A DNA stretch of 64,000 nt from a virus. The position numbers and the translations under genes were made by a program. The notes below the pieces were generated by a model, which was not told the origin of the DNA, did not search any database, and saw only the letters and a program-made list of their open reading frames with translations. Positions 1 through 64,000 of this stretch are shown piece after piece; the first letter of the stretch is position 1, and each line of letters opens with the position of its first letter. Location of the stretch: positions 61,558-125,557 of IMG/VR virus record IMGVR_UViG_3300043470_000217. One strand, written 5' to 3'.

Positions 1-130
1 CAAGACCTGCATTACCTACTACATTCAAAGCTGTTGGTACTTTACCTTGCTCTTGAATGAATCTGTTGTTGTTAATTACGTGTTTGATGAAATCTTTTAA
101 TTCAGCGCTGTTTAATTTTACTTGTGCCAT
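1..130 (-). CDS. MoxR-like AAA+ ATPase, N-terminal fragment (runs off window start)
   Basis: Manual translation MAQVKLNSAELKDFIKHVINNNRFIQEQGKVPTALNVVGNAGL ends at the start of a Walker A motif; directly downstream of a VWA/metallopeptidase gene, the usual MoxR partner. Confidence 0.7.
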   Translation of the reverse strand, partial: MAQVKLNSAELKDFIKHVINNNRFIQEQGKVPTALNVVGNAGL

Positions 131-149
131 AATGTTTAGGGTTTTTAAA

Positions 150-1289
150 TTAGTTTAATTGGATTTGGGGACCGGGTAATTGCTCATTGATGCGGGCTTT
201 AGAAGAAATAACCCAAAGCATTCTACCTCTTGGTGTAATTGTTGTATAACATTCACCATCTGTTAAATAAACCAAGCATGTAAATCTTTTACTATTTTTA
301 TTATAGTAATCTATAACAGGATCAAACTCAGTACCACCCCTACCTTGGACTCTTACATCTTTCTTAGGGTCATACTTCTCAATACTGTTAATTTGCGTAT
401 CACATTGTAATACTGTAATCTCTGTTCCGGTTTTGTGTATGTGTCTGATTTCATTAAAGAACTCTACAAGTTCATCATTACTTACACTACCAGAAGTATC
501 TATTGCAACCAAGATATGTTTCTTGGGTTTAAATTTCATTCCGGGAGCATCCGGATATCTTTTGTTAAGTTTCTTTCTAGATAACTTAGTTTCTACTATA
601 TAAGAGTTACCAGCAAATCTTCTAAGATAGGCCCGCCAGTTAAACTTACTAGGAGTAACTTCAGTGATGCGCTTATAAATATGTGCAATCTCTCCAGGTA
701 ATTGACCACGTGATTTCAAACACTCTTCGGCAGCTTCTTTCAGTTGATACTCAGCTTGAGACTTAAGTAGTTTCTTTTCAGATTCACTTAAGTTATCAAA
801 CTCTTTCCATGTATCATGCATATCATCAGCATCACCCATCATATTTTGTACATCAGGATCATCTTGATTATCCAGTAACATATTATAGTAATAGTTAGTA
901 CCGGCTTTACGCTCAAGCTTTAAGTTAGGGAATGTACTTGGTAAGATAGCACCATTTGGAAGATAACTTGGAATAATGTACTGATTAAGTTCACAGTCAG
1001 CAGCAATATTAAACAACCGCTTGTCTGCAAACTCATCTCTTAAGTTAAGGTGATCAAATACAATGTGCAATAGCTCATGCCAAAGCAAGCCTTTCTTGTG
1101 ATCAGAACTGAGACTACCCCAGAATTCTGTATTGATTACAAGCTTGTAATTGATATTGTGTTTACTAACACCAGCAGTTGGAATAGATTCATTCCATTCT
1201 TTGTTTAAACCTATTAAGAACATACCATAAAAGGGATGTTCAAGCATAAGTTCTTTCCCGGCCAAGGCCAGTTCTTCGTCTTTTCTCAT
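150..1289 (-). CDS. DUF2201-type protein: HExxH metallopeptidase-like domain plus C-terminal VWA domain
   Basis: HELLH motif, NIAADCELNQ, MIDAS motif DTSGS, GRGGTEF and LTDG. Confidence 0.85.
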   Translation of the reverse strand: MRKDEELALAGKELMLEHPFYGMFLIGLNKEWNESIPTAGVSKHNINYKLVINTEFWGSLSSDHKKGLLWHELLHIVFDHLNLRDEFADKRLFNIAADCELNQYIIPSYLPNGAILPSTFPNLKLERKAGTNYYYNMLLDNQDDPDVQNMMGDADDMHDTWKEFDNLSESEKKLLKSQAEYQLKEAAEECLKSRGQLPGEIAHIYKRITEVTPSKFNWRAYLRRFAGNSYIVETKLSRKKLNKRYPDAPGMKFKPKKHILVAIDTSGSVSNDELVEFFNEIRHIHKTGTEITVLQCDTQINSIEKYDPKKDVRVQGRGGTEFDPVIDYYNKNSKRFTCLVYLTDGECYTTITPRGRMLWVISSKARINEQLPGPQIQLN

Positions 1290-1300
1290 AGTTTTTAAGT

Positions 1301-1561
1301 TTAAAGTTTTGTAATTTTATCCAGTTCTTCTAAGAACTGAAATGCTAACTCCTCTTCTTCATCTATAAATGATCCTGTGACTCTTCTCTTAGAAAAGTAT
1401 TCATTTACAATTTTGATAAAGTGTGCGTTCTTAGCTTTTGCTTCATTTACAGATTTCTTAAGTTCTGGATTTACAAGCTCTCTAATAAACTGATACTGCA
1501 CATTAAGTGCTTTGGCTAATATATAAGCCTTTCTAATTTCTTTTAGGTCTGATTCTTTCAC
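1301..1561 (-). CDS. hypothetical protein
   Basis: ORF in tightly packed minus-strand operon. Confidence 0.6.
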   Translation of the reverse strand: MKESDLKEIRKAYILAKALNVQYQFIRELVNPELKKSVNEAKAKNAHFIKIVNEYFSKRRVTGSFIDEEEELAFQFLEELDKITKL

Positions 1562-1785
1562 ATTATTTGTGCTACTGGATCACTCCAACCATTTGCATCA
1601 TTAACACCGCTAATGTATGCTTCTGCCTCTTTTTTTGTATCAAACTCCTTGATACCATAATCATAATCTAATTGCATTGAGTTGTGTTCAGTCTTGAATA
1701 ACTCTTCCCAACCATAGACATCTACAAATAAAGCAGCTGTCTGACTAAATGCATACATTACTTTTACTTTCTTTTTTACTTCCAT
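1558..1785 (-). CDS. hypothetical protein
   Basis: ORF overlaps neighbours at start and stop. Confidence 0.6.
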   Translation of the reverse strand: MEVKKKVKVMYAFSQTAALFVDVYGWEELFKTEHNSMQLDYDYGIKEFDTKKEAEAYISGVNDANGWSDPVAQIM

Positions 1786-2153
1786 TACTTTAGGATTTTA
1801 ATTTCTACTTTTGGGTTTTTGTTGTCATATTCATAAGGTACAAATACCGGGATTAACTCATCAGCATTATCATCATCTATCCAGTCAAACTTTACCATTG
1901 CATCTTGTACAGCTTGTGCTATGTTAATCATATCAAACTTGTGTCTGCTCTTTCTATAGAACTTAAACTCTATATACAATGGCTTAGGAAGACCTTTAGA
2001 TTCTTTTCTGAATGCTTTGGCTTGTTCTTTCCAATACTCATCAGTAGCAAGCTTCCACTTTCTTGTTGCAGCGCTAGCTATGCTGTATTTTCCTGTCCAA
2101 ATTCTACTGTTTTTACTAGAAGGTGTGTTACCGGGTATTGTAAATATTTTCAT
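1785..2153 (-). CDS. RusA-like Holliday junction resolvase
   Basis: PSSKN start, D-x-x-N...QDAM...IDDD acidic catalytic pattern, PKVEIKI end. Confidence 0.75.
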   Translation of the reverse strand: MKIFTIPGNTPSSKNSRIWTGKYSIASAATRKWKLATDEYWKEQAKAFRKESKGLPKPLYIEFKFYRKSRHKFDMINIAQAVQDAMVKFDWIDDDNADELIPVFVPYEYDNKNPKVEIKILK

Positions 2154-3118
2154 AACTGGATATCTAATATTGATTTTACTTCAGGATAACTATGATCCAT
2201 TACTGAATCAGATATATCTTTTGATAACTGCAAATATAAAGGTTCTAGATATGAAAATTGATTAATGTACTTCAATGTAGCTCTATTACCGGCCTCATCA
2301 TTGTCAAAAAGAATATAGCACTTCTCATAGTTTTTACTTACATCATCCAAGTACTCTTTCTTGATCATAGTATTCTCAGAGTCTGGTGCCAGAAAATCTA
2401 TTTCCGGATACATCTTCTTTAAACACATACCATCTTTAAGAGAGGATACAATAACAAGCTTAGAACTATTAGATAACTGTTCACTACCCTGTACATAATC
2501 TTTTACTTTTAAGAATTTCTTCTTCTGAACTTTAGGCTGATAGATTTTAACTAGTGTACCATCTTTCTTGAAGTAACCGTATATATTAGAGCCCTCAATA
2601 TTTAAGACTTTATATATACCATCCTCTTCTTTAAACATAGTATAAGTACTAAGAGGCTTTACGTTATAGTGTTCTAGCAATCTAGATCCTATACCATACT
2701 TACTCCAATAACTTTTATCTAGTGTATTCCATTGTCTAAGTTCATATCTATCAATCTTGTATTTATTATACTGTTTAAATACTTGTATATCATATCCCCC
2801 GTTATTGTGCAATACAAACTCATTGTAATCTCTTACAATCTTATGCATTGTATTTAACCGGGTATCTATACCAAGCATCTTCTGTACTAAATCAACACAA
2901 TCACCGCCATTATCTGTGGAGAAATCTTTGTACTGATATCTATCCTTCTCTGGTTTAAAGTAGATACACATACTGGGAGTTCTTTCACTAGGGTTAAAGA
3001 CAGATTTAATCTTAATATCTTGACCAGTTAACTTCTGATCTAATCTACAATAATGTTCAAATACCCATGCTATAGGCACTGACTTTATATCCGGAATTAG
3101 GATCTTCGTACTAATCAT
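2150..3118 (-). CDS. DNA primase (TOPRIM), crAss-like
   Basis: ERTPSM..YKDFS...GGD N-terminal domain; SSLKD and FDNDEAG..KDISD TOPRIM motifs. Confidence 0.8.
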   Translation of the reverse strand: MISTKILIPDIKSVPIAWVFEHYCRLDQKLTGQDIKIKSVFNPSERTPSMCIYFKPEKDRYQYKDFSTDNGGDCVDLVQKMLGIDTRLNTMHKIVRDYNEFVLHNNGGYDIQVFKQYNKYKIDRYELRQWNTLDKSYWSKYGIGSRLLEHYNVKPLSTYTMFKEEDGIYKVLNIEGSNIYGYFKKDGTLVKIYQPKVQKKKFLKVKDYVQGSEQLSNSSKLVIVSSLKDGMCLKKMYPEIDFLAPDSENTMIKKEYLDDVSKNYEKCYILFDNDEAGNRATLKYINQFSYLEPLYLQLSKDISDSVMDHSYPEVKSILDIQL

Positions 3119-3130
3119 AACTGCAATAAT

Positions 3131-3160
3131 AAAAAAGGGGGACCATATAATCCCCCTTTT
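3131..3160. terminator. intrinsic terminator hairpin
   Basis: AAAAAAGGGGGA-ccatataa-TCCCCCTTTT. Confidence 0.7.
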
Positions 3161-3179
3161 ATATAATAAACTTTAAAAC

Positions 3180-3860
3180 TTAAAAGTCAAATCCTGTAGA
3201 TGTATCAGTATCACTCTTAAATGGATTAGTATCACCAAATGATTCTACTACTTCCACTTTAGCTTTCTTGATATGCAATTCAGGATTGTAAGCAATTAAC
3301 TTACTTGGGCTTGCAGCTGCTGATTCCATAGCATATGCGTCTTTGCTAGACTTTGGCAAGAACAAATCATAGTTGATATAACCATTCTTCTCATACTCTT
3401 TACCATTAACACACATCTTAAAGAGACTGCCATCAGAGATAACATTGTTAGCTCCTTTTACAAAATCTTCAATTGTTGCAAATTTACCATCAGCTTCTTC
3501 AAACCATTCAAGTTTATTGCTTGCAATACACAATTGCTGAATAGCACGGAGAATACTCAAGTCACGGCTAATCTTGATACCGGTCTTAGTTTCACCATCA
3601 GAGAAAGGATAAAAGCCAAACTTAACTTTACCAATCTGACCTTTGTAACGGGGACCAGATGGCTTGTCTTTATCTACTAAGAATCCTTCAAATTCAGAAC
3701 CCATATCAGGTCCTTCTACATTCAAAATCAGGTGGTAAGCACCTGCTTTGTAACTTACACTCTCTAATGCAATAGAGTTAATTTTCACGGTGTGTTCACC
3801 GGGGCTCAGGGTTTTCTTTGGCGAGCTACTTGTAGCTTGCACGTCTTTAGTGCTAATCAT
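3180..3860 (-). CDS. putative single-stranded DNA-binding protein
   Basis: PGEHTVKI beta-rich start, acidic C-terminal tail ending FDF, position next to a Sak4-like ATPase. Confidence 0.55.
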   Translation of the reverse strand: MISTKDVQATSSSPKKTLSPGEHTVKINSIALESVSYKAGAYHLILNVEGPDMGSEFEGFLVDKDKPSGPRYKGQIGKVKFGFYPFSDGETKTGIKISRDLSILRAIQQLCIASNKLEWFEEADGKFATIEDFVKGANNVISDGSLFKMCVNGKEYEKNGYINYDLFLPKSSKDAYAMESAAASPSKLIAYNPELHIKKAKVEVVESFGDTNPFKSDTDTSTGFDF

Positions 3861-3865
3861 GGTTA

Positions 3866-4549
3866 TTAATTTTCGTAGTTAATTATTGCTTGTTTTACAA
3901 ATTCTAAATCATTGGGAACTTCAAAAGACTCAAACATTCCGGCTGGAGACTTACATGTATTCTCACCATTGTTCTGGGTCTCAAATACATAGCGCATACC
4001 ATTATCTTTATCTTTCTTTACTTTACCAAATAAAACTATAGAGAATAGTCCCTCCAAAGTTAAACTGTTATCTACTAATTTACCAATAGTCTTGGCCTTA
4101 AATTTTCTTCTGCCTTCTAAGTCTTGAGACTCTTCTGCATGGGTTAAGAAAAATACATATAAGTCATCACGTAGTGTAGTTGGAAGCTTTGCAATTGTTG
4201 CAATGCTCTTAGCAATACTAGTGAACTTATCAAAACCTTTCTCTTCTGCTCTATCAAAATACTCAAATGCTGACATGTACTGAAAATCATCTATGATGAT
4301 ATTCTTAATCTCAGGTCTCTTCTCACTTACATACTTAAGACAGGCTTCAATTTCTTTAGCACCGGCTCTAGTGTACATGTTACCAGACTGATCTTCTCTA
4401 CTCCAAATCTTGTACTTAGTCTTCCATCCTTTAAATGGAAGTGGTTTGTTTGCTACATTAATAATAAATGTTTCTTTTGGGTCCAGGTTAGCAATACTTG
4501 TGCTTTTACCTGCACCGCTCTCTGCGATAATAAGGATACTTTGGCTCAT
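3866..4549 (-). CDS. Sak4-like AAA ATPase / recombinase (AAA_24)
   Basis: Walker A AESGAGKST, Walker B IIIDD, KTIGKLVD...EGLF...CKSP. Confidence 0.8.
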   Translation of the reverse strand: MSQSILIIAESGAGKSTSIANLDPKETFIINVANKPLPFKGWKTKYKIWSREDQSGNMYTRAGAKEIEACLKYVSEKRPEIKNIIIDDFQYMSAFEYFDRAEEKGFDKFTSIAKSIATIAKLPTTLRDDLYVFFLTHAEESQDLEGRRKFKAKTIGKLVDNSLTLEGLFSIVLFGKVKKDKDNGMRYVFETQNNGENTCKSPAGMFESFEVPNDLEFVKQAIINYEN

Positions 4550-4550
4550 A

Positions 4551-5105
4551 TTATTTTGATTTTATAATTTCATTTAACCACTGCTTGTTACTAACAGGCT
4601 TCTTAAGCATGATAGCAGCAAGATCTCTAATTGTAAGCATATTAAAGGGCTCATCTGTTGGACCTAAGTCTAGAGTTGGCAATTTAATTTCTTTCTGAGT
4701 TTGTGCAACAGGCTGCTGCACAACTCTAAGTTCTGATACAGGAATCATGTATCTCTCTTGAATACTTTCTGTAGCTTCAATTACATCATACTCTGTTCTC
4801 CAGTGTGGATTAAATACCCACTTGTACAATGTTCTCTTCTGATCTTCAGGAATGTACTCACTGCTAACAAATTCAGTGTAAATGTTCTTAGGTACATCAT
4901 AATACTCTGCTCTCTCTATCTCAGAGGCAAAGAATGTAATGTGCTTCTCATCTTTCATAGCCGGTTTATAGGCCATTTTTGGAATAAACAAAGGTTCAGA
5001 TACACTTTCATGCATGAATTTTTCCATTTGGAACTCATACAAGTCTTGTATCCTTTTCTTTCTTTCTTCCGTTGTAAGTTTCTGTGTTGATTTTGTGCTT
5101 ATCAT
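4551..5105 (-). CDS. hypothetical replication-module protein
   Basis: Between DnaB and Sak4-like genes; MISTK start. Confidence 0.65.
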   Translation of the reverse strand: MISTKSTQKLTTEERKKRIQDLYEFQMEKFMHESVSEPLFIPKMAYKPAMKDEKHITFFASEIERAEYYDVPKNIYTEFVSSEYIPEDQKRTLYKWVFNPHWRTEYDVIEATESIQERYMIPVSELRVVQQPVAQTQKEIKLPTLDLGPTDEPFNMLTIRDLAAIMLKKPVSNKQWLNEIIKSK

Positions 5106-6064
5106 ACGGTTTTTATTCTTCTTTCTTGTGTTGCGGGTGTCTCCATTTCTGTGACACTCATTTTCTCAAACTGGGCCTTAAAGAAAGACATCCGGTTATC
5201 ACCATTTCTTGCTTTAAGAAAGTGCATAACAAGAGTCTTATCATCTTCAATGATATATCTATCAGGTCCGTAATACTTAATCTTTTGTTTAGCGGGTCTA
5301 TTAAGACCTACCACTAAGTCTGCGTGCTGTAGTAGAGCATCACCACCAAAGATATCAGAGTCAAGTATGTAGTTACCATACTTACCATCTTCATTTCTCT
5401 CAGGAGATTCTACACTTCTGTTTAACTGACTTAGTACTATCATTGTAATTGGGTATACACGTTTTATCTCAGTAAGCATCTCACCAAATTCATATAACAT
5501 CTCGTATTTGTCTTTATGATATGGGGCTTTCTTTAATAGAATACTGTGGTCCAGTGTAACAATAGTCTTAGTCTGATACTCATTAATGTACTTGTCTACT
5601 ATATTGCGCATCTCATTTACAGTGCAAGGCTGCTCAACAGTGTCAATTGGGTAATGTACTTTCTGTTTAGCTAACTCATAGCATTGTAATAGTTCTTCAT
5701 TGCTTAATTTATTTCCTTCAGCACTACATAGATACTTATATGTTTTACCTAAGCTTGCGCTAAAATCCCTTAAGCAAGAAGTTTGCATAATCATCTCAAA
5801 GCTGAACTCTAATACTCTAAATTGAGTATCAGGATTAAGAGCAAAGGCTTCCCTGATAATCTGATCTTTAATCAAAGTTTTACCTGCACCTGGTCTTCCA
5901 CCAATAACATTAAGTGTGTTCCACTCAATACCATTAGTAGTAGCGTCATTAAACTTTGCCCACGGGGTCTGAATGGATTTAATAACTCCATCAGATCTAC
6001 CCTTCATGTACTCTAAAGCTTTCTTAAAGCCATCTTTTCTAGGAATCCATAACTCTTTTGTCAT
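5102..6064 (-). CDS. dnaB: DnaB-like replicative helicase
   Basis: GGRPGAGKT Walker A, FSFEM, LDH, LSQLNR, ADLV, KARNG arginine finger. Confidence 0.9.
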   Translation of the reverse strand: MTKELWIPRKDGFKKALEYMKGRSDGVIKSIQTPWAKFNDATTNGIEWNTLNVIGGRPGAGKTLIKDQIIREAFALNPDTQFRVLEFSFEMIMQTSCLRDFSASLGKTYKYLCSAEGNKLSNEELLQCYELAKQKVHYPIDTVEQPCTVNEMRNIVDKYINEYQTKTIVTLDHSILLKKAPYHKDKYEMLYEFGEMLTEIKRVYPITMIVLSQLNRSVESPERNEDGKYGNYILDSDIFGGDALLQHADLVVGLNRPAKQKIKYYGPDRYIIEDDKTLVMHFLKARNGDNRMSFFKAQFEKMSVTEMETPATQERRIKTV

Positions 6065-6654
6065 ACTACTCTTTCTTTAAAATGATTATCATCATCCATA
6101 TCTACACCATCTACAATCATTGAGCAGTAGTTTGCTAACTCAGACATTTTAGATTTGTCCGGCTGTGTTTTGCTAATAAAGTATTGTGATGTCTGCATAT
6201 ATAGATAATTCTTTTTCTCATACTCATCTACATAGTGAGCAGTTGCTTTAAGAATGATATCCCAGGGATAATCAAATGTCTTGAAGAACCATCTAAAGTT
6301 ACTCTCTATGTTTTTCTTGTCTGACCTAGCAAGTTTCCCGCTAGGTAATTTGCGTTTTGGGAATAGATTCAGATACTTAACAATATTCTCCTTAAAGTCA
6401 TCACCAACCACTTGTTTAGTTACCTCTTCCTTCTTGACTACAAAGAACTCATCTATTTTTTCTAGTAGTTCAATACCTTTAGGAAGTATTACATTCTGGT
6501 CAGTTACAAAGCCCTTAAATTTAAGCTCTCTAAACTCTGCATAAGGATTAATATTAGCTGTTTGTATCTTATCTCTAAGTGAATGCAGCATGTAGTGCTG
6601 GTTCGGAGTTATCCCATTCTGTAATAATATGTTGAATATTTCTTCCATGTTCAA
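6061..6654 (-). CDS. putative replication initiator / helicase loader
   Basis: Immediately upstream of dnaB; wHTH-like N-terminus and 'LFP.....R' C-terminal domain. Confidence 0.45.
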   Translation of the reverse strand: MNMEEIFNILLQNGITPNQHYMLHSLRDKIQTANINPYAEFRELKFKGFVTDQNVILPKGIELLEKIDEFFVVKKEEVTKQVVGDDFKENIVKYLNLFPKRKLPSGKLARSDKKNIESNFRWFFKTFDYPWDIILKATAHYVDEYEKKNYLYMQTSQYFISKTQPDKSKMSELANYCSMIVDGVDMDDDNHFKERVV

Positions 6655-7075
6655 TTGCTTTTAATACGTCACGTTTAACAGATTCATACACTGTTAAAAA
6701 TCTATTGTCTTTGATATATATAAGATCAGTAGCTCTCTTAACTGAGTATATAATAGTGCTATGATCTTTATTTAAGAATCTACCAAGCTCACTGACACCA
6801 TAGTTTAGTTCCTTGCATATTTTACAAAATACTTGATGGTGTAATACCCTGTCATCTTTTCTTGATTTATCTAGTAAACGTATAGTAGTTTGTTTACCAT
6901 TTGAGTATTTATCTAGGTTTCTATCAACAATATCAGCCAGTTGAGGGATGGTTAGTCTGTATACAGCATCTAATTCTGTTAGTATAATTACTTTCACATC
7001 ATATTTGCTGCGTATGTATTTTTTAAATTCATTAATTTCTTCGTCTACTTCTTTAACTTTTGTTGTTTGTTTCAT
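6575..7075 (-). CDS. protein with DnaA domain-IV-like helix-turn-helix
   Basis: ELGRFLNKDHSTIIYSVKR resembles the DnaA C-terminal 'IG..FG.RDHTTV..A' motif. Confidence 0.7.
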   Translation of the reverse strand: MKQTTKVKEVDEEINEFKKYIRSKYDVKVIILTELDAVYRLTIPQLADIVDRNLDKYSNGKQTTIRLLDKSRKDDRVLHHQVFCKICKELNYGVSELGRFLNKDHSTIIYSVKRATDLIYIKDNRFLTVYESVKRDVLKAIEHGRNIQHIITEWDNSEPALHAAFT

Positions 7076-7104
7076 AGTTGGTTTGTATATTAATAGTAGG
7101 AGTA

Positions 7105-7112
7105 CAAATATA
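7105..7112 (-). promoter_or_regulatory. Bacteroidetes sigma70 -7 promoter element (TATATTTG) for the replication operon
   Basis: Matches TAnnTTTG about 30 nt upstream of the 7075 start. Confidence 0.65.
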
Positions 7113-7270
7113 ACTCACTAACGTTATATCCACAATAACCTATCTAGAAATCTGTATATCTTTTGAAAACTTCTATCATTCATAGTGTTAATTTAGGTGG
7201 GGATGCCTTCCTCTGTTTGCAGGTTTCTGCGGATAGGTTTTTTAAGAGGAAGGCTAACCCTTTTTAAAAA

Positions 7271-7582
7271 ATGGCTACAAGCATTATTGATAGAATCAAA
7301 ATCTGGGCTAGTCCTGTAATTGTCTCAATACTTGGGATGATGATCTGGGCTGATGTAACAGAGATGAAAAGAGATATCAAACGTCTGTTAGAGGTATCAA
7401 GTGCTCAACAAGCAAGAATTGAATCATTAGAGAAGGACCTCTCTTTGATTAAAGGTAACTACTTTAGATCTGCCAGTAATGAAACTGAAGATACTAAAGA
7501 CAGGTTACCTTTTTTTATTCCCTTTGCTAAACATGAAGAATCATGTGATTTAGAAAAGTTGGTCCAAAAAGCAAAAATTTAA
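7271..7582 (+). CDS. putative holin-like membrane protein
   Basis: Single N-terminal TM segment followed by a coiled coil; upstream of a spanin-like gene. Confidence 0.45.
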   Translation: MATSIIDRIKIWASPVIVSILGMMIWADVTEMKRDIKRLLEVSSAQQARIESLEKDLSLIKGNYFRSASNETEDTKDRLPFFIPFAKHEESCDLEKLVQKAKI

Positions 7583-7589
7583 ACCATTT

Positions 7590-8117
7590 ATGAAATACCG
7601 ATTATCACTCTTATTAGCTATTACATTACTTGCATGTAACCCTGTTAGACTTGCTTTCAAAGAAAAACATATCAGTAAAACCAAAGAAGAATTCTTCAGA
7701 AGAAAGCTTTGCGTTGTTGATACCATTATTGATACCGTTACTCATATTGATACTTTTACAGATATTGATACCATGATTGAAACAAAGATCATTCATGATG
7801 GTCTAAAGGGTGTTTACTTGGATACTACAGTTAATGATGTAAGAATCAGTATTAAGAATGGTGTAATTACTAGTTACTGCCCTGAAAAAACCAGGACTAT
7901 TGTACAAAGTAATACCATCACACAAAAACTGCGTGATAAATCTTATGAGTCTGTATTGGAAAAAGACATTGCTGATAGAGATAGCATCATAAAAGAACAA
8001 GAACTTATCATAAAAGATAAGAGCTCAGACATTAAAAAATTAAAGATTGAGCTCTATGGTCTTTTAGTTGCTATTGCCCTTTATGTTGGCTTCAGAATCA
8101 AGACTGCATTTTTCTAA
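7590..8117 (+). CDS. lipoprotein with C-terminal TM helix, putative unimolecular spanin
   Basis: Signal peptide with lipobox LLAC, beta-rich middle, coiled coil, C-terminal TM LYGLLVAIALYVGF. Confidence 0.6.
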   Translation: MKYRLSLLLAITLLACNPVRLAFKEKHISKTKEEFFRRKLCVVDTIIDTVTHIDTFTDIDTMIETKIIHDGLKGVYLDTTVNDVRISIKNGVITSYCPEKTRTIVQSNTITQKLRDKSYESVLEKDIADRDSIIKEQELIIKDKSSDIKKLKIELYGLLVAIALYVGFRIKTAFF

Positions 8118-8261
8118 TTGATATCTTTTATTGATAACATCTAAGCTGCAGCTTACACCATATTTAAATTTAAGAAACCTGGCTATAACAGCTGGGTTTT
8201 TTTCTTTGTACTTCTTATGTATATAAGTACAGATTACCATGTCAATAAAGTCTCTTACCAT
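8064..8261 (-). CDS. hypothetical protein
   Basis: ORF directly downstream of ung. Confidence 0.45.
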   Translation of the reverse strand: MVRDFIDMVICTYIHKKYKEKNPAVIARFLKFKYGVSCSLDVINKRYQLEKCSLDSEANIKGNSN

Positions 8262-8977
8262 TTGATTACAGTTTTATCTTTTTGTTTTAAGTGCTCATTA
8301 GTTTTGTTAAATACATCATTGCAATCCCACACACCTTTGTTATATGCAGCACTTGCCGGGTGAGAAGCTTTTAGTATTAGATTTTTATCAGAGATAACAT
8401 CTTCAAACTGGTGAGCTACTTTACCAAGCAATATATAAACAATATCTGATTTATTAAAATTAATTGTATCAATAACAATATTTATAAATGGCTTCCATAT
8501 AGCCTGATGTGTTCCCGGCTTATTTAGTTCAACTGTAAGTGCAGTGTTTAATAATAATACACCTTGATGCGCTAAATATTTAAGATCCGGGTTTCTATCT
8601 TCTTCAGGTTTACCTAAAGCATCAAAGATATACTGCAGTGATGGTTGTATTTTCATACTATTACCGCAACTAAATGCTAAACCATCTGCTACTGTACCAT
8701 CTGGATGACTATGATGTAACCAAGGATAAGGATCTTGACCAATAATAACAACTTTTAAATCTTTTAATTCACACTCAATAAAAGCATTTAAAGTATTTTT
8801 AACTTTTGGTACAAATCTTTTACCTTGCTCCACTTCATACACCAGTTTCTCTAGTATATCTGCAAACTCACTCTTTGTAATGAAGTGATTAAGAGCACTA
8901 TGCCAGTCTTTATTTAATAATCTATCAGTTAATTTTTTTTGTGTTTCACTAATATTTATTGTTTGTGTTGTATTCAT
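8255..8977 (-). CDS. ung: uracil-DNA glycosylase (family 1)
   Basis: GQDPY, GLAFS, GVLLLNTALTV, SHP motifs. Confidence 0.95.
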   Translation of the reverse strand: MNTTQTINISETQKKLTDRLLNKDWHSALNHFITKSEFADILEKLVYEVEQGKRFVPKVKNTLNAFIECELKDLKVVIIGQDPYPWLHHSHPDGTVADGLAFSCGNSMKIQPSLQYIFDALGKPEEDRNPDLKYLAHQGVLLLNTALTVELNKPGTHQAIWKPFINIVIDTINFNKSDIVYILLGKVAHQFEDVISDKNLILKASHPASAAYNKGVWDCNDVFNKTNEHLKQKDKTVIKW

Positions 8978-8994
8978 TTGTATATTTGTGTATT

Positions 8995-9345
8995 ATGTCA
9001 GAAAAAATTGAAGTATTACCATTATCTACAGTAGTAGATATTAAAGTAAACGGGGCCTTCTTAACCCGTGTACAAGCATTGTTGATGTACGTCTTAAAAG
9101 ATTTATCTAAAGAAGAAGTACAAGCTGCTAATGAAAGAATCAAGAATCAACAACATTCAGAGCCCTGGGAGTTTCATTATGAAACTTTAGCTATCCTTAT
9201 CAATGATATTGAGAAGTATGCTAAAGATAATAATCTTACAGAGATGAAAACTGTAGAAGAGATTGAGCAGGAAGCTAAGAACATGATTGATCTTGAAAGT
9301 GCAGAACCTACTCAGGAAGATGCACCACAGGAATCAGGTGACTAA
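8995..9345 (+). CDS. hypothetical acidic protein (likely start MSEKIE at 8995)
   Basis: Own TATATTTG promoter at 8981-8988. Confidence 0.6.
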   Translation: MSEKIEVLPLSTVVDIKVNGAFLTRVQALLMYVLKDLSKEEVQAANERIKNQQHSEPWEFHYETLAILINDIEKYAKDNNLTEMKTVEEIEQEAKNMIDLESAEPTQEDAPQESGD

Positions 9346-9731
9346 CACCCAATTCCCATACTGGCGCACATTTCTTCAGTAACTTGTATTACTTGACTCA
9401 TTTCCTCTTTTGAGCAATCGCCAAAAGATTTGATAATAGTGGTGGTTTCCCCATCACTATTATTTTTTATAATCAATCCTGCTTTCTCTTTAACCAATAG
9501 TTTAATATCTTCAAAGTTGTGCCCGGTAAACACTGCAATCTCTCTACATGCAGCATGTGCTTTAGAGATTTGTGCAAGTGTAGCTTTGGGCCCATTTAAT
9601 TCAAAGATTACATTTACTGTAAAACCATCCGGTACTACTCCAACAAACTGGTTATAAACTTTCTTAATAGCATCATTATTAAAATCTAATTTGCCTGCTT
9701 TCTTAACTAAGGTTGTTGTGAATACTTTCAT
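9342..9731 (-). CDS. NinB/Orf-like recombination protein
   Basis: Q...H...REIA..TG....D.K...K pattern and 'SF.DCSKEEMS..I' end. Confidence 0.55.
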   Translation of the reverse strand: MKVFTTTLVKKAGKLDFNNDAIKKVYNQFVGVVPDGFTVNVIFELNGPKATLAQISKAHAACREIAVFTGHNFEDIKLLVKEKAGLIIKNNSDGETTTIIKSFGDCSKEEMSQVIQVTEEMCASMGIGC

Positions 9732-10831
9732 AAATCTAATTCTAGTTGATTAATGTTCTTCCAGGTAATCTTGTTTTGATCTAAATCAGATAGCGCTTCT
9801 TTTACCCATGTCTCATCTATAGTATTACTATAGCATAAGATATGAATAATAGATTTATCATCTGGATTTAGTCTCAGCAATCTACCTATACGCTGATTAG
9901 ACTTGCGCTCATTACTATAACTATGTAAGATAATACCTTCCTTAAGATTAGGAATGTTAATACCCTCATTAAGTTGTAGTACACAGCTTAGTCTGTTTAT
10001 AACACCATCTTTAAAGTTCTGAAGGTTTTCTTCAGATTTCTTATTTCCAGAATGGTAACTATATCTACAAAGTTTATCAGCCTGTTCTTTTGTATTAGCA
10101 AATACTATACATTTATGATTACTATTATTCATAAGCTGTGTAGCATACTTCTCTTTGCTTGGTAAACTCATCAGTGTTTTCATGCGCATGATTCTTAAAA
10201 ACCTTACTTCTTTCTCACTACTGGCATTCTGTAATTTATTATTCCAGAAAGTGTACTGCTTAAACTCTGATGTATACCATACACCCGTTTTCTTAGATTC
10301 TTTCTTCATGTTATTTCTAGTATCCAATGGCATTGTGTGCACATGAATCTCATAATCATTAAGAATTTTATCATCAATTGCGGTGTCTACAGTATATGTA
10401 AACTTAACAGGACAGTACTTGTATACTATATCTGCTTTACTACCTCTTTTAGGGGCTGTACCAGTTAGTCCAAGGATTCTACCCCGGTAACTGCTCAACC
10501 ACTCTAAATGAGTATCTAATAGACTATGCATCTCATCTAGGTACACACAGTCATAATCTGTTTTATTCTTGCTTAAAGATAAATAAGTGGTAAAAGTAAT
10601 ATGTTCTAGTAACTCATCACACTCAAACTTCTTACAATCATCTATCCAAGATTGGAAGATAGATCTTTTTGGTGCTACTACTAGATATCTACTTTGGTCA
10701 TGAAGATAATACTGCATATGCATTAGGCCCAGTTTAGTTTTACCGGCACCCATACTCATTACAGCACTACTTCTTTTATGTTTAACTACTTCTATTAATG
10801 CATTTTGTTGTACTTGGTCTCTTTTTGTCAT
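9728..10831 (-). CDS. superfamily 2 (DExH) helicase
   Basis: GAGKT, DEMH, LTGT, NEGINIP, QRIGRLLR. Confidence 0.9.
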   Translation of the reverse strand: MTKRDQVQQNALIEVVKHKRSSAVMSMGAGKTKLGLMHMQYYLHDQSRYLVVAPKRSIFQSWIDDCKKFECDELLEHITFTTYLSLSKNKTDYDCVYLDEMHSLLDTHLEWLSSYRGRILGLTGTAPKRGSKADIVYKYCPVKFTYTVDTAIDDKILNDYEIHVHTMPLDTRNNMKKESKKTGVWYTSEFKQYTFWNNKLQNASSEKEVRFLRIMRMKTLMSLPSKEKYATQLMNNSNHKCIVFANTKEQADKLCRYSYHSGNKKSEENLQNFKDGVINRLSCVLQLNEGINIPNLKEGIILHSYSNERKSNQRIGRLLRLNPDDKSIIHILCYSNTIDETWVKEALSDLDQNKITWKNINQLELDL

Positions 10832-11004
10832 TTAAATTTTAGATAAAGTGTCCAGAACAACCATCCTAATGTTATACTAAACTTATAGGTTACCCCGGTT
10901 CTAGAAATAGCAATAAATGGTAATGGATAAAAGAAGATGTAGGGATAGTCCCTTTGTCCTAATTTCTTTCTGAAAAAGTTGTAGTAAGTTGATTGTATTT
11001 TCAT
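10828..11004 (-). CDS. small membrane protein (58 aa, not in ORF track)
   Basis: Manual translation MKIQSTYYNFFRKKLGQRDYPYIFFYPLPFIAISRTGVTYKFSITLGWLFWTLYLKFK fills the gap with ATGA overlaps at both ends. Confidence 0.55.
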   Translation of the reverse strand: MKIQSTYYNFFRKKLGQRDYPYIFFYPLPFIAISRTGVTYKFSITLGWLFWTLYLKFK

Positions 11005-11660
11005 GGCAGTTCTATTGAATATGGTACATTGATTAGCTCATAATGTTCATTGAGCTGTGATGCATTAACATGAATACATCTTTCTACTAATTGGATACCA
11101 CTACCTTCATGTATATGTCCACATACGTGCAATCTGGGTTGTATCTCATCTATCTTCTCTCTTAATAAGGGGCAACCTACATGCTTTCCATTATTAGCTG
11201 CTAAATCACCGGTATATAATGGTGGCCCATGTGTAATTAATACATCACATGGTTCTATCATATCAATGACTTCCTGCATATCCTGTTCTTTCTTATTAAA
11301 AGCCCAGGTATCTCCAAAGAACCAAGGAGTCCAAGGCATTCCATAAAATGTAACACCTTCTAACTCTATAGAACTATCTTTTAAATAGATAATATCATTC
11401 TGCTCTAACTCTGCTATACCTTCAGCTAACCAGTCTGGCATTTCACCATACTTATTATCAAAAGATTTATCATGATTACCGGCAATAAATACTATATATC
11501 TATACTTAGGTTTAATTCTCATTAACCAACCAAAGAAATCTTCTACATCATGTCTACCACCTCTATTACTAAAGTCACCGGCATGAATTAAGATATCACC
11601 ATCAGGAAGATTAACATTTTCATGCATTGTATGTGTATCAGATATACAAACTATTCTCAT
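11001..11660 (-). CDS. calcineurin-like metallophosphoesterase
   Basis: SDTH, HAGD, GNHD, THGPP, GHIHE motifs. Confidence 0.9.
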   Translation of the reverse strand: MRIVCISDTHTMHENVNLPDGDILIHAGDFSNRGGRHDVEDFFGWLMRIKPKYRYIVFIAGNHDKSFDNKYGEMPDWLAEGIAELEQNDIIYLKDSSIELEGVTFYGMPWTPWFFGDTWAFNKKEQDMQEVIDMIEPCDVLITHGPPLYTGDLAANNGKHVGCPLLREKIDEIQPRLHVCGHIHEGSGIQLVERCIHVNASQLNEHYELINVPYSIELP

Positions 11661-11923
11661 AAGTCATTAATTTTTTTAGCAACTTTATATAATACTAAAT
11701 AGCCAATTAAATCTGTAATCACATCCTCATCTTCATCAGACTGCATGTTCTTAATTCTATTTAGCTTATCATCAATTCTAACAAGAATCTGTTCAGTATT
11801 ACTACTCTTAGAGAGTATCCGGATAGGATTCACTGCTGAATCACCATACTTTCTATTCTTCTCTATTAGTAACTCTTTAATCTGGTCACATGTCTCTTGA
11901 ATTAGTAATTGTGTGTTAGTCAT
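11657..11923 (-). CDS. DUF1599 / nucleotide-modification-associated domain protein
   Basis: KNRKYGDS...RIDDKLNRI...DLIGYLVL; TATATTTG promoter at 11930-11937 favours the ATG at 11923. Confidence 0.75.
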   Translation of the reverse strand: MTNTQLLIQETCDQIKELLIEKNRKYGDSAVNPIRILSKSSNTEQILVRIDDKLNRIKNMQSDEDEDVITDLIGYLVLYKVAKKINDL

Positions 11924-11956
11924 AACTTTCAAATATAAAAAATAAAGGGGATATTT

Positions 11957-12340
11957 CTATCCCCTATTGTTTTGTGATTGTCTTTGTGTTTTCCAGTATT
12001 CCATGATACCATTTAGTTCTGGCATAAATGGGATATCCCCGGATTCTTTTATGTAATAAGCAGACATATTCTTATATACATATGTATCTTCAAAGAAATG
12101 CTTAATAGTGTAGTGTTTTCTAAACACAAACTCTTTAAACATCCAAAATCTAAATTCACCAAAGGCTTGTATATAGTACTCACAGTATGAGTCTTTAACT
12201 AAACCCTTTCTTTTGTAATACTGGAACTTCTTAATGTATAAGTCCCGCATTCTGTTAAACTTGTAAATAACTGTAGCGATGTGGTGTAGTCCTAACAACA
12301 TAATAGGTGCTAGGATGATTAATGTAAGTCTTGTTTTCAT
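11957..12340 (-). CDS. hypothetical membrane-anchored protein
   Basis: N-terminal hydrophobic segment. Confidence 0.55.
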   Translation of the reverse strand: MKTRLTLIILAPIMLLGLHHIATVIYKFNRMRDLYIKKFQYYKRKGLVKDSYCEYYIQAFGEFRFWMFKEFVFRKHYTIKHFFEDTYVYKNMSAYYIKESGDIPFMPELNGIMEYWKTQRQSQNNRG

Positions 12341-12360
12341 AGTTAGTTTTTTAAAGTGTT

Positions 12361-12543
12361 CTAGGAGTCATCGTCCATGTCATAGTATTCACTACTATCT
12401 TCTATTATACCATATATTCTTTCCTGTTTGGTATAATACTTCTCACGGTAATAAGGTGAAGCCTTACACCTATCACAGAAAACTTCCTGATCCGGTATAA
12501 GGGCCTCACACACATTACATTTATTATCTGTCATTGATATCAT
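12361..12543 (-). CDS. small zinc-finger protein
   Basis: CNVC...CDRC. Confidence 0.55.
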   Translation of the reverse strand: MISMTDNKCNVCEALIPDQEVFCDRCKASPYYREKYYTKQERIYGIIEDSSEYYDMDDDS

Positions 12544-12724
12544 TACGTTTTACTTTAGCTCTGTTATATAATCTAGCAAAGGCTCTATAGTTGATCCCCA
12601 TTTTAAGACCTGCTCTACCATAAGAGTATCCTAACTCTTCTTTAAGTATTAGAGCAGCATATTGTTTAGCTGTGAATCCTTTTAAATCTAGTTTGAGAGG
12701 GGTGCTTTGATCGTTGGGTGACAT
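12524..12724 (-). CDS. small sigma-region-4-like HTH protein
   Basis: GYSYGRAGLKMGINYRAFARLYNRA resembles a region-4 HTH. Confidence 0.5.
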   Translation of the reverse strand: MSPNDQSTPLKLDLKGFTAKQYAALILKEELGYSYGRAGLKMGINYRAFARLYNRAKVKRNDINDR

Positions 12725-13728
12725 GTGTAGTTTTCTAAAATAAAGTCAGTGTTTTCTAAGTGTGCATAAAGTGATTGATCTTCTGATAGTGACTTATAAA
12801 AGCTATCATCTTTAAGATGCTTTAATGTAGGCAACTCATAAGACTCTCTTTCTATTTGTTCTTTAGCTTGTTCAATATGGTTTAAATACAAATGAGTATC
12901 ACCTAAGTTACCGATTAGTTCATCAGGAATCATATTAACTTCTTTAGCAATGATAGTCAAAAGAAGAGCATAGGAAGCAATATTAAAGGGCAAACCCAAG
13001 AATGTATCTACAGATCTCTGATTCCACATTAAAGAGATTGCTCTACTTGGAATATTAAACTTCTCAAAAGCATCTAGATCAAACTGTGGTTGATTACTAA
13101 AATACTTATAGGTGTATAGTTTTTTCTCTTCATAGCTGAGCTCTCTGGTATATACTTGAAATCCATAATGACAAGGAGGAAGTACCATTCTATCTATTTC
13201 ACCTACATTCCAGGCATTAACCATTAATCTTCTAGAGTCTGGATTAGTTTTAAGATCTTGAATTAATGTTTCAATCTGATCTATATTACCAAAACCATAC
13301 TTGTCTTCTAATGAACCTGCACCCCAACCTCTCCATTGCTTACCGTAAATAGGACCTAACTCACCCCACTTATCTTCCCATTCTTTATCTGTTTTAATTT
13401 TATTGATAAAATCTTCTTTACTATATGGAATCTTCACTTCAGGACTATTAACATACCTCTTATAAGCATCTCCATCCCAAATATGACAGTTATTTTCAAC
13501 TAAATACTTAATATTTGTATCACCCTTTAAAAACCATAATAACTCAGTTACTATTGTCTTCCAAGGCATCTTCTTTGTAGTGAGTAAAGGAAATCCATCA
13601 CTCATTTTATGTCTAATGGTATAGCCAAAGATTGACTTAGTGCCTGTTCCTGTTCTATCAGACTTCTCTACTCCGTAATCTAAGATAGATTGAAGTAGGA
13701 TCTGATATTGTGTATCTATACTATTCAT
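12688..13728 (-). CDS. thyA: thymidylate synthase
   Basis: DRTGTGT, FPLLTTKK, ELLWFL, PPCH, QRSVD, PFNIASY, GDTHLYLNH. Confidence 0.97.
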   Translation of the reverse strand: MNSIDTQYQILLQSILDYGVEKSDRTGTGTKSIFGYTIRHKMSDGFPLLTTKKMPWKTIVTELLWFLKGDTNIKYLVENNCHIWDGDAYKRYVNSPEVKIPYSKEDFINKIKTDKEWEDKWGELGPIYGKQWRGWGAGSLEDKYGFGNIDQIETLIQDLKTNPDSRRLMVNAWNVGEIDRMVLPPCHYGFQVYTRELSYEEKKLYTYKYFSNQPQFDLDAFEKFNIPSRAISLMWNQRSVDTFLGLPFNIASYALLLTIIAKEVNMIPDELIGNLGDTHLYLNHIEQAKEQIERESYELPTLKHLKDDSFYKSLSEDQSLYAHLENTDFILENYTCHPTIKAPLSN

Positions 13729-13961
13729 AAGTTATTTAAAAGATAGATAAAGTCTCTTAACTGATCCCGTTCTTTAAATTTAATAGACTGATGGTTAAAT
13801 ATTGTTACATACCACCAGTTATCATCTGATACTTCATCATTTGCAGGAGATATCAAAGTTAATGGAGAATCACTACCAATATCTAATGTATAGTAATAAA
13901 AGCTTTCATTTTCTCCATACTCCTTTTTAAATCCTAAGTTAATTATATCTTGTTCTTTCAT
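13725..13961 (-). CDS. hypothetical protein
   Basis: ORF in cassette array. Confidence 0.6.
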   Translation of the reverse strand: MKEQDIINLGFKKEYGENESFYYYTLDIGSDSPLTLISPANDEVSDDNWWYVTIFNHQSIKFKERDQLRDFIYLLNNL

Positions 13962-14245
13962 ATGTTAAAATCTGAGTATTTAAGTCCCCATTGTACATTA
14001 ACCCACATCATCTCTTTCTCTGCTAATCCTTTATTCATCTTTAGTTCTTTTCTAAGATAATCTACACCCCACTTTTTCCATTCTTCTGCTTGTGCAGTAG
14101 TCATAGTCCAGTCAGTAAACCAATCATCTTTACGGTCTTTGATGTCATCAAATGTAACATCATGACCTGCAATAACAAACATCTGATTGATGATGTCAAT
14201 CAGTGCTTTCTCTCGTTTTTCTTCTCTACTTAATCTTTTTGCCAT
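13958..14245 (-). CDS. hypothetical protein
   Basis: ORF in cassette array. Confidence 0.65.
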   Translation of the reverse strand: MAKRLSREEKREKALIDIINQMFVIAGHDVTFDDIKDRKDDWFTDWTMTTAQAEEWKKWGVDYLRKELKMNKGLAEKEMMWVNVQWGLKYSDFNI

Positions 14246-14535
14246 AATTCATAAATGCTATTTTTAGTTGCAAACTTAATGTAGTTTTCTTTTTGTTCCA
14301 AGATCTCTGTAATAGAGGTTGTCAACCAAGTATACTGAAATGGATGAGGATCTAAAATAAGTGATCTACCTACTGCAGGTTCTGTGTGTGCCTCTTTAAA
14401 AGAACCATCTTCACTCCAATCAATCCAACGTACTTGTTGACCTGCATTAGTTAAACCATCTCTTTCTCTTACTAATTTATATTTAGAGATATCTGTTAAT
14501 TCTAAATTGTATTTAGGTTGTTCTATTTTACTCAT
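14230..14535 (-). CDS. hypothetical protein
   Basis: ORF in cassette array. Confidence 0.65.
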   Translation of the reverse strand: MSKIEQPKYNLELTDISKYKLVRERDGLTNAGQQVRWIDWSEDGSFKEAHTEPAVGRSLILDPHPFQYTWLTTSITEILEQKENYIKFATKNSIYELWQKD

Positions 14536-14732
14536 AATTTTTCTATTTGTTGTTTAATTTCTTTATCAGCAATTAACCATTCATGTAATTTAGCATAAAG
14601 TAAAAGGGCTTCTGTATGTGATAGAATTTTCTTTGTTTCATTAAATTTACCACATCCGTAAATAGTGAATGTATCCTTTGTAAAAGACGTAGATAAATAA
14701 ATTAATTCTTTAGGTTCTTCTTGTAAGGTCAT
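14532..14732 (-). CDS. hypothetical protein, MTxQE...KQxIEKL cassette
   Basis: Likely start MTLQEEPKEL at 14732, overlapping the previous stop. Confidence 0.55.
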   Translation of the reverse strand: MTLQEEPKELIYLSTSFTKDTFTIYGCGKFNETKKILSHTEALLLYAKLHEWLIADKEIKQQIEKL

Positions 14733-14956
14733 AGTTTTTCTATTTCTTGTTTTACTTCTACCCAAAACATTATCACGTGAACTCTCGCCAATGTGGAAAT
14801 CATTGGCTCTTTTGGCATAGATGCTATTATTTCATCAACTGCTATTAATGCACATTGTTTAGATATTTCAAATGTTAAATAAAATATTAAACTGCCTTCT
14901 TGAGATAATTCTTTAAACTTTAAAACTAATTCTTTTGCTTTTTCTTGTGGTGTCAT
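14729..14956 (-). CDS. hypothetical protein, MTPQEKAKEL family
   Basis: CALIAVDEII...W.EVKQEIEKL; paralog at 15219. Confidence 0.65.
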   Translation of the reverse strand: MTPQEKAKELVLKFKELSQEGSLIFYLTFEISKQCALIAVDEIIASMPKEPMISTLARVHVIMFWVEVKQEIEKL

Positions 14957-14959
14957 ACT

Positions 14960-15238
14960 CTAATCTTTAATTGATTTATATTTAAATAAGAACTTAAGAC
15001 ATCCTTTATAGATTAGCAATCTGCATATCCACTTGGGTAGCCAACCAGCCATATACTCTTTTGTCTTAGTTAGTATGTATACTTTGTAGACTTCGTCTCT
15101 ATTGTGGTGATCTTCACTCTCACTGAATTCAATAGTAGCCCACTGACCTCTGGCCCTAAAGTAAAAATAATACCCTAAGAACCAGCCTTCTGCTTGTACT
15201 GGACAGTTACCTGCCGGTTTATATTTCCATTTGATCAT
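14960..15238 (-). CDS. hypothetical protein
   Basis: GNCPVQAEG..FYFRARG. Confidence 0.65.
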   Translation of the reverse strand: MIKWKYKPAGNCPVQAEGWFLGYYFYFRARGQWATIEFSESEDHHNRDEVYKVYILTKTKEYMAGWLPKWICRLLIYKGCLKFLFKYKSIKD

Positions 15239-15503
15239 TTTGTATTTGTATTAATTCGTCTTTTACTTTATCCCAGTAGTTTATATTATCCATTACTCTA
15301 GTATTTTTTAAATCATGAATTGAATCAAACTCATAATTTTCAATTATTTGTTTAACACATATTAAAGCACAAGTAATTGCTTCATTGTACCTTCTCTCAC
15401 AACTTAGTAATCCTTCTTTATGGGACCCATTGTTAGGCAACTGATAATAAAAGTCATTAATCAGCTGCCTAGCTGGTGTTGGGTTAATAATATCTTCTAG
15501 CAT
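15219..15503 (-). CDS. hypothetical protein, paralog of 14729..14956
   Basis: CALICVKQII...YWDKVKDE. Confidence 0.65.
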   Translation of the reverse strand: MLEDIINPTPARQLINDFYYQLPNNGSHKEGLLSCERRYNEAITCALICVKQIIENYEFDSIHDLKNTRVMDNINYWDKVKDELIQIQNDQMEI

Positions 15504-15506
15504 AGC

Positions 15507-15773
15507 TTACCTCCAGTTAATTTCGGTATAATTAGCTGCACCTGTATCCATAATACGATCCCATCTATACCAATTATACTGACTATTCTCATCCCATATT
15601 TTGTCTTTCACAAACTCCTCATGATATTCTTGTAGATTCTTTCTAATTCTATTAAACTTCTCTACATAGGTTATTGCAAGTTGTTCATCGTGTGTAACAA
15701 ACACAAGGTTCTCATAGTAAGTATCGTAACTTCCTGTGGGATAACTAACTAAGTACATTATTTGATTTTGCAT
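15507..15773 (-). CDS. hypothetical protein
   Basis: ORF in cassette array. Confidence 0.6.
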   Translation of the reverse strand: MQNQIMYLVSYPTGSYDTYYENLVFVTHDEQLAITYVEKFNRIRKNLQEYHEEFVKDKIWDENSQYNWYRWDRIMDTGAANYTEINWR

Positions 15774-15970
15774 GATTTACATTGGTCCATCACTTCACTC
15801 TTGACTAGTCTACACCATCCTTCTATACCTTCTTGATGCTGATAGAAAGGGCAAGACTTAATCCAGTAAGGGAATAACTCCTTCTGTTTTGCGTTTTTCT
15901 TGTGATCTGGAATATAGCAGTAAGGGGTATTCTTAGGGATTTTCTTCTTTAGTTTTCTAGGAATTCTCAT
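15758..15970 (-). CDS. small Cys-rich protein
   Basis: YCY..CPFY..WC..DQCKSC. Confidence 0.6.
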   Translation of the reverse strand: MRIPRKLKKKIPKNTPYCYIPDHKKNAKQKELFPYWIKSCPFYQHQEGIEGWCRLVKSEVMDQCKSCKIK

Positions 15971-16173
15971 TTGTTATCTACTCCGTAGTTTTCATTGTAA
16001 TAGTCTTCTCCATCATTATAACCTCTTCCAATGTCTCCATAATCAAAAGCATCAATTAGGTTTTCTTTTTCTTCTTCTAAAGCTTGTTCAATTTCTCCAT
16101 TATATTTTGCTCTATCTGTAATGGATAACTTATTTGCTAGTTTCTGTACTGCTGTTTGTTTATAGTTTGTCAT
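15967..16173 (-). CDS. hypothetical protein, KQTAV...EKE...YYNE family
   Basis: Paralog of 18359..18628. Confidence 0.6.
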   Translation of the reverse strand: MTNYKQTAVQKLANKLSITDRAKYNGEIEQALEEEKENLIDAFDYGDIGRGYNDGEDYYNENYGVDNK

Positions 16174-16384
16174 CTTCTTGTATCCCTTTCTTTAGTTCTT
16201 GTTGAATTTTAAATATGTAGTCTCTATATAGCATGTATGCATGGCGTACTTGTTGTCCACCTTTAACGTTATGCATATCTGAGACCATATCATTTAATAA
16301 CCTACTTAACATGTCTAAATCTTCAAATACAATATCTAATGTATTTTGAGAAATATTTACCGTTTTTATTTTTTTATCACTCAT
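16160..16384 (-). CDS. hypothetical protein (likely start MSDKK)
   Basis: ORF in cassette array. Confidence 0.5.
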   Translation of the reverse strand: MSDKKIKTVNISQNTLDIVFEDLDMLSRLLNDMVSDMHNVKGGQQVRHAYMLYRDYIFKIQQELKKGIQEDDKL

Positions 16385-16748
16385 CTTTTTGTCTTTCTTT
16401 TTTAATTTGTCTATCAGCATAATGGTAAACTTCAAAGAAATACATTCTTTCTTCTCCGCTTAGTTCTAATAACCTATTCCCAATAGATCTAATTTCAGTA
16501 CAGTGTTCATTATCATCATAAGTAATTATAGCAATAACATAGCAACCTTCCGGGTTTTTAAAGCATGAACTATCTATATAGTGATGATCTTTAGCTAAAC
16601 TAAATTTTCCATCTTCAGATGATATACGTTTATATCCCTCTTCCTCTAGTTTAGCTTCTGCACCATAGTAACTATTAGGATACCATTTAACAAACTCATA
16701 GGTATCATGAATAAATCTACACTCTATGTTTTCTATTCTTATTTTCAT
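16377..16748 (-). CDS. hypothetical protein
   Basis: ORF in cassette array. Confidence 0.6.
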   Translation of the reverse strand: MKIRIENIECRFIHDTYEFVKWYPNSYYGAEAKLEEEGYKRISSEDGKFSLAKDHHYIDSSCFKNPEGCYVIAIITYDDNEHCTEIRSIGNRLLELSGEERMYFFEVYHYADRQIKKERQKDE

Positions 16749-17362
16749 GGTTTTTTGTTTTCTAGTTTCTCTAATTGTTTTTCTAATCTATCAATACTAC
16801 CCCAGATAATACTTGCTTTAGCATCTAGTTTTAAGATTTCAGCTACTATTTCTTCTTGTCTACCCCTACTGTAAAACCCGTTTTCTATATCATCAGCTAA
16901 GTCTTGTAAGTGTTTAGGTGCTGAAATACTAATCCTTAAGTCATAACTACTCCATTTAGTCTTGTAGTCCCAGAATATAATACCTTTGGTTAAGTTTCTA
17001 AATAGATTATGTAGTCTTCTGTTTCTTACTCTTACAATAGAGTTATCACAACCAAACAAATGTAAAAAGCGTAGAAACCATCTAGGGCACCATTTAGGCT
17101 TAGCTTCATAGTCCATAGCTAAAACTAACGGGTAAATAGCCTTAAAACAATCTCCGTCTTCATTGTAAGGAATAGTACCTAAGTAAGAATACTTATCATA
17201 GAAACCTTTAGGGAAGAATATAGGTCTAATTTCTCTCCAGCCTATATGCATAGTATTAACCATACCTTTCTTACGTCCTCTCCAAAACAGTAAGCCTGCT
17301 AAGAAGAAGGTTACTTTCTCCTTAACAGGTCTTTTGTCTTTTATTTCAAATTTGGTTCTCAT
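16745..17362 (-). CDS. hypothetical protein
   Basis: 205-aa ORF in operon. Confidence 0.65.
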   Translation of the reverse strand: MRTKFEIKDKRPVKEKVTFFLAGLLFWRGRKKGMVNTMHIGWREIRPIFFPKGFYDKYSYLGTIPYNEDGDCFKAIYPLVLAMDYEAKPKWCPRWFLRFLHLFGCDNSIVRVRNRRLHNLFRNLTKGIIFWDYKTKWSSYDLRISISAPKHLQDLADDIENGFYSRGRQEEIVAEILKLDAKASIIWGSIDRLEKQLEKLENKKP

Positions 17363-17747
17363 TTTCTTTTACGATTTTAATCATTTCTCTAAGACAAGCA
17401 AGTTCGGCTTCTTCGTAGGTTCCAACTTTAGGGTCTTTATTAAATTCTTCCATTGTTCTTTGTTTAGTATATTCTAAACCTGATAATGACATATCATATA
17501 TGTGATAATCAAACATTTTAACATTTGGTCTGAATCCAATAAATCCTCTTAAATTATACTTTTCTCTAAACCATCTAAATGCTTGTTGATAAAGTGGTGC
17601 TAAACATATTGTTCTACCATTTACCATATCATTTTCCCAAACTTTAAATAAGTTTTTGTTTTCATCAAATGATGATAAACAAGGTTCATCAAATCCTAAT
17701 TCTTTTAAAGCTAATGCTTCTTCATAAGGTACAAATTCTTTGTTCAT
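17346..17747 (-). CDS. hypothetical protein, 'ALxLKxLGFxEPC' family
   Basis: Tandem paralog of 17761..18108. Confidence 0.7.
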   Translation of the reverse strand: MNKEFVPYEEALALKELGFDEPCLSSFDENKNLFKVWENDMVNGRTICLAPLYQQAFRWFREKYNLRGFIGFRPNVKMFDYHIYDMSLSGLEYTKQRTMEEFNKDPKVGTYEEAELACLREMIKIVKENENQI

Positions 17748-17760
17748 CTCCGTTTTTTGT

Positions 17761-18108
17761 TTATTGTTTTTCTTTTACTATTTCAATTAATTTTTTAAGG
17801 CAAGCAAGTTCCGCTTCTTCGTAGGTGAAGAATCCATCAGTAACACCTTCAACCCCTTGTATTTTAAACCCCCACTTATACTTGTTGGAAGGTAAAAGTT
17901 GTGAAAATATTTCCGCTACCTTACCATTATCTCTAAAGAATCTGAATGACTGGGAGTAGGTTGGTGCTAAAACAGTATATTCTCCGTGATTAATGTATTC
18001 ACATATATCTAATCTTCTACCTGCGTGATAATAAGAAGCCAAACAAGGTTCAGCAAATCCAAGTTGTTTTAGCTCTAATGCTTCTGGATATAGTGTAAAG
18101 TCTTTCAT
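17761..18108 (-). CDS. hypothetical protein, 'ALxLKxLGFxEPC' family
   Basis: Shares LAP.Y.Q.FR.FR and TYEEAELACL with 17346..17747. Confidence 0.7.
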   Translation of the reverse strand: MKDFTLYPEALELKQLGFAEPCLASYYHAGRRLDICEYINHGEYTVLAPTYSQSFRFFRDNGKVAEIFSQLLPSNKYKWGFKIQGVEGVTDGFFTYEEAELACLKKLIEIVKEKQ

Positions 18109-18362
18109 TTCTTAATATTTTTATAAATGTAGGTAGTATCACACTTACCGTCTGTACACACAATTTCAATAGAAGGTTTGATGGGCTTATCTGATTTTAT
18201 ACCAGCTTGTTTTATTCCTAACATACCTGCTACTACACTTACAGCCATGAGTGCAAATAATAACAAATGGAACAAGTCACTACGCTCATCACGTTCATCA
18301 TTGTCAATCTTGTTTAATCCAAGTATAATAACAGCAGCTAAGATTCCAAGTATCCACATCAT
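18105..18362 (-). CDS. small two-TM membrane protein
   Basis: Two hydrophobic segments. Confidence 0.6.
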   Translation of the reverse strand: MMWILGILAAVIILGLNKIDNDERDERSDLFHLLLFALMAVSVVAGMLGIKQAGIKSDKPIKPSIEIVCTDGKCDTTYIYKNIKK

Positions 18363-18628
18363 TGCTCACTTCCTCCGTAGGTTTCGTTGTAGTATTGTTC
18401 ACCAGTTAGTGGTAGTGTACTTTCAGGATAATCAATTCCATGAACTGTTCCTTTATTGTATGCAGTTTCAATTCTTTCCTTTTCCATTTCTTTGGCTTGT
18501 TCATATAAAGTAGCATAAGTGTTTGCATATTCACCTATTGATATTTCACCCTTTTCTAATTGAATTTTTAAATCCCAAGTTTTTTGGTGAAACCACTCCA
18601 CTGCCGTTTGTTGTTTATTGTTTGTCAT
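18359..18628 (-). CDS. hypothetical protein, KQTAV...EKE...YYNE family
   Basis: QQTAVEW...EQAKEMEKE...GEQYYNETYG. Confidence 0.7.
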   Translation of the reverse strand: MTNNKQQTAVEWFHQKTWDLKIQLEKGEISIGEYANTYATLYEQAKEMEKERIETAYNKGTVHGIDYPESTLPLTGEQYYNETYGGSEQ

Positions 18629-18693
18629 AAATTAAAGTTTACCTTGAGTCATATAGACGTGAGTGTCTATAGTCCATAAGAATTTAAATCTTT

Positions 18694-18948
18694 TCATAAA
18701 GCTTCTATCTTTTGTAGTAGCTCTGTTACCTCACCTTCTGTAAGGTGACCTAGTACATCATCTGTTATAGGTGTATCATAGGATATTAAACCGTCAAATA
18801 ATACAGCCAGTTCATACAATCCATCTTTACCCCCGTAACTTCTATCAGTCTTAATTACACTAGCCCCGTAACCATTATTAAAGGTTACCATAGCATGTAT
18901 ACCATCAGCATATGTAGATGGTACAAAAGTTAAATCATCAAATGTCAT
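18694..18948 (-). CDS. conserved phage hypothetical protein
   Basis: FNNGYGASVI...SYGG..GLYELAV...TPITDDVLG pattern. Confidence 0.7.
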   Translation of the reverse strand: MTFDDLTFVPSTYADGIHAMVTFNNGYGASVIKTDRSYGGKDGLYELAVLFDGLISYDTPITDDVLGHLTEGEVTELLQKIEAL

Positions 18949-19342
18949 TGTTTTTATATTCTTGTTTTAGTTTAAGTCCTAATTCTATAGCTTCTTCAGA
19001 TGATAGCTTATCATGTATAAAATTGTGGCACATCCTGCATACTGCTTTCCATGTATTAGATTCTAGATAATATTTACTTCTATCTTTACCAGAATAAAGG
19101 TGATGTACATCTGTACTCATTACAGTACATCCAGGAAGTTTAGCTTGACATGTAGGATGTTTAGTTAAAAATTCTACACGCAGTATACTATACTCTTGAT
19201 TCTCTACCATTTTCTTTTTGGAGATTTTAGGTAAAGACTTTGGTTTACTATGCTTGTTAGCACAGTTCTTACAATAGCCTTTACCTAATATCCTTTTCCA
19301 AAAGTTAGGTACAGTAATTCCACAGTCTTGACACTGCTTCAT
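18938..19342 (-). CDS. zinc-binding HNH-like nuclease
   Basis: CxxC pairs, DVHH...N...CRMCHNFIH. Confidence 0.65.
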   Translation of the reverse strand: MKQCQDCGITVPNFWKRILGKGYCKNCANKHSKPKSLPKISKKKMVENQEYSILRVEFLTKHPTCQAKLPGCTVMSTDVHHLYSGKDRSKYYLESNTWKAVCRMCHNFIHDKLSSEEAIELGLKLKQEYKNNDI

Positions 19343-19659
19343 ATTAAATCATCTAGTCCTATATCAAATGCAGCTGATACATCATCATAAAGATCCGGAT
19401 CAGCTTCTCTGATAAGCTCTACAACGGGGTAAAGAATATCATTTACCTGATTCAACATGATGTACATATCATGCTCTTTGAGCTTTTGTATGTTCTCATC
19501 TGTTAAGATCATTGATAGAGTTACAGAGCTACCCATAAAAGGTACAGTAGAATTTATTTGTGCTTCCGCAATAAGTTCTTCAAGTTGTTCTAATTGGATT
19601 AGATTGTTTAAATAACAGAACACAATCTGTCTGTTGTCAAGGCCGTGGAATTTTGTCAT
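19339..19659 (-). CDS. hypothetical protein
   Basis: ORF in operon. Confidence 0.6.
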   Translation of the reverse strand: MTKFHGLDNRQIVFCYLNNLIQLEQLEELIAEAQINSTVPFMGSSVTLSMILTDENIQKLKEHDMYIMLNQVNDILYPVVELIREADPDLYDDVSAAFDIGLDDLI

Positions 19660-20120
19660 GAGATTTGGTAGAAATTAACTGGTAAGATACCACTATCTAT
19701 TAATTTGTCAATGATATCTTTTTTATTGATACCTAAGTCTTTAAATGATAGCGTACATACAAATTTAGGATCTGGTTCTGTATTTTCCCAAAAAGGATTT
19801 AAGAAAGGATGATCCTTAAAGAAATGTCCCAATAAACTATTACTAAATTTAATCATCATCTCTTGTTTCCAGGAGTTTAGAATAAACTGAGTTTTTCTAT
19901 GGGCTTTGATAACCCGTAGTTTTTTAGCTTCAGACATTTCAGTTAGCTCAGCTTCAGTGTACATGCTTAGACCAAAGATGGCTCTCTTGTACAAGAAGTT
20001 CTGATTAGGATTAAAGGGGTCTTTATCATAAACTTGATAAGACTTACCATTAAAGTTCTTTGTGTTTGCTTGGTAGGTAGATAGCTTTCCGCTATACATA
20101 ACCCTGTTTTCTTTTGTCAT
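19656..20120 (-). CDS. hypothetical protein (likely start MTKENR)
   Basis: A-rich leader aaaaaaccacat before the ATG at 20120. Confidence 0.6.
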   Translation of the reverse strand: MTKENRVMYSGKLSTYQANTKNFNGKSYQVYDKDPFNPNQNFLYKRAIFGLSMYTEAELTEMSEAKKLRVIKAHRKTQFILNSWKQEMMIKFSNSLLGHFFKDHPFLNPFWENTEPDPKFVCTLSFKDLGINKKDIIDKLIDSGILPVNFYQIS

Positions 20121-20202
20121 ATGTGGTTTTTTGATTAGAGTAATGTGGTAAAAATAAAAGGGGGCTGTTACACCCCCAATCATCTATGAAAAAAACAAAT
20201 TA

Positions 20203-20769
20203 TTAGAAATCAAATGCTACATCACTTGTTTCTTCTGAAACAGTTTCTATATCAAAGACATCATCACTTGTCTGTTCTACTTCCTCTTCTTTGATAGCTT
20301 GCTTAGCTTCTTTAACTATTTTAGTTACTTCAGCGTCTGCGGTGTTAGAATTAGCAGCACGGATCTCATCAATGTTAGTATGAGCAATTAACTCATCCTC
20401 TTCATTTTTTGATTCAGTGTAATAAGTCTTACGGTAGATTACTTGATCTTCAAACTTACAAGATACACCAGTATCACCAGCAAATTTGATATCACGATCA
20501 GGATCTTCAGCATTAAATGGTTCTAATGATTCTTTGATGATAATTTGACCAGATAATTCATAACCATCTTTCAAGTTCATTTGCTTTGCCATCTCGCTTA
20601 ACTCTTCAGTTACACCGGGAATAAAAGCAGTGCGTGCTTTCTTACGCATCCAGCCTTTACTAAAAGAGAATGTAGATTGTTCTACACGGATACTTGCATA
20701 CTCAGGATTGTTAGTAGACACACGGACTACGTTGCCGAACTCATCAGCAACAACTTTAACTTTGTTCAT
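20203..20769 (-). CDS. putative SSB-like protein with acidic tail
   Basis: Beta-rich core, long acidic tail ending FDF, flanked by terminator hairpins. Confidence 0.4.
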   Translation of the reverse strand: MNKVKVVADEFGNVVRVSTNNPEYASIRVEQSTFSFSKGWMRKKARTAFIPGVTEELSEMAKQMNLKDGYELSGQIIIKESLEPFNAEDPDRDIKFAGDTGVSCKFEDQVIYRKTYYTESKNEEDELIAHTNIDEIRAANSNTADAEVTKIVKEAKQAIKEEEVEQTSDDVFDIETVSEETSDVAFDF

Positions 20770-20827
20770 AATATTTTTTAGGGTTTTTTAAATTTTAAAT
20801 TGCATAAAAAAACCGGCTGTTAACCGG

Positions 20828-21079
20828 TTACATATCTGGAAGTAAATCTTCCGGGAGTATATCAGCTTCAAACTCTGAAGGATCTATCTCCTCTATCTCT
20901 AATTCTTCTATTTCTAGAATGGTAATTGTTGTATTATTAATTGATGCTCCAAAAAACGGATCTTCAACTACATCCCCGGCATTAAGGCACATCAGGTATT
21001 GTAAATCATCATCTGTACAGTCTAAATACTGCTCTACAGATAACTCTATTACTTTACCATTCCTTAATTGGTACAACAT
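20828..21079 (-). CDS. small acidic hypothetical protein
   Basis: TATATTTG promoter at 21086-21093; very acidic C-terminus. Confidence 0.6.
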   Translation of the reverse strand: MLYQLRNGKVIELSVEQYLDCTDDDLQYLMCLNAGDVVEDPFFGASINNTTITILEIEELEIEEIDPSEFEADILPEDLLPDM

Positions 21080-21150
21080 CTCATTCAAATATATGCTCTA
21101 GTTAAGTAAATTAACTATGGCATATAGAACTTATTTCTATTATAAAGCTA

Positions 21151-21588
21151 TTACCAGGTAATTTTAATACCTCTTGGCAACATTTCAATATCAATAAGTA
21201 AAGCATTACCCTCTTCACCAATAACTAAACTAATAGGTTTATCAGCTTTGATGTTCTTGATTTTGTGAGTAACAGGCTTAATTAACTCAGGTTTAGCAGT
21301 AACAGCAACTACTTTATCTAATACTTCTACATTAGTACTAGTAATAGTCTTTGCTTTGTGCCAAAATCCAGGTGATTTAGCTTCTACAATGTCCTTACAC
21401 TTACGCATATAGCCTTTTTGACCATGTGTTAAGTGTTTTTTAGCATACTTCTTTACTGATTTTGTTGCAAATTTTACAACAACATCTTTGTCATACCCAG
21501 TAATGATCTGGATAGCATCTAATTCAAAACCATACTTCTGTAGGTTGTGAATTCTTTTTGAGATTAATTTGGTTTCTGTATTATTCAT
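21151..21588 (-). CDS. hypothetical basic protein
   Basis: 145-aa ORF. Confidence 0.6.
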   Translation of the reverse strand: MNNTETKLISKRIHNLQKYGFELDAIQIITGYDKDVVVKFATKSVKKYAKKHLTHGQKGYMRKCKDIVEAKSPGFWHKAKTITSTNVEVLDKVVAVTAKPELIKPVTHKIKNIKADKPISLVIGEEGNALLIDIEMLPRGIKITW

Positions 21589-21696
21589 GATAGTGATTTT
21601 TTATATATAATGGTAAGGTAGCTGTGTTAGAAAAAGGGCCAGGATTTCTCCCAGCCCTTATAAACTAACTCTCTAATCAACTACCACATTGCGAGC

Positions 21697-22191
21697 TTAT
21701 TTTGCGGCTCTAAGAGCACTTAGGTAGGAAGGATCAGATGCATAAACGCCATCAATTTTACGTAGATACTTGTTCTGTATATCAATATAACATCTTACAT
21801 TGTCTCTGTAAGTCTTATACTTTGCATATACACCATGTTTGCCATCTACATACTTACACTTATGGTAAGTTAATCCAAACATGTTTTTTGCTTGCATACC
21901 AACATTACTTTTACCAATGCTAGATTCAATCTTAGCTTGGGCAACAGCAACAGCCGGTAATACACAACCATACTTCACTAATTCTGCAGTTAATCCAGAA
22001 TCAGTAAGCTTCATATCTTCCACAGTCTTTTCAATTGTAACTGTATCTTTAACAACAGATACAATCTCAGTACTTAAATCTAACATAGATGTAAATAACA
22101 AGATCACATTCAGTGATAAAGAAGCAATTAATAGTTTCTTGTAAGATCTGCTCTTACTTAAACTTAAATCATCATTTACTTTTAATATCAT
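21697..22191 (-). CDS. GH73 glucosaminidase-like peptidoglycan hydrolase with N-terminal TM anchor
   Basis: AQAKIES catalytic Glu motif, KNMFGL, YAKY, YASDPSY. Confidence 0.8.
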   Translation of the reverse strand: MILKVNDDLSLSKSRSYKKLLIASLSLNVILLFTSMLDLSTEIVSVVKDTVTIEKTVEDMKLTDSGLTAELVKYGCVLPAVAVAQAKIESSIGKSNVGMQAKNMFGLTYHKCKYVDGKHGVYAKYKTYRDNVRCYIDIQNKYLRKIDGVYASDPSYLSALRAAK

Positions 22192-22270
22192 AACTTTCTT
22201 TTTAAAAAAGGGAGTATCCGTATATACTCCCTATGTGTCAAACTATGCTAAACTAATAGAACACCAATAC

Positions 22271-22417
22271 TTATACGGAGTATTGGTATTTTACCATTGT
22301 AATTCTTTGTCCCTGCTTCACCATTAAACCAATAATAGTGCCATTCTGGGATACTGTACCAATAATTTTACCTTCAATTACTGGTCTTGGGGTTACATAA
22401 TCTGTTGTTTTTATCAT
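22271..22417 (-). CDS. small hypothetical protein
   Basis: Likely start MIKTTD. Confidence 0.4.
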   Translation of the reverse strand: MIKTTDYVTPRPVIEGKIIGTVSQNGTIIGLMVKQGQRITMVKYQYSV

Positions 22418-22715
22418 AAAATAGGGTTTTATTAGGGTAATATTTAACAATTTTCTCAATGTATCTATCATTTAAAATGTACTGTACATCATAGTCATCT
22501 GACTTCATAGTAATCATGAGCTTAAGATCTGATAGCTTCATAACATATGCACTATCTACACCTTCTTCTTCTGCAATACTAATAACAGCAGCGCTATCAT
22601 CAGTGGTTAGTCTATAACATAAAAATCCATTAAACCGGATTTTTACAGTCTGACTATACAAGTCATTACCAAGGAAGATCAATAGGAGCGTCAATAACTT
22701 CAACAGTTTGGTCAT
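22374..22715 (-). CDS. putative secreted protein
   Basis: Signal-peptide-like N-terminus. Confidence 0.55.
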   Translation of the reverse strand: MTKLLKLLTLLLIFLGNDLYSQTVKIRFNGFLCYRLTTDDSAAVISIAEEEGVDSAYVMKLSDLKLMITMKSDDYDVQYILNDRYIEKIVKYYPNKTLFYDKNNRLCNPKTSN

Positions 22716-23289
22716 ATTTAAAAGATTTTTTAGAGGAATTAATTGTTTGATGGGTCATACTATTTGTATTATAGGTAATAAGCCTACAATTCATAGAAGT
22801 AAGTAAAGTATTTAGCTCTACGGGATCACAAGTTTTAGATTGTTTAAGTACTGTTCTAAACTCTTGCCAAAATCCTCTCATAGATTGATAAAGTCCCATT
22901 ATACTATCACCATGTAGATTACTTACCTTTTGTTTAAATGCTAAGTAACCATAGTAATTATCTTTTGAGAACTTAATGTCTATAATGTTTAAGTCTAAAT
23001 CTTTATTCCAATCTACCATTGCTTTTTCATAAGCTGGTTTTCCTTTAACAGTTCTTTTATGATCATTCCAATATGTAGGAGATTGTAGATTAATAACAAA
23101 ATGTTTTTCTGGTAATGCTTCTAACCATTTAGTAGGACCAACATTAAAGTAGATACCTAGTTGTTTATTCTCTGGCTCATACATCCAGTGCCATCCAATA
23201 TAACTTACTGTTATTGCTGTACCTCCATGTTTTTCATCATGGAAGCAACTTACTGCTTTAGGTTTTTTAAATGTAAATGAATTTGTCAT
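22666..23289 (-). CDS. hypothetical protein
   Basis: 207-aa ORF ending IDLPW. Confidence 0.65.
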   Translation of the reverse strand: MTNSFTFKKPKAVSCFHDEKHGGTAITVSYIGWHWMYEPENKQLGIYFNVGPTKWLEALPEKHFVINLQSPTYWNDHKRTVKGKPAYEKAMVDWNKDLDLNIIDIKFSKDNYYGYLAFKQKVSNLHGDSIMGLYQSMRGFWQEFRTVLKQSKTCDPVELNTLLTSMNCRLITYNTNSMTHQTINSSKKSFKYDQTVEVIDAPIDLPW

Positions 23290-23372
23290 AGTTTTTTAAA
23301 TTAAAAAAGGGGTGCTCGTATACACCCCAGGTAGAAATATAACTGAAAACATGATGGACTGCAGTATACGAC

Positions 23373-23619
23373 CTACAGTCCACCAATTCCGGATACCATG
23401 TCATCCCACATCTCTTTAGTATATCCAGAGATAATTAATTCTCTTTCATCTACAGATAGATAAGGGAAAGCTGATTGTACGTGTCCACCTTGTACATAGA
23501 AGTTTAAATCTACATGGTTAACAGGTCCCAGCTCATGTTCTCCGCCTTTGACATCTTTAACAAGAAGAATGATTTTACCATCCTCTTCAGTTTTCCGGTA
23601 TGCAAGTATCTGACTCATA
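23373..23619 (-). CDS. conserved phage hypothetical protein
   Basis: VQSAFPYLSVDERELIISG...WD motif. Confidence 0.65.
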
Positions 23620-23802
23620 TTAATCTTCCATAAAATTACCAAAGAAAATAAGAGAACAGGCTAAACATACCATCAAGGCAACAGCACCATACAGGTAATT
23701 AATATTACCGGTAGCAATTAATAATACCATTGTACAAATCTGTGTAATGGCAACAGCAGTCATAAGCCATGCAAATAGCTTTTTAAAGTTAAAATTTTTC
23801 AT
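23620..23802 (-). CDS. small two-TM membrane protein
   Basis: Start MKNFNFKK after an A-rich leader; two hydrophobic helices. Confidence 0.6.
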   Translation of the reverse strand: MKNFNFKKLFAWLMTAVAITQICTMVLLIATGNINYLYGAVALMVCLACSLIFFGNFMED

Positions 23803-23836
23803 ATGTGGTTTTTTAGTTGATTGTTTAATAAAAAAA

Positions 23837-23873
23837 GTCCTGGAAGCAGATCTTACGGTATGCAACCAGGAAC
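23837..23873 (-). ncRNA. hairpin / terminator-like element 3' of tRNA-like RNA A
   Basis: UCCUGG-UU-GCA-(UACCGUAAGAUC)-UGC-UU-CCAGGA followed by a U run. Confidence 0.45.
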
Positions 23874-23878
23874 ATTTG

Positions 23879-23972
23879 TAACAGAGACAGGATTTGAACC
23901 TGTGTAAAGTTTACAAGCTTTAACTACCACATTCATTAGTGGTATGCGTTATACCTATTCCGCCACTCTGTT
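23879..23972 (-). ncRNA. tRNA-like RNA A (Leu-type body, enlarged anticodon loop)
   Basis: Acceptor AACAGAG/CUCUGUU + A73, D arm GCG..CGC with GG, T arm ACAGG-UUCAAAU-CCUGU, long variable arm; anticodon stem UACCAC/GUGGUA closes an 8-nt loop UAAUGAAU. Confidence 0.8.
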
Positions 23973-23976
23973 ATTT

Positions 23977-24024
23977 TGCTGTCTTTCCAGCAGTCAACCA
24001 GTGTTCATTTAAAATGCTCTTGGC
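23977..24024 (-). ncRNA. two-hairpin structured spacer RNA
   Basis: GCCA..CAUUU/AAAUG..UGGU followed by UGCUG-GAAAGA-CAGCA. Confidence 0.45.
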
Positions 24025-24029
24025 TTTCG

Positions 24030-24122
24030 TAGTCAGGACAGGACTCGAACCTGTAAGCTTTTTGCCTTAACAAAGGTATCGGACAGAGAATCCAAAAGCG
24101 TCTACCATTCCGCCACCTGACT
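24030..24122 (-). ncRNA. tRNA-like RNA B (Leu-type body, non-canonical anticodon arm)
   Basis: Acceptor AGUCAGG/CCUGACU + A73, D arm GCG-GAAUGGUAGA-CGC, T arm ACAGG-UUCGAGU-CCUGU; loop UUCUCUG lacks purine 37. Confidence 0.8.
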
Positions 24123-24126
24123 ATTT

Positions 24127-24227
24127 AATGTTATTATTGAGTTTACCCACTTATAAATCATAAGCGTTTGCAACCACTTATGGTATTCCTCATTTATTCC
24201 GTTCTTAGCTGTGAGTCTAATAACATT
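24127..24227 (-). ncRNA. ~100-nt structured RNA between tRNA-like RNAs
   Basis: Closing stem AAUGUUAUUA/UAAUAACAUU; inner CAUAAGUG-GUUGCAAA-CGCUUAUG; UGAG/CUCA and UACC/GGUA. Confidence 0.55.
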
Positions 24228-24229
24228 TG

Positions 24230-24302
24230 TACCAGAGACAGGACTTGAACCTGTATCAATGCAGAGAGCTACTCCACAGCGTCACCATTGCGCCACTCTG
24301 GT
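24230..24302 (-). ncRNA. tRNA-like RNA C (short variable region, aberrant anticodon arm)
   Basis: Acceptor ACCAGAG/CUCUGGU + A73, D arm GCG..CGC, T arm ACAGG-UUCAAGU-CCUGU; anticodon loop GUAGCUC (or 5-nt UAGCU). Confidence 0.8.
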
Positions 24303-24308
24303 AAATAA

Positions 24309-24326
24309 GGGGGCCCGAAGACCCCC
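24309..24326 (-). terminator. UUCG hairpin / terminator between ORF 24335 and the RNA array
   Basis: GGGGGUC-UUCG-GGCCCCC followed by UUAUUU. Confidence 0.6.
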
Positions 24327-24334
24327 ATAATAAA

Positions 24335-24673
24335 TTAGAAGTTGTTGGTCAACAATGCTTCAAAGTAAGCAATGCTTTCTTTGGTTGACTCTAAATCTTC
24401 TGTTCTAGCATCCAATGTTCCTTGAGCACGTTGGATACCTTGTACATACTCACGGTTGTCTGTAAATACAGCAGTAGGGAATACAGCTACGTTAAATGCT
24501 TCTTGAGCATCTTCTACAGCTGTTTCATCATCAACTAGTTTTGCTTTTAAGGCAGCCAATTGACCGTTAATAGCACTAAGTGCTTTACGTTCTACTTTTG
24601 CAGCTACAACACCTGCTTCGTCACCCTTCAAACGGGCTGTTACTTCTTTCATGAAATTTGATACTTTTGACAT
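24335..24673 (-). CDS. coiled-coil hypothetical protein (start MSKVSN)
   Basis: All-helical sequence with an A-rich leader. Confidence 0.7.
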   Translation of the reverse strand: MSKVSNFMKEVTARLKGDEAGVVAAKVERKALSAINGQLAALKAKLVDDETAVEDAQEAFNVAVFPTAVFTDNREYVQGIQRAQGTLDARTEDLESTKESIAYFEALLTNNF

Positions 24674-24695
24674 ATGTTTAGGTTTTTTTGTTTGT

Positions 24696-26111
24696 TTAAT
24701 AAGTGTTTGCAATAATAAGTTTTCTTTTTGGTTTTTTGCGCAAAGTTACAGGAGCTTGGTCATACTTTGCTAATGGATCTTCTTCTTTTACAGAAGGACT
24801 TCCGTGTTCTTGTATTTTCCAAGTATCTAAAAGAAGATTAGTAGAAAAAATAGTTCCTGATGATGTTATAGGGAAATCAGTTCCTGAAGTACTTTTATGT
24901 ATTTTTATGCCTAATCCAAGATCATCATACTCATAGAACTCACACTCAAGCATAGAGTATTCACCTTCTTTACAAGTTACCGTTATTTTGTAACAGTTAT
25001 TGTCAGGTTTATACTTGATATACTCTTTAATAGTTCCTACATAACCATACTGATTATTTCCACCATAATGGTAACCACCACCATAACATTCTGATCTTGA
25101 CTTGTAAGTAACTCTATCTCCTACTTTAAATCTTTGAGGTTTCATTTCTGGTTCTTTAGGTTCTACTTTTGCTTCTACACCTTCATGAATTACTTCATAG
25201 TCAGTGTTTTTAAAATTCCAGCCTGAATAGGTAAAACTTTTATCAGGTCTAAAATCAGATTCACGAATCTGAAGATAAGTACCTAAGTACTTATTCATAT
25301 TACCTTCAGAGTTCCATCCTCTAGGATATCCTTTACTTCCAAATGTATACCAGAGATCTTTAGCCTTAAACTCCTCTTCTGTAAAAATTCTAACAGTTAC
25401 ATAACCTTCTTTAGGAAGAGGAATAGTAGGAGTACTAGGAGTACTAGGCTTAGATACAGTCTCAGATTCTTCTTTAGAAACCAGTTTAAGATGTGATGGA
25501 AGATACCATCGTCCTGTATGATCTGGACAGTGTCCATCTAAGGTATGTCCACCAAGGCTTGCACCTAAAGGGCAATGTACACCTACACTAGAACTACTAA
25601 GAGCTCTTACAATACATTCCCTACCCTTAAAATTATCACAGTCAGGAATAACAATATCACCGATAGTGAATCCATGCCTAGACTCAGAAGAAATAGACTT
25701 AGAAGTTTCAACAGGCTTAACAAATTCTTCATAAGGAGCTAAGATCATCTGAGTATCTGTACGAAAAACAGATTCAGTACCATCTTCTCTTCCTACACTC
25801 CAATAATCTGAGTTGCCTTCATGTATGCCTACAATAACTCCTCTTTTATTACACCAATCCTGATGATCTTGAGTAATAATAACTCTGTCACCAGGTTCAG
25901 GAGTCCATTTAGGATAAAGTACTTTCCAATGCTCTGCTATTTCTTCTGCAGTAGCTGGTCTATAACCATTATCCATAGAAGAGGATTGATTAGCCCAATA
26001 AGATCCTGAGTAAATGTTAAACTCACCAGAAGATATTTGATAACCAATTTTGTCTATAGAGGCTGGACTGAAAGGACGACCAGTGGTCCAAATAATTTTT
26101 AAGTTTGCCAT
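24696..26111 (-). CDS. modular protein with repeated small SH3/KOW-like domains
   Basis: Repeated PGDRV / IGDIV / VGDRV starts separated by Pro/Ser/Thr-rich linkers. Confidence 0.6.
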   Translation of the reverse strand: MANLKIIWTTGRPFSPASIDKIGYQISSGEFNIYSGSYWANQSSSMDNGYRPATAEEIAEHWKVLYPKWTPEPGDRVIITQDHQDWCNKRGVIVGIHEGNSDYWSVGREDGTESVFRTDTQMILAPYEEFVKPVETSKSISSESRHGFTIGDIVIPDCDNFKGRECIVRALSSSSVGVHCPLGASLGGHTLDGHCPDHTGRWYLPSHLKLVSKEESETVSKPSTPSTPTIPLPKEGYVTVRIFTEEEFKAKDLWYTFGSKGYPRGWNSEGNMNKYLGTYLQIRESDFRPDKSFTYSGWNFKNTDYEVIHEGVEAKVEPKEPEMKPQRFKVGDRVTYKSRSECYGGGYHYGGNNQYGYVGTIKEYIKYKPDNNCYKITVTCKEGEYSMLECEFYEYDDLGLGIKIHKSTSGTDFPITSSGTIFSTNLLLDTWKIQEHGSPSVKEEDPLAKYDQAPVTLRKKPKRKLIIANTY

Positions 26112-26113
26112 AG

Positions 26114-26590
26114 TTAACTCATTAAAGGGTTTGCTTGTTTTATTAGTTTATGAAAGTTCTCTAAGAATTCTTCTGCAATTTTCTTAGATTGAAATGAAAG
26201 AAACTTATGAGTAGTGTACCAAACATCTACTATAACTTTATCTTTATGAAAATTTACACACCATTTAGTACTTTTTTCATCATTCCAATCAGGAACCCAT
26301 CCTTGACGGTAAACTTCACGTAGTTGTGATAACTGAGCAAATGCAAGACATGCATTAGCTTGTCTCTCTGTTACAAACATGTTTCTATTATCAATGTATG
26401 TTTTTGTATCCCTTTCATATTCAATATGACAACAGTCACCAACAAAATAGCCAGATATATTTTCTAATTCTCCCCAATTCTTAGGAAGATTAGATTCAAT
26501 CTTTTTAAATGCAACAAGCCCTTTTGTCAAGTCACTGTTCTTTTGGTCAATTTCATAACCATCTGGGATTTCAATATTAAATGTTTTCAT
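26114..26590 (-). CDS. conserved Bacteroidetes-phage hypothetical protein
   Basis: IEIPDGYEID...LPKNWGE...QLSQLR..Y..GW.PDW...FLSF. Confidence 0.7.
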   Translation of the reverse strand: MKTFNIEIPDGYEIDQKNSDLTKGLVAFKKIESNLPKNWGELENISGYFVGDCCHIEYERDTKTYIDNRNMFVTERQANACLAFAQLSQLREVYRQGWVPDWNDEKSTKWCVNFHKDKVIVDVWYTTHKFLSFQSKKIAEEFLENFHKLIKQANPLMS

Positions 26591-26619
26591 AGTTTTAGGG
26601 TTTTAAGATTAATAAAAAA

Positions 26620-26820
26620 ACAAACTCTCCTGCATGATCACCATGCTTTTGGATTTTACTGAACATAGTTTACTGTTCACCTGATTACTTAAAGTGCGCA
26701 CTGGCAGAGCAGGGTCCATCACATTATACCTTGGGTCATGATTACTTAATCGGGTAATTACTCCCATAAAGCCAAGGTCTCTTTCAACGGTGCTAATCCG
26801 TCTTATGTAAGAGAGTTTGT
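26620..26820 (-). ncRNA. ~200-nt structured RNA directly 3' of tRNA-Leu
   Basis: Terminal stem ACAAACUCUC/GAGAGUUUGU followed by a U run; inner stems ACGG/CCGU, ACCUUGG/CCAAGGU, UGAACA/UGUUCA. Confidence 0.6.
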
Positions 26821-26824
26821 TTTG

Positions 26825-26910
26825 TACTACTAGTGGGAATCGAACCCACACTGACATTGCTGTCAACAGGATTTTAAGTCCTGCGCGTCTACCTATTCCG
26901 CCATAGTAGT
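26825..26910 (-). tRNA. trnL-UAA: tRNA-Leu (anticodon UAA)
   Basis: ACUACUA/UAGUAGU acceptor, CAGGA-CUUAAAA-UCCUG anticodon arm, variable arm UGACA-GCAA-UGUCA, GUGGG-UUCGAUU-CCCAC T arm; CCA not encoded. Confidence 0.95.
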
Positions 26911-26917
26911 GTACATG

Positions 26918-26925
26918 CAAATATA
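26918..26925 (-). promoter_or_regulatory. Bacteroidetes -7 promoter (TATATTTG) in front of tRNA-Leu
   Basis: TAnnTTTG 7 nt upstream of the tRNA 5' end. Confidence 0.65.
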
Positions 26926-26928
26926 ATA

Positions 26929-27069
26929 TTAATATTCTATTATACGGTCATAGTACTTATGTCTTGCTTTACTACAAGACTTGGGTAATTTACCATCACC
27001 GGTATAGCGCTTAGAAGCACACCCGGTAATAGTAACAATCAAAGCAAGCAATACAATTACCTTCTTCAT
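26929..27069 (-). CDS. small lipoprotein (46 aa, not in ORF track)
   Basis: MKKVIVLLALIVTITGCASKRYTGDGKLPKSCSKARHKYYDRIIEY, lipobox ITGC. Confidence 0.65.
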   Translation of the reverse strand: MKKVIVLLALIVTITGCASKRYTGDGKLPKSCSKARHKYYDRIIEY

Positions 27070-27072
27070 ATC

Positions 27073-27300
27073 TTAATTCTCAGTGATAACATATACTAAC
27101 CACATAAACAAAGTAATGATAGTCATTACAAAGGCTACATTGCCTAGAATATCCTGGAAACAACTAACAAAAGTGTTATGCCCCATAAGAGCACCCAGAG
27201 AAGCTAATAAACCGGCTATGATGATAGAACTCACCACAGTAAAAACAACAGGAACCACTATCATCAATAGTGACTTTCCAAGATAGATTATATATTTCAT
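27073..27300 (-). CDS. small membrane protein
   Basis: Two long hydrophobic segments. Confidence 0.6.
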   Translation of the reverse strand: MKYIIYLGKSLLMIVVPVVFTVVSSIIIAGLLASLGALMGHNTFVSCFQDILGNVAFVMTIITLFMWLVYVITEN

Positions 27301-27357
27301 ATTAGTTTAGTTAATAAATCCAGTAATACTAGTAGGTATAATACCCTTAAGTATAAG

Positions 27358-27384
27358 AAGCAGTTTAGACACATGCTTAGGTGT
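27358..27384 (-). ncRNA. small H-type pseudoknot
   Basis: ACAC-CU-AAGCA-U-GUGU-CUAAAC-UGCUU: stem 1 ACAC/GUGU, stem 2 AAGCA/UGCUU. Confidence 0.45.
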
Positions 27385-27512
27385 TTGTAAGGGATGACTT
27401 CAACTACCTTACTTCAATGGCTCTGTTTTGGTATACTGTATTACTACAGCGGAACAAACCTATCCATCATTTCCGCACTTAAGGCTTTGGAACTTGCCTA
27501 TATGATTTAGTT

Positions 27513-27677
27513 ACTCCACTCTGCATTCAATTGTAATAGAAAGCCAATAACACAAAAATGTTATCCGTTTGGGGCAACTAATTGTTCACCTATAAATAGG
27601 TTTAGTGTCTGTCCATGCTTTATATCTCGCTACTACAATTGCTATCCCTTGTGAAGATAGTTATGATGCATTAAAGT
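27513..27677 (-). ncRNA. twister self-cleaving ribozyme (type P1) with extended P5
   Basis: P1 ACUU/GAGU; L1 UAA and GAGUG; P2 UGCA/UGCA; P4 CUAUC/GAUAG with loop UUCACAAGG; T1 CAC/GUG; 12-bp P5 CAAUUGUAGUAG/CUAUUACAAUUG. Confidence 0.8.
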
Positions 27678-28040
27678 TGGTTAGGTTCTCGTACTAACCC
27701 CTATAACTTGCTTTTACTTGTTATAGACGCAGTGGCTTCACTATGGTTTACACCATTTCCCCCCACTGTTGTTATCTTTTAGCCATATAATGGCCCATTC
27801 GTCCCCACCTAATCCCACTTCTTACCAGTTTGTGATAAGTGTAGTTTTGATGAGAAGGTTGTTTGTCACTCTCTCTCACACCCTTACAACTGTCCACTGT
27901 ATTATACAGTTTGTCATGAAAAAGTTAAACATTATGACAATTGTCTCAAGAATTACGGGGTTTATAGTTTCAAAAGTTAAACAAAACTATTTTTCCTCTC
28001 TTACTAGAAGTTTGATTATATAGTGGTTTCTATATAAAAG

Positions 28041-28073
28041 AAAAAAAAAGAGATAGGTGTAACCCTATCTCTT
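28041..28073 (-). terminator. intrinsic terminator after ORF 28087
   Basis: AAGAGAUAGG-GUUACA-CCUAUCUCUU followed by a long U run. Confidence 0.7.
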
Positions 28074-28086
28074 AATGGTGAATTAA

Positions 28087-28578
28087 CTATTCATCTGATT
28101 CATCAGTGAATGGTGTTTCACCTTCAGCAACAGGTTCTTCCTGCGGTGTAACCGTGGAAGTATCTGCTTGCTGTGGCACGCTGGCAGGTTCTGCAACAGG
28201 TGCAGCAACTGTAGTTGACAGTCCAAGGGACGCCATCAACTGCTGTGCAGCCAACTGTGCAGTAGCCTGAGCCAAGAGACCTGTGCCTAAACTGTCAATC
28301 GCAGATTGCATTTTGGCCACAGTGTCAAACTTGGCGTACACACGGCTGCTGTCATAGTTCCACTCCAGTGTAACTACTGACGGCATGAAAGCGTCTGTGG
28401 TTTTCCACAAGGGCTTTCCCGTGTCTTCATCGTGCTGAAGGTAATCACCCTGTGATTCTTCATAAGCCTCAAGTTCTTGAGGTGTTGAAGCGGAAACAAG
28501 GTAAACTCTTACGAGTTTGCCTTTTTGGAGGCCTTTGGATGCACGATAAGTGCGTGCAAATTTTGCTTTAATGCTCAT
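28087..28578 (-). CDS. first gene of the leftward arm, hypothetical protein with Ala-rich and acidic tail
   Basis: Long ORF, visibly more GC-rich than its neighbours. Confidence 0.75.
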   Translation of the reverse strand: MSIKAKFARTYRASKGLQKGKLVRVYLVSASTPQELEAYEESQGDYLQHDEDTGKPLWKTTDAFMPSVVTLEWNYDSSRVYAKFDTVAKMQSAIDSLGTGLLAQATAQLAAQQLMASLGLSTTVAAPVAEPASVPQQADTSTVTPQEEPVAEGETPFTDESDE

Positions 28579-28613
28579 AATTTTTAATTATTAGTGTTAA
28601 GTGAAATTTTCAC

Positions 28614-28867
28614 TAAACAAAGAGTAAGGACAGAGTAGCCCTTTTGTAAAACATAAGGAACCACCCGCAAGGGGGGTTACGGGTGTGTGTGTGCAGCACA
28701 ATCATTCTTTCCCCCAAGAATGATGTGATGAACAACACTGTTCCCTATGTTTGTTTAGAATAAGTAATAGAGTAGTAATACTCTATTGGTTAGATAAATA
28801 ATACATAATTAATATGCAATTGCATATTAAACAAAGAGTAATAAAGAGTAGCCTTTTTCTTTTGTAG
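28614..28867. repeat. imperfect direct repeat TAAACAAAGAGTAA-N3/4-AGAGTAGCC, plus a 22-bp perfect palindrome
   Basis: Copies at 28614-28640 and 28828-28853; palindrome TTAATATGCAATTGCATATTAA at 28809-28830. Confidence 0.7.
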
Positions 28868-29016
28868 CCTATAGGGGGTAGCCCCCAAGCCTTGGGAAGC
28901 CGGGGGCATGCGTGGGGGGAATCAACCCCACTGCCACCCATAAAACAATCCTCATATACGTGGGGGGTATTAGAGTGAACCCCATGTGCCGGGGGTATCT
29001 TATCTCACCTTAAAAT

Positions 29017-29625
29017 TTAATTTATACCGTAGTAGTAGTTGTCCGTATCTTCTGCCACCCATCTATCACTTTGGTTTTCTACACTAGGTAGTTCTGTATC
29101 TACTTTGTATGATGTAGGGTGTAATGGGAAATCTTTAGTTACCCAGTTAGAGTCTTTCCAGTATATCCGGTTATTAGGCATGCATAGTAAGTAGCCATCT
29201 TCACTCACTAGTATATGTCCGGCTTTATAGTCACTTGGTTCATCACTGTATGGGTTATTGTACCAGTCTACTGTAAATAGGTAATTGGCCCAGATCATTG
29301 TTTTGTCTTTTAGAATTACCTGGCATCTGTGCTCACTTAAGAAGTCATAGTGTACTACGCTTACGTTTTCACTAAAGCAATCCCATAGTTGTTTGAAGTG
29401 AAAGGGGATATCGTTATCACACTCCTTAGTATATATCTCACTTATGGGTACTCTGGATCTTACCATACCGTAGTCAGTAATAACGTGAAAGGTTAGTATT
29501 TTACCCGCTACACTTTGTACCCCGAATACATAGATGTTATCATATTCTGTGTCCTCTGTATTCTTAGTGAGATAAGCCCTTTTTATTAATGCTTTGAAGT
29601 GAGGTATATTTGAGTTTAGAACCAT
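29017..29625 (-). CDS. conserved phage hypothetical protein
   Basis: LNSNIP...QLWDCFS...YLFTVDW...PNNR; TATATTTG promoter at 29629-29636. Confidence 0.75.
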   Translation of the reverse strand: MVLNSNIPHFKALIKRAYLTKNTEDTEYDNIYVFGVQSVAGKILTFHVITDYGMVRSRVPISEIYTKECDNDIPFHFKQLWDCFSENVSVVHYDFLSEHRCQVILKDKTMIWANYLFTVDWYNNPYSDEPSDYKAGHILVSEDGYLLCMPNNRIYWKDSNWVTKDFPLHPTSYKVDTELPSVENQSDRWVAEDTDNYYYGIN

Positions 29626-29714
29626 GATCAAATATATACCCAATTATTTTAGTATGTATATTTGTTAATAATTTGTTAGTGGTGGTAAATATATAAAGTG
29701 TAAACTTGTATATT

Positions 29715-29831
29715 ATGCCAGAGAATGAAGAAGTTAGCAGGCCGGTCACTTGTATTAGGTGTGGTAAACCAATGGAACCTGATGAGCCTTGTGATTGCAA
29801 TGAGCTGGTGTATGTGTACTGGGAAATGTAA
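29715..29831 (+). CDS. small zinc-finger peptide (38 aa, not in ORF track)
   Basis: MPENEEVSRPVTCIRCGKPMEPDEPCDCNELVYVYWEM. Confidence 0.5.
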   Translation: MPENEEVSRPVTCIRCGKPMEPDEPCDCNELVYVYWEM

Positions 29832-29842
29832 ATTATAAACCA

Positions 29843-30079
29843 ATGGATGAAAATAAAGAGCTTACACCTGAAGAGGTAAAAGAGCGTAAAGAAAAGTTAG
29901 TTCAGTATTATACTGAACAGGTAGAATTCTTAACTGTACAGTTAGAGTATGAGACGTTAGTTACACAGATTGAGGAACAGAGAGCTAAGCGCTTGCAGTT
30001 TCAAGTTATGGTGGCTAATATGTTGGCCCCGGATGAAGAGGAGGAAGAGGAAAAGCCAAGAACACTTAAGAGGTCATGA
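29843..30079 (+). CDS. hypothetical coiled-coil protein
   Basis: Start of the rightward operon. Confidence 0.7.
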   Translation: MDENKELTPEEVKERKEKLVQYYTEQVEFLTVQLEYETLVTQIEEQRAKRLQFQVMVANMLAPDEEEEEEKPRTLKRS

Positions 30080-30444
30080 TCGTAAATCAAGTTAGTAAGA
30101 AGGTTAAGATGGATAAGAGTGATATTGTAAAGTATCAACTCCTCACCCATTGTTATCTTGAAAGGATTAACGTTAGTAACGCTGATCTTGATTGTCTTAC
30201 TATGCTTGCATTTAATGGGGAGATTGAGCTTACCGAGTTTTGTAATTATGTATCAGATGAGGGGATCTTCAAGACCCCTCAATCTGTTAGAAATGCAGTC
30301 ATCAAGTTTGAACGCAAAGGCATGATTGAAAAGAATGGTAAGGGAAGGAAGATGATTAAGTTGGCACCCGTCCTTAATGTGCAAGCCACTGGTAATGTTT
30401 TATTAGATTATAAATTTGTAAGTATTGAACCCCAAGAAGTATAA
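30076..30444 (+). CDS. winged-helix DNA-binding protein
   Basis: TPQSVRNAVIKFERKGMIEKNG wHTH pattern. Confidence 0.55.
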   Translation: MIVNQVSKKVKMDKSDIVKYQLLTHCYLERINVSNADLDCLTMLAFNGEIELTEFCNYVSDEGIFKTPQSVRNAVIKFERKGMIEKNGKGRKMIKLAPVLNVQATGNVLLDYKFVSIEPQEV

Positions 30445-30808
30445 AGATATCTTAAAGCAAACGTCTATAGAATTAGAGATGGAACAGAAAGTAGTTAAAG
30501 CTGTTACTGACTTTTACTGGGACAAAGCTAGGAAGTCTTTATCTTCTCTAGAGGATCCGCACGTACTTATAGATGGCCTTGGTACTTTTAATATTAAATG
30601 GGATATTCTACAAACTAGTATCCGGAGATATTCTGAGTACTTAGCAAATAGAGAGAACTTAGTTTTTTCAAGATATCATGTGTACAAGGGTACAGTAGAT
30701 AAGCTAGAGAAAATGCAAGCACTAGAAATCAAAATGAAAGAAGAATATGAGAAAAAGAAAGATCATAGAAAAAATAAAAAACAACAAACTGACAACACTC
30801 TGGAATAA
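30425..30808 (+). CDS. HU/IHF-like DNA-binding protein
   Basis: Helical N-terminus followed by VLIDGLGTFNIK, the HU/IHF beta-arm entry motif. Confidence 0.6.
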   Translation: MNPKKYKDILKQTSIELEMEQKVVKAVTDFYWDKARKSLSSLEDPHVLIDGLGTFNIKWDILQTSIRRYSEYLANRENLVFSRYHVYKGTVDKLEKMQALEIKMKEEYEKKKDHRKNKKQQTDNTLE

Positions 30809-31082
30809 TAAGTCTTTAATCCTAGAAGGAATTAAGAACTATTTATTTACTACAGATACTATTGAGCAGATTGCATTAGAGCGCAACACTATATGTATGG
30901 CTTGCCCTAATTATGATGTTACCGGGGCTAGTTGTTTGGCACCAGGTTCACAACCATGTTGCTCTAACTGTGGGTGTTCGTTAAAATTCAAGACTAGAAG
31001 TTTATCTTCTGAGTGTCCTGTAAAGAAATGGCCGGCATTACTTACTCAAGAAGAGGAGGATGATTTATTATCTAAGTTATGA
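30747..31082 (+). CDS. Cys-rich zinc-binding protein
   Basis: ICMACP...CCSNCGC..K....ECP..KW. Confidence 0.65.
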   Translation: MRKRKIIEKIKNNKLTTLWNNKSLILEGIKNYLFTTDTIEQIALERNTICMACPNYDVTGASCLAPGSQPCCSNCGCSLKFKTRSLSSECPVKKWPALLTQEEEDDLLSKL

Positions 31083-31894
31083 GCGTAATATTTAAATCAC
31101 AAAACCACAAGTATGAATCTGTTGATTCATCTGAAGTAATAGAGTGGACTTCTGTCACCTCTTTTATATCTAAGTATAAGAAACCTTTTGATGCTCAGAC
31201 TGTAGCAGAGAAATCATCTAAGTCTAAGAAGTCTAAGTGGTATGGTATGTCTGTACAAGATATCTTGCAAGCTTGGGAGAATGAATCTACTAGAGCTATT
31301 GATCAAGGTAACTGGTATCACAACCAGCGTGAAGCTGACCTACTTCAATTGAATACTATTGAAAGACATGGTTGTATTTTACCTATTATTAGACCTCTTA
31401 TTACGGATGATATTAAATATGCTCCACCACAGAAGTTGCAAGAGGGTATGTATCCTGAGCATTTTGTATACTTAAAGTCTGCGGGTATATGTGGTCAATC
31501 AGATCTTGTAGAAGTGGCAAAAGGAGAGGTGAATATTACAGACTACAAAACCAATAAAGAAATCAAGAAGGAATCATATGTAAATTGGGAGGGTGTATCA
31601 CAGAAAATGCTAATGCCTGTTAGTCACTTAGATGACTGTAACTTTTGGCATTATGCACTACAGTTGTCCACTTATATGTATATTATATTGAAGCATAACC
31701 CTAAACTTAAGCCAGGGAAGATCACTATTCACCACGTATTGTTCTATACAGACGGTACAGATAAGTTTGGAAATCCTATTACTAAGCTAGATGACCAAGG
31801 AGAACCTTTAGTTAAAAAGATTGTGCCTTATGATCTACCTTATCTTAAAGCTGAGGTTATTAACTTAATTAAACATAAGCAAGATGCTAATTAA
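31079..31894 (+). CDS. PD-(D/E)xK nuclease
   Basis: G..YH, CGQSDLV, DYKT, YALQLSTY. Confidence 0.8.
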   Translation: MSVIFKSQNHKYESVDSSEVIEWTSVTSFISKYKKPFDAQTVAEKSSKSKKSKWYGMSVQDILQAWENESTRAIDQGNWYHNQREADLLQLNTIERHGCILPIIRPLITDDIKYAPPQKLQEGMYPEHFVYLKSAGICGQSDLVEVAKGEVNITDYKTNKEIKKESYVNWEGVSQKMLMPVSHLDDCNFWHYALQLSTYMYIILKHNPKLKPGKITIHHVLFYTDGTDKFGNPITKLDDQGEPLVKKIVPYDLPYLKAEVINLIKHKQDAN

Positions 31895-32399
31895 ACTATT
31901 TGACATAGTAAACAACAAAGTAGTACCTACGGAACACTGTTATACAATATCGTCTTTGAATGATATAATGACTGAGTACCCGGATGATTACTTAAAAGTA
32001 TATACCTACCTGTTCTATATGACTTGTCCTAATCCTGATCTTAACCCTTTCTTTAATGTTCCTGAACATGAGAAAGAAGAGATCATTATGTCAGAGATTG
32101 ATATGGATATTTCTACTGAAGACAATTTGATTATTCGGGGTATGAGCACGTGTAAGAAATTATATGAGACTCCTACGTATAGAACGTATGTAGGTATTAA
32201 GTCTATGCTAGATAGATTGGCCCATTATATGGAGACTACAGAAATCCAGCATGGTAGAGATGGTAACATCACTGCATTAGTAAACGCTGCTGCTAAGTTT
32301 GAGCAGATTAGGCAATCTTTTAAAGGGGCTTATAAAGATTTAGCTGAAGAACAACAAAGCCAAGTAAGAGGAAATATAGGATTAGCTTATGACCAATAA
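31884..32399 (+). CDS. conserved protein upstream of TerL (possible small terminase subunit)
   Basis: Position and helical C-terminus ending VRG. Confidence 0.45.
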   Translation: MLIKLFDIVNNKVVPTEHCYTISSLNDIMTEYPDDYLKVYTYLFYMTCPNPDLNPFFNVPEHEKEEIIMSEIDMDISTEDNLIIRGMSTCKKLYETPTYRTYVGIKSMLDRLAHYMETTEIQHGRDGNITALVNAAAKFEQIRQSFKGAYKDLAEEQQSQVRGNIGLAYDQ

Positions 32400-32610
32400 T
32401 ACGGAACAAAATTTATATGGATGGTTGTTTACATATAACCCCCATACCAAACTATGGAGTGCTTTTAAATCTGAGGATAAAGAAGCATATTTTAATAATA
32501 CTAAAGAATGTAAGTCTAGGATTTCATCTAAGACAATTGATACATTACTTTATATGATTATTAAATATAACGGACATGTTGAAGAACCTGAAGATCTAGT
32601 AAATGAGTGA
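32389..32610 (+). CDS. hypothetical protein
   Basis: ORF overlaps both neighbours. Confidence 0.6.
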   Translation: MTNNTEQNLYGWLFTYNPHTKLWSAFKSEDKEAYFNNTKECKSRISSKTIDTLLYMIIKYNGHVEEPEDLVNE

Positions 32611-34795
32611 AATTATAGAGATACCAACCTGGGATAATGGTGCATGGACTATTAGTACATTTTCTTCTAAAGAGGAATGGAGAGAGTATGTACTTACATT
32701 ATTTAAAGAACCGGGTCAGTATAACTTTAATGAAACAGCTTTATTGTTTAATAAAGAAGCCACTGTATTTAATAAGTTAGGCTTTTATACTGTTGCACCA
32801 TTTAAATCTAAAGATTACATCTATTACTGGGATGATCAGAAAAAGAAATGTAGGACCGGAGTATTGTACAAGGATGGCAAGAATGTATGGTATCTAACTA
32901 GAGACTATTACATGTGGCTTAACTTCCTACCTATTTATGATAAGGAAGAGAAGAAGTTTGGATTTGCTAAAGTCCGGGATGCACAGTATCACATGGCATT
33001 GTATGAAGTACTAGCTGAATTGTACTACAAACATGTAGCAATCTTGAAGAAACGTCAGATTGCATCATCATACTTTCATGCTGGTAAGTTAATTAATTCA
33101 TTATGGTTTGAAGAGGGTGTAACTCTTAAAATAGGTGCTTCTCTGAAAGACTATATAAATGATAAAGGTACTTGGAAGTTTTTAGATGAGTACGCATCTT
33201 TCTTAAATGAACATACAGCCTGGTATAGACCTATGAACCCGGATAAAGTTATGCTATGGCAGCAAAAGATTGAGGTAAGAAAAGGCAATAAGAAAACTGA
33301 GGTAGGATTAAAAGGTACTATACAAGGTATGTCCTTTGAGAAATCTGCAACAGCCGGTGTGGGTGGTCCTTGTCAGTATTTCTTCCATGAGGAAGCAGGT
33401 ATTGCTCCTAAGATGGGGGAAACATATGAGTACCTACGGCCAGCATTACAGTCTGGTATGGTGACTACAGGTGTATTTATTGCAGCAGGATCTGTGGGTG
33501 ATTTGGATCAGTGTGAACCATTGAAGAATCTTATCATGAATCCTGAAGCTAATGACATCTTTGCAGTAGAAACTAATCTATTAGACGGTAAAGGAACCAT
33601 TGGTACAGCTGGATTATTTATTCCAGAACAATGGTCTATGATGCCATTTGTAGATAAGTATGGTAACTCATTAGTAGAGGAAGCTTTAGAAGCTATTAAA
33701 GAAGAGAGAATTAAGTGGAAGAAAGAGATTGAGCCTGATAAGTATCAGTTGCGTATTTCTCAGAAACCTACAAATATTGAAGAGGCATTTGCATTTAGAC
33801 GGGAATCTGTGTTTGCAGTGCACTTACTTGCTGCTCAGTTGAGGAGAATTGAAGACAAAGAATATCCTTATGAATTATTAGAATTATACAGGGATGAACA
33901 TAACAACTTAACCGTAAAAGACTCTAACAAATTACCTATCAATGAGTTCCCTATTTCTAAAAAGACGGAGGATAAAAGTGGCTGTCTGGTCGTGTGGGAG
34001 AGACCTAAAAAAGATCCCACATTTGGAATGTACTATGCAAGTATTGACCCGGTTTCTGAAGGTAAGACTACTACCTCTGATTCTCTTTGTTCTATTTTTG
34101 TTTATAAAGCCCCTGTTGAAGTATCTAGAGAAGAGAATGGAGAGCAGAAAACGCATATAGAACAGGATAAAATTGTAGCAGCTTGGTGTGGGCGTTTTGA
34201 TGATATCAAAAAAACACATGAAAGATTAGAGCTAATTATAGAATGGTATAATGCTTGGACACTAGTGGAGAATAACGTATCTTTATTTATTCAATATATG
34301 ATCTCCCAGAGAAAGCAAAGATATCTTGTAACTAAAGATCAGATCTTATTCCTGAAAGATATTGGTAGTAATGCCAGTGTATATCAGCAATATGGTTGGA
34401 GAAACACGGGTACATTATTTAAAGCACACCTTATCTCTTATGCTATTGAGTTCCTTAGAGAAGAGATAGACCATGATTATAAGACAGATGGCTCAGTTGT
34501 AAAGACAACATATGGTGTATCTAGAATACCGGATCCTATGCTAATCAAGGAGATGCTGGCATATAGAGAAGGATTAAACGTAGATAGACTTGTAGCATTT
34601 ACAGCTCTAGTAGCCTTTGCAAAAATCCAACAATCAAACCGTGGATATTTAAAACGTAGAGAACTAAACCCTGAAAGTTTGGATAAGTCAAAAGATTTAT
34701 ATAAATTAAAAGTAGGGGCTTTTAGGCATATTGGGAAAAGCGGGTCTTCTAGCGGTATGCAAAGGCCAAAACAGGCATTTAAAAATTTAAGATAA
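32603..34795 (+). CDS. terL: terminase large subunit (crAss-like)
   Basis: KKRQIASSY Walker A variant, FFHEEAG Walker B, YYASIDPV RNase H-like motif, VENN, NVDRLVA. Confidence 0.9.
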   Translation: MSEIIEIPTWDNGAWTISTFSSKEEWREYVLTLFKEPGQYNFNETALLFNKEATVFNKLGFYTVAPFKSKDYIYYWDDQKKKCRTGVLYKDGKNVWYLTRDYYMWLNFLPIYDKEEKKFGFAKVRDAQYHMALYEVLAELYYKHVAILKKRQIASSYFHAGKLINSLWFEEGVTLKIGASLKDYINDKGTWKFLDEYASFLNEHTAWYRPMNPDKVMLWQQKIEVRKGNKKTEVGLKGTIQGMSFEKSATAGVGGPCQYFFHEEAGIAPKMGETYEYLRPALQSGMVTTGVFIAAGSVGDLDQCEPLKNLIMNPEANDIFAVETNLLDGKGTIGTAGLFIPEQWSMMPFVDKYGNSLVEEALEAIKEERIKWKKEIEPDKYQLRISQKPTNIEEAFAFRRESVFAVHLLAAQLRRIEDKEYPYELLELYRDEHNNLTVKDSNKLPINEFPISKKTEDKSGCLVVWERPKKDPTFGMYYASIDPVSEGKTTTSDSLCSIFVYKAPVEVSREENGEQKTHIEQDKIVAAWCGRFDDIKKTHERLELIIEWYNAWTLVENNVSLFIQYMISQRKQRYLVTKDQILFLKDIGSNASVYQQYGWRNTGTLFKAHLISYAIEFLREEIDHDYKTDGSVVKTTYGVSRIPDPMLIKEMLAYREGLNVDRLVAFTALVAFAKIQQSNRGYLKRRELNPESLDKSKDLYKLKVGAFRHIGKSGSSSGMQRPKQAFKNLR

Positions 34796-34956
34796 TGAAC
34801 TGGTACATAAGTACTACAGCAATGGAAAATATTACAGTTAATGTAACTTACGTTAGCTATTATTCTGATGAAGATGATGATACCATTGAGATGAGTTTAG
34901 ATGAATTAATAGAACAACCTAATACAACAATTACAGACTATGGCTTATCTTTATAG
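34795..34956 (+). CDS. small acidic ORF (not in ORF track)
   Basis: MNWYISTTAMENITVNVTYVSYYSDEDDDTIEMSLDELIEQ..., TAATG-coupled to terL. Confidence 0.4.
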   Translation: MNWYISTTAMENITVNVTYVSYYSDEDDDTIEMSLDELIEQPNTTITDYGLSL

Positions 34957-35482
34957 ACATATTAGATTAGATAAAAATGAGCCTTTTTATATAGGAATAG
35001 GTAGTGATGCTCAATATAAAAGAGCTAACTCTATTAATCCTAGAACTAAACATTGGAAAAATATTATTTCTAAAACAGCTTATAGAATAGACATTGTATT
35101 TGATGATTTAACTTGGGAAGAAGCTTGTGAAAAAGAAAGAGAATTTATTTCTATGTACAAAAGAAAATGTGATGGTGGAATTTTATGTAATTTAACCCTT
35201 GGTGGTGAAGGTGCATATGGTAGAATTTTATCAGAAGAAAGTAAAAATAAAATTTCTAAAAAAGTATCTGGTATAAATCACGGGATGTATGGAAAATCTC
35301 ATACTGAAGCTGCAAAAAATAAAATTGTAGAAGCTGCATCAAAAAGTGTAATTAATACAGAAACTAATGAGATATTTACATCTATAAAAAATGCTGCTAT
35401 CAGTATAAACATAAGACCTAATACATTAACACGAAAACTTTCCGGTATTAGACATAATGATACAGTTTTTAAATTAATTTAA
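34940..35482 (+). mobile_element. free-standing GIY-YIG-like homing endonuclease with NUMOD3/NUMOD1-type DNA-binding tail
   Basis: YLYRH..PFYIGIG..R..E..NLTLGGEG; HGMYGKSHTE; F.SIKNAA. Confidence 0.8.
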
Positions 35483-35491
35483 AAAAAGAAA

Positions 35492-38239
35492 ATGCAACTT
35501 TTTAACGCACTGCAATTAAAAAATGGAGCAAAAGTAGAATACAATCGTATGTCTACTTTAACTCAACCTATACAGTTTATTCCTCGTAATGAAAAAAATG
35601 ATGACTGGGCTGCTCATAATCTTGACTGGCTAGAATGGCAGGGCATGAAGCAGTTGCGTAGAAATGCTAGAAGGCTTTCTAAGAACTATAAGCTTGCTAA
35701 AGGTATTATTGATAAAACAGATTATGTTGTTGAAGAGGATGTAGAATATGCAGAGTTAATTGATGTTCTTACTAAAGAGGATCAGTCTGCATTAGAGTTA
35801 AAGTTTTATCCTATTATCCCCAACGTAATTAACGTACTTGTATCTGAATTTGCTAAAAGAAATACTAGAGTTAGTTTCCGTGCTGTAGATGAGATCTCAT
35901 ATAATGAGTTATTAGAGCAGAAGAGAGCTATGGTTGAGCAGAAGTTATTAGCTGATGCTGAGCGTAAGATGGTGATGAGTATGATTGAACAGGGTGCTGA
36001 TTTAGAAGATCCTGAAATCCAGAAAGCATTATCTCCAGAAAATCTTAAATCATTACCTGAGATTGAACAGTTTTTCAAGAAAGATTATAGATCTATGCTA
36101 GAAGAATGGGCAGAACACCAAGCCCGTGTAGATGAAGAAAGATTTAAAATGGATGAACTTGAAGAAAGAGCTTTCCGTGATATGTTAATCACAGATAGAG
36201 AGTTCTGGCATTTCAAGATGAATGAGGATGATTATGAGATGGAGTTGTGGAATCCTTTAGTAACTTTCTATCATAAGTCTCCTGATGTAAGATATATCTC
36301 TCAGGGTAACTGGGTAGGTAAGATTGAGTTATATACTGTAGCAGATATTATTGACAAGTATGGTTACTTGATGACTGATGATCAGTTGCGTTCTATGGAG
36401 GCTATTTATCCTACAAGAGCTGCTGGTTATCCTTTAGAAGGTTATCAGAATGATGGATCATACTATGATGCTACTAAATCACATGAGTGGAATACTAATA
36501 TGCCTTCATTACAGTACAGACAGTTTATGTCTACCTGGGAGCAGAATAGTACAGCCGGTAATGATATTGTTAGTTACATCATGTCTGAGTCTGAAGACTA
36601 TGTAGATTATAAGAATACGGATATGTTACGTGTTGCTCATATCTATTGGAAGTCACAGCGTAAAGTAGGACACTTAACTAAGATTGATGAGAATGGTCAA
36701 GTAATTCAAGATGTTGTAGATGAGTCATATAAAATCACTCAAAAACCTTTGTATGATACTACACTATTTAAGAATAAGAATAAAGAGAATCTAATTGCTG
36801 GTGAGCATATAGATTGGATTTGGATTAATGAAGTATGGGGTGGTGTAAAGATTGGACCTAACTATCCTGCATACTTTGGTATGAATAATAATGCTGGTGG
36901 TATTAATCCAATCTACATTGGTATTAATGAATCAAAACCCGGACGTGTACCTTTCCAATTTAAAGGAGATGCTACACTGTACGGTTGTAAATTACCTGTA
37001 GAAGGATCTGTATTCTCAGATAGAAACACTAAGTCTACATCTCTTGTAGATTTGATGAAGCCTTATCAGATTGGTTATAACATTGTTAACAACCAGATTG
37101 CTGATATTCTTGTAGATGAGTTAGGTACTGTGATCATGTTAGATCAGAATGCTTTACCTAGACACTCATTGGGAGAAGATTGGGGAAAGAACAACTTGGC
37201 AAAAGCTTATGTTGCAATGAAGAACTTCCAGATGTTACCATTAGATACTTCTATCACTAACACTGAGAATGCTCTTAACTTCCAACATTACCAAGTATTA
37301 AACTTAGAACAAACACAACGTTTGATGTCTAGAACTCAATTAGCTAATTACTTTAAGCAACAAGCTTTTGAGGTCATAGGGATCACACCACAGCGTTTGG
37401 GAGAGCAAGTGGAGCAAGCTACCGCTACAGGCGTTAGAATGGCTGTATCAAACTCCTATGCACAAACTGAGACATATTTTATTAATCACTGTGATTACTT
37501 AATGCCTCGTGTGCATCAGATGCGTACAGACTTAGCTCAATACTATCAATCAACTAAGCCTTCTATCAGATTGCAGTATATCACTTCTACTGATGAAAAA
37601 GTTAATTTTGAGATGAATGGTACAGACTTATTGCTCAGAGATTTTAATATTTTCTGTACAACTAAGACAAATCATAGAGCTACGCTAGAACAATTGAAGC
37701 AATTAGCTCTTACAAATAACACTGCCGGTGCTTCTATCTATGATTTAGGTAATATCATGAAAGCTGAGTCTATCTCTGAAGTTACTCATATTCTTAAGTC
37801 TGCTGAAGAAAAGCAACAAGCTCAACGTCAGCAAGAAATGCAGCAACAACAAGCTATGCAAGAACAAGCTTTACAAGCTAAGAATCAAGAAACAATGATG
37901 AAGATGCAGTTTGAAGCTGAAGAGAATGAGAAGAACAGACAAAATGATATTGTAATTGCTGAAATTAGAGCTGCCGGTTATGGTGCTGCTGTAGATGTTA
38001 ACCAAAATCAGATGTCAGATTACCAGGATGCAATGAAAGATATCCGTAAGAGTGAAGAGTTTCAGCAACAGATGGATTTGAAAAAAGAATCTGCTGCTAC
38101 ACAGAAAGCTGTTAACATGGATAAGATGGCAATTGAGCGTGAAAAGCTAGCATCACAAAGGGAAATAGCTAATAAGCAATTAGAGATAGCTAGAACTAAT
38201 AAAACACAATACGAGATTAAACAGGATAATAAAAAGTAA
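35492..38239 (+). CDS. portal protein (crAss-like)
   Basis: 915 aa after TerL; FYPIIPNVINVL, SLVDLMKPYQ..YN, GITPQRLG, Gln-rich coiled-coil C-terminus. Confidence 0.85.
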   Translation: MQLFNALQLKNGAKVEYNRMSTLTQPIQFIPRNEKNDDWAAHNLDWLEWQGMKQLRRNARRLSKNYKLAKGIIDKTDYVVEEDVEYAELIDVLTKEDQSALELKFYPIIPNVINVLVSEFAKRNTRVSFRAVDEISYNELLEQKRAMVEQKLLADAERKMVMSMIEQGADLEDPEIQKALSPENLKSLPEIEQFFKKDYRSMLEEWAEHQARVDEERFKMDELEERAFRDMLITDREFWHFKMNEDDYEMELWNPLVTFYHKSPDVRYISQGNWVGKIELYTVADIIDKYGYLMTDDQLRSMEAIYPTRAAGYPLEGYQNDGSYYDATKSHEWNTNMPSLQYRQFMSTWEQNSTAGNDIVSYIMSESEDYVDYKNTDMLRVAHIYWKSQRKVGHLTKIDENGQVIQDVVDESYKITQKPLYDTTLFKNKNKENLIAGEHIDWIWINEVWGGVKIGPNYPAYFGMNNNAGGINPIYIGINESKPGRVPFQFKGDATLYGCKLPVEGSVFSDRNTKSTSLVDLMKPYQIGYNIVNNQIADILVDELGTVIMLDQNALPRHSLGEDWGKNNLAKAYVAMKNFQMLPLDTSITNTENALNFQHYQVLNLEQTQRLMSRTQLANYFKQQAFEVIGITPQRLGEQVEQATATGVRMAVSNSYAQTETYFINHCDYLMPRVHQMRTDLAQYYQSTKPSIRLQYITSTDEKVNFEMNGTDLLLRDFNIFCTTKTNHRATLEQLKQLALTNNTAGASIYDLGNIMKAESISEVTHILKSAEEKQQAQRQQEMQQQQAMQEQALQAKNQETMMKMQFEAEENEKNRQNDIVIAEIRAAGYGAAVDVNQNQMSDYQDAMKDIRKSEEFQQQMDLKKESAATQKAVNMDKMAIEREKLASQREIANKQLEIARTNKTQYEIKQDNKK

Positions 38240-38346
38240 TAGCCTTATATTACAAAAAATACAGCTTTAAAAACAAATTTTTAAAGTTTATAAAAAGTAA
38301 TATATTATATTCTTAATGTACACTACAAAATAAAATAACCAACTAT

Positions 38347-39570
38347 ATGAGTGAAACAAAACCAAATGAGCAAACCACCGTACAACAAGTAGATATCAAC
38401 ATAGATGATATCTTTGGTGGAGCTCCGGGAGCAGATAGTATTGTGCTGCCAACAGAGGAAGAAAAGAAACCCAGTTTTTTTTCAACCCCTAAAACAGATT
38501 TAACGTTCTTAGACAAACAAGAGGAGGATGAAGATGGAAATCTTAAGCCTGCTACTCAAACTGCTAATGACTTATTAAATGAGTTAACCAACGATGTTGA
38601 TGACTTAATTAATGAGGAGGAGTCACCCAAAGGAGGTAGACCTAAGGTAGATAAGAGTGGTATGGTAGAAACCTTCTCTAAACTAATTGAAGAGGGTGTA
38701 TTAATTGGCTTTGAAGATGAGAAGCCAATGGATGAATACTCTCTTAAAGATTGGAAGGAGCTCTTGCAAGCTAACTTTGAAGAAAAGGAGCGGGCAATTA
38801 AAGAGCAAACTCCAAAAGAGTTCTTTGAAGCACTTCCTGAAGAACTTCAGTATGCTGCACAATATGTAGCAAACGGAGGTAATGACCTTAAAGGTCTATT
38901 CAGTGCATTAGCTCAAGTAGAAGAGGTACGTGGTTTAGATCCAACAGATGAGATGGATCAGGAACAGATTGTACGTTCATACTTGCGTGCTACTGGATTT
39001 GGCAATGATGAGGAAATTGATGAGGAGATTGTAACTTGGAAAGACTTAGGTAAGCTAGAACAACAAGCTAATAAGTTTAAACCAAAGTTGGACAGAATGC
39101 AAGAGTCTATTGTAGCCCAAAAGATTGCTGAACAAGAGCAATTAAAGGCACAACAAGAACAAGCGGCATCAGCATATATGGATAACGTATATGAAGCCCT
39201 TAAGCCTTCAGAATTGTCCGGTATTAAGTTGGATAAGAAAACCCAGTCTATGTTATATGCTGGTCTTGTACAACCTAATTACCCATCTATTTCAGGAAGA
39301 AATACAAACCTATTGGGACATTTGTTAGAGAAGCATCAATTTGTAGAACCTAACTACCCATTAGTAGCTGAAGCACTATGGTTATTGGCTGATCCAGATG
39401 GATACAAGTCAAAGATTATGGAGCAAGGTAAGAATAAAGTAGTTGAAAACACTGTAAGGCAACTTAAAACAGAGCAGTCTAGAAAGATCTCTAGCACTGT
39501 AGCTGAAGAAAAAGAGGAACCTAAACAGCGTAAGATTGCAAGACAGACAAACATTTTTAAAAGATTTTAA
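38347..39570 (+). CDS. putative scaffolding protein
   Basis: Acidic helical protein between portal and major capsid genes. Confidence 0.65.
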   Translation: MSETKPNEQTTVQQVDINIDDIFGGAPGADSIVLPTEEEKKPSFFSTPKTDLTFLDKQEEDEDGNLKPATQTANDLLNELTNDVDDLINEEESPKGGRPKVDKSGMVETFSKLIEEGVLIGFEDEKPMDEYSLKDWKELLQANFEEKERAIKEQTPKEFFEALPEELQYAAQYVANGGNDLKGLFSALAQVEEVRGLDPTDEMDQEQIVRSYLRATGFGNDEEIDEEIVTWKDLGKLEQQANKFKPKLDRMQESIVAQKIAEQEQLKAQQEQAASAYMDNVYEALKPSELSGIKLDKKTQSMLYAGLVQPNYPSISGRNTNLLGHLLEKHQFVEPNYPLVAEALWLLADPDGYKSKIMEQGKNKVVENTVRQLKTEQSRKISSTVAEEKEEPKQRKIARQTNIFKRF

Positions 39571-39602
39571 CAACACAAACAACACAAAACAAATAAATAA
39601 TT

Positions 39603-41222
39603 ATGGCAACTCCAGTTTTAAACAATGGTATATTTCTGCGTGATACCAGCTACCAAGCTAGTTCTCACGTAGATTCATACCACCTCGTAAACATGCTGAA
39701 AAGCAGTGAACCTATGGATTTAGGTCCAGTAGACATTTGGGCTATGGCTCAAAAGGTTGAAATGCCTTTGTACCAGTTCTCTAGCTTTGGTGGCAAGAAC
39801 ATCATCAATGTAGACAACGCTCGTGGAGAGTACAAGTGGCAGGTTCCTGTTGCTCAAGATCTTCCTTACGTTGTAACTGACATTGATTCTACTAACACTA
39901 CTAAGGGTATTGATGGTACTACTTTCCAAGTAAAATTAAACAAGCGTATTTTTGGACATGGTGACATCGTTACTTATGACAAGTACAATGGTTTGGAAAT
40001 GTACATCACTGCTGATGACATTATCCCTACTGGTGATGGTTTCATCTACACTGTTCAATTGGTAAACAACAGCAATGGTGTTTCTTTGGACAATAAGTAC
40101 TTGGCTTCTGGTACTAAAATGTTCCGTAAAGGTTCTGCTCGTGGTGAATACGGTGAGCGTTTCTCTGATATCGGACACTATGGTGCTGGTTTCCGTGAAT
40201 TCTACAACTACGTAGGTGGTGCAGAAGCTCACGTACACTATTCAATTTCTAGCCGTGCTGACTTGATGTTGAAGGGTGGTTTGAACGCAGATGGTACTAT
40301 TCCTGTAACTGAAATCTGGCGTAACTTTGACAAGACTATGGATCCTTCTGTAACTAGCTTGGAGTCTATGGTACAAACTATGGGTAAAGATGCAGTTAAG
40401 CGTGCGTTTGACAATGGTAACTTGACCCGTACTTTCTTGACTACAATGGAAGCAGCTCACTTGACTAAAGTAGCTAATGACATTGAGACCTACTTGATGT
40501 GGGGACAAGGTGGTAAGATTAAGCAAGATGGTCCAGATGATATCCGCTTATCAGTGGGTCTTTGGAAGCAGTTGGATAACAGCTTTAAGCGTGTATACAA
40601 CAAGTCTAGCTTCAACTTGGATTTGTTCAAGTCTGAAATCTATAACTTCTACTTGGGTAAGGTTGACTTCCAAGGTCCAGATCCTAAGCGTCAGTTGATT
40701 GTTCAAACTGGTATGGGTGGTATGAAGTTGGTTAACGAAGCAATTAAGAAAGAGGCTATCCAGTCTGGTATGATCATCAATGCTCAAGAAATTGGTGCTA
40801 TTACTGGTAAGGGAATGGACTTGAACTTTGGATTTGCTTACACCAGCTATGTAATTCCTTTCTTGGCTAACGTTAAGTTTGTATTGAACCCTGCATTTGA
40901 CAACTTGCACACTAACGATATTGAAAACCCCTTGATTGATGGTTTCCCATTGTCTTCTTACAACTACATCATTTTTGATATCACTGATAACACTAATGAT
41001 AACATCTTCATGTTGAAATTGTCTTGGGACAATCAATTGAAGTGGTTCTACCAAAATGGTACTATGGATTACATGGGACGTACTCAAGGCTTCCAAAGCT
41101 CTGGTCAGTTCAATGGATACCGTGTATACATGAGCCAAACAATGCCTGCGATCTGGGTGAAGGACCCAACGAAAGTTCTCAAAATTGTGATGAGAAACCC
41201 AATCACCGGAGGAAGCTTTTGA
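39603..41222 (+). CDS. major capsid protein (crAss-like)
   Basis: Synteny, strong codon bias, E..LMWG, GLWKQL, TG.GG motifs. Confidence 0.85.
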   Translation: MATPVLNNGIFLRDTSYQASSHVDSYHLVNMLKSSEPMDLGPVDIWAMAQKVEMPLYQFSSFGGKNIINVDNARGEYKWQVPVAQDLPYVVTDIDSTNTTKGIDGTTFQVKLNKRIFGHGDIVTYDKYNGLEMYITADDIIPTGDGFIYTVQLVNNSNGVSLDNKYLASGTKMFRKGSARGEYGERFSDIGHYGAGFREFYNYVGGAEAHVHYSISSRADLMLKGGLNADGTIPVTEIWRNFDKTMDPSVTSLESMVQTMGKDAVKRAFDNGNLTRTFLTTMEAAHLTKVANDIETYLMWGQGGKIKQDGPDDIRLSVGLWKQLDNSFKRVYNKSSFNLDLFKSEIYNFYLGKVDFQGPDPKRQLIVQTGMGGMKLVNEAIKKEAIQSGMIINAQEIGAITGKGMDLNFGFAYTSYVIPFLANVKFVLNPAFDNLHTNDIENPLIDGFPLSSYNYIIFDITDNTNDNIFMLKLSWDNQLKWFYQNGTMDYMGRTQGFQSSGQFNGYRVYMSQTMPAIWVKDPTKVLKIVMRNPITGGSF

Positions 41223-41353
41223 TGACTATCACTGGGTTACAGCGTTAATAACAAAAATTAAAATTGTAACAGCTAACCACAAAACGCCTGTTAAGTGGAT
41301 AAAAATAGCAAATAACTCTAGGTTCTTTAACATACTTAACTTATCTTTGAAAT

Positions 41354-42148
41354 ATGAGAAAGTTAAATTTAGAAGAACCTAGAGTTCAACAGGCAGTTGA
41401 TCTTTACAAGTCAGGTCTTGCAATAAGACCAATATGCAAAGAATTAAATATGGATGGTGAGGCTCTTAGTAATGTTCTTAAACAGTTAGGTATTTACAGG
41501 AGTAGATCTCAAGCTATCCGAAATGGAAAAGGGCATGGTCAAATTAATGATCATGCCTTTTCTATTTTAACCCCGGAAGCATTGTACTGGATAGGTTATT
41601 TATTTGCTGATGGGCATATAGAAAAATCTAGGCCCCGGATTACAATTACCACCACTAAAGAAGATGAGGAGCAAATGATTAATTTTGCTAAGTATGTAAA
41701 TGCTAATGTTACATATCTTAAAAATGATTATATCCGGGTTGCATTTACAAGCCAAGAGATATATGATAAATTAGTTAGTTTAAATTTTAATAATAGAAAG
41801 AGTTATGAAATAGTTGTACATCCCCTACTCAAGTACTCTAGAGACTTCTGGAGAGGTTGTGTAGATGGAGATGGTTGGGTGTTTAAAACCAAGTATCCGG
41901 TTATAGGATTATGTGGGTTACAAAACACAATACAAGGCTTTATAGAGTTTCTAAACCTTAATGCTATAGATACTAAACAAGTACCTAATAAAGTAAAGAA
42001 GAGGGAGAGTTTGTATAAATGTGATTTTAAATGTAAAAAAGCAATTGCTATTACAGATTTACTATACAAAGACTCTACTGTATACCTACAACGTAAATAT
42101 GATACTTACCGGGACTTTTTAAATTTTTCAGAAGAAGAACTAGTTTGA
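41354..42148 (+). mobile_element. free-standing LAGLIDADG homing endonuclease
   Basis: WIGYLFADGHI and FWRGCVDGDG motifs, YLQRK end; own TATCTTTG promoter at 41342-41349. Confidence 0.85.
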
Positions 42149-42166
42149 TAATAAGAATTATATTAA

Positions 42167-42180
42167 GTATATTATAATAG
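42167..42180 (+). promoter_or_regulatory. putative late promoter GTATATTATAATAG
   Basis: Identical copy at 45274-45287; variants at 54802, 61719, 38301, 29708 and 7085, all upstream of plus-strand genes. Confidence 0.55.
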
Positions 42181-42192
42181 AAGAGTACTATC

Positions 42193-44901
42193 ATGCCTTT
42201 AGAAAGATTCATACCCAAATCACCTGATATGTTTATTAGAAACAGTCAGGATTTTGAAGTTGCCAAATTTGGGCATCTTAATGCCATTGTTGAATATATC
42301 AATAACAATTCTGGTGGTTTAAAATTATCCGGTAATGGTTTTATATCTGTTACAGTAAAAACTGTACTAGATCCTGCTGGAAATACTACACCATTAAGAA
42401 TGTCTAGTTCTTCTATTACCAATTATGGTGGAGGATCTATTGATACTAATACAGCATTTGGTGCTAGTGCATTAGGTAGAAACTCAACAGGAGCTAATAA
42501 TACAGCTTTTGGTCTATCTGCTATTTATAATAATACAACCGGAAATAATAATACTGGTGTTGGTTATTTATCATTAGCATTTAATAATGGTTCTAATAAC
42601 GTAGCGCTTGGTTATCGTGCTCTAACTACTAACACAAGTGGCGCAGATAATATAGCCATTGGAGTTGATGCTGCTTATTCTGCTACTACAGGTAACCAAA
42701 GAGTTGCTATTGGTACAGAAGCATTATACTCAGCTACCACAACTTCACAACAAGTTGCTATTGGACATCAATCAGCAAAGTTTGTAGTTAGTAGTTCTTT
42801 GGTTGCTATTGGAGCTTATTCTGCTAATGTTGCGGTTAACGTTGTTTCATCAATAGTTATTGGCTATGCAGCAATGGGTAACAGTTCTTCTGCATCTACC
42901 GTTGATAGTGCTACTATTATAGGATACCAAGCAGGTCGTTATATGGAAGGTGGTCAGTATAATACTGCAATAGGTCATGTTGCTATGAGTGGTTCTACTA
43001 CCTTAAAAAATACAGGGGGTAGAAATACTGCTATTGGATGGTCTGCCCTAAGATTTAATACGACAGGTGCAAATAATACCGCTATAGGAGCAATTGCTAA
43101 TCAATTTAATACAACAGGTATTCAGAATGTCTCTATAGGAGATAGTTCTTTAGTACAAAACACTACTGGATCAAATAACGTAGCAGTTGGTGTTTTAGCA
43201 ATAAACTTAAATTCTACTGGAAGTAACAACGTTGCTGTGGGTACTAGTGCTTTACAATCTAATACAGCATCTAACAATACTGCTATGGGGTATCAAGCAG
43301 GGTTTAGTAATACTAGTGGGATTGGCTTGACAGCGTTAGGATATGCCGCAGGTAGAGGTAACACCACAGGAACTGAAAATACTGCTGTAGGATATAACGT
43401 ATTGCTAAATAATAGCACAGGGAGTTATAATAGTGGAGTAGGTTATGGGGCGTTATTAGGAACAACAGGAAATAGTAATACTGCTGTTGGCAATGGTGCA
43501 GGTTTTCAAGTAACTACAGGTTCGGGTAATACCATTATGGGGCATAACGCACTTAACGTAGGTGGTTCTGCTTCAAACAATACTGCATTAGGTTATTACG
43601 CATTATTTTCCAACATCGCCTCTAACAATACTGCTGTCGGCTATCAAGCAGGGTTTAGCAATACAAGTGGTTTTGCAAACGTTGCAGTTGGTTATTTAAC
43701 ATTTTATTCAAATACTACAGGTAGTTGGAACGCAGCTGTAGGTCAACAAGCGTTAACTTCTAATAGTACTGGAACTGCTAATAGTGCTTTTGGATATCGT
43801 GCTTCTACATCAAACACAACAGGACAAAGTAATGTAGCAATTGGTTACGCTGCATTACATAGTAATAGTACTGGTAACAATAATACAATAGTTGGTACAT
43901 CTTCTATGTATTTAGGTGCAGGTTCTAATATTACAGCAGTTGGTACGTCAGCTTTATATCAAAATACTGGAAACAATAATACTGCAGTTGGTTTTGAAGC
44001 AGGTTATAGTAATACGAGTGGGGGTGCTTTAACTGCTTTAGGTTATGAAGCAGCTCGTAATAATACAACAGGCGCAGATATTACTGCCGTGGGCTATCAA
44101 GCCTTAAGAGCGAATACAACAGGTAGTTATAATACTGCTATTGGTGTACTTGCTCTTTCAGGAAATACAACAGGTGGTGCTAACACAAGTATTGGTGAGT
44201 TATCTTTAACTGCAAACACTACAGGTGGAAATAACGTAGCGGCAGGTTTTCAAGCAGCATATAATAATACGAGTGGTTCTTATAGTGTTATTTATGGTAT
44301 GGGTGCTGCATATTCAAATACAACAGGTTCTGAGAATACTATTATTGGACCACAAGCGGCATATTTTAACGTAACTGGAGGACAAAATGTTGCAGTAGGG
44401 CATACTGCACTATATAATAATACATCTAGTGGAAATACAGCAGTGGGTTATAAAGCAGCAAGAGGAAGTACAACTGGAATACAATTGACCGCAATTGGTA
44501 ATGGTGCGCTACAAAATTTAACCACAGGTGGAGCTAATACTGCTTTAGGTTATGTTGCTTTAAATGCTAATACAACAGGTTCATACAATATAGGTATAGG
44601 TAGTTCTGCACTTCAATCTAATACAACTGGTTCTGTAAATGTAGCTGTTGGTCATGGTGCAGGAAGTGATAATACAACGGGAGGAGATAATACAATAGTA
44701 GGACATGGTGCAAATACAGGTAATTTTAGTGGTTCTATTATTTTAGGAAAAGGCGCAACAGCAACTGCGGCAAACCAATTTGTAGTAGGTGCTGTAGGAA
44801 CACCCGCAGGTACTATAGATACAGCAGCAGTAACTCCTACACAAAGATGGAAAGTAAAAATTAATGGTGTAGACTACTATATTGCTTTACAACCAGCTTA
44901 A
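42193..44901 (+). CDS. fibre protein: AKFGHLN N-terminal module + long YadA-head-like beta-roll repeats
   Basis: ~14-aa NTAxGxxALxxNTTG repeats. Confidence 0.75.
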   Translation: MPLERFIPKSPDMFIRNSQDFEVAKFGHLNAIVEYINNNSGGLKLSGNGFISVTVKTVLDPAGNTTPLRMSSSSITNYGGGSIDTNTAFGASALGRNSTGANNTAFGLSAIYNNTTGNNNTGVGYLSLAFNNGSNNVALGYRALTTNTSGADNIAIGVDAAYSATTGNQRVAIGTEALYSATTTSQQVAIGHQSAKFVVSSSLVAIGAYSANVAVNVVSSIVIGYAAMGNSSSASTVDSATIIGYQAGRYMEGGQYNTAIGHVAMSGSTTLKNTGGRNTAIGWSALRFNTTGANNTAIGAIANQFNTTGIQNVSIGDSSLVQNTTGSNNVAVGVLAINLNSTGSNNVAVGTSALQSNTASNNTAMGYQAGFSNTSGIGLTALGYAAGRGNTTGTENTAVGYNVLLNNSTGSYNSGVGYGALLGTTGNSNTAVGNGAGFQVTTGSGNTIMGHNALNVGGSASNNTALGYYALFSNIASNNTAVGYQAGFSNTSGFANVAVGYLTFYSNTTGSWNAAVGQQALTSNSTGTANSAFGYRASTSNTTGQSNVAIGYAALHSNSTGNNNTIVGTSSMYLGAGSNITAVGTSALYQNTGNNNTAVGFEAGYSNTSGGALTALGYEAARNNTTGADITAVGYQALRANTTGSYNTAIGVLALSGNTTGGANTSIGELSLTANTTGGNNVAAGFQAAYNNTSGSYSVIYGMGAAYSNTTGSENTIIGPQAAYFNVTGGQNVAVGHTALYNNTSSGNTAVGYKAARGSTTGIQLTAIGNGALQNLTTGGANTALGYVALNANTTGSYNIGIGSSALQSNTTGSVNVAVGHGAGSDNTTGGDNTIVGHGANTGNFSGSIILGKGATATAANQFVVGAVGTPAGTIDTAAVTPTQRWKVKINGVDYYIALQPA

Positions 44902-44934
44902 TAAATAAAACAAAAAAATATAAAATATAAAATT

Positions 44935-45261
44935 ATGACAACTTATAATTGGACAATTACTAATCTCTACACCAAGACTGTAGATGGATTACAAGATTAC
45001 GTAGTAACTGCTATGTACAACGTAGAAGGTGTAGATGGAGAATTCTCTTCTACTGTTAACGGAAGTCAAATGTTTACTGTAAAAGAAGGACAAGACTTTA
45101 CCCCATATTCTGAATTAACTAACGAGACTCTTGTTGAGTGGATTAAAGAAGAGTTAGGTGAGAATGGTATTCTTTCTATTACTGCTTGCATTGATGGACA
45201 GATTGAGTCTCAAAAGAACCCTCCTGTAGTTCCACAAAATACCCCTTTGCCTTGGGCTTAA
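44935..45261 (+). CDS. small fibre-associated protein
   Basis: TYNWTI...FTPYSELT..W...LPW pattern, seen next to phage fibre genes. Confidence 0.6.
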   Translation: MTTYNWTITNLYTKTVDGLQDYVVTAMYNVEGVDGEFSSTVNGSQMFTVKEGQDFTPYSELTNETLVEWIKEELGENGILSITACIDGQIESQKNPPVVPQNTPLPWA

Positions 45262-45305
45262 GGATTATATTTTGTATATTATAATAGAAAGAAAAAATAA
45301 ATAAA

Positions 45306-45884
45306 ATGGCAATAGGAAAATTTGTTGTGTTAAACCCTGATAGATGGGTTACTGGTTTAGGTAAAACGGCTGCTGATAGTACACAGGCACGTTTTGGTCA
45401 CTTAAACCGGATTGTTGATTATATCAATGAGCACGTAGAAGAAAAAATGTTACGTACAGTTAGCTTAAATGCTGCTGCTACTGCTGAATTATATAGAGAG
45501 ACTGATCCGGTATTGTTATCAATTCCTGCAACTTCTTTCTTAGTTGGAGCAACTAACTACTTAGTACCTGTTAGCAATAACTGTGCATGGTCTGTTACTG
45601 TAGATTTTACTGCGGTATGTAGCACTGCCGGTGGTAGTGTATCTTTAGGAGATTCTTTTTTAGGTAAGTACACTGTATTGTTCAAGCGTGTTAATGGTAC
45701 TGCTTCTGTAGTAGGAATTAACGGTGCAGTAACTGTAGCTGATGCAAGTATGGAAACTTCTCAGGTATTATTTACTGCTGGTGCATCTCAAGATTTCCGT
45801 ATTCAGTTTCAAGCTCCTAGCACTGCTAGTGGAACAGGCTTTAAATTGAGAGCGGATGTATATTTCACTGAATTAACTTTCTAA
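45306..45884 (+). CDS. structural protein with ARFGHLN N-terminal module
   Basis: PDRW...ARFGHLNRIVDYIN followed by a beta-sandwich-like domain. Confidence 0.65.
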   Translation: MAIGKFVVLNPDRWVTGLGKTAADSTQARFGHLNRIVDYINEHVEEKMLRTVSLNAAATAELYRETDPVLLSIPATSFLVGATNYLVPVSNNCAWSVTVDFTAVCSTAGGSVSLGDSFLGKYTVLFKRVNGTASVVGINGAVTVADASMETSQVLFTAGASQDFRIQFQAPSTASGTGFKLRADVYFTELTF

Positions 45885-45888
45885 TATC

Positions 45889-46830
45889 ATGTCAAATTTT
45901 TCATTACAAATTGGTGATGGTAGTGTAAAGAATGGTGCTGCCAGAGGTGCTGACTCAATTGATTTACAATTAACCCGTACAACTCCTTATCAAGTTGCAT
46001 CTGGAAGAGGTTCTATGATTGTAGGTGGTGCTAATAACACTGCTAATGGATTATATGCTGCCGTAATGGGTGGTTATGGTAATACAAGTCTTGGTACTTA
46101 TGCTGTTACTGGTGGTGCCGGTAACATTGCTAGTGGTGAATCATCAATAGCTTTAGGTGCTGGTAACGAAGCAACTGCTCAAGGTTCTGCAGCAATTGGA
46201 TTAGAAAATAATGCAAATGCTCAAGCATCTATTGCAATTGGTAATGGTAATACAACTGCTGCTATCAGTAGTGCCATTATTAACTCTGTAGGTTCTGCAA
46301 CATTTAGCACAGCTCCTTATTCTACTATTATTGGTGGTGCAGGTGGATTATCATATTTGCCTGGTCAATTAATTACTAATCCCCGTTCTCAATACGGTGG
46401 TGGTGGTACTTTTCAAGTAAGTGAGTTATTAGTGTTTCGTGAAGTATCTCAATCAGCCGGTGCATTTAGTGCAATTCAATACACATTGGATGGTTTACCT
46501 CCAGCAGTAACTAATGAATTAATTATTAATTCAGCTAACAAAGTATGGCAAGTTGTATCTGAGTGGATGTTGATCAACCAAACTACTAGCCAAGTAGTTG
46601 TAGGTAAGGATTTAGTAGTTGTACATAAAGTAGGTGGTTTTGTAAGATTAGTTAATTCAACTAACATTAGTAAGACTGGAGATTTTTCTATGACTTCTGT
46701 TTGGAACGCAGCATACAATACAGCCAATGATATGTCTGTAACTTTAATACCTACAGGTGGTTCTTCATTTGGTACTACTATCTTCCGTGGATCTGCAAAA
46801 CTTACTATTACAGAATTAAAATCTAACTAA
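45889..46830 (+). CDS. fibre-like protein with short beta-roll repeats
   Basis: ARGADSIDL..VASG..GG..N.A.G repeats. Confidence 0.6.
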   Translation: MSNFSLQIGDGSVKNGAARGADSIDLQLTRTTPYQVASGRGSMIVGGANNTANGLYAAVMGGYGNTSLGTYAVTGGAGNIASGESSIALGAGNEATAQGSAAIGLENNANAQASIAIGNGNTTAAISSAIINSVGSATFSTAPYSTIIGGAGGLSYLPGQLITNPRSQYGGGGTFQVSELLVFREVSQSAGAFSAIQYTLDGLPPAVTNELIINSANKVWQVVSEWMLINQTTSQVVVGKDLVVVHKVGGFVRLVNSTNISKTGDFSMTSVWNAAYNTANDMSVTLIPTGGSSFGTTIFRGSAKLTITELKSN

Positions 46831-46831
46831 T

Positions 46832-47833
46832 ATGGGAAATTATGTACTTACTCCTAATATAGGAAACGCTCGCGGTAATTATGCAGTAGACTTTAACTTT
46901 GTTAAAACAGCTGCAGATATGGTTGCTAGTGGTTATGCTTCTATCTTGATGGGTGGAGGTGATAATAAAGCAAGCGGTAGTTATGCCTCAGTAATGGGTG
47001 GATTTAACAATGTAGTTAATGGAGAAGCAAGTACATTAGTTGGAGCATATAATGAATGTGACGGTAATAACTCATTTGTATTTGGTTACTCAAATAAATC
47101 AAGTGCTTTTACATCATTTCTAGGTGGTAGTTATAATCAGTTAAAAGGTAGTTATCATTTTGCATTTGGTGAATATGGTACTATGCTTAATGATTTAAAT
47201 AGACACAGTACTATTCTTAACTGTCAAACATACTATATTGGTACAGATTCTAGTGACGGTGATGCTCAGGCTCCTACTACTGCAATCTTTTCTGGTGGAT
47301 TTGCTTGGCCGGTACATGAAGGTGAGCAAGTAAGAAACTCACGTTTTTATGAAGCAATTGGATTATTAAAAGCTGTTCAACACTCTGTTATCACTATGTT
47401 CTATCAAGGTATTGCAACAAACACTGTACCTTGTACATTACAGACAAATGGTGACATGGCTAATATTCCTGATTTAGGAAAAGATTTAACTATGTTACAT
47501 GATCGTAATCCTGTTACTGGTGCACCTGTTCCTATGGCTTGGTCATTAAATGTAAACTGGGTTGCTATTGATTTAGTAAACAATAGAGTAATTACCGGTG
47601 AAGATACAGTAATGGTTAACCGTGTTAATAGTGCTGGTGGAGTTATCTTTAGTGTAGAAACAGATCCTATTGCAAAAGCTGGTGATTCTTCTTTAAACTC
47701 TTCAGTAGTATTGTATGCAACTTCAACATTGTATCCTAACTCAATTACTATTAGGTTCAGACCTAGTTATTCTTCTAATTTCCGTGTAGCAGCTAGAGTT
47801 CAGATGTTACAAGATATTTCTAATCCCGTATAA
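46832..47833 (+). CDS. fibre-like protein, paralog of 45889..46830
   Basis: ARGNYAVDF..VASG..GG..N..SG.YASVMGG. Confidence 0.6.
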   Translation: MGNYVLTPNIGNARGNYAVDFNFVKTAADMVASGYASILMGGGDNKASGSYASVMGGFNNVVNGEASTLVGAYNECDGNNSFVFGYSNKSSAFTSFLGGSYNQLKGSYHFAFGEYGTMLNDLNRHSTILNCQTYYIGTDSSDGDAQAPTTAIFSGGFAWPVHEGEQVRNSRFYEAIGLLKAVQHSVITMFYQGIATNTVPCTLQTNGDMANIPDLGKDLTMLHDRNPVTGAPVPMAWSLNVNWVAIDLVNNRVITGEDTVMVNRVNSAGGVIFSVETDPIAKAGDSSLNSSVVLYATSTLYPNSITIRFRPSYSSNFRVAARVQMLQDISNPV

Positions 47834-47844
47834 AAATAAATAAA

Positions 47845-48270
47845 ATGATTAATAAATTTACTCCGTTATCTCCTGATCCATTTTTGAATAATGATCCGGA
47901 TATGTCATTGGCCAAATTTGGTCACATTAATGCTATTGTTGATGAAGTTAATAAAGTAACCGGTAATACTGCAGTTGTAACACAAACTGTAGCAATTAGC
48001 AGTGCTGTAACTATTGATAGTTATGCAGGTGTTATTACTACTGTATCAGCAACTACTGCTGCTGGATCTAATGTAGCTTTCACTGTAAATAACAGTAAGG
48101 TTACTACAGCATCTAAAGTATTATTAACTCCAGTACACGTGGGAGCAGGTATTCCAGTATTTACATTAGATTCTATTAGTAATGGTAGCTTTGTAATCCG
48201 GATTTATAATGTTCACCCAAGTAATGCATTTAATAATATTTTTAAGATTAGCTTCTTAGTATTAGATTAA
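47845..48270 (+). CDS. structural protein with AKFGHIN N-terminal module
   Basis: PLSPDPF...AKFGHINAIVD. Confidence 0.65.
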   Translation: MINKFTPLSPDPFLNNDPDMSLAKFGHINAIVDEVNKVTGNTAVVTQTVAISSAVTIDSYAGVITTVSATTAAGSNVAFTVNNSKVTTASKVLLTPVHVGAGIPVFTLDSISNGSFVIRIYNVHPSNAFNNIFKISFLVLD

Positions 48271-48277
48271 TACGATC

Positions 48278-49702
48278 ATGCCACTAAATAAATTTGTACC
48301 CTTATCTCCGGATCCCTATATAACTAGTGATCCGGAAATGACCTTAGCTAAGTTTGGTCATTTAAATACTATTGTAGATTATTTAAATGCTTATGTAGCA
48401 GTAGATAGTTTACAATTAGCTGGTTCAGGACCAATTACATCAACTGCTAGATATATTAGTGATTCTACAGGTGTTAATAGTGCTATATCAATTAGCACTA
48501 TTGGGGTAGGTATTGGTACTAATACGCTTTTAGGTATTTTACACCTTAAAAGCACTGCTGCTACTACACGGATGGTAATGGATGGTGATGCAGGACAGAG
48601 TAAAATTATCACCTATCGTACAGCAGGTTTACAAAGATTTGGATTATACGTTAATAATACTGCTGAAAGTGGAGCAAATGCAGGTAGTGATTTTGCAGTT
48701 CGTGCTTATAGCGATGCAGGAACTTTGTTGAGTACAGCTTTATTTATTAAAAGAAGTACAGGAAACGTAGGTATAGGAACTGATGCTCCTACAAAAAAAT
48801 TGGAAGTATCTGGAACTGCAAGAATAAATGATGAATTTAGTATAACAAATTCTGGTTTAAATGCAAGATTTATTCAAGTAAGAAGGGCAAGCGGTTGGTT
48901 GTGTTTTGGTAACACAGCAGGCTCAGAATCTATTGCTATGAATGGTAGTAATTTGTTAATAGGAACTACTCCTGATACTCAAACTTCTACTAGGCTACAA
49001 ATTACAGGCAGCGGTTCAACCTCAGCTACTACCTCTCTTCTAGTACAGAATAGTAATGGAACGGAATCATTTAAAGTCACTGATGATAGAAGCGTAACTA
49101 TAAGTGGGGGTACTACGACTATATCATCATCAAAAACTTTCATTAATGGAATTTCAACTACGACTTCAGGTTTTGGTGATACGGGTTATGGGATGGCAAT
49201 AGATGGAGGCATTAGGTTTGGCGTTGAAGCACTTCAAGGGTATAAATTTGGGTATTGGTATGGGCTTTCAGTAGCAAGTAATTGGAATAATGGTTCTACA
49301 AGTACAATAATAGTTGGACAAGGTGCGGTAACTCCAAACATTAATAATATAACTTTTACTTCGGTAGATATTATACCCACATTTAACGTTAATTTTATTG
49401 GTCGTGTTGGAAATATAATAAGAGGAATTTACTACAACCCAACTATTACTGCCTTTATCAATGGCGTAAGAAACCAATTAAGAGCATTTGAAAGTTCTGT
49501 TGGTGGTGTATTTATAAATACTACAAACGTTGAAGGTAGTGCTATTCTACAAGCCGACAGCACAACGCAAGGCTTCCTACCACCACGAATGACAACTGCT
49601 CAAAAGAATTTAATTGCAACCCCAGCAACTGGTCTTCAAGTACATGACACAGATTTAAACCGTCCATGTTTCTACAATGGTACATCTTGGGTAACTTTAT
49701 AA
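48278..49702 (+). CDS. fibre protein: AKFGHLN module + GNVGIGT repeats + QGFLPPRMT C-terminal domain
   Basis: Motifs read directly in the translation. Confidence 0.7.
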   Translation: MPLNKFVPLSPDPYITSDPEMTLAKFGHLNTIVDYLNAYVAVDSLQLAGSGPITSTARYISDSTGVNSAISISTIGVGIGTNTLLGILHLKSTAATTRMVMDGDAGQSKIITYRTAGLQRFGLYVNNTAESGANAGSDFAVRAYSDAGTLLSTALFIKRSTGNVGIGTDAPTKKLEVSGTARINDEFSITNSGLNARFIQVRRASGWLCFGNTAGSESIAMNGSNLLIGTTPDTQTSTRLQITGSGSTSATTSLLVQNSNGTESFKVTDDRSVTISGGTTTISSSKTFINGISTTTSGFGDTGYGMAIDGGIRFGVEALQGYKFGYWYGLSVASNWNNGSTSTIIVGQGAVTPNINNITFTSVDIIPTFNVNFIGRVGNIIRGIYYNPTITAFINGVRNQLRAFESSVGGVFINTTNVEGSAILQADSTTQGFLPPRMTTAQKNLIATPATGLQVHDTDLNRPCFYNGTSWVTL

Positions 49703-49736
49703 TTAATAACAAACAAAAAACAAATATATTTACAAC

Positions 49737-50111
49737 ATGAAAGCACTAAAAATTAATGCCCCAGTTAACTTAAACACTGGTGCCGTTTTGTCTTCTGGTT
49801 CTTTAGTAGTTATTACTGAAGGATTAGCTCAAGTATTCACTACCAAAGAAGGTAGCATGAATGCTCAAATTGTTAACGCTGTATACACTAGTGTAGAAGC
49901 ATTTGAATCTGGTAAAGCTGCTGTATCTGGTATTGCTGATTTTAATCCAGCAATGTATGGTCTTTCTTTATCAGTAGAAGACTACAGCACTAAAACTGCT
50001 GAAGCTCTTTTGATTGATACCGTAGAGGCTCAGTTGGAAGCAATTTACCCAGGTAATGTAGAAGAAGTGGATGTTACTCCTTATGTAGCTCCAGTAGAAT
50101 CTGCTGAATAA
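49737..50111 (+). CDS. small fibre-associated protein
   Basis: Follows a fibre gene; acidic. Confidence 0.55.
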   Translation: MKALKINAPVNLNTGAVLSSGSLVVITEGLAQVFTTKEGSMNAQIVNAVYTSVEAFESGKAAVSGIADFNPAMYGLSLSVEDYSTKTAEALLIDTVEAQLEAIYPGNVEEVDVTPYVAPVESAE

Positions 50112-50179
50112 TTTAACCAACCCGGTGGTACGCCTGCAAATAGAGCTCGTAACTCTTACCGGGTACAAATAACAAGATA

Positions 50180-52435
50180 ATGGCATTAGAAAGATTTATA
50201 CCAAAATCCCCTGATATTTTTATCAGGAATTCACAAGACTTTGAAGTAGCAAAGTTTGGTCATCTTAACACTATTGTAGAGTACATAAACAATAACTCAG
50301 CTAAACCTGCCGGGCTTAATGGCTATGTACAATTTAATGATAATAGTGCACTAGGAGGAGATGCTGGATTATTCTGGGATAATGTAAACAAGAGGTTAGG
50401 AATTGGTACAGTTACTCCTGTCAATTTACTATCTATTGATGCTACAAATTCAACATTACCTACTGAACACTCAGCGGCTGCTGCTACAATAAAAAGTGGT
50501 GTTCAAAGTCCTTTGAGAGTATTAAGAACAGGAGGTCAACCGAATGTATGGATAGGAACAAGTAGTACAACTCCAAACGTATCATCATTTTTATTTGGTA
50601 TTAGAACAGGTGCCTATTATAATACTGCAACTCCTACATATTCAGGTGATTACGCTCCTTGGATTGTGTCAAGAGGTAATGATTGGGGTACTGCTACTTC
50701 AGCAAGTGATTTAAGAATGTCTCAAATATTTACGTGTGATGGAAATACAGCTAGAGCAGCGTTAGCCATTTATCCTGCTCTTGTAGAAACGGCAACGAAT
50801 ACGGATATAGTAAATATGAACAATTTACTTATTGCAACGCGAAATTCATTTTCAACACAACCTTTAGCACGATTACAAATTATTGGTGATGGTCAAACTT
50901 CAGGTACTACTTCCTTGTTAGTTCAGAATAGTACGGGAACTACCTCTTTAAGAGTTTATGATGATAGGGTTGTAGAAGTACCTTATCGCATACACACTCC
51001 ATTTATTCGTAATGAATATGCAAATTTAGTATTATATTCAGGCTCTTATGAAGTTGAAATTCAATCAAGCAATCCAACAAATGGCAGTGGTTCTTTACGT
51101 ACTACAGGTGAAATAACTACAACTGATAGTCAAACTAAAAGTATTATCAATATTAACAACTTAGTACCATCAACATCTGCAAGTTTTAATACATTAAATG
51201 GATTTGCTTTTACTTCTACAATTACTCAAACTACAGGTACTATTAGAGGTTTATTTATTAATCCAACATTAAATGCAAGTACAGATTTTAGAGCAATTGA
51301 AACAGTAAGAGGTAATGTTCTTTTTGCTACAACAAGTGGTAACGTAGGTATTGGAACTAGTAGTCCTATTTATAAAGCAGATATTGCAGGAAGTTTGAGA
51401 GTTACAGATGGTTCTTTTTCTTTGACTTATACAGGAAACGTTTCAAATGGTAGTTTGATAAATGCAGGTACATATCCAAGTTTTAAATTAACAAATGCAG
51501 CAGGAGATGGAAGAGTAAGTTTAAATAATGAGGGTCCAAATGGTAGTTTATCATTGCAAGCAAACGGAACTACATATACTTATTTGACAGGAACAGCAAC
51601 AGGTAACGCAGGTTACTCTTATTTCTTGTCTCAATTGGGAGTTGGAACTGCAACTACTTTAGGTGCTAAACTTTCTATCAAAGGCTCAGGCTCAACATCC
51701 GCCACAACATCGCTTTTGGTGCAGAATAGTTTAGGAAGTACTGCTTTACAAATTCAAGACGATGGAAATGTTAATTTAGGAAATGCTACTGATTTTGGTG
51801 TTTTATCTGTACCTCGTTCTTCAACTTTTGGAGAAAGGGTATTTCTAAAAATGCAAAGTGGTGGTAATTTACTTGCAACATCATCAAACGATGGTCTTGT
51901 GGTAAAAAGTTATTTAGTTGTAAATGGTATATTGTATGTAGATAGTGGAACTATTTATGGTAAAACAACAGGAGGTGCTACAAATACAAACGCATATACT
52001 TTACCATCGCAATTAATCCCTACTTTTAGTGCTAATAGTTGTATAATTAATTTGAATGGTGGAGGACGTTTGCAAGGTAGTTCAGATGGGCAATACATAA
52101 GGATTGAAGGAAATATGACGTTAGACAGTTCCGGAAATGAGTTGAAGGGTTTCTATTTTAATCCTACATTGATTGGAGCATTTAGTCCTCAAAACGTACT
52201 TGCGATTCACTCAACTTACGGAGGTGCTTACTTGAATACTGCAACACCACAAGCAAGTGCTGTTCTCCAAGCCGACAGCACTACGCAAGGTTTCCTACCG
52301 CCCCGAATGACCACAGCACAGCGTGTTGCTATTGCATCACCTGCCAATGGTTTGATTGTATTTGACACTGATGTACAAAATCTTTGCTACCGTAGAGATG
52401 GTGTTTGGGTACAAGCAACATTTGCTGCAGTATAA
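50180..52435 (+). CDS. fibre protein: AKFGHLN module + VQFND/LGIGT segments + QGFLPPRMT C-terminal domain
   Basis: N-terminus nearly identical to 42193; C-terminus similar to 48278. Confidence 0.7.
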   Translation: MALERFIPKSPDIFIRNSQDFEVAKFGHLNTIVEYINNNSAKPAGLNGYVQFNDNSALGGDAGLFWDNVNKRLGIGTVTPVNLLSIDATNSTLPTEHSAAAATIKSGVQSPLRVLRTGGQPNVWIGTSSTTPNVSSFLFGIRTGAYYNTATPTYSGDYAPWIVSRGNDWGTATSASDLRMSQIFTCDGNTARAALAIYPALVETATNTDIVNMNNLLIATRNSFSTQPLARLQIIGDGQTSGTTSLLVQNSTGTTSLRVYDDRVVEVPYRIHTPFIRNEYANLVLYSGSYEVEIQSSNPTNGSGSLRTTGEITTTDSQTKSIININNLVPSTSASFNTLNGFAFTSTITQTTGTIRGLFINPTLNASTDFRAIETVRGNVLFATTSGNVGIGTSSPIYKADIAGSLRVTDGSFSLTYTGNVSNGSLINAGTYPSFKLTNAAGDGRVSLNNEGPNGSLSLQANGTTYTYLTGTATGNAGYSYFLSQLGVGTATTLGAKLSIKGSGSTSATTSLLVQNSLGSTALQIQDDGNVNLGNATDFGVLSVPRSSTFGERVFLKMQSGGNLLATSSNDGLVVKSYLVVNGILYVDSGTIYGKTTGGATNTNAYTLPSQLIPTFSANSCIINLNGGGRLQGSSDGQYIRIEGNMTLDSSGNELKGFYFNPTLIGAFSPQNVLAIHSTYGGAYLNTATPQASAVLQADSTTQGFLPPRMTTAQRVAIASPANGLIVFDTDVQNLCYRRDGVWVQATFAAV

Positions 52436-52483
52436 TAACTATATTTGAATAATAAAAAACCAACCAAATAACAAAATAAACCA

Positions 52484-53494
52484 ATGAGTGTAACAATTGT
52501 AGACAAGTATCCCCAAAACAAAAAGGGTACTTTGAGTATTAAATCTTACTTTGATGCCAATGTGAGTAACATGGGATTAGAGTCTTATGGTCTTTCTCTT
52601 TTTGATGGTGTATTCCATGAAGAGCAACTAGCATGTCTAGAGATTAACGGTATTAAGCGTTATCTTACCGGACTTAATGAGTTTGCCCCAGAGGTAAAGT
52701 TTTTACCAGATGTGGACAGAGAGGCTAAGATTAAAGAGATCCGGAAGGTTGTATCTCAATTAGAAAAAGAATTAGCAGCTAATGTTGTTAATCCTGATGA
52801 TCCAGAATTCTGGAATAAAATTAAATTGTTAAAGCCAGATAATGATGAGTTCTGGAGTAAGATTGTAATTAGGGTGGGTAATGATCCATTATACTTAGAT
52901 CCTGCTACAGATCCTTATGATCTCATTAAGCTTTATGCAATTGAAGCACATGGTTTTAGTATTGTAGCTAAGTCATATGATGAAGCTAGAAGAATGGCTA
53001 AACCACCTAAATTTTATTTAGATAAGCTTGAAGAAACTGTTACTATTAAAACAGAGACTAAGAAAACCCGGAACAAAGCTCTTGCAGAATTGCAGAAGAT
53101 GTTTGATAAGAATCAAACTAAGTTGTTCTATGTTGCTAAGATCATTGACATTGATAGTGCACAGTACAAGAGATCTACACCCAATGATATCATCTATGAT
53201 AACATGGATAAATATATCAACGGAGAAAGTGTAGATAGAGATAAGAAGAAGTGTGCAGAAAGATTCTTAGATGTATCTGAGAATGATTTGACCACTTTAA
53301 AATTGCGGGCTATTGTAAAAGATGCCGGTACTTATAAGTATATTGTTACTAAGGCAGATGGATTTATCTATCACTTAGCAACCAGCAATATGTTAGGTAA
53401 GACATCTAGTGACATTGTAGAGTTCTTAAAGAACCCTCTTAACCAAGATGTAGCTGACGCAATTATTAATAAAGTAGAACAACACTGGAAATAA
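52484..53494 (+). CDS. conserved crAss-like capsid-module protein
   Basis: RYLTGL, FW...LDP..PYDLIK...FLKNP; position after MCP and fibres; TATATTTG at 52440. Confidence 0.55.
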   Translation: MSVTIVDKYPQNKKGTLSIKSYFDANVSNMGLESYGLSLFDGVFHEEQLACLEINGIKRYLTGLNEFAPEVKFLPDVDREAKIKEIRKVVSQLEKELAANVVNPDDPEFWNKIKLLKPDNDEFWSKIVIRVGNDPLYLDPATDPYDLIKLYAIEAHGFSIVAKSYDEARRMAKPPKFYLDKLEETVTIKTETKKTRNKALAELQKMFDKNQTKLFYVAKIIDIDSAQYKRSTPNDIIYDNMDKYINGESVDRDKKKCAERFLDVSENDLTTLKLRAIVKDAGTYKYIVTKADGFIYHLATSNMLGKTSSDIVEFLKNPLNQDVADAIINKVEQHWK

Positions 53495-53505
53495 TATAAA
53501 TAATC

Positions 53506-53649
53506 ATGGCAACTAAGAAAGCAAGCAAACCTAATTTTTCTAAACCTGTACCTAAAGGTAACCCTGTTGGACGTGAATCATCTATGATGGGTGGTTACAT
53601 GAAGATGGGAGGAATGGTTAAGAAAACCGTTGTTAAGAAAAAGAAGTAA
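53506..53649 (+). CDS. small very basic peptide (47 aa, not in ORF track)
   Basis: MATKKASKPNFSKPVPKGNPVGRESSMMGGYMKMGGMVKKTVVKKKK, followed by a terminator hairpin. Confidence 0.6.
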   Translation: MATKKASKPNFSKPVPKGNPVGRESSMMGGYMKMGGMVKKTVVKKKK

Positions 53650-53687
53650 TTAAATAGGGGGACTAATAATCCCCCTACTAAACATTT

Positions 53688-54389
53688 ATGAATAACTCTA
53701 TACTACAACTAAAAGTTAAGCAAAGGCTTAATAAGCTAGACTCTAATGATTATGATAATCTAGAGATATGGCAAATTATTGAAGCTTTTAACAAAGCCCA
53801 AATTGAATGGGTTAGAAGACAATTGCATGGTGGTAATCAGTACAGAGAAGGAGATGAAGGTTCTAAAAGAAGGATAGATGATTTACAACTATTACTTACT
53901 CAGATACCTTTAGCCGGTACTCAGAATACTGTATACTATGAGACAACTGATCTTCCTGTTGATTATTTAGAGTATAAGCGTGTAAGCACTTATGCTAAAA
54001 CAGATTGTTGCAAAGCTGATAGTATGACAGTATACTTAGCTGAAGAAGCTAATGTAGATGAGTTATTGGATGATGACTTTAGAAAACCTAGTTATGAGTG
54101 GGGTGAAACCTTCTGTACTATTATGGGTAACAAGATCCGGATTTATACTGCCGGTGACTTTGATGTAGTTAATGCTACTCTTACCTATTACAGAAAGCCC
54201 AGATATATTCAGGTTGCTAATAGTGTTGATCCATACACCGGTCTTACATCTACTGTAGATGTTACCTGTGAATTCAAAGATGATATTACTGAATTACTTA
54301 TTGATGAAGCTGTAAGTATTCTTGCTGGTGACATTGAGTCTGTTAATCAGTTTGCCCGTGGTTCTCAAAACGCTGATAGAAATAATTAA
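53688..54389 (+). CDS. putative ring / head-tail adaptor protein
   Basis: NKLDS...FNKAQ...RRIDDL...YYRKP...CE...L.DEAV pattern and crAss-like synteny. Confidence 0.6.
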   Translation: MNNSILQLKVKQRLNKLDSNDYDNLEIWQIIEAFNKAQIEWVRRQLHGGNQYREGDEGSKRRIDDLQLLLTQIPLAGTQNTVYYETTDLPVDYLEYKRVSTYAKTDCCKADSMTVYLAEEANVDELLDDDFRKPSYEWGETFCTIMGNKIRIYTAGDFDVVNATLTYYRKPRYIQVANSVDPYTGLTSTVDVTCEFKDDITELLIDEAVSILAGDIESVNQFARGSQNADRNN

Positions 54390-54391
54390 TC

Positions 54392-54796
54392 ATGATACAA
54401 AAATTACAACGTCCTTCTACCGGTGCTCATAAAGCAATGGCAGAACTTATTTATGAGATGTTACATGCATCTACTAAAGTTCACATTGCTCACTTACTAA
54501 GCACTAGTTATTCTGCTCATGTAACAATGGGTGAGTTCTATGATAGTATTGTTGAAGTAGCTGATAGTTTAGCTGAGCAATATCAAGGTAAAGAAGAAAT
54601 GCTTTTACCATATCCTGATCAAATGTCTATCCCAGCTATTAAAACTACTGATGAAGCTATTAAGTATTTACGTGTATTATACAACAAAATTGGTGAAGTA
54701 CAGGGTATGATGACTTGCTCATCTATCATAAATACTATGGATGAAATCAAAGCTTTAATAAATTCTACAAAATATAAGTTGCTTTTCTTGAAATAA
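54392..54796 (+). CDS. ferritin/Dps-like four-helix protein (DUF5856-like)
   Basis: H..H...SYSAH..MGEFYD....DSLAEQYQG...N..DEI.....KYKL. Confidence 0.7.
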   Translation: MIQKLQRPSTGAHKAMAELIYEMLHASTKVHIAHLLSTSYSAHVTMGEFYDSIVEVADSLAEQYQGKEEMLLPYPDQMSIPAIKTTDEAIKYLRVLYNKIGEVQGMMTCSSIINTMDEIKALINSTKYKLLFLK

Positions 54797-54837
54797 TTCA
54801 CTATTATAATAGTGTATCTTTATAAAAATAAAAAATT

Positions 54838-56436
54838 ATGTATTTTAATCATTCGTTTCAAAAAGTGTTTGTTGCTACAGGCACTTTCCAAACCGGTTCT
54901 GCTAGTGGTAGCGGAGCTGTGTTTACTGCTACTCTTGGAGCAGGTGGGGCTGTAACTGGTCTTGTTCAGGTTGCCGGTGGAACTAACTATGTTAGTGGTC
55001 AAGTTAACGTAACCTTAGTTGGTGGTAATGGTGTTGGTGCAACTGCCGGTGCTATTACTGTAGCTCTTGGTGCTGTTAGTGCTATTGCTGTTGGTACTGG
55101 TGGATCTGGTTACTCAGTAGCTCCTACTGTAGTTATTACTCCTACTAACGCTGGTGGTGACACCTTTGCTCAATTAACCGGTGCTGGTACTTTGGGTAAC
55201 TATGGTTTGTATGATGCTAAAACTTTCAAGAACATTAGTTCTGCTAGTGGTATCATTCCTGCTGAAGCTGGTAAGCCTTTCATCTTTGCAAGTTCTAGTT
55301 TAACTCCTACTACTGATAAGGTTGGTCCTTTCCACGGTGGTTATGCTGAATCTAACAAGTCTAAGGTTATCAACCCTAAGTATATCAAAGATGCTTATGT
55401 AGTTGCTCCTAAAGCTGCTAGCCAAGCTGTTACTTATGTAGGTCAAACTGCTACTACTGCAGCTTCTCCTTATAACTGTGCTTGTCCTAACTTCTTGTGT
55501 GGTGAAACTTATTACTTGCGTATTGATATCAAAGGAAGCCCAGCTTTGCGTTTCTTGAATCACAATGCTTACCAAGTATTGTCTTACTACACTGGTTGCT
55601 GCTCTAGCACTACTCCTAATGAAGTAGATCCTTCTTTGGTAATGATTGGTTGGGCTAAGCAAATTGCTGGTACTCAAACCTCTCCTTATAATGATGCTAA
55701 CCCTATTCTTTCTCCTTTTGTATTACCTGTAGTACAAACTAAGAACCCATCTACTGGTGTTTGGACTTACTGGAGTAAAGATGGTGGTAACGTAACTATC
55801 AATGGTTCTGTTATTGCTACTTCTGATTGGGATACTTATGTAACTCCTGCTGGTGTTGCTGCTGCTGATGTATGTGCTGGTTTGATTTTGGCTGGTGCTT
55901 ATGTTGATACTCGTTTTGGAGATTGCTCATTCCAACCTACTGATTACTTTGAAAAAGAGCCTATTCAGGTTTATGCTTCTGAAGTAGATGAGACTGGTGA
56001 TCCTTGCATTTTCCAAGGTTTGTGTGTTAAGCGTGGTTCTGGTTCTGCTAATGATCCTGCAACTGCTGGTTTAGGTCCTGTATTGGGTATTCAAGGTGAA
56101 GGCTTTGGAGAAACTATTGTACGTGACTTGATCTTGTCTGAGCGCTACCGTCAAAATGATTGGAATGATGATCCACGTATCCGTGAGATCACTTTGGGTG
56201 ATGCTCCTTTAACTGCTATCAGCCGTACTGCTAGCTACTGGAGATATGTTATCCAACACAGTGTTCCACGTTTCAATAACCCAACTGGTACATTTGATAA
56301 CGATCAATACACTTTACACATTATCACTTCTGCTCGTCAGAATGCTGCTGGTGGATTTGAAGCTGACTTAGCTGATATTTTATCTGCTGGTGGCCGTGTT
56401 GATTTAGTAAACAACGGATTGCTTTACGTTAAGTAA
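54838..56436 (+). CDS. abundant structural protein (possible auxiliary capsid protein) with Gly-rich insert
   Basis: Strong T-ending codon bias like the MCP, own late-promoter motif and terminator. Confidence 0.55.
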   Translation: MYFNHSFQKVFVATGTFQTGSASGSGAVFTATLGAGGAVTGLVQVAGGTNYVSGQVNVTLVGGNGVGATAGAITVALGAVSAIAVGTGGSGYSVAPTVVITPTNAGGDTFAQLTGAGTLGNYGLYDAKTFKNISSASGIIPAEAGKPFIFASSSLTPTTDKVGPFHGGYAESNKSKVINPKYIKDAYVVAPKAASQAVTYVGQTATTAASPYNCACPNFLCGETYYLRIDIKGSPALRFLNHNAYQVLSYYTGCCSSTTPNEVDPSLVMIGWAKQIAGTQTSPYNDANPILSPFVLPVVQTKNPSTGVWTYWSKDGGNVTINGSVIATSDWDTYVTPAGVAAADVCAGLILAGAYVDTRFGDCSFQPTDYFEKEPIQVYASEVDETGDPCIFQGLCVKRGSGSANDPATAGLGPVLGIQGEGFGETIVRDLILSERYRQNDWNDDPRIREITLGDAPLTAISRTASYWRYVIQHSVPRFNNPTGTFDNDQYTLHIITSARQNAAGGFEADLADILSAGGRVDLVNNGLLYVK

Positions 56437-56454
56437 TAGCAAGCGTATCATAAA

Positions 56455-56487
56455 AAAGAAGGGGAGGAGAAATCTTCCCCTTTTTTT
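56455..56487 (+). terminator. intrinsic terminator
   Basis: AAGGGGAGGA-GAAA-TCTTCCCCTT followed by a T run. Confidence 0.75.
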
Positions 56488-56541
56488 ATTTGCAAATAAT
56501 GATTAAATTATATATGAGTAGTTAATGCTACTTTTACAATT

Positions 56542-57090
56542 ATGGCAAACAAACATATTCTTAGTTTAGATATTCCTGATACACTTAACCTTAATGTATT
56601 AAGAGTTGTAGATACAAGCACGTACAGCACTGAATTGGCTGTAGCATGTCCTACCTTACAAATTTTGGTTCCGGGCTTTACAGAGCCTGTAACAGTGACT
56701 ATGGTGCAAGGTGGAGAGACTTTAGTAACAGCTTGTTCATTAGGTATACAAACTACCAACTGTGATACAGTACTTACAACATTGCCGGATGGTATTTATG
56801 TATTAAGATACAGTGTAGCACCAAATGACAAAGTATTTGTAGAATATAATTATCTTCGCATTACAGCAGCTGTAAATAAATATTATAATATATTCTGTAA
56901 TGTTAATTTATCTGGCTGTGAACCGTTACCTCCAGAAAGAGAGAAGCTTACTAAGTTAAGACTTTTACGTACTATGCTGGATGGTGCAAAATCTAAAGTA
57001 GAGTTTTGTCATAATAATGATCAAGGAATGGCTATTTATAACTATGTCCTTGCTCAATTAGACAAGCTCTCCTGTAGTTATTGTAATTAA
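56542..57090 (+). CDS. structural protein (possible tail hub)
   Basis: LPDGIYVLRYSV motif; synteny. Confidence 0.5.
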   Translation: MANKHILSLDIPDTLNLNVLRVVDTSTYSTELAVACPTLQILVPGFTEPVTVTMVQGGETLVTACSLGIQTTNCDTVLTTLPDGIYVLRYSVAPNDKVFVEYNYLRITAAVNKYYNIFCNVNLSGCEPLPPEREKLTKLRLLRTMLDGAKSKVEFCHNNDQGMAIYNYVLAQLDKLSCSYCN

Positions 57091-57096
57091 ACCAAC

Positions 57097-57291
57097 ATGG
57101 GAGTTAAATCAAATATGAAATGTCCAAATTGCGGAACCCAGTTATCCTGCGGTTGCCAGTTAAGATCAGCCAGCAATGGCACAAGAGTATGTACTAGTTG
57201 TATGACTAGTTATGAACAACAACTTAAAACACAATCAGAATGGAAGCATGCAGCAGTTGTTATAACTGTGGATCAGAATCAACAAACGTAA
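57097..57291 (+). CDS. small Cys-rich protein
   Basis: CPNC..SCGC...CTSC. Confidence 0.55.
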   Translation: MGVKSNMKCPNCGTQLSCGCQLRSASNGTRVCTSCMTSYEQQLKTQSEWKHAAVVITVDQNQQT

Positions 57292-57494
57292 AGTTTGCTG
57301 AAGCTATTTACACACAATTTAAAAGAATGAAATACGGCATTGCAACATGCTGTGATGAAAATTGGGAACTAGATATCTACAACAAAGAGTTGTGTGATAT
57401 GAATGCCCTATTACAACCTAACCTTTTAGGTAATTCAGTAATTATCCCTGACAACTACCTCTTACTAGAGGATGGTAATAGAATCTTGATATGA
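57240..57494 (+). CDS. small Cys-rich structural protein
   Basis: YGIATCC, C-terminal LLLEDG. Confidence 0.5.
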   Translation: MEACSSCYNCGSESTNVKFAEAIYTQFKRMKYGIATCCDENWELDIYNKELCDMNALLQPNLLGNSVIIPDNYLLLEDGNRILI

Positions 57495-60400
57495 GCAGTT
57501 CAATAACCCAATTAAACGCATTACTCCCAGGAGGTGTAAATGGAGAGTATGATGTAATCCCTATTGTATCAGTAGGAGAAATAGCCCCTGATGGTTCTAT
57601 GGGAGTAACCCGTAAAATCACTGTAGAAAACTTAGCATACGTAATAGGATCCAGTGTTAATCCGGAGATTATTATGGATACTGTTGCAGCTCATACAGTA
57701 GGAGGAACCGGTATTGCTATAGTATATGATGATCTAAATGATCTTCTTACTATCTCTAATACATATACACCTCCGGTTGGGTTATTAAAAGTAGATAATC
57801 CATTATCTAGCACATTACAATTTGTAAAGGATGGTGCTAATACAAGTTCTGCATTACAGATATCCACTACTTCAGTTACAAATACTGGAGCTGGTAACGT
57901 TGCTACAAACACGGCATTTGGTGATAATGCGTTGATTAATAATACAACGGGTCAAGGCAATACCGCTAATGGCTTTCAAGCGTTGATTAATAACACTACG
58001 GGGAATGTCAATACAGCTATTGGTAGAAATGCCTTGCAAAACAACACCACCGGACCCAACAATACTGCTATCGGGGTGAATGCGTTACTTTCCAACACCA
58101 CAGGTAGTGCCAACACCGCTTTGGGGGTACAAGCGTTACAATTTAATACGGGTAGTGGCAACACGGCTAACGGGTTTAAATCCTTATTCAACAATACTAC
58201 GGGTAGTTTCAACACCGCAGTAGGTTTTGAAGCAGGCTTGAGTAACACATCTGCAACCAACAACTCTTTTGTAGGATATCGTGCAGGTAGTACAAATACC
58301 ACTGGTGGTGGAAACACCGCTGTTGGTACTGATTCAATGAGGTTGAACTCAACAGGAACGGGTAACACTGCTTTGGGTTATTTGGCTATGGAGAACAACA
58401 CCAATAGCAATAATACGGCATTGGGTTATAGATCTCTTAGAGCTAATACAAGTGGTAGTTTAAATACTGCAGTAGGTGTAGATGCTTTGTTAAGTAATAC
58501 TACAGGTACAAGTAACGTAGGTGTTGGTTATCAGGCGTTAAATACGAATATAACGGGTATCAACAATACTGCATTAGGTACTCAATCTTTGTTCACTAAC
58601 GATACAGGCTCAAGGAATGTTGCAGTAGGTAGGCAAACTATGTATTACAACACAAGTGGTGAAAGAAATACGGCAGTTGGTATTTCTGCGATGGGTAGCA
58701 ATACAACAGGTTCTTACAATACTGCTATGGGTGAGTGGGCTTTACAGTCAAATACTACAGGGGGCAATAATACAGCCATTGGTCGTGAAGCGTTAAAACA
58801 AAATGTTATAGGTAGTAACAATGTTGCTTTAGGATTTGGTGCTTTATTGTTTAACACCGCAGACAACAACACCGCAGTAGGGTATGAGGCAGGGTATAGT
58901 AATGCCGCAGGTGTAGAAGTAACCGCAATGGGATATGGTGCATTAAGAACAAGTACGGGAGGGTACAATGATGCGTTTGGATATTCTGCTGGATATAATG
59001 TTTCTACGGGTGTAGCAAATACTTTAATTGGAAGTCTTTCGGGATTGAGCACTACAACAGGGAATTACAACATTGGAATTGGTAGAGGTACTTTGTATTC
59101 TAACGTATCGGGAAATTCTAATGTAGCAATAGGTAAAGATTGTTTATTTAACAATACCGCCTCCAACAACACCGCAGTCGGGTTTCAAGCAGGGTATAGT
59201 AATACAAGTGGGCAAGTTACTGCGTTAGGATATTTGGCATTGAATAGCAATACTACAGGTGCAGAAAATACAGCAGTAGGTAGTAATTCTTTGCAATCTA
59301 ATACTACAGGCTCAGGCAATACTGCTATGGGATATGGTACGTTGCAATCTAATACTACAGGTGTTTACAATAATGGTTTTGGTCTTTTTGCTTTAAGGCT
59401 AAATAATACAGGTTCTCGTAATCATGCTTTTGGATTTTACTCTTTGCTAAACAATACTACGGGAAATGATAACGTATCTATAGGTTATTTCTCAATGTTA
59501 ACCAATGTCAGTGGAAGTAGTAATGTAGCGATAGGCAATAATACATTGCAAAATAATACCGCATCCAATAACACAGCAATAGGGCATCAAGCAGGAAATA
59601 GTAATACGAGTGGGGAAAATATAGTATCTGTTGGTTATCAAGCGCTACAATCTAACACTACAGGTAGCTATAATATTGCTATGGGTGTACAAGCATTACG
59701 CTCAAACACTACAGGTACAAACAATGTAGCTATTGGTACTTTGGCATCTTATCAGAGTTTAACAGCGAGCAATAACGTAGCCATTGGTCATATTACATTA
59801 GGTGCAAACCAAGGTAATTCAAACGTTGCAATTGGTTCACAAGCAGGGGCAAATAATACTACAGGTGGAGGAAATACTTTTATAGGTGCTGATGCTTCTC
59901 AATTTAACACTACAGGAAATTACAACGTATCTTTAGGTAACGGTGCTTTACAAACAAACGCAACAGGTTCAAGCAATACAGCATTAGGTTGGACAGCACT
60001 ACGTTTCAACACCGCCTCCAACAATGTAGCAGTAGGATTCCAAGCAGCGTATAGTAATACGAGTGGAACTAATAATACGGCATTGGGTTATACAGCATCG
60101 TATTCAAACACTACAAGTAGTTCTAATACATCAGTAGGATTTCAAGCATTATATGCTAACATAGGAGCAAATAATACCGCTATTGGTGATAGGGTATTAG
60201 TAAATACAACAACAGGAACTGCAAATACTGCTATTGGATCACTTTCAATGAGGTTAAATGTAGATGGTAGCACTAACGTTTCCATAGGCGTAAGTTCTTT
60301 GTATTCAAATATTTCAGGTAGTAATAACATTGCATTAGGATATCAATCATTATTTAACAATATCGCCTCCAATAACGTAGCAGTCGGATATCAGGCAGGA

Positions 60401-61183
60401 TTTACTAATACCAGTGGAACAGAAATAACAGCAATTGGTAATCAAGCATTGTATAATTCAACAGGAAGTTCCAATACTGCAGTAGGAACAATAGCCCTAT
60501 ATACAAATACAACAGGTATTCAAAACACAGCGTTAGGAAGAGCGGCATTACAAACAAATTCAACGGGTAGTACTAATACAGCAGTTGGCTACAACGCATT
60601 ATTTTCAAATTCAACAGGAAGTTCCAATACCGCAATAGGTTGGCGTTCATTAAATTCCAATAATGCTTCCGGCAATACCGCAGTAGGTTATGAAGCAGGG
60701 TTTAATAATACGAATGGTGAAATAACAGCAGTTGGATGGAAATCGTTATACTCAAATACATCAGGTCTTTACAATACAGCAGTAGGTCAACAAGCATTAG
60801 AAAAAAATACCACAGGTAATAATTTAACTGCTTTTGGTAATTTTACATTAGGTAAAAATACTACAGGAACTCAAAATTCTGCTTTTGGTCAAGGTGCCTT
60901 ATCAGAAAATTTAACAGGTGGATTTAATGTTGCTGTTGGACAAGGTGCTGGAAATACTAATACTACAGGTAGTGGTAATACAATGATTGGACATAGTGCT
61001 AATTCAGGTAATTTTGATAATAGCGTAATTATTGGTCGTAATGCAACCGCAACAGGAAGTAATCAATTTGTAGTAGGTACTGCTGCTCAAAACGCAGGTA
61101 CTGTAACAACAGAAGCAAATACTTCTACTAAGGTTTGGAATGTTAAGATTAATGGTGTAGACTATAAAATATTATTAGCATAA
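57491..61183 (+). CDS. long tail-fibre-like protein with YadA-head-like beta-roll repeats
   Basis: More than 1000 aa of NTAxG repeats; C-terminus shared with 42193. Confidence 0.75.
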   Translation: MSSSITQLNALLPGGVNGEYDVIPIVSVGEIAPDGSMGVTRKITVENLAYVIGSSVNPEIIMDTVAAHTVGGTGIAIVYDDLNDLLTISNTYTPPVGLLKVDNPLSSTLQFVKDGANTSSALQISTTSVTNTGAGNVATNTAFGDNALINNTTGQGNTANGFQALINNTTGNVNTAIGRNALQNNTTGPNNTAIGVNALLSNTTGSANTALGVQALQFNTGSGNTANGFKSLFNNTTGSFNTAVGFEAGLSNTSATNNSFVGYRAGSTNTTGGGNTAVGTDSMRLNSTGTGNTALGYLAMENNTNSNNTALGYRSLRANTSGSLNTAVGVDALLSNTTGTSNVGVGYQALNTNITGINNTALGTQSLFTNDTGSRNVAVGRQTMYYNTSGERNTAVGISAMGSNTTGSYNTAMGEWALQSNTTGGNNTAIGREALKQNVIGSNNVALGFGALLFNTADNNTAVGYEAGYSNAAGVEVTAMGYGALRTSTGGYNDAFGYSAGYNVSTGVANTLIGSLSGLSTTTGNYNIGIGRGTLYSNVSGNSNVAIGKDCLFNNTASNNTAVGFQAGYSNTSGQVTALGYLALNSNTTGAENTAVGSNSLQSNTTGSGNTAMGYGTLQSNTTGVYNNGFGLFALRLNNTGSRNHAFGFYSLLNNTTGNDNVSIGYFSMLTNVSGSSNVAIGNNTLQNNTASNNTAIGHQAGNSNTSGENIVSVGYQALQSNTTGSYNIAMGVQALRSNTTGTNNVAIGTLASYQSLTASNNVAIGHITLGANQGNSNVAIGSQAGANNTTGGGNTFIGADASQFNTTGNYNVSLGNGALQTNATGSSNTALGWTALRFNTASNNVAVGFQAAYSNTSGTNNTALGYTASYSNTTSSSNTSVGFQALYANIGANNTAIGDRVLVNTTTGTANTAIGSLSMRLNVDGSTNVSIGVSSLYSNISGSNNIALGYQSLFNNIASNNVAVGYQAGFTNTSGTEITAIGNQALYNSTGSSNTAVGTIALYTNTTGIQNTALGRAALQTNSTGSTNTAVGYNALFSNSTGSSNTAIGWRSLNSNNASGNTAVGYEAGFNNTNGEITAVGWKSLYSNTSGLYNTAVGQQALEKNTTGNNLTAFGNFTLGKNTTGTQNSAFGQGALSENLTGGFNVAVGQGAGNTNTTGSGNTMIGHSANSGNFDNSVIIGRNATATGSNQFVVGTAAQNAGTVTTEANTSTKVWNVKINGVDYKILLA

Positions 61184-61238
61184 AATGTCAATCTGACAGT
61201 ATTGTTATATTGGTATACATTGTGTTATATTTGCTATC

Positions 61239-61682
61239 ATGGAAAAAATTAATCTTAAATTAGCCGAATTCTTGAGTCTTGCCATTGAGTTATATGGTAA
61301 CCCTCAAAATCCTGAGTCTGAGTACAAAGGTATTCTTAATGAAAAAATGTCATTAACTACCAGGTACTGGTTGAATCACATTGGTAAACAAGCTGCTGAT
61401 GAAAAAGCTGCTATTGACAAATTGCGTGATGAGTTAGTAACTAAGTATGGTGAACCTACTGAAGATGGTAATATCCAGTTGATGGCTTATGTAGAAGAAG
61501 AGGTAGATGGCCAGAAAGTACAGAAGATTAACCCTAAGTTTATTGAGTTTCAAAATGAATTTGGTGCGTTATTGGATCAGGAAAAAGAGTTCAGTTATAA
61601 GCCTTTAGCTCTTGCTGATGTAGAGAGTATTGAGACTGCAGGTAACTGCCCGATCTTTTTAAAGTTATTAGTTGCTGAATAA
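61239..61682 (+). CDS. hypothetical protein (DUF1617-like)
   Basis: YWL...R.ELV.KYG...F..EF..LL; TATATTTG at 61226. Confidence 0.55.
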   Translation: MEKINLKLAEFLSLAIELYGNPQNPESEYKGILNEKMSLTTRYWLNHIGKQAADEKAAIDKLRDELVTKYGEPTEDGNIQLMAYVEEEVDGQKVQKINPKFIEFQNEFGALLDQEKEFSYKPLALADVESIETAGNCPIFLKLLVAE

Positions 61683-61767
61683 GCAATTAATACTTTTGAT
61701 TTTATTAGAAACTTTTCTTATATTATAGTGTACACTATCCCAGTGTGCACTATATTTTTATATAACC

Positions 61768-63288
61768 ATGTTACCCGTAGGATCAAATAATAAAAGTACA
61801 CCGTGTAGTGTAATATCTTCAAACTGTGTATCTTGGCAAGGCCCGGATATTCCATGTATTGGATTATGTAAAGGAGATACCGTTACTGACGTAGTATCTA
61901 AACTTGGAGAGTTGGTTTGTGATATTGATACAAGGGCTGCTGAAGTCTCTGTAAATGTTGCATGTTTAGGAGGAGGAGATTTTGTCTATACAAACTACAA
62001 TGATTTAATCCAGTATATTACAGATAAATTATGTGATCTATATACTATTGTAGATGATCTTGTTATTCCTACTCCTATTAGTCTTATCTGTGATGTTGCT
62101 CCTTGCTTACAAGCTGAGGCCGGTGCAACTACATTACCGGTAGTAGAATATGCTGAACTTATAGGTACTGAGTTCTGTGATTTAGAAACTACAGTAACTA
62201 ACTTATCTAGTGTAGTTAGTGGATATGGTACAAGTATCACTACTATTAATAATACCTTATCTACATTACCTACCACATACTCTCCAATTAATTCTACATA
62301 TGTTTGCTTAGGAACTGGTACAGCTACAATAGCTGCTATCCTTGCTACAGTAGAACAAGAGCTTTGTGATTTAGAAGCAGTTACCGGAACACCTGCAGAA
62401 TTAGCTGCTGAGATTGTACCTTTCTGTGATATCACTAATCAGCCTGCACTTTCTTTACCCGGTACTATGGCTTCTGCCTACCCTGATTGGAAAGTATCAG
62501 TAAATACATTAGCAGATACAATCAACAATATTTGGATTGCTCTTTGTGATATGCGTGGTTTAGTAACTCAGTTACAAGATTGCTGCACTAAGACTTGTGC
62601 TGATATTGACTTAGGATTCTTTGGTGTATTGGATGGTAGTACCTTGAGCATCTTTGCAAGTCCCGGAAGTGTTGTACCTACACAGTTTGTGCAGTGTCCT
62701 ACTCCAAGTTCTACAGTTACTATTACAGATACTAGTTCTAATAGCGCTACTTATACCTTCTCAAATATTACCGGTATTCTAGATGGTAGCACATCAAGAG
62801 ACTTTGACTTGTCAAGTTCTTCTTTGAACTTAGCTGAAGACTTTACTGTATCAGTTAACTACTGTTTCTTTAACAGTACTAATGATTTAACTTGTCAGAA
62901 CACTATTACATTCCCAGTAATCAATACTGTAGGATGTCCTACTGTAACTCTTACTTCTAGCTATTTGTTTAGTATTGGCGAGATTCAGTATTCATTTGTA
63001 AACTTGTTCCCAACTAGTCCTACCACTTCTTATAGAATTAACGTATATGATGCTACATTAGCTTTAGTATCTACAGCTGATACAAATGCTGCTAGCTTAT
63101 TACCTAACCCTGTAACAGGAGCTATAACCGGGTTGACTTTGGGTAACTACTATTTTGAAATACAAATTATTAATACACCAGTGGATGGTATTCCTACCGT
63201 AGTACGTACTTGTCCTAAGCAGTTGATCTCAATTGTTAGCACAGGTTGTGTATCTCCAACTAGCGTAGAAGCATATTTAATTAACTAA
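61768..63288 (+). CDS. Cys-rich structural / tail protein
   Basis: SSNCV.WQGPDIPC..LC.GD, coiled-coil segments, beta-rich C-terminus. Confidence 0.6.
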   Translation: MLPVGSNNKSTPCSVISSNCVSWQGPDIPCIGLCKGDTVTDVVSKLGELVCDIDTRAAEVSVNVACLGGGDFVYTNYNDLIQYITDKLCDLYTIVDDLVIPTPISLICDVAPCLQAEAGATTLPVVEYAELIGTEFCDLETTVTNLSSVVSGYGTSITTINNTLSTLPTTYSPINSTYVCLGTGTATIAAILATVEQELCDLEAVTGTPAELAAEIVPFCDITNQPALSLPGTMASAYPDWKVSVNTLADTINNIWIALCDMRGLVTQLQDCCTKTCADIDLGFFGVLDGSTLSIFASPGSVVPTQFVQCPTPSSTVTITDTSSNSATYTFSNITGILDGSTSRDFDLSSSSLNLAEDFTVSVNYCFFNSTNDLTCQNTITFPVINTVGCPTVTLTSSYLFSIGEIQYSFVNLFPTSPTTSYRINVYDATLALVSTADTNAASLLPNPVTGAITGLTLGNYYFEIQIINTPVDGIPTVVRTCPKQLISIVSTGCVSPTSVEAYLIN

Positions 63289-63290
63289 TC

Positions 63291-63824
63291 ATGAGCTGCA
63301 ATTGTATATCAACTCCCTGCGGATGCACAGAAACCGCTTTAACCTCTCCAGTAACTACGGTGTGTAACAATACCGAGCCCTGTGAAGAGATTACTGCCTT
63401 TGAATGTGTATCATATACCGGAAACAATATCTATGATATTGGGATTAATACCGGAGATAGATTAGATGTAGTGATTAAGAAGTTGGCTTTGTATCTTACA
63501 GATCCAACTTGCTTTGATCCTACAGCTACTTGTCAGAGTATTAAAAACTTTGAGATCTTAAATATCAAAGTAACTGAAGGAACTGTATTCTGGTCTTATC
63601 CTCCAGCTCCGGCTGCTATTACAGCAGTTAAGTTACAGTATAGCACAGATCCTACTTTTGCAACAGGTGTTGTACAGGTAGCATTATCTAGCTCTTATAC
63701 TCAATGGACTATCATTAACTTATTAGCTAATACAAACTACTACGTAAGAATTAAAACTAGTACTTCTGTATCTGTTGATTGTTGTACTTCTATTACATTA
63801 AACTTTAAAACATTAACTGCATGA
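63291..63824 (+). CDS. Cys-rich protein with C-terminal fibronectin type III domain
   Basis: CVSYTG..I...GI..GD shared with 61768; LLANTNYYVRIKT FN3 motif. Confidence 0.65.
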   Translation: MSCNCISTPCGCTETALTSPVTTVCNNTEPCEEITAFECVSYTGNNIYDIGINTGDRLDVVIKKLALYLTDPTCFDPTATCQSIKNFEILNIKVTEGTVFWSYPPAPAAITAVKLQYSTDPTFATGVVQVALSSSYTQWTIINLLANTNYYVRIKTSTSVSVDCCTSITLNFKTLTA

Positions 63825-64000
63825 GCACTTTATTTATAACCTTCACACCCCCATTTCCAGTACCGGTACAATATAAAATCCGGTATAAGGAAAGTACTGC
63901 TATCAGTTTTACAGAGTTGATTGTACCTACTACAGGATTATCACCTGAAGAATTTAGCATTACCGGTTTAACTAGCGGTGTTACATATGATGTAGAAGTA
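63821..64000 (+). CDS. FN3-containing protein, N-terminal fragment (runs off window end)
   Basis: MSTLFITFTPP..YKIRYK...ITGLTSGVTYDVEV. Confidence 0.6.
   Translation, partial: MSTLFITFTPPFPVPVQYKIRYKESTAISFTELIVPTTGLSPEEFSITGLTSGVTYDVEV

What the first reader, a model, noticed from the sequence alone, without database searches (positions are those of the whole stretch)
23837..24326. Array of anticodon-scrambled tRNA-like RNAs alternating with unrelated structured RNAs: a possible tRNA-punctuated small-RNA expression system
Seen: three minus-strand elements (24230-24302, 24030-24122, 23879-23972) each keep a perfect 7-bp acceptor stem with covarying pairs (ACCAGAG, AGUCAGG, AACAGAG), U at -1, discriminator A73, UG-GCG...CGC D arm with the GG dinucleotide, and the same T stem ACAGG-UUCRARU-CCUGU. 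Their anticodon/variable regions are mutually unrelated and break tRNA rules: an 8-nt loop, U at 37, G at 32. Each is followed by a different folded RNA (about 100 nt, 48 nt and 37 nt). Known: RNase P and tRNase Z read the acceptor/T/D elbow rather than the anticodon, and LeuRS relies on A73 and the elbow. Inference: intact stems around a free anticodon arm suggest selection for shape, not decoding. The elements could be processing marks that release the intervening RNAs, or decoys for anticodon nucleases and tRNA-sensing defences.
Basis: partly seen in the sequence, partly recalled or inferred. Interest (0 to 1): 0.88.

Follow-up and report, generated by a model that had tools for sequence, protein, structure and literature searches.

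The report
Phage tRNA-shaped RNAs without working anticodons
Three small genes in this lake phage keep the outer frame of a leucine tRNA but carry unrelated, non-decoding middles; they belong to a very large, barely studied family of phage RNAs whose job is unknown.

Summary
On the minus strand, 24230-24302, 24030-24122 and 23879-23972 are tRNA-shaped. Each has a perfect 7-bp acceptor stem, a leucine-type D arm, a shared T arm, A73, U at -1 and C at +1. None has a canonical anticodon loop.

They are members of a large phage family, not decayed tRNAs. One 25-base chassis word occurs in at least 120 IMG/VR contigs. My scan of the fetched loci gave 154 distinct elements of 69-250 nt with mostly unrelated centres. 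A model built without the window scores the three at 72.5, 54.1 and 46.0 bits. The window's real tRNA-Leu scores 29.3.

The centres of elements 2 and 3 recur unchanged in other contigs, element 3's on another acceptor stem. The 57-nt spacer RNA is conserved too.

Most likely they are non-decoding small RNAs cut out by host tRNA-processing enzymes and probably chargeable by LeuRS. The centre would be the working part. Function is unknown.

The closest described things are phage T5 RNA1/RNA2/RNA3 and T4 rnaC, of unknown function. This scan has already noted the family many times on other DNA.

The parts
24309..24326 (-). G+C-rich hairpin followed by UUAUUU, directly upstream of element 1. It is terminator-like and marks the end of the preceding 125-aa ORF.
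   Evidence: Terminator scan, (7 pairs, 6 G-C); sequence.
24230..24302 (-). Element 1. A 73-nt tRNA-shaped RNA with acceptor ACCAGAG, T loop UUCAAGU and central hairpin GUGGA-GUAGCUC-UCUGC. This centre was seen nowhere else.
   Evidence: 41.4 bits; cloverleaf; R1 46.0 bits; 0 IMG/VR hits for the centre. An RNA-library contig covers it with 1 difference (record 17).
24123..24229 (-). 107-nt spacer RNA between elements 1 and 2. Its ends pair with each other in the predicted fold. It is specific to this lineage.
   Evidence: Fold z -2.9. No homologue in the other fetched loci. Covered with 0 differences by a 147-nt contig of RNA run X17 (record 16).
24030..24122 (-). Element 2. A 93-nt core member of the AGUCAGG leucine-tRNA chassis family. 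The centre has two hairpins and can be drawn either as an anticodon-like arm plus variable arm, or as a 5-bp stem capped by two hairpins.
   Evidence: 44.1 bits; R1 72.5 bits, E 1.6e-14. Identical centre in L023 and L026 with different flanks.
23973..24029 (-). 57-nt spacer RNA, conserved in related and unrelated phages and always starting right after a chassis 3' end. Its 3' part (23976-23996) is a hairpin module with an invariant GAAAGA loop, ending 3 nt before element 3.
   Evidence: 92-94% identity over 50-51 nt in L002, L004, L010 and L011, and over 37 nt in L008. The hairpin module occurs in 22 distinct contexts, 16 of them 2-4 nt upstream of a chassis-type 5' end, with C-G/U-A exchange in the stem.
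23879..23972 (-). Element 3. A 94-nt tRNA-shaped RNA with acceptor AACAGAG, a 6-bp stem carrying the 8-nt loop UAAUGAAU, and a second hairpin in the variable-arm position. It is a paralogue of element 1 in its frame and in its 3' flank (CAAAUGUU).
   Evidence: 45.8 bits; R1 54.1 bits. Same centre on the AGUCAGG frame in L022/L144 and L140. Same loop on a covarying stem in L044.
23830..23878 (-). Closing hairpin plus a run of 7 U, the likely terminator of the array. Its loop carries a motif (GCAUACCGU..AGAUCUGCU) that recurs in other phage RNA clusters.
   Evidence: Fold z -2.8. The motif is found in L002, L004, L027, L029 and L065. Exact 19-mers in L029, L065 and L090.

Best explanation
These are three genes for non-decoding, tRNA-shaped small RNAs of a large phage family. 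The family keeps the outer frame of a leucine tRNA (acceptor stem, D arm, T arm, A73) and replaces the anticodon region with a freely varying folded centre.

**Proposed mechanism.**
- The array is transcribed as one RNA that ends at the hairpin plus U7 at 23830-23878.
- Host RNase P cuts at the U(-1)/+1 junction of each frame.
- A host 3' tRNA-processing enzyme trims at A73/C74, and the host CCA-adding enzyme completes the end.
- This releases three frame RNAs and the two RNAs between them as separate stable molecules.
- The frame gives folding, defined ends and stability.
- It keeps the elements that E. coli LeuRS needs, so the RNAs can probably be leucylated.
- The centre is the working part, most likely a binding surface for a host or phage factor.

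**Shown:** the shape, its conservation and covariation, the flank signals, family membership, and conservation of two of the three centres and of one spacer.

**Inferred:** transcription as one unit, cleavage, CCA addition, charging, and any effector role.
For: **Shape.** Cloverleaf folds and tRNA-model hits.

**Membership.** Model R1 was built from 30 family elements, none from the window.
- It scores the three at 72.5, 54.1 and 46.0 bits.
- The window's tRNA-Leu scores 29.3, and the best T5 and T4 real tRNAs 38.3 and 34.8.

**Family size.**
- 154 distinct elements were found, 131 of them with acceptor AGUCAGG, at lengths of 69-250 nt.
- R1 finds 190 hits at E <= 1e-5 in 100 loci.

**Frame pairing.** 98.6% of cells are paired. 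9 of 15 pairs change on both sides. 0 of 500 shuffles reach this.

**Non-decoding.**
- ARAGORN gives 7 canonical calls, 44 odd calls and 103 no calls among the 154.
- U at the position of U33 is found in only 43 of 140.

**Ends.** U-1 in 121 of 141, C+1 in 136 of 140, encoded CCA in 4 of 140. The real tRNA-Leu of the window has the same A|CAAA trailer.

**Centres under selection.**
- Identical centres sit in different contigs and on different acceptor stems, and the loop UAAUGAAU is kept on a 6 of 6 covarying stem.
- L002 and L117 share a centre with compensatory changes (read).
- Inserts fold better than shuffles in 88 of 113 cases, mean z -0.75.

**Rates.** The neighbouring 471-aa protein is 58-76% identical in relatives, while the 57-nt RNA is 92-94% identical.

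**Charging.**
- A73 in 135 of 140 and U48 in 117 of 140.
- A14, A15 and G18 are invariant or nearly so.
- The identity review PMC9976931 (passages read) says E. coli LeuRS needs A73, A15-U48, G18G19 and A20a. It also says that variants lacking the anticodon arm are still charged.

**Host dependence.**
- The phage genome has no PolyA_pol, TROVE, RtcB or RNA_ligase match.
- No neighbouring protein family is shared by more than 9 of 100 loci.

**Precedent.**
- The T5 record annotates tRNA-like stable RNAs next to other stable RNAs.
- The engineered 'tRNA scaffold' shows that such fusions are processed and stable in E. coli (PMC3753655, passages).
Against: - No direct evidence of transcription, cleavage sites, CCA ends or charging exists. 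The RNA runs are assembled contigs, which cannot show ends or strand, and DNA may be present in RNA libraries.
- A terminator-like hairpin sits directly upstream of element 1, and no promoter was found for the array (9 sigma-70-like sites against 14.3 expected). Co-transcription is therefore assumed.
- Element 1's centre has no homologue at all, so nothing shows it is under selection.
- Element 3 has C, not U, before the T stem, so one LeuRS element (A15-U48) is not met there.
- The LeuRS rules are from E. coli, and the host here is unknown.
- The family sample is biased. Loci were fetched with an exact chassis 25-mer, and the covariation count was made on a model-fitted alignment.
- The inserts' folding excess is modest.
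Confidence: 0.6

Rival explanations
1. Punctuation only. The tRNA-shaped units serve solely as RNase P/Z cutting marks that release the RNAs lying between them. The centres are then free to drift.
For: - The 57-nt spacer RNA is conserved and always lies between two frames.
- Its 3' hairpin module ends 2-4 nt before a chassis-type 5' end in 16 of 22 contexts.
- T5 has stable RNAs I, III and IV directly abutting tRNA-like RNAs and tRNAs.
- MHV68 TMERs use a tRNA-like unit and tRNase Z to release hairpins (PMC4838037, passage).
Against: - The centres of elements 2 and 3 are identical in other contigs whose flanks differ.
- The 8-nt loop is kept on a covarying stem.
- The 107-nt spacer has no homologue in the fetched loci.
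Confidence: 0.15
2. Decoys or sponges for proteins that bind tRNA, such as LeuRS, EF-Tu or tRNA-sensing and tRNA-cutting defence proteins. The RNAs would act by occupying the protein through the constant frame.
For: - The frame keeps the LeuRS identity set.
- The same frame sequence is kept across very different phages.
- It is rare in cellular genomes: 14 hits in the genome collection, all on MAG contigs.
Against: - A decoy acting through the frame does not explain why specific centres are conserved and exchanged.
- Anticodon nucleases read the anticodon loop, which is absent here.
- Elements 1 and 3 have diverged acceptor sequences. If sequence-specific acceptor recognition mattered, it is not kept in this phage.
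Confidence: 0.12
3. A DNA-level by-product. The constant arms are mainly crossover points for homologous recombination, or targets of homing endonucleases, in phage tRNA clusters. The pattern of constant frame and swapped centre reflects cassette shuffling rather than an RNA function.
For: - The same centre sits on different acceptor stems (window against L022 and L140; L002 against L117).
- RNA-library contigs show relatives with other module orders, including element 1 joined to the freshwater-1 region across 2309 nt.
- A T5orf172-domain protein lies near the elements in 5 of 100 loci.
- T4 and T5 tRNA clusters hold homing endonucleases.
Against: - Recombination explains how modules move, not why the frames keep pairing through compensatory changes.
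- It also does not explain why U-1, C+1 and A73 are kept.
- Endonuclease genes are present in few of the loci.
Confidence: 0.08
4. Decaying tRNA pseudogenes with no function.
For: - Non-canonical anticodon loops.
- Lower Rfam scores (41-46 bits) than the true tRNA-Leu (63.4).
- Element 1's centre is unique.
Against: - All three acceptor, D and T stems are intact.
- Decay would hit all arms, yet the frame pairs in 98.6% of cells across the family.
- Centres are conserved across contigs.
Confidence: 0.03
5. Intron-containing tRNAs, as proposed for Lak megaphages. The extra bases are spliced out to leave a normal decoding tRNA.
For: Devoto et al. 2019 (PMC6784885, passages read) report oversized phage tRNAs read as having conserved 'enigmatic introns' in phages of a Bacteroidota host.
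Against: - ARAGORN with introns allowed finds only a 3-nt 'intron' in element 3 and none in elements 1 and 2.
- Across the family the position of U33 is U in 43 of 140.
- A class-I anticodon stem is present in 21 of 140, against a control mean of 8.1 and maximum of 17.
- No phage RNA ligase or RtcB was found.
Confidence: 0.02

Closest known systems
Phage T5 RNA1, RNA2 and RNA3, annotated in AY543070 as 'tRNA-like stable RNA with unknown functions', with their neighbours RNAI, RNAIII and RNAIV
   Same: - They lie in a phage tRNA/stable-RNA cluster and alternate with other stable RNAs.
- RNA1 has a leucine-type D arm, a T arm, paired ends and about 85 nt in place of the anticodon arm.
- RNA2 has the T arm GCAGGUUCGAAUCCUGU, as in this family.
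- Their function is unknown.
   Different: - They are not sequence members of this chassis family. R1 gives 20.5 and 26.1 bits, below T5's own tRNAs at up to 38.3.
- T5 has single copies with no known set of exchangeable centres.
- The host is E. coli, and the RNAs were seen experimentally according to the record's annotation, which is not the case here.
Phage T4 rnaC (species 1) and rnaD (species 2)
   Same: - They are small stable RNAs encoded at the end of the T4 tRNA cluster.
- rnaC has a T arm and paired ends.
- Their roles are unknown (PMC3014915 and PMC9697503, passages).
   Different: - rnaC scores 21.1 bits with R1 and rnaD gives no hit.
- There is no leucine-type D arm and no family of variable centres.
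Engineered 'tRNA scaffold' for RNA expression in E. coli (Ponchon and Dardel; PMC3753655, passages read)
   Same: - The acceptor, T and D arms are kept.
- The anticodon stem-loop is replaced by any RNA of interest.
- The fusion is recognised by cellular factors, processed precisely and protected from decay.
   Different: - It is man-made and uses human tRNA-Lys3 or E. coli frames.
- In most natural elements here no regular anticodon stem closes the insert (21 of 140).
MHV68 TMERs (tRNA-miRNA-encoded RNAs; PMC4838037, passage read)
   Same: A viral array of tRNA-like units followed by hairpin RNAs that a tRNA 3'-processing enzyme releases.
   Different: - It is a eukaryotic virus with Pol III promoters inside the tRNA-like unit, and the products are Dicer-made miRNAs.
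- It is unrelated in sequence.
Lak megaphage tRNAs with 'enigmatic introns' (PMC6784885, passages read; Supplementary Table 6 not seen)
   Same: - Oversized tRNA-like genes in phages of a Bacteroidota host.
- The inserts are identical across cohorts.
   Different: - They are read there as introns in decoding tRNAs.
- Here no canonical anticodon loop can be restored.
- Whether the Lak cases are the same family was not tested.
Aminoacylatable tRNA-like structures of plant RNA viruses, and tmRNA
   Same: - Both are tRNA mimics that are charged by a synthetase without decoding (PMC4810235, passages).
- In tmRNA a large insert sits between the two halves of a tRNA-like domain.
   Different: - The plant structures are 3' ends of genomes with pseudoknotted acceptors.
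- tmRNA is charged with Ala and carries a tag ORF.
- ARAGORN's tmRNA search found none here.

Membership tests
Canonical decoding tRNA (Rfam RF00005) | Cloverleaf with a 7-bp acceptor stem, D arm and T arm, scoring above the gathering score | tested here: met
   41.4, 44.1 and 45.8 bits against a gathering score of 29. Cloverleaf minimum-energy folds.
Canonical decoding tRNA (Rfam RF00005) | 7-nt anticodon loop with pyrimidine 32, U33 and purine 37 on a 5-bp stem | tested here: not met
   The loops are GUAGCUC (G32, U37), UUCUCUG (U37) and the 8-nt UAAUGAAU.
Phage leucine-tRNA chassis RNAs with variable centre (defined by model R1; not in Rfam) | The frame (acceptor, D and T arms) matches R1 better than real tRNAs do | tested here: met
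   72.5, 54.1 and 46.0 bits, against 29.3 for the window's tRNA-Leu, up to 38.3 for T5 tRNAs and up to 34.8 for T4 tRNAs. The margin for element 1 is small.
Phage leucine-tRNA chassis RNAs with variable centre (defined by model R1; not in Rfam) | A73, U at -1, C at +1, no encoded CCA | tested here: met
   All three elements. Family rates are 135 of 140, 121 of 141, 136 of 140 and CCA in 4 of 140.
Phage leucine-tRNA chassis RNAs with variable centre (defined by model R1; not in Rfam) | U before the T stem (U48, partner of A15) | tested here: inconclusive
   Present in elements 1 and 2. Element 3 has C. The family rate is 117 of 140.
Phage leucine-tRNA chassis RNAs with variable centre (defined by model R1; not in Rfam) | A centre unrelated to those of other members, or shared as a movable module | tested here: met
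   The three centres are mutually unrelated. Element 2's centre is in L023 and L026. Element 3's is in L022/L144 and L140 on another acceptor stem.
T5 RNA1/RNA2-type tRNA-like stable RNAs | Placed in a phage tRNA/stable-RNA cluster, with tRNA-like ends around an insert | tested here: met
   tRNA-Leu and a freshwater-1-like RNA lie 2.5 kb upstream, and other small RNAs are interleaved. T5 layout and folds.
T5 RNA1/RNA2-type tRNA-like stable RNAs | Sequence relationship to T5 RNA1 or RNA2 | tested here: not met
   R1 scores T5 RNA1 at 20.5 and RNA2 at 26.1 bits, below T5's real tRNAs.
T5 RNA1/RNA2-type tRNA-like stable RNAs | Accumulates as a stable RNA in infected cells | not testable with these tools
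   Only assembled contigs of RNA libraries were available.
Intron-containing tRNA | Removing the insert restores a canonical anticodon arm | tested here: not met
   ARAGORN with introns allowed. U33 position is U in 43 of 140.
tmRNA | tRNA-like domain plus tag reading frame and pseudoknots | tested here: not met
   ARAGORN's tmRNA search on the window and the whole genome found none. The centres are 23-43 nt.
Y RNA / YrlA with Ro60 | Ro60 (TROVE) partner, with the tRNA-like module inside a Ro-binding stem | tested here: not met
   No TROVE match in the phage genome. The topology here is that of a tRNA, with the ends in the acceptor stem.

The most novel reading that the evidence does not exclude
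The leucine-tRNA frame is a natural, standardised display platform. Phages mount interchangeable RNA modules (aptamer-like binders or regulators) on a frame that the host matures, CCA-tails and leucylates. A charged, EF-Tu-competent handle then carries each module to the translation apparatus or to host defence proteins. The modules are traded between phages as cassettes. In this reading the three elements and the two spacer RNAs are an operon of RNA effectors.
Probability: 0.22. Interest if true: 0.85.

Novelty: new variant of a known kind. Interest (0 to 1): 0.6.

Why it matters
Phage genomes are annotated almost wholly by their proteins. Here a compact cluster makes at least five small RNAs, and three of them belong to a family with hundreds of members in uncultured phages. 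All share one tRNA frame and carry different middles.

If the frame is what lets the host cut, stabilise and perhaps charge these RNAs, nature found the 'tRNA scaffold' trick long before it was engineered. The middles would then be a large, unexplored stock of functional RNA modules.

It would also give a handle on the T4 and T5 'stable RNAs', which the papers and records seen here still describe as of unknown function.

In practice, tRNA finders report these genes as odd tRNAs (here Ala-AGC, Glu-CUC and undetermined). That can mislead estimates of phage tRNA content and of codon reassignment.

Tried and rejected
**Known RNA families.** Rfam at E <= 1 over 23500-27200 and 26900-30100 found nothing in the centres, the spacers or the closing hairpin. 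Rfam on L002/L004 and on L008/L010/L011 found only tRNA, freshwater-1 and one pistol ribozyme.

**Deposited phage genomes.**
- The 1.2-kb region gave no match.
- Element 2 alone gave 80 records, with 0 of 80 covering at least 80% of it. These were only generic D-arm or T-arm pieces at E >= 0.07.

**Element 1 centre.** 0 hits in IMG/VR.

**Element 3 loop pattern.** Of 16 distinct sequence contexts, 4 are chassis elements with 6 of 6 stem pairs, the window's own among them. The other 12 have at most 4 of 6 pairs and no frame, so they are chance hits.

**Phage-encoded partners.**
- No PolyA_pol, TROVE, RtcB or RNA_ligase in the 125.5-kb genome.
- Pfam and PHROGs on the flanking ORFs gave nothing beyond phrog_30482 (unknown function) and a glucosaminidase further away.
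- Clustering 1018 ORFs within 2.5 kb of frames in 100 loci gave a largest cluster in 9 loci (DUF932). T5orf172 and metallophosphoesterase clusters were each in 5 loci.

**Promoters.** 9 sigma-70-like sites against 14.3 expected, which is no support. By eye, a TAnnTTTG motif lies 7 nt upstream of the real tRNA-Leu. None was seen before element 1.

**RNA libraries.**
- The runs are assembled contigs only, so no ends, strand or level can be read.
- In X16 and X17 the ORF block 24302-26524 had almost no cover while the RNA genes did.
- Shares under 0.2 are not used for habitat.

**Cellular genomes.** The chassis 25-mer gave 14 hits, all on MAG contigs, 5 of them labelled Bacteroidota. This is too weak to name a host.

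**T4 and T5 RNAs.** They are not sequence members of the family.

**Literature.**
- Searches found no paper describing a constant tRNA frame with variable centres in phages.
- 'freshwater-1' returned 4 irrelevant papers.
- The preprint on bacterial tRNA mimics (abstract and outline only) concerns RNAs with a different connectivity.
- Supplementary tables were closed. Table S6 of PMC6784885 may bear on the intron reading.

**Twister ribozyme.** Another first-stage note places one at 27513-27677. Rfam gave no match at E <= 1, and I did not test it further.
Full report
**What is there.** The window is part of a 125.5-kb IMG/VR phage record of 34.6% G+C, with terminase and portal genes. On the minus strand ARAGORN and Rfam find four tRNA-like genes.
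- One is an ordinary tRNA-Leu(UAA) at 26825-26910 (63.4 bits).
- The other three are at 24230-24302, 24030-24122 and 23879-23972 (41.4, 44.1 and 45.8 bits; gathering score 29).
- ARAGORN labels these three 'Ala agc', 'Glu ctc' and undetermined with a four-base 'anticodon'.

**Features of the three elements.**
- Read directly, each has a perfect 7-bp acceptor stem (ACCAGAG, AGUCAGG, AACAGAG with exact complements), U at -1, A73 and C at +1.
- Each has a D arm of the leucine-tRNA type and the T arm ACAGG-UUCRARU-CCUGU.
- All three fold as cloverleaves.
- The anticodon-like hairpins break the rules: G32 and U37 in element 1, U37 in element 2, and an 8-nt loop on a 6-bp stem in element 3.
- Between and after them lie a 107-nt RNA, a 57-nt RNA and a hairpin followed by seven U. 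All three fold better than shuffled controls (z -2.9, -2.0, -2.8).
Only the spacer lengths were approximate.

**They belong to a big family.**
- Relatives were fetched through the neighbouring 471-aa protein. In the same place they carry tRNA-framed elements with 44 to about 100 nt where the anticodon arm should be.
- One locus (L008) has at least eight frames in 2.5 kb, all with the same ends and different middles.
- It occurs in only 14 contigs of the 185,579-species genome collection, all from MAGs.
- No deposited phage genome covers at least 80% of element 2 (0 of 80 records).
- My scan of the fetched loci gave 154 distinct elements, 131 of them with acceptor AGUCAGG. Lengths spread evenly from 69 to 250 nt, and most centres are unrelated.

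**Membership of the window's elements.**
- Covariance model R1 was built from 30 of these elements, none from the window.
- It scores the window's elements at 72.5, 54.1 and 46.0 bits.
- The window's real tRNA-Leu scores 29.3, and the real tRNAs of T5 and T4 reach at most 38.3 and 34.8.
- Element 2 is a core member. Elements 1 and 3 are diverged members, and element 1 has a small margin.
- R1 finds 190 matches at E <= 1e-5 in 100 loci.
- On the best 150 of these, 98.6% of stem cells pair, 9 of 15 pairs change on both sides, and 0 of 500 shuffles reach this.
- Caveats: the loci were fetched with an exact frame word, and the alignment is fitted to the model.

**They do not decode.**
- Of the 154 elements ARAGORN with a canonical loop, 44 with odd loops and 103 not at all.
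- At the place of U33, U is found in 43 of 140.
- A class-I anticodon stem is present in 21 of 140 (control mean 8.1, maximum 17).
- In contrast, U before the T stem is kept in 117 of 140 and A73 in 135 of 140.
- With introns allowed, ARAGORN finds nothing sensible in the window's three.
- This speaks against the intron reading that Devoto et al. gave to oversized tRNAs of Lak megaphages (PMC6784885, passages). I could not see their Table S6, so whether those are the same family stays open.

**The centres are not junk.**
- Element 2's centre is identical in L023 and L026, where the flanks differ.
- Element 3's centre is identical in L022/L144 and L140, but there it sits on the AGUCAGG frame, while the window has AACAGAG.
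- In L044 the same 8-nt loop UAAUGAAU sits on a stem changed at all six pairs.
- L002 and L117 share a 75-nt centre on different acceptor stems, with compensatory changes in two helices (read).
- Inserts of 35 nt or more fold better than dinucleotide shuffles in 88 of 113 cases, with mean z -0.75.
- Element 1's centre has no homologue, so nothing can be said for it.
- Within the window, elements 1 and 3 share the frame and the 8-nt 3' flank but have unrelated centres. That is a replacement of the centre inside one genome.

**The spacers.**
- The 57-nt RNA is 92-94% identical in L002, L004, L008, L010 and L011, where the neighbouring protein is only 58-76% identical.
- It always begins right after a frame's A73.
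- Its 3' hairpin (invariant GAAAGA loop, C-G/U-A exchange in the stem) is found in 22 contexts. In 16 it ends 2-4 nt before a chassis-type 5' end, in 2 before another tRNA-like start, and in 4 before a U/A-rich run.
- The 107-nt RNA is specific to this lineage.
- The closing hairpin carries a loop motif that recurs in other phage RNA clusters.

**Processing signals and charging.**
- Across the family U-1 is found in 121 of 141 and C+1 in 136 of 140, and CCA is encoded in only 4 of 140.
- The window's real tRNA-Leu has the same A|CAAA trailer. The frames therefore carry the same end signals as true tRNAs of these phages.
- That RNase P favours U at -1, and that CCA-less precursors are cut after the discriminator, is established knowledge that I recall; I did not test it.
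- The frame keeps A14, A15, G18G19, U48 and A73.
- The identity review (PMC9976931, passages) states that E. coli LeuRS needs A73, the A15-U48 pair, G18G19 and A20a. It does not need the anticodon or the long arm, and variants without the anticodon arm are still charged.
- Charging of these RNAs is therefore a reasonable inference, not a result. Element 3 lacks U48.
- The phage has no CCA-adding enzyme, Ro60, RtcB or RNA ligase of its own.
- No protein family accompanies the frames in more than 9 of 100 loci. Host enzymes must do the work.

**Expression.**
- The stretch is held by many lake-water metagenomes, and in small shares by freshwater metatranscriptomes.
- Laid on the window, the four RNA runs (contigs only) include a 147-nt contig that covers 24105-24231 without a difference.
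- A 245-nt contig holds element 1 joined directly to 26612-26676, skipping the 2.3-kb ORF block.
- That contig shows a relative in which the RNA genes are contiguous.
- Contigs cannot show ends or strand, and RNA libraries can hold DNA. This is presence, not proof of transcription.

**What it is like.**
- The T5 record annotates RNA1, RNA2 and RNA3 as tRNA-like stable RNAs of unknown function, abutting stable RNAs I, III and IV and real tRNAs.
- T5 RNA1 folds with a leucine-type D arm, a T arm and about 85 nt in the middle. RNA2 has this family's T arm.
- T4 rnaC has a T arm and paired ends. Its role is unknown.
- None of these is a sequence member of the present family.
- In working principle the closest things are two. 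One is the engineered tRNA scaffold, where the anticodon arm is replaced by any RNA and the fusion is processed and stable (PMC3753655). The other is the MHV68 TMERs, where a tRNA-like unit and tRNase Z release downstream hairpins (PMC4838037).

**Verdict.**
- The elements are real, selected, non-decoding tRNA-framed RNAs.
- 'Punctuation only' is too narrow, because the centres are conserved too.
- The decoy idea is open.
- The kind (phage tRNA-like stable RNAs) is known from T5 and T4. The constant-frame, exchangeable-centre family was not found in the papers searched.
- This scan has already noted it on many other genomes: one search lists 156 notes that hold the search words, and I used them as leads only.
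- I rate it a new variant of a known kind, of real but not exceptional interest for this window. Its three members are short, and one has no relatives.

Noticed in passing
window 26654-26723 (-), with tRNA-Leu at 26825-26910 (-): A freshwater-1 RNA (RF02979) look-alike scores 53.2 bits, below the gathering score of 72, and has 20 nt rather than 12 in its first hairpin. It lies about 100 nt downstream of the real tRNA-Leu. In relatives L002-L005 a full-scoring freshwater-1 RNA (75.6-82.7 bits) lies about 100 nt downstream of a tRNA-Glu at the same place. A tRNA followed by freshwater-1 is therefore a conserved pair.
   Followed up: partly
window 24303-26611 (the ORFs of 158, 471 and 125 aa): A 245-nt contig of RNA run X17 joins element 1 (24229-24302) directly to 26612-26676. 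A relative therefore lacks the whole 2.3-kb ORF block and has one uninterrupted cluster of RNA genes (record 17). None of the three ORFs has a Pfam family.
   Followed up: partly
window 26923-26951 (-) and the bases up to 26911: A TAnnTTTG motif (TATATTTG), which I recall as the Bacteroidota -7 promoter box, ends 7 nt upstream of the tRNA-Leu 5' end. The same TTATATTTGCAT string precedes a conserved RNA in L004. It hints at a Bacteroidota host and at transcription starting almost at the tRNA.
   Followed up: no
L002 8215-8300, L004 9350-9440, and G000:C1 about 54,300 (outside the window): A conserved element of about 90 nt begins GAACCCCUCUUGGGAUAG and ends in the hairpin with the GCAUACCGU..AGAUCUGCU motif plus a U run. 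It lies just upstream of a frame in relatives. Part of it also occurs elsewhere in this phage's genome. It is not in Rfam at the thresholds used.
   Followed up: partly
L011 8330-8390 (-): A pistol ribozyme (RF02679, 57.7 bits against a gathering score of 34.5) lies about 0.9 kb upstream of a frame element in a related RNA cluster.
   Followed up: no
L044 and L070/L020 (family elements of 71-73 nt): A few members on the same AGUCAGG frame have canonical or near-canonical anticodon loops: Lys UUU in L044 and Ile UAU in L070. The L020 copy of the Ile UAU centre sits on another acceptor stem (GCUCUCG). The frame is therefore also used by what look like real tRNAs.
   Followed up: partly
window 27513-27677 (-): Another first-stage note proposes a twister ribozyme with a large insert here. 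Rfam found nothing at E <= 1 in 26900-30100. A large insert could hide it from the model.
   Followed up: partly

Follow-up and report, generated by a model that had tools for sequence, protein, structure and literature searches.

Genomic Setting of the Element

The window, a 64,000-nt (64-kb) stretch of the 125,557-bp record of an uncultured lake phage, holds on its minus strand a 165-nt element (27677-27513) flanked by leftward genes and followed by a tRNA gene (Table 1). The leftward block is headed by a gene for a 208-aa protein (29017-29643, minus strand) that matches phrog_3704 (ferredoxin; host-takeover/auxiliary category) with an E-value of 5.9e-41; a PHROGs comparison of ten neighbouring proteins assigned no function to the leftward genes flanking the element. 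On its upstream side, the element is preceded by a 163-aa gene with a terminator-like hairpin behind it, and by a weak sigma-70-like promoter match from which its transcript could start. Such matches are no commoner in the window than in shuffles (5 found, against a mean of 6.6), and the consensus would be inapplicable if the host belongs to the Bacteroidota. A G-rich segment of about 120 nt (27779-27900, minus strand), also upstream, is about 80% identical in four other loci (L002, L003, L004 and L006) and, when read as a 41-aa ORF with a GTG start, shows 53-65% protein identity; it may encode a small protein or act as a non-coding RNA.

Downstream, a 75-aa hydrophobic ORF (27300-27073) starts 211 nt after the element, and the tRNA-Leu(UAA) gene lies beyond it on the same strand, so that the original prediction of an element upstream of, and co-directional with, this tRNA is borne out. 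Just after tRNA-Leu, a match to freshwater-1 RNA (RF02979; 26654-26723, minus strand) reaches 53.2 bits (E 3e-10), below the gathering score of 72; the syntenic site of a related locus (L007, 3875-3937, likewise after a tRNA) scores 75.6 bits, above gathering. Farther along the same strand, positions 23878-24302 hold three tRNA-like genes whose anticodon regions are enlarged: in one the anticodon loop measures 8 nt and ARAGORN assigns no name, and a tRNA-Glu(CUC) and a tRNA-Ala(AGC) carry expansions of 28 and 13 nt, respectively. These enlarged regions may be introns, or the molecules may be unusual decoders. A 28-nt segment, 96% identical, lies downstream of the element in the window (27358-27385, minus strand) and directly upstream of it in L002 (5209-5236), a displacement that points to local rearrangement around the cassette.

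Anatomy of the Window Copy

The element has the layout of a twister ribozyme of type P1, without P3 and with an auxiliary P5, and the coordinates and pairings originally given for it on the minus strand proved correct throughout. P1 joins A27677-U27674 to G27516-U27513 through A-U, C-G, U-A and U.G pairs. The presumed general acid at the predicted cut is directly followed by A27671, which completes a UAA at 27673-27671. P2 joins U27670-A27667 to U27525-A27522, with U27666-A27526 as a fifth pair, and A27527 stands between A27526 and the 3' strand of P5. The L4 loop comprises the 5' strand of pseudoknot T1 (27653-27651), two adenosines (27650-27649) and two guanosines (27648-27647). T1 itself is formed by C27653, A27652 and C27651 with G27519, U27518 and G27517, which is the CAC/GUG pseudoknot of the original prediction; compensatory classes of this pseudoknot occur in relatives (see below). 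P5 is a 12-bp helix (27641-27630 with 27539-27528) that carries its insert at exactly the predicted borders. The further statement that all twister core elements are present stands as to their presence and is to be qualified by three deviations: L4 has one U more, the closing pair of P4 is flipped, and T2 includes a U.G wobble. The whole 165 nt fold with a z-score of -2.88 relative to shuffles, and the minimum-energy fold keeps P1, P2, P4 and P5; it also lengthens P4 to 7 bp, thereby sequestering L4 nucleotides that T2 needs.

Table 1. Parts of the window copy, features in its vicinity and a truncated form found in other loci.
Feature	Position	Strand	Basis
Whole twister-type element, putative ribozyme (type P1, no P3, P5 with insert)	27513..27677	-	sequence, fold, covariance model
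P1 5' strand, ACUU	27674..27677	-	sequence; family pairing
P1 3' strand, GAGU	27513..27516	-	sequence; family pairing
Predicted scissile step U27673^A27672 (A, presumed general acid)	27672..27673	-	sequence; cleavage inferred
P2 5' strand, UGCA, plus U27666 (fifth P2 pair or outer T2 pair)	27666..27670	-	family alignment
P2 3' strand, A27526 followed by UGCA	27522..27526	-	family alignment
C of T2 5' strand, partner G27648	27665..27665	-	C-G in 80/87 distinct copies
L2 junction, AUAA (no P3)	27661..27664	-	sequence
P4 5' strand, CUAUC	27656..27660	-	family pairing
L4 loop, UUCACAAGG (9 nt)	27647..27655	-	sequence; family conservation
P4 3' strand, GAUAG	27642..27646	-	family pairing
P5 5' strand, 12 nt	27630..27641	-	sequence; family pairing
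Lineage-specific 90-nt insert capping P5	27540..27629	-	cluster and fold analysis
P5 3' strand	27528..27539	-	sequence; family pairing
G27521 (presumed general base) and A27520 (A.A partner of A27650)	27520..27521	-	roles inferred from twister structures (PMC5408937)
T1 3' strand, GUG	27517..27519	-	102/106 exactly complementary in family
Terminator-like hairpin with U run, after the upstream 163-aa gene	28048..28073	-	sequence scan
Sigma-70-like promoter match (10/12), weak; could start the transcript	27901..27928	-	promoter scan
tRNA-Leu(UAA), 602 nt downstream of the element	26824..26910	-	tRNA search
Truncated form of the element	L083:9875-10017, L020:2421-2584, L112:467-638, L118:3360-3486, L125:2420-2544, L015:7449-7632

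Searches and Covariance Models

Two loci with the core of the window copy and different P5 caps, L002 and L006, were reached through relatives of the upstream 163-aa gene. A 27-nt degenerate motif of the 5' core, derived from these loci, matches the window once at up to two mismatches, with any match in 0 of 100 shuffles and an expected count of 0; a pattern search at up to three mismatches found one copy in the phage record. A leave-one-out covariance model (R2), built from 50 other copies with the window excluded, scores the window copy at 81.4 bits (E 1.7e-22) and returns it as the only hit at E<=0.1 in the 64 kb, searched on both strands with filters off. With the window copy included, the model gives 83.5 bits, and the second-best hit falls to 14.9 bits. 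Because the core motif is absent from shuffles, and in view of the R2 score and the folding z-score, a chance origin is excluded.

The check originally proposed, a search with the Rfam twister models, gave nothing: in the 601 nt around the element, the Rfam 15 models for twister types P1, P3 and P5 and for twister-sister have no match at E<=10. The type P1 model RF03160, whose gathering threshold is 67.2 bits, likewise reports nothing at E<=10 on the whole virus record; the twister models find no match at E<=10 on a 141-nt stretch with the smallest family member and none at E<=1 on five family loci. At gathering score, the only Rfam 15 matches in the window are four tRNAs. Given the lack of an Rfam 15 twister hit, together with the extra L4 U, the flipped P4 closing pair and the variant T2, the element is filed as a divergent twister subfamily outside the catalogued Rfam family. 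A literature search returned no description of this phage subfamily, and supplementary seed alignments and descriptors (Roth 2014; Weinberg 2015; PMC11662667) could contain such variants.

A Large, Phage-Borne Subfamily

The subfamily is large, borne by phages and missing from the Rfam catalogue, and the window copy is an intact member of it. At least 119 stretches of IMG/VR contigs contain the 5' core motif. In the loci and the window together it was counted 130 times, and in 118 cases a 3' core of the expected kind, complementary at T1, follows within 330 nt; among the remaining 12 are copies whose 3' core has point changes and one that is truncated where its locus ends. The pairing counts given here refer to 107 distinct complete copies, many of which come from related phages, so that the counts are not independent events, with several distinct pair types present per position.

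All five P4 positions are paired in every one of the 107 copies, with compensatory changes at four of them. The four P1 pairs, in order, are formed in 91, 89, 87 and 81 copies, and A-U, U-A, G-C and C-G pairs are all seen; the innermost is a U.G in 46 copies, U.G wobbles being common and a strand-specific feature of RNA. P5 positions 1-9 are paired in 95-105 copies. The P2 sequence is fixed by the search motif, and copies found by the model include the variants UGCG/CGCA and UGUA/UACA. L2 measures 3-4 nt in other copies and is variable.

The T1 pseudoknot was tested with the 3' half picked by P5 pairing only: 102 of 106 distinct copies show exact complementarity, where 2000 shuffles average 45.6 and reach 60 at most, and these copies fall into the classes CCC/GGG (61), CCA/UGG (24) and CAC/GUG (17, the class of the window copy). 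An alignment of the whole structure with both pseudoknots (A1; MAFFT) took in 51 of the 107 copies, namely the window copy and those with a P5 domain of up to 80 nt, less 8 near-identical rows removed by hand. In it, 92.9% of cells are paired (78.5% in shuffles) and 23 of 31 pairs change on both sides, a result that 0 of 500 shuffles reach; controls with a slid structure give 28-47%. The rows of this alignment were preselected for T1 complementarity, and the unbiased test of T1 is the 102 of 106 count. On these sequence comparisons, P1, P2, P4, P5 and T1 all covary.

The positions presumed to carry the chemistry are likewise retained. Among 87 distinct model-aligned copies, decayed ones included, the nucleotide after the predicted cut is A in 83, the G after P2 is kept in 79 and the A next to it in 81; the second A of the UAA is found in 85 of the 87. 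The C-G of the C27665/G27648 type is invariant in intact copies and accordingly offers no covariation.

As to its distribution, the subfamily was found only in uncultured phage contigs and in MAG contigs. Searches by blastn with the 601-nt region and with a consensus-like family member gave no match among 50,697 deposited phage records, and among 185,579 species genomes 11 contigs match, all from MAGs; 6 of the 11 score 79-88 bits with R2, and 6 carry labels of Bacteroidota lineages. In some contigs two or three copies stand in tandem, separated by a few hundred bases and differing in their P5 caps (three copies in L056:9832-10871; further arrays in L019, L023, L027, L076, L081, L083 and L037), and further copies were detected by the model only. 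A truncated form also recurs, in which a common short sequence replaces the 5' strands of P2 and P4 and in which L4, P5 and the 3' core are kept (Table 1); the truncated copies could be relics of one ancestor or a distinct split form.

The genomic setting of the family is directional. No same-strand ORF of at least 60 aa overlaps a complete copy, both nearest ORFs are co-directional with the element at 61 of 109 sites, and a copy lies a median of 134 nt before the next ORF start and 243 nt after the previous ORF end. The tRNA link of the window recurs across the family: of 48 tRNA genes within 5 kb, 45 lie downstream on the same strand (417 kb examined upstream, 391 kb downstream). The closest coupling seen is in L098 (1924-2074, minus strand), where a tRNA-Gln begins 1 nt past the end of the element. 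Two close relatives, L007 and L008, retain the tRNA and the freshwater-1 RNA and carry no copy of the element in the 8.5 kb examined, which shows the element to be dispensable.

Relation to Known Self-Cleaving Ribozymes

The order of parts is that of twister (RF03160) as described in PMC5408937 and PMC11662667: P1, the N^A-A cut, P2, an 'NC', L2, P4/L4, P5, the returning strand of P2, G-A, the 3' strand of T1 and the returning strand of P1. The same three-pair T1 links L4 to the 3' side of L1, the tertiary pairs of twister being described in PMC5408937, and the first 7 nt of the rice twister L4 match the family's L4 core, U-NNN-AAG (PMC11662667). Published criteria for twister, as given in PMC11662667, comprise an 'NC' as 5' strand of a two-pair pseudoknot, a complementary three-pair pseudoknot, an 'NA' cut and the catalytic A and G.

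Differences are concentrated around L4 and T2. The family L4 has 9 nt (UU CNN AA GG) compared with 8 nt in the rice 16-mer of P4/L4 (U CCC AA GC; PMC11662667); it contains one U more and ends in G, where rice L4 ends in C. Within the main motif, the search for copies with a non-U at the first or a non-G at the last L4 position returned 0 contigs, and most of the rare variants that the model alignment shows at these two positions are decayed copies. For the P4 closing pair the family mostly has C-G (89 of 107 copies, with U-A in 12, A-U in 3, U.G in 2 and G-C in 1), whereas the account of twister in PMC5408937 calls a G-C pair here 'essentially invariant'. In T2, an inner C-G pair is possible in all 107 copies, and an outer pair, if formed, would be C-G in 79 copies and U.G in 28. 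The outer pair is without covariation support; the pyrimidine at the 5' side of T2 covaries instead with the purine before the 3' strand of P2 (C-G in 77, U-A in 27, other combinations in 3 of 107 copies), so that P2 would have five pairs. One reading that preserves the height of the helical stack combines five P2 pairs, a single C-G pair in T2 and a U.G that closes P4; according to a suggestion cited in the review PMC5408937, a P2 lengthened or shortened by pairs may disturb the active site.

Two further groups of ribozymes invite comparison. Twister-sister (PMC5408937) is also a small self-cleaving RNA found near phage-related genes, with vaguely similar helices and a conserved A 3' of the cut. 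Its cut lies on the other strand of the loop, and it is described without pseudoknots, whereas the T1 of the present family covaries and its UAA lies on the twister side; these features speak against a twister-sister identity. Bacterial hammerhead and twister ribozymes near phage genes resemble the family in being intergenic, co-directional with genes and often placed several close by (PMC6765202; PMC10085705), and processing of polycistronic transcripts has been proposed for them in the same sources. As reported there, they reside in bacterial genomes with their strongest gene associations to Mu-like phages, whereas the present family resides in genomes of large uncultured lake phages and has a one-sided link to downstream tRNAs.

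In light of these comparisons, the window element is quite probably a cis-cleaving twister-type ribozyme, with cleavage predicted from its sequence. That it is instead a conserved structured RNA with a twister-like fold that makes no cut, such as a protein- or nuclease-recognition element or a stabiliser of phage transcript 5' ends, is unlikely, even though the Rfam twister models fail to recognise it, it departs from twister at the near-invariant positions listed above, and its P5 stem is conserved in sequence beyond the needs of pairing, as might be expected of a site bound by protein. More than 100 copies retain the UAA of the predicted cut, the G-A behind P2 and the T1 contact, with a T2 contact possible, and no other known function requires this exact combination. 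Moreover, a mass cleavage assay of natural twisters found that pseudoknot wobbles, insertions and helix imperfections are tolerated (PMC11662667), so the deviations of the family are no strong argument against activity.

The P5 Insert

P5 is an optional, highly variable stem-loop in twister, with a P5/L5 region for which no consensus is described (PMC11662667). In the present family the stem is a conserved 11-12-bp sequence, and the cap above it ranges from 0 to about 150 nt, with a natural minimal member at L043:11136-11204. Family P5 domains span 12 to 171 nt, and blast clustering of 96 inserts, trimmed of the stem, yields 78 groups. The insert of the window copy is common only to L019 and L027, where the twelfth P5 pair, G-C in the window, reads by eye as A-U; one of its hairpin motifs recurs in L056 and L062.

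The original prediction saw in this insert a structured domain that might serve as cargo or regulator. The three stems named for it exist in the sequence and are used by the centroid fold. The insert alone, however, folds like shuffled sequence (z -0.68, with 54 of 200 shuffles folding equally well), which weakens its description as a structured domain. Since the insert is neither conserved nor measurably structured, a role as aptamer, cargo or regulatory domain is unsupported. It looks like a hypervariable, tolerated, fast-changing add-on outside the catalytic design, probably swapped by recombination between copies.

The family could also be a true ribozyme and the window copy an inactive, misfolded member, owing to the 90 nt themselves, to a weak 4-bp P1 or to the U.G of T2. 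In favour of this, many family members are decayed or carry point mutations, the insert alone forms no stable fold, and the lengthened P4 of the minimum-energy fold would compete with T2. Against this, every core position of the window copy equals the family consensus, and its R2 score lies within the range of intact copies; otherwise intact copies carry inserts of 12 to 171 nt, the four helices are all present in the minimum-energy fold, and more than a quarter of the copies share the T2 wobble (28 of 107). Inactivity of this particular copy within an otherwise active family is thus highly unlikely.

Contigs from RNA Libraries

Material from RNA libraries was available as assembled Logan contigs, in which RNA ends are not visible and which are not proof of transcription. 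The libraries contain small shares, 0.06-0.13 of the sampled words, and four of them, labelled wetland, lake water and freshwater, were compared. In their contigs, parts of the flanks and of the element's 3' half recur almost unchanged, and positions 27680-27848 are covered. None in the four libraries bridges the predicted cut with the window's own sequence, one contig (X4) stopping at 27680; contig coverage around the cut is evidence neither for nor against cleavage. P5 caps differ in these data as well: one contig of a relative has the same stem with 67 other letters replacing exactly 27541-27629, and in a second contig 105 other letters replace 27543-27675.

Similarity in such contigs of relatives breaks exactly at the 5' edge of the element and at the insert borders, some family contigs bear multiple copies or tandem arrays (three in L056), decayed copies exist, and presence or absence differs among close relatives, all of which could be expected of a DNA-level element (a mobile inverted-repeat cassette or recombination site) conserved through its spread as DNA rather than through an RNA function; this is hardly credible, as orientation tracks the direction of flanking genes, the U.G wobbles and the covariation of the pseudoknot are intelligible only in RNA read from a single strand, neither a target-site duplication nor a transposase was noticed in an unsystematic inspection, and spread as DNA is in any case compatible with ribozyme function.

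Proposed Mechanism and Role

As a self-cleaving twister, the element would act as follows. When the leftward transcript, presumed early in the original prediction, is made, P1, P2, P4 and P5 would fold, and L4 would dock by way of T1 (CAC with GUG) and T2 (C27665 with G27648), bringing G27521 and A27672 to the U27673-A27672 phosphodiester. The RNA would then cut itself into an upstream piece ending in a 2',3'-cyclic phosphate and a downstream RNA that starts with a 5'-OH and bears the whole folded ribozyme at its front. Such a cut would separate the upstream RNA from the part with the small membrane-protein gene, tRNA-Leu and the freshwater-1-like RNA without the help of host nucleases, and the folded ribozyme may shield the new 5' end. 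Possible users of 5'-OH or cyclic-phosphate ends, namely RtcB (PF01139) and an RNA ligase (PF09414), were not found in the phage record.

Most probably the element would serve phage transcripts as a self-processing site in front of genes and tRNA/ncRNA units, which agrees with proposals made for bacterial twister and hammerhead ribozymes in a review (PMC6765202). A more elaborate picture may be drawn, in which the family follows a structurally separate twister design: P2 would gain a fifth pair at the expense of one in T2; the extra L4 U would close P4 as a U.G and keep the height of the stacked helices; the sequence-conserved P5 stem would be a socket for the recombinational exchange of unrelated RNA modules between copies; and ribozyme and module together would head and protect the tRNA/ncRNA-bearing transcripts of large lake phages. 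As a whole, this picture is doubtful.

Significance

If the family cleaves, well over a hundred natural twisters would be added to those known, with active-site surroundings that deviate at near-invariant positions and could thus test how far the twister core can be changed. Rfam-based annotation misses what would be a common ribozyme of uncultured phages. The hypervariable P5 caps offer a natural catalogue of insertions that twister would tolerate, which would be useful for the engineering of ribozyme switches. Lastly, the directional pattern of the family, that is, its co-directionality with genes, its position nearer to the start of the next gene than to the end of the previous one and its placement upstream of tRNAs, bears on the purpose of self-cleaving ribozymes in bacteria and their phages.
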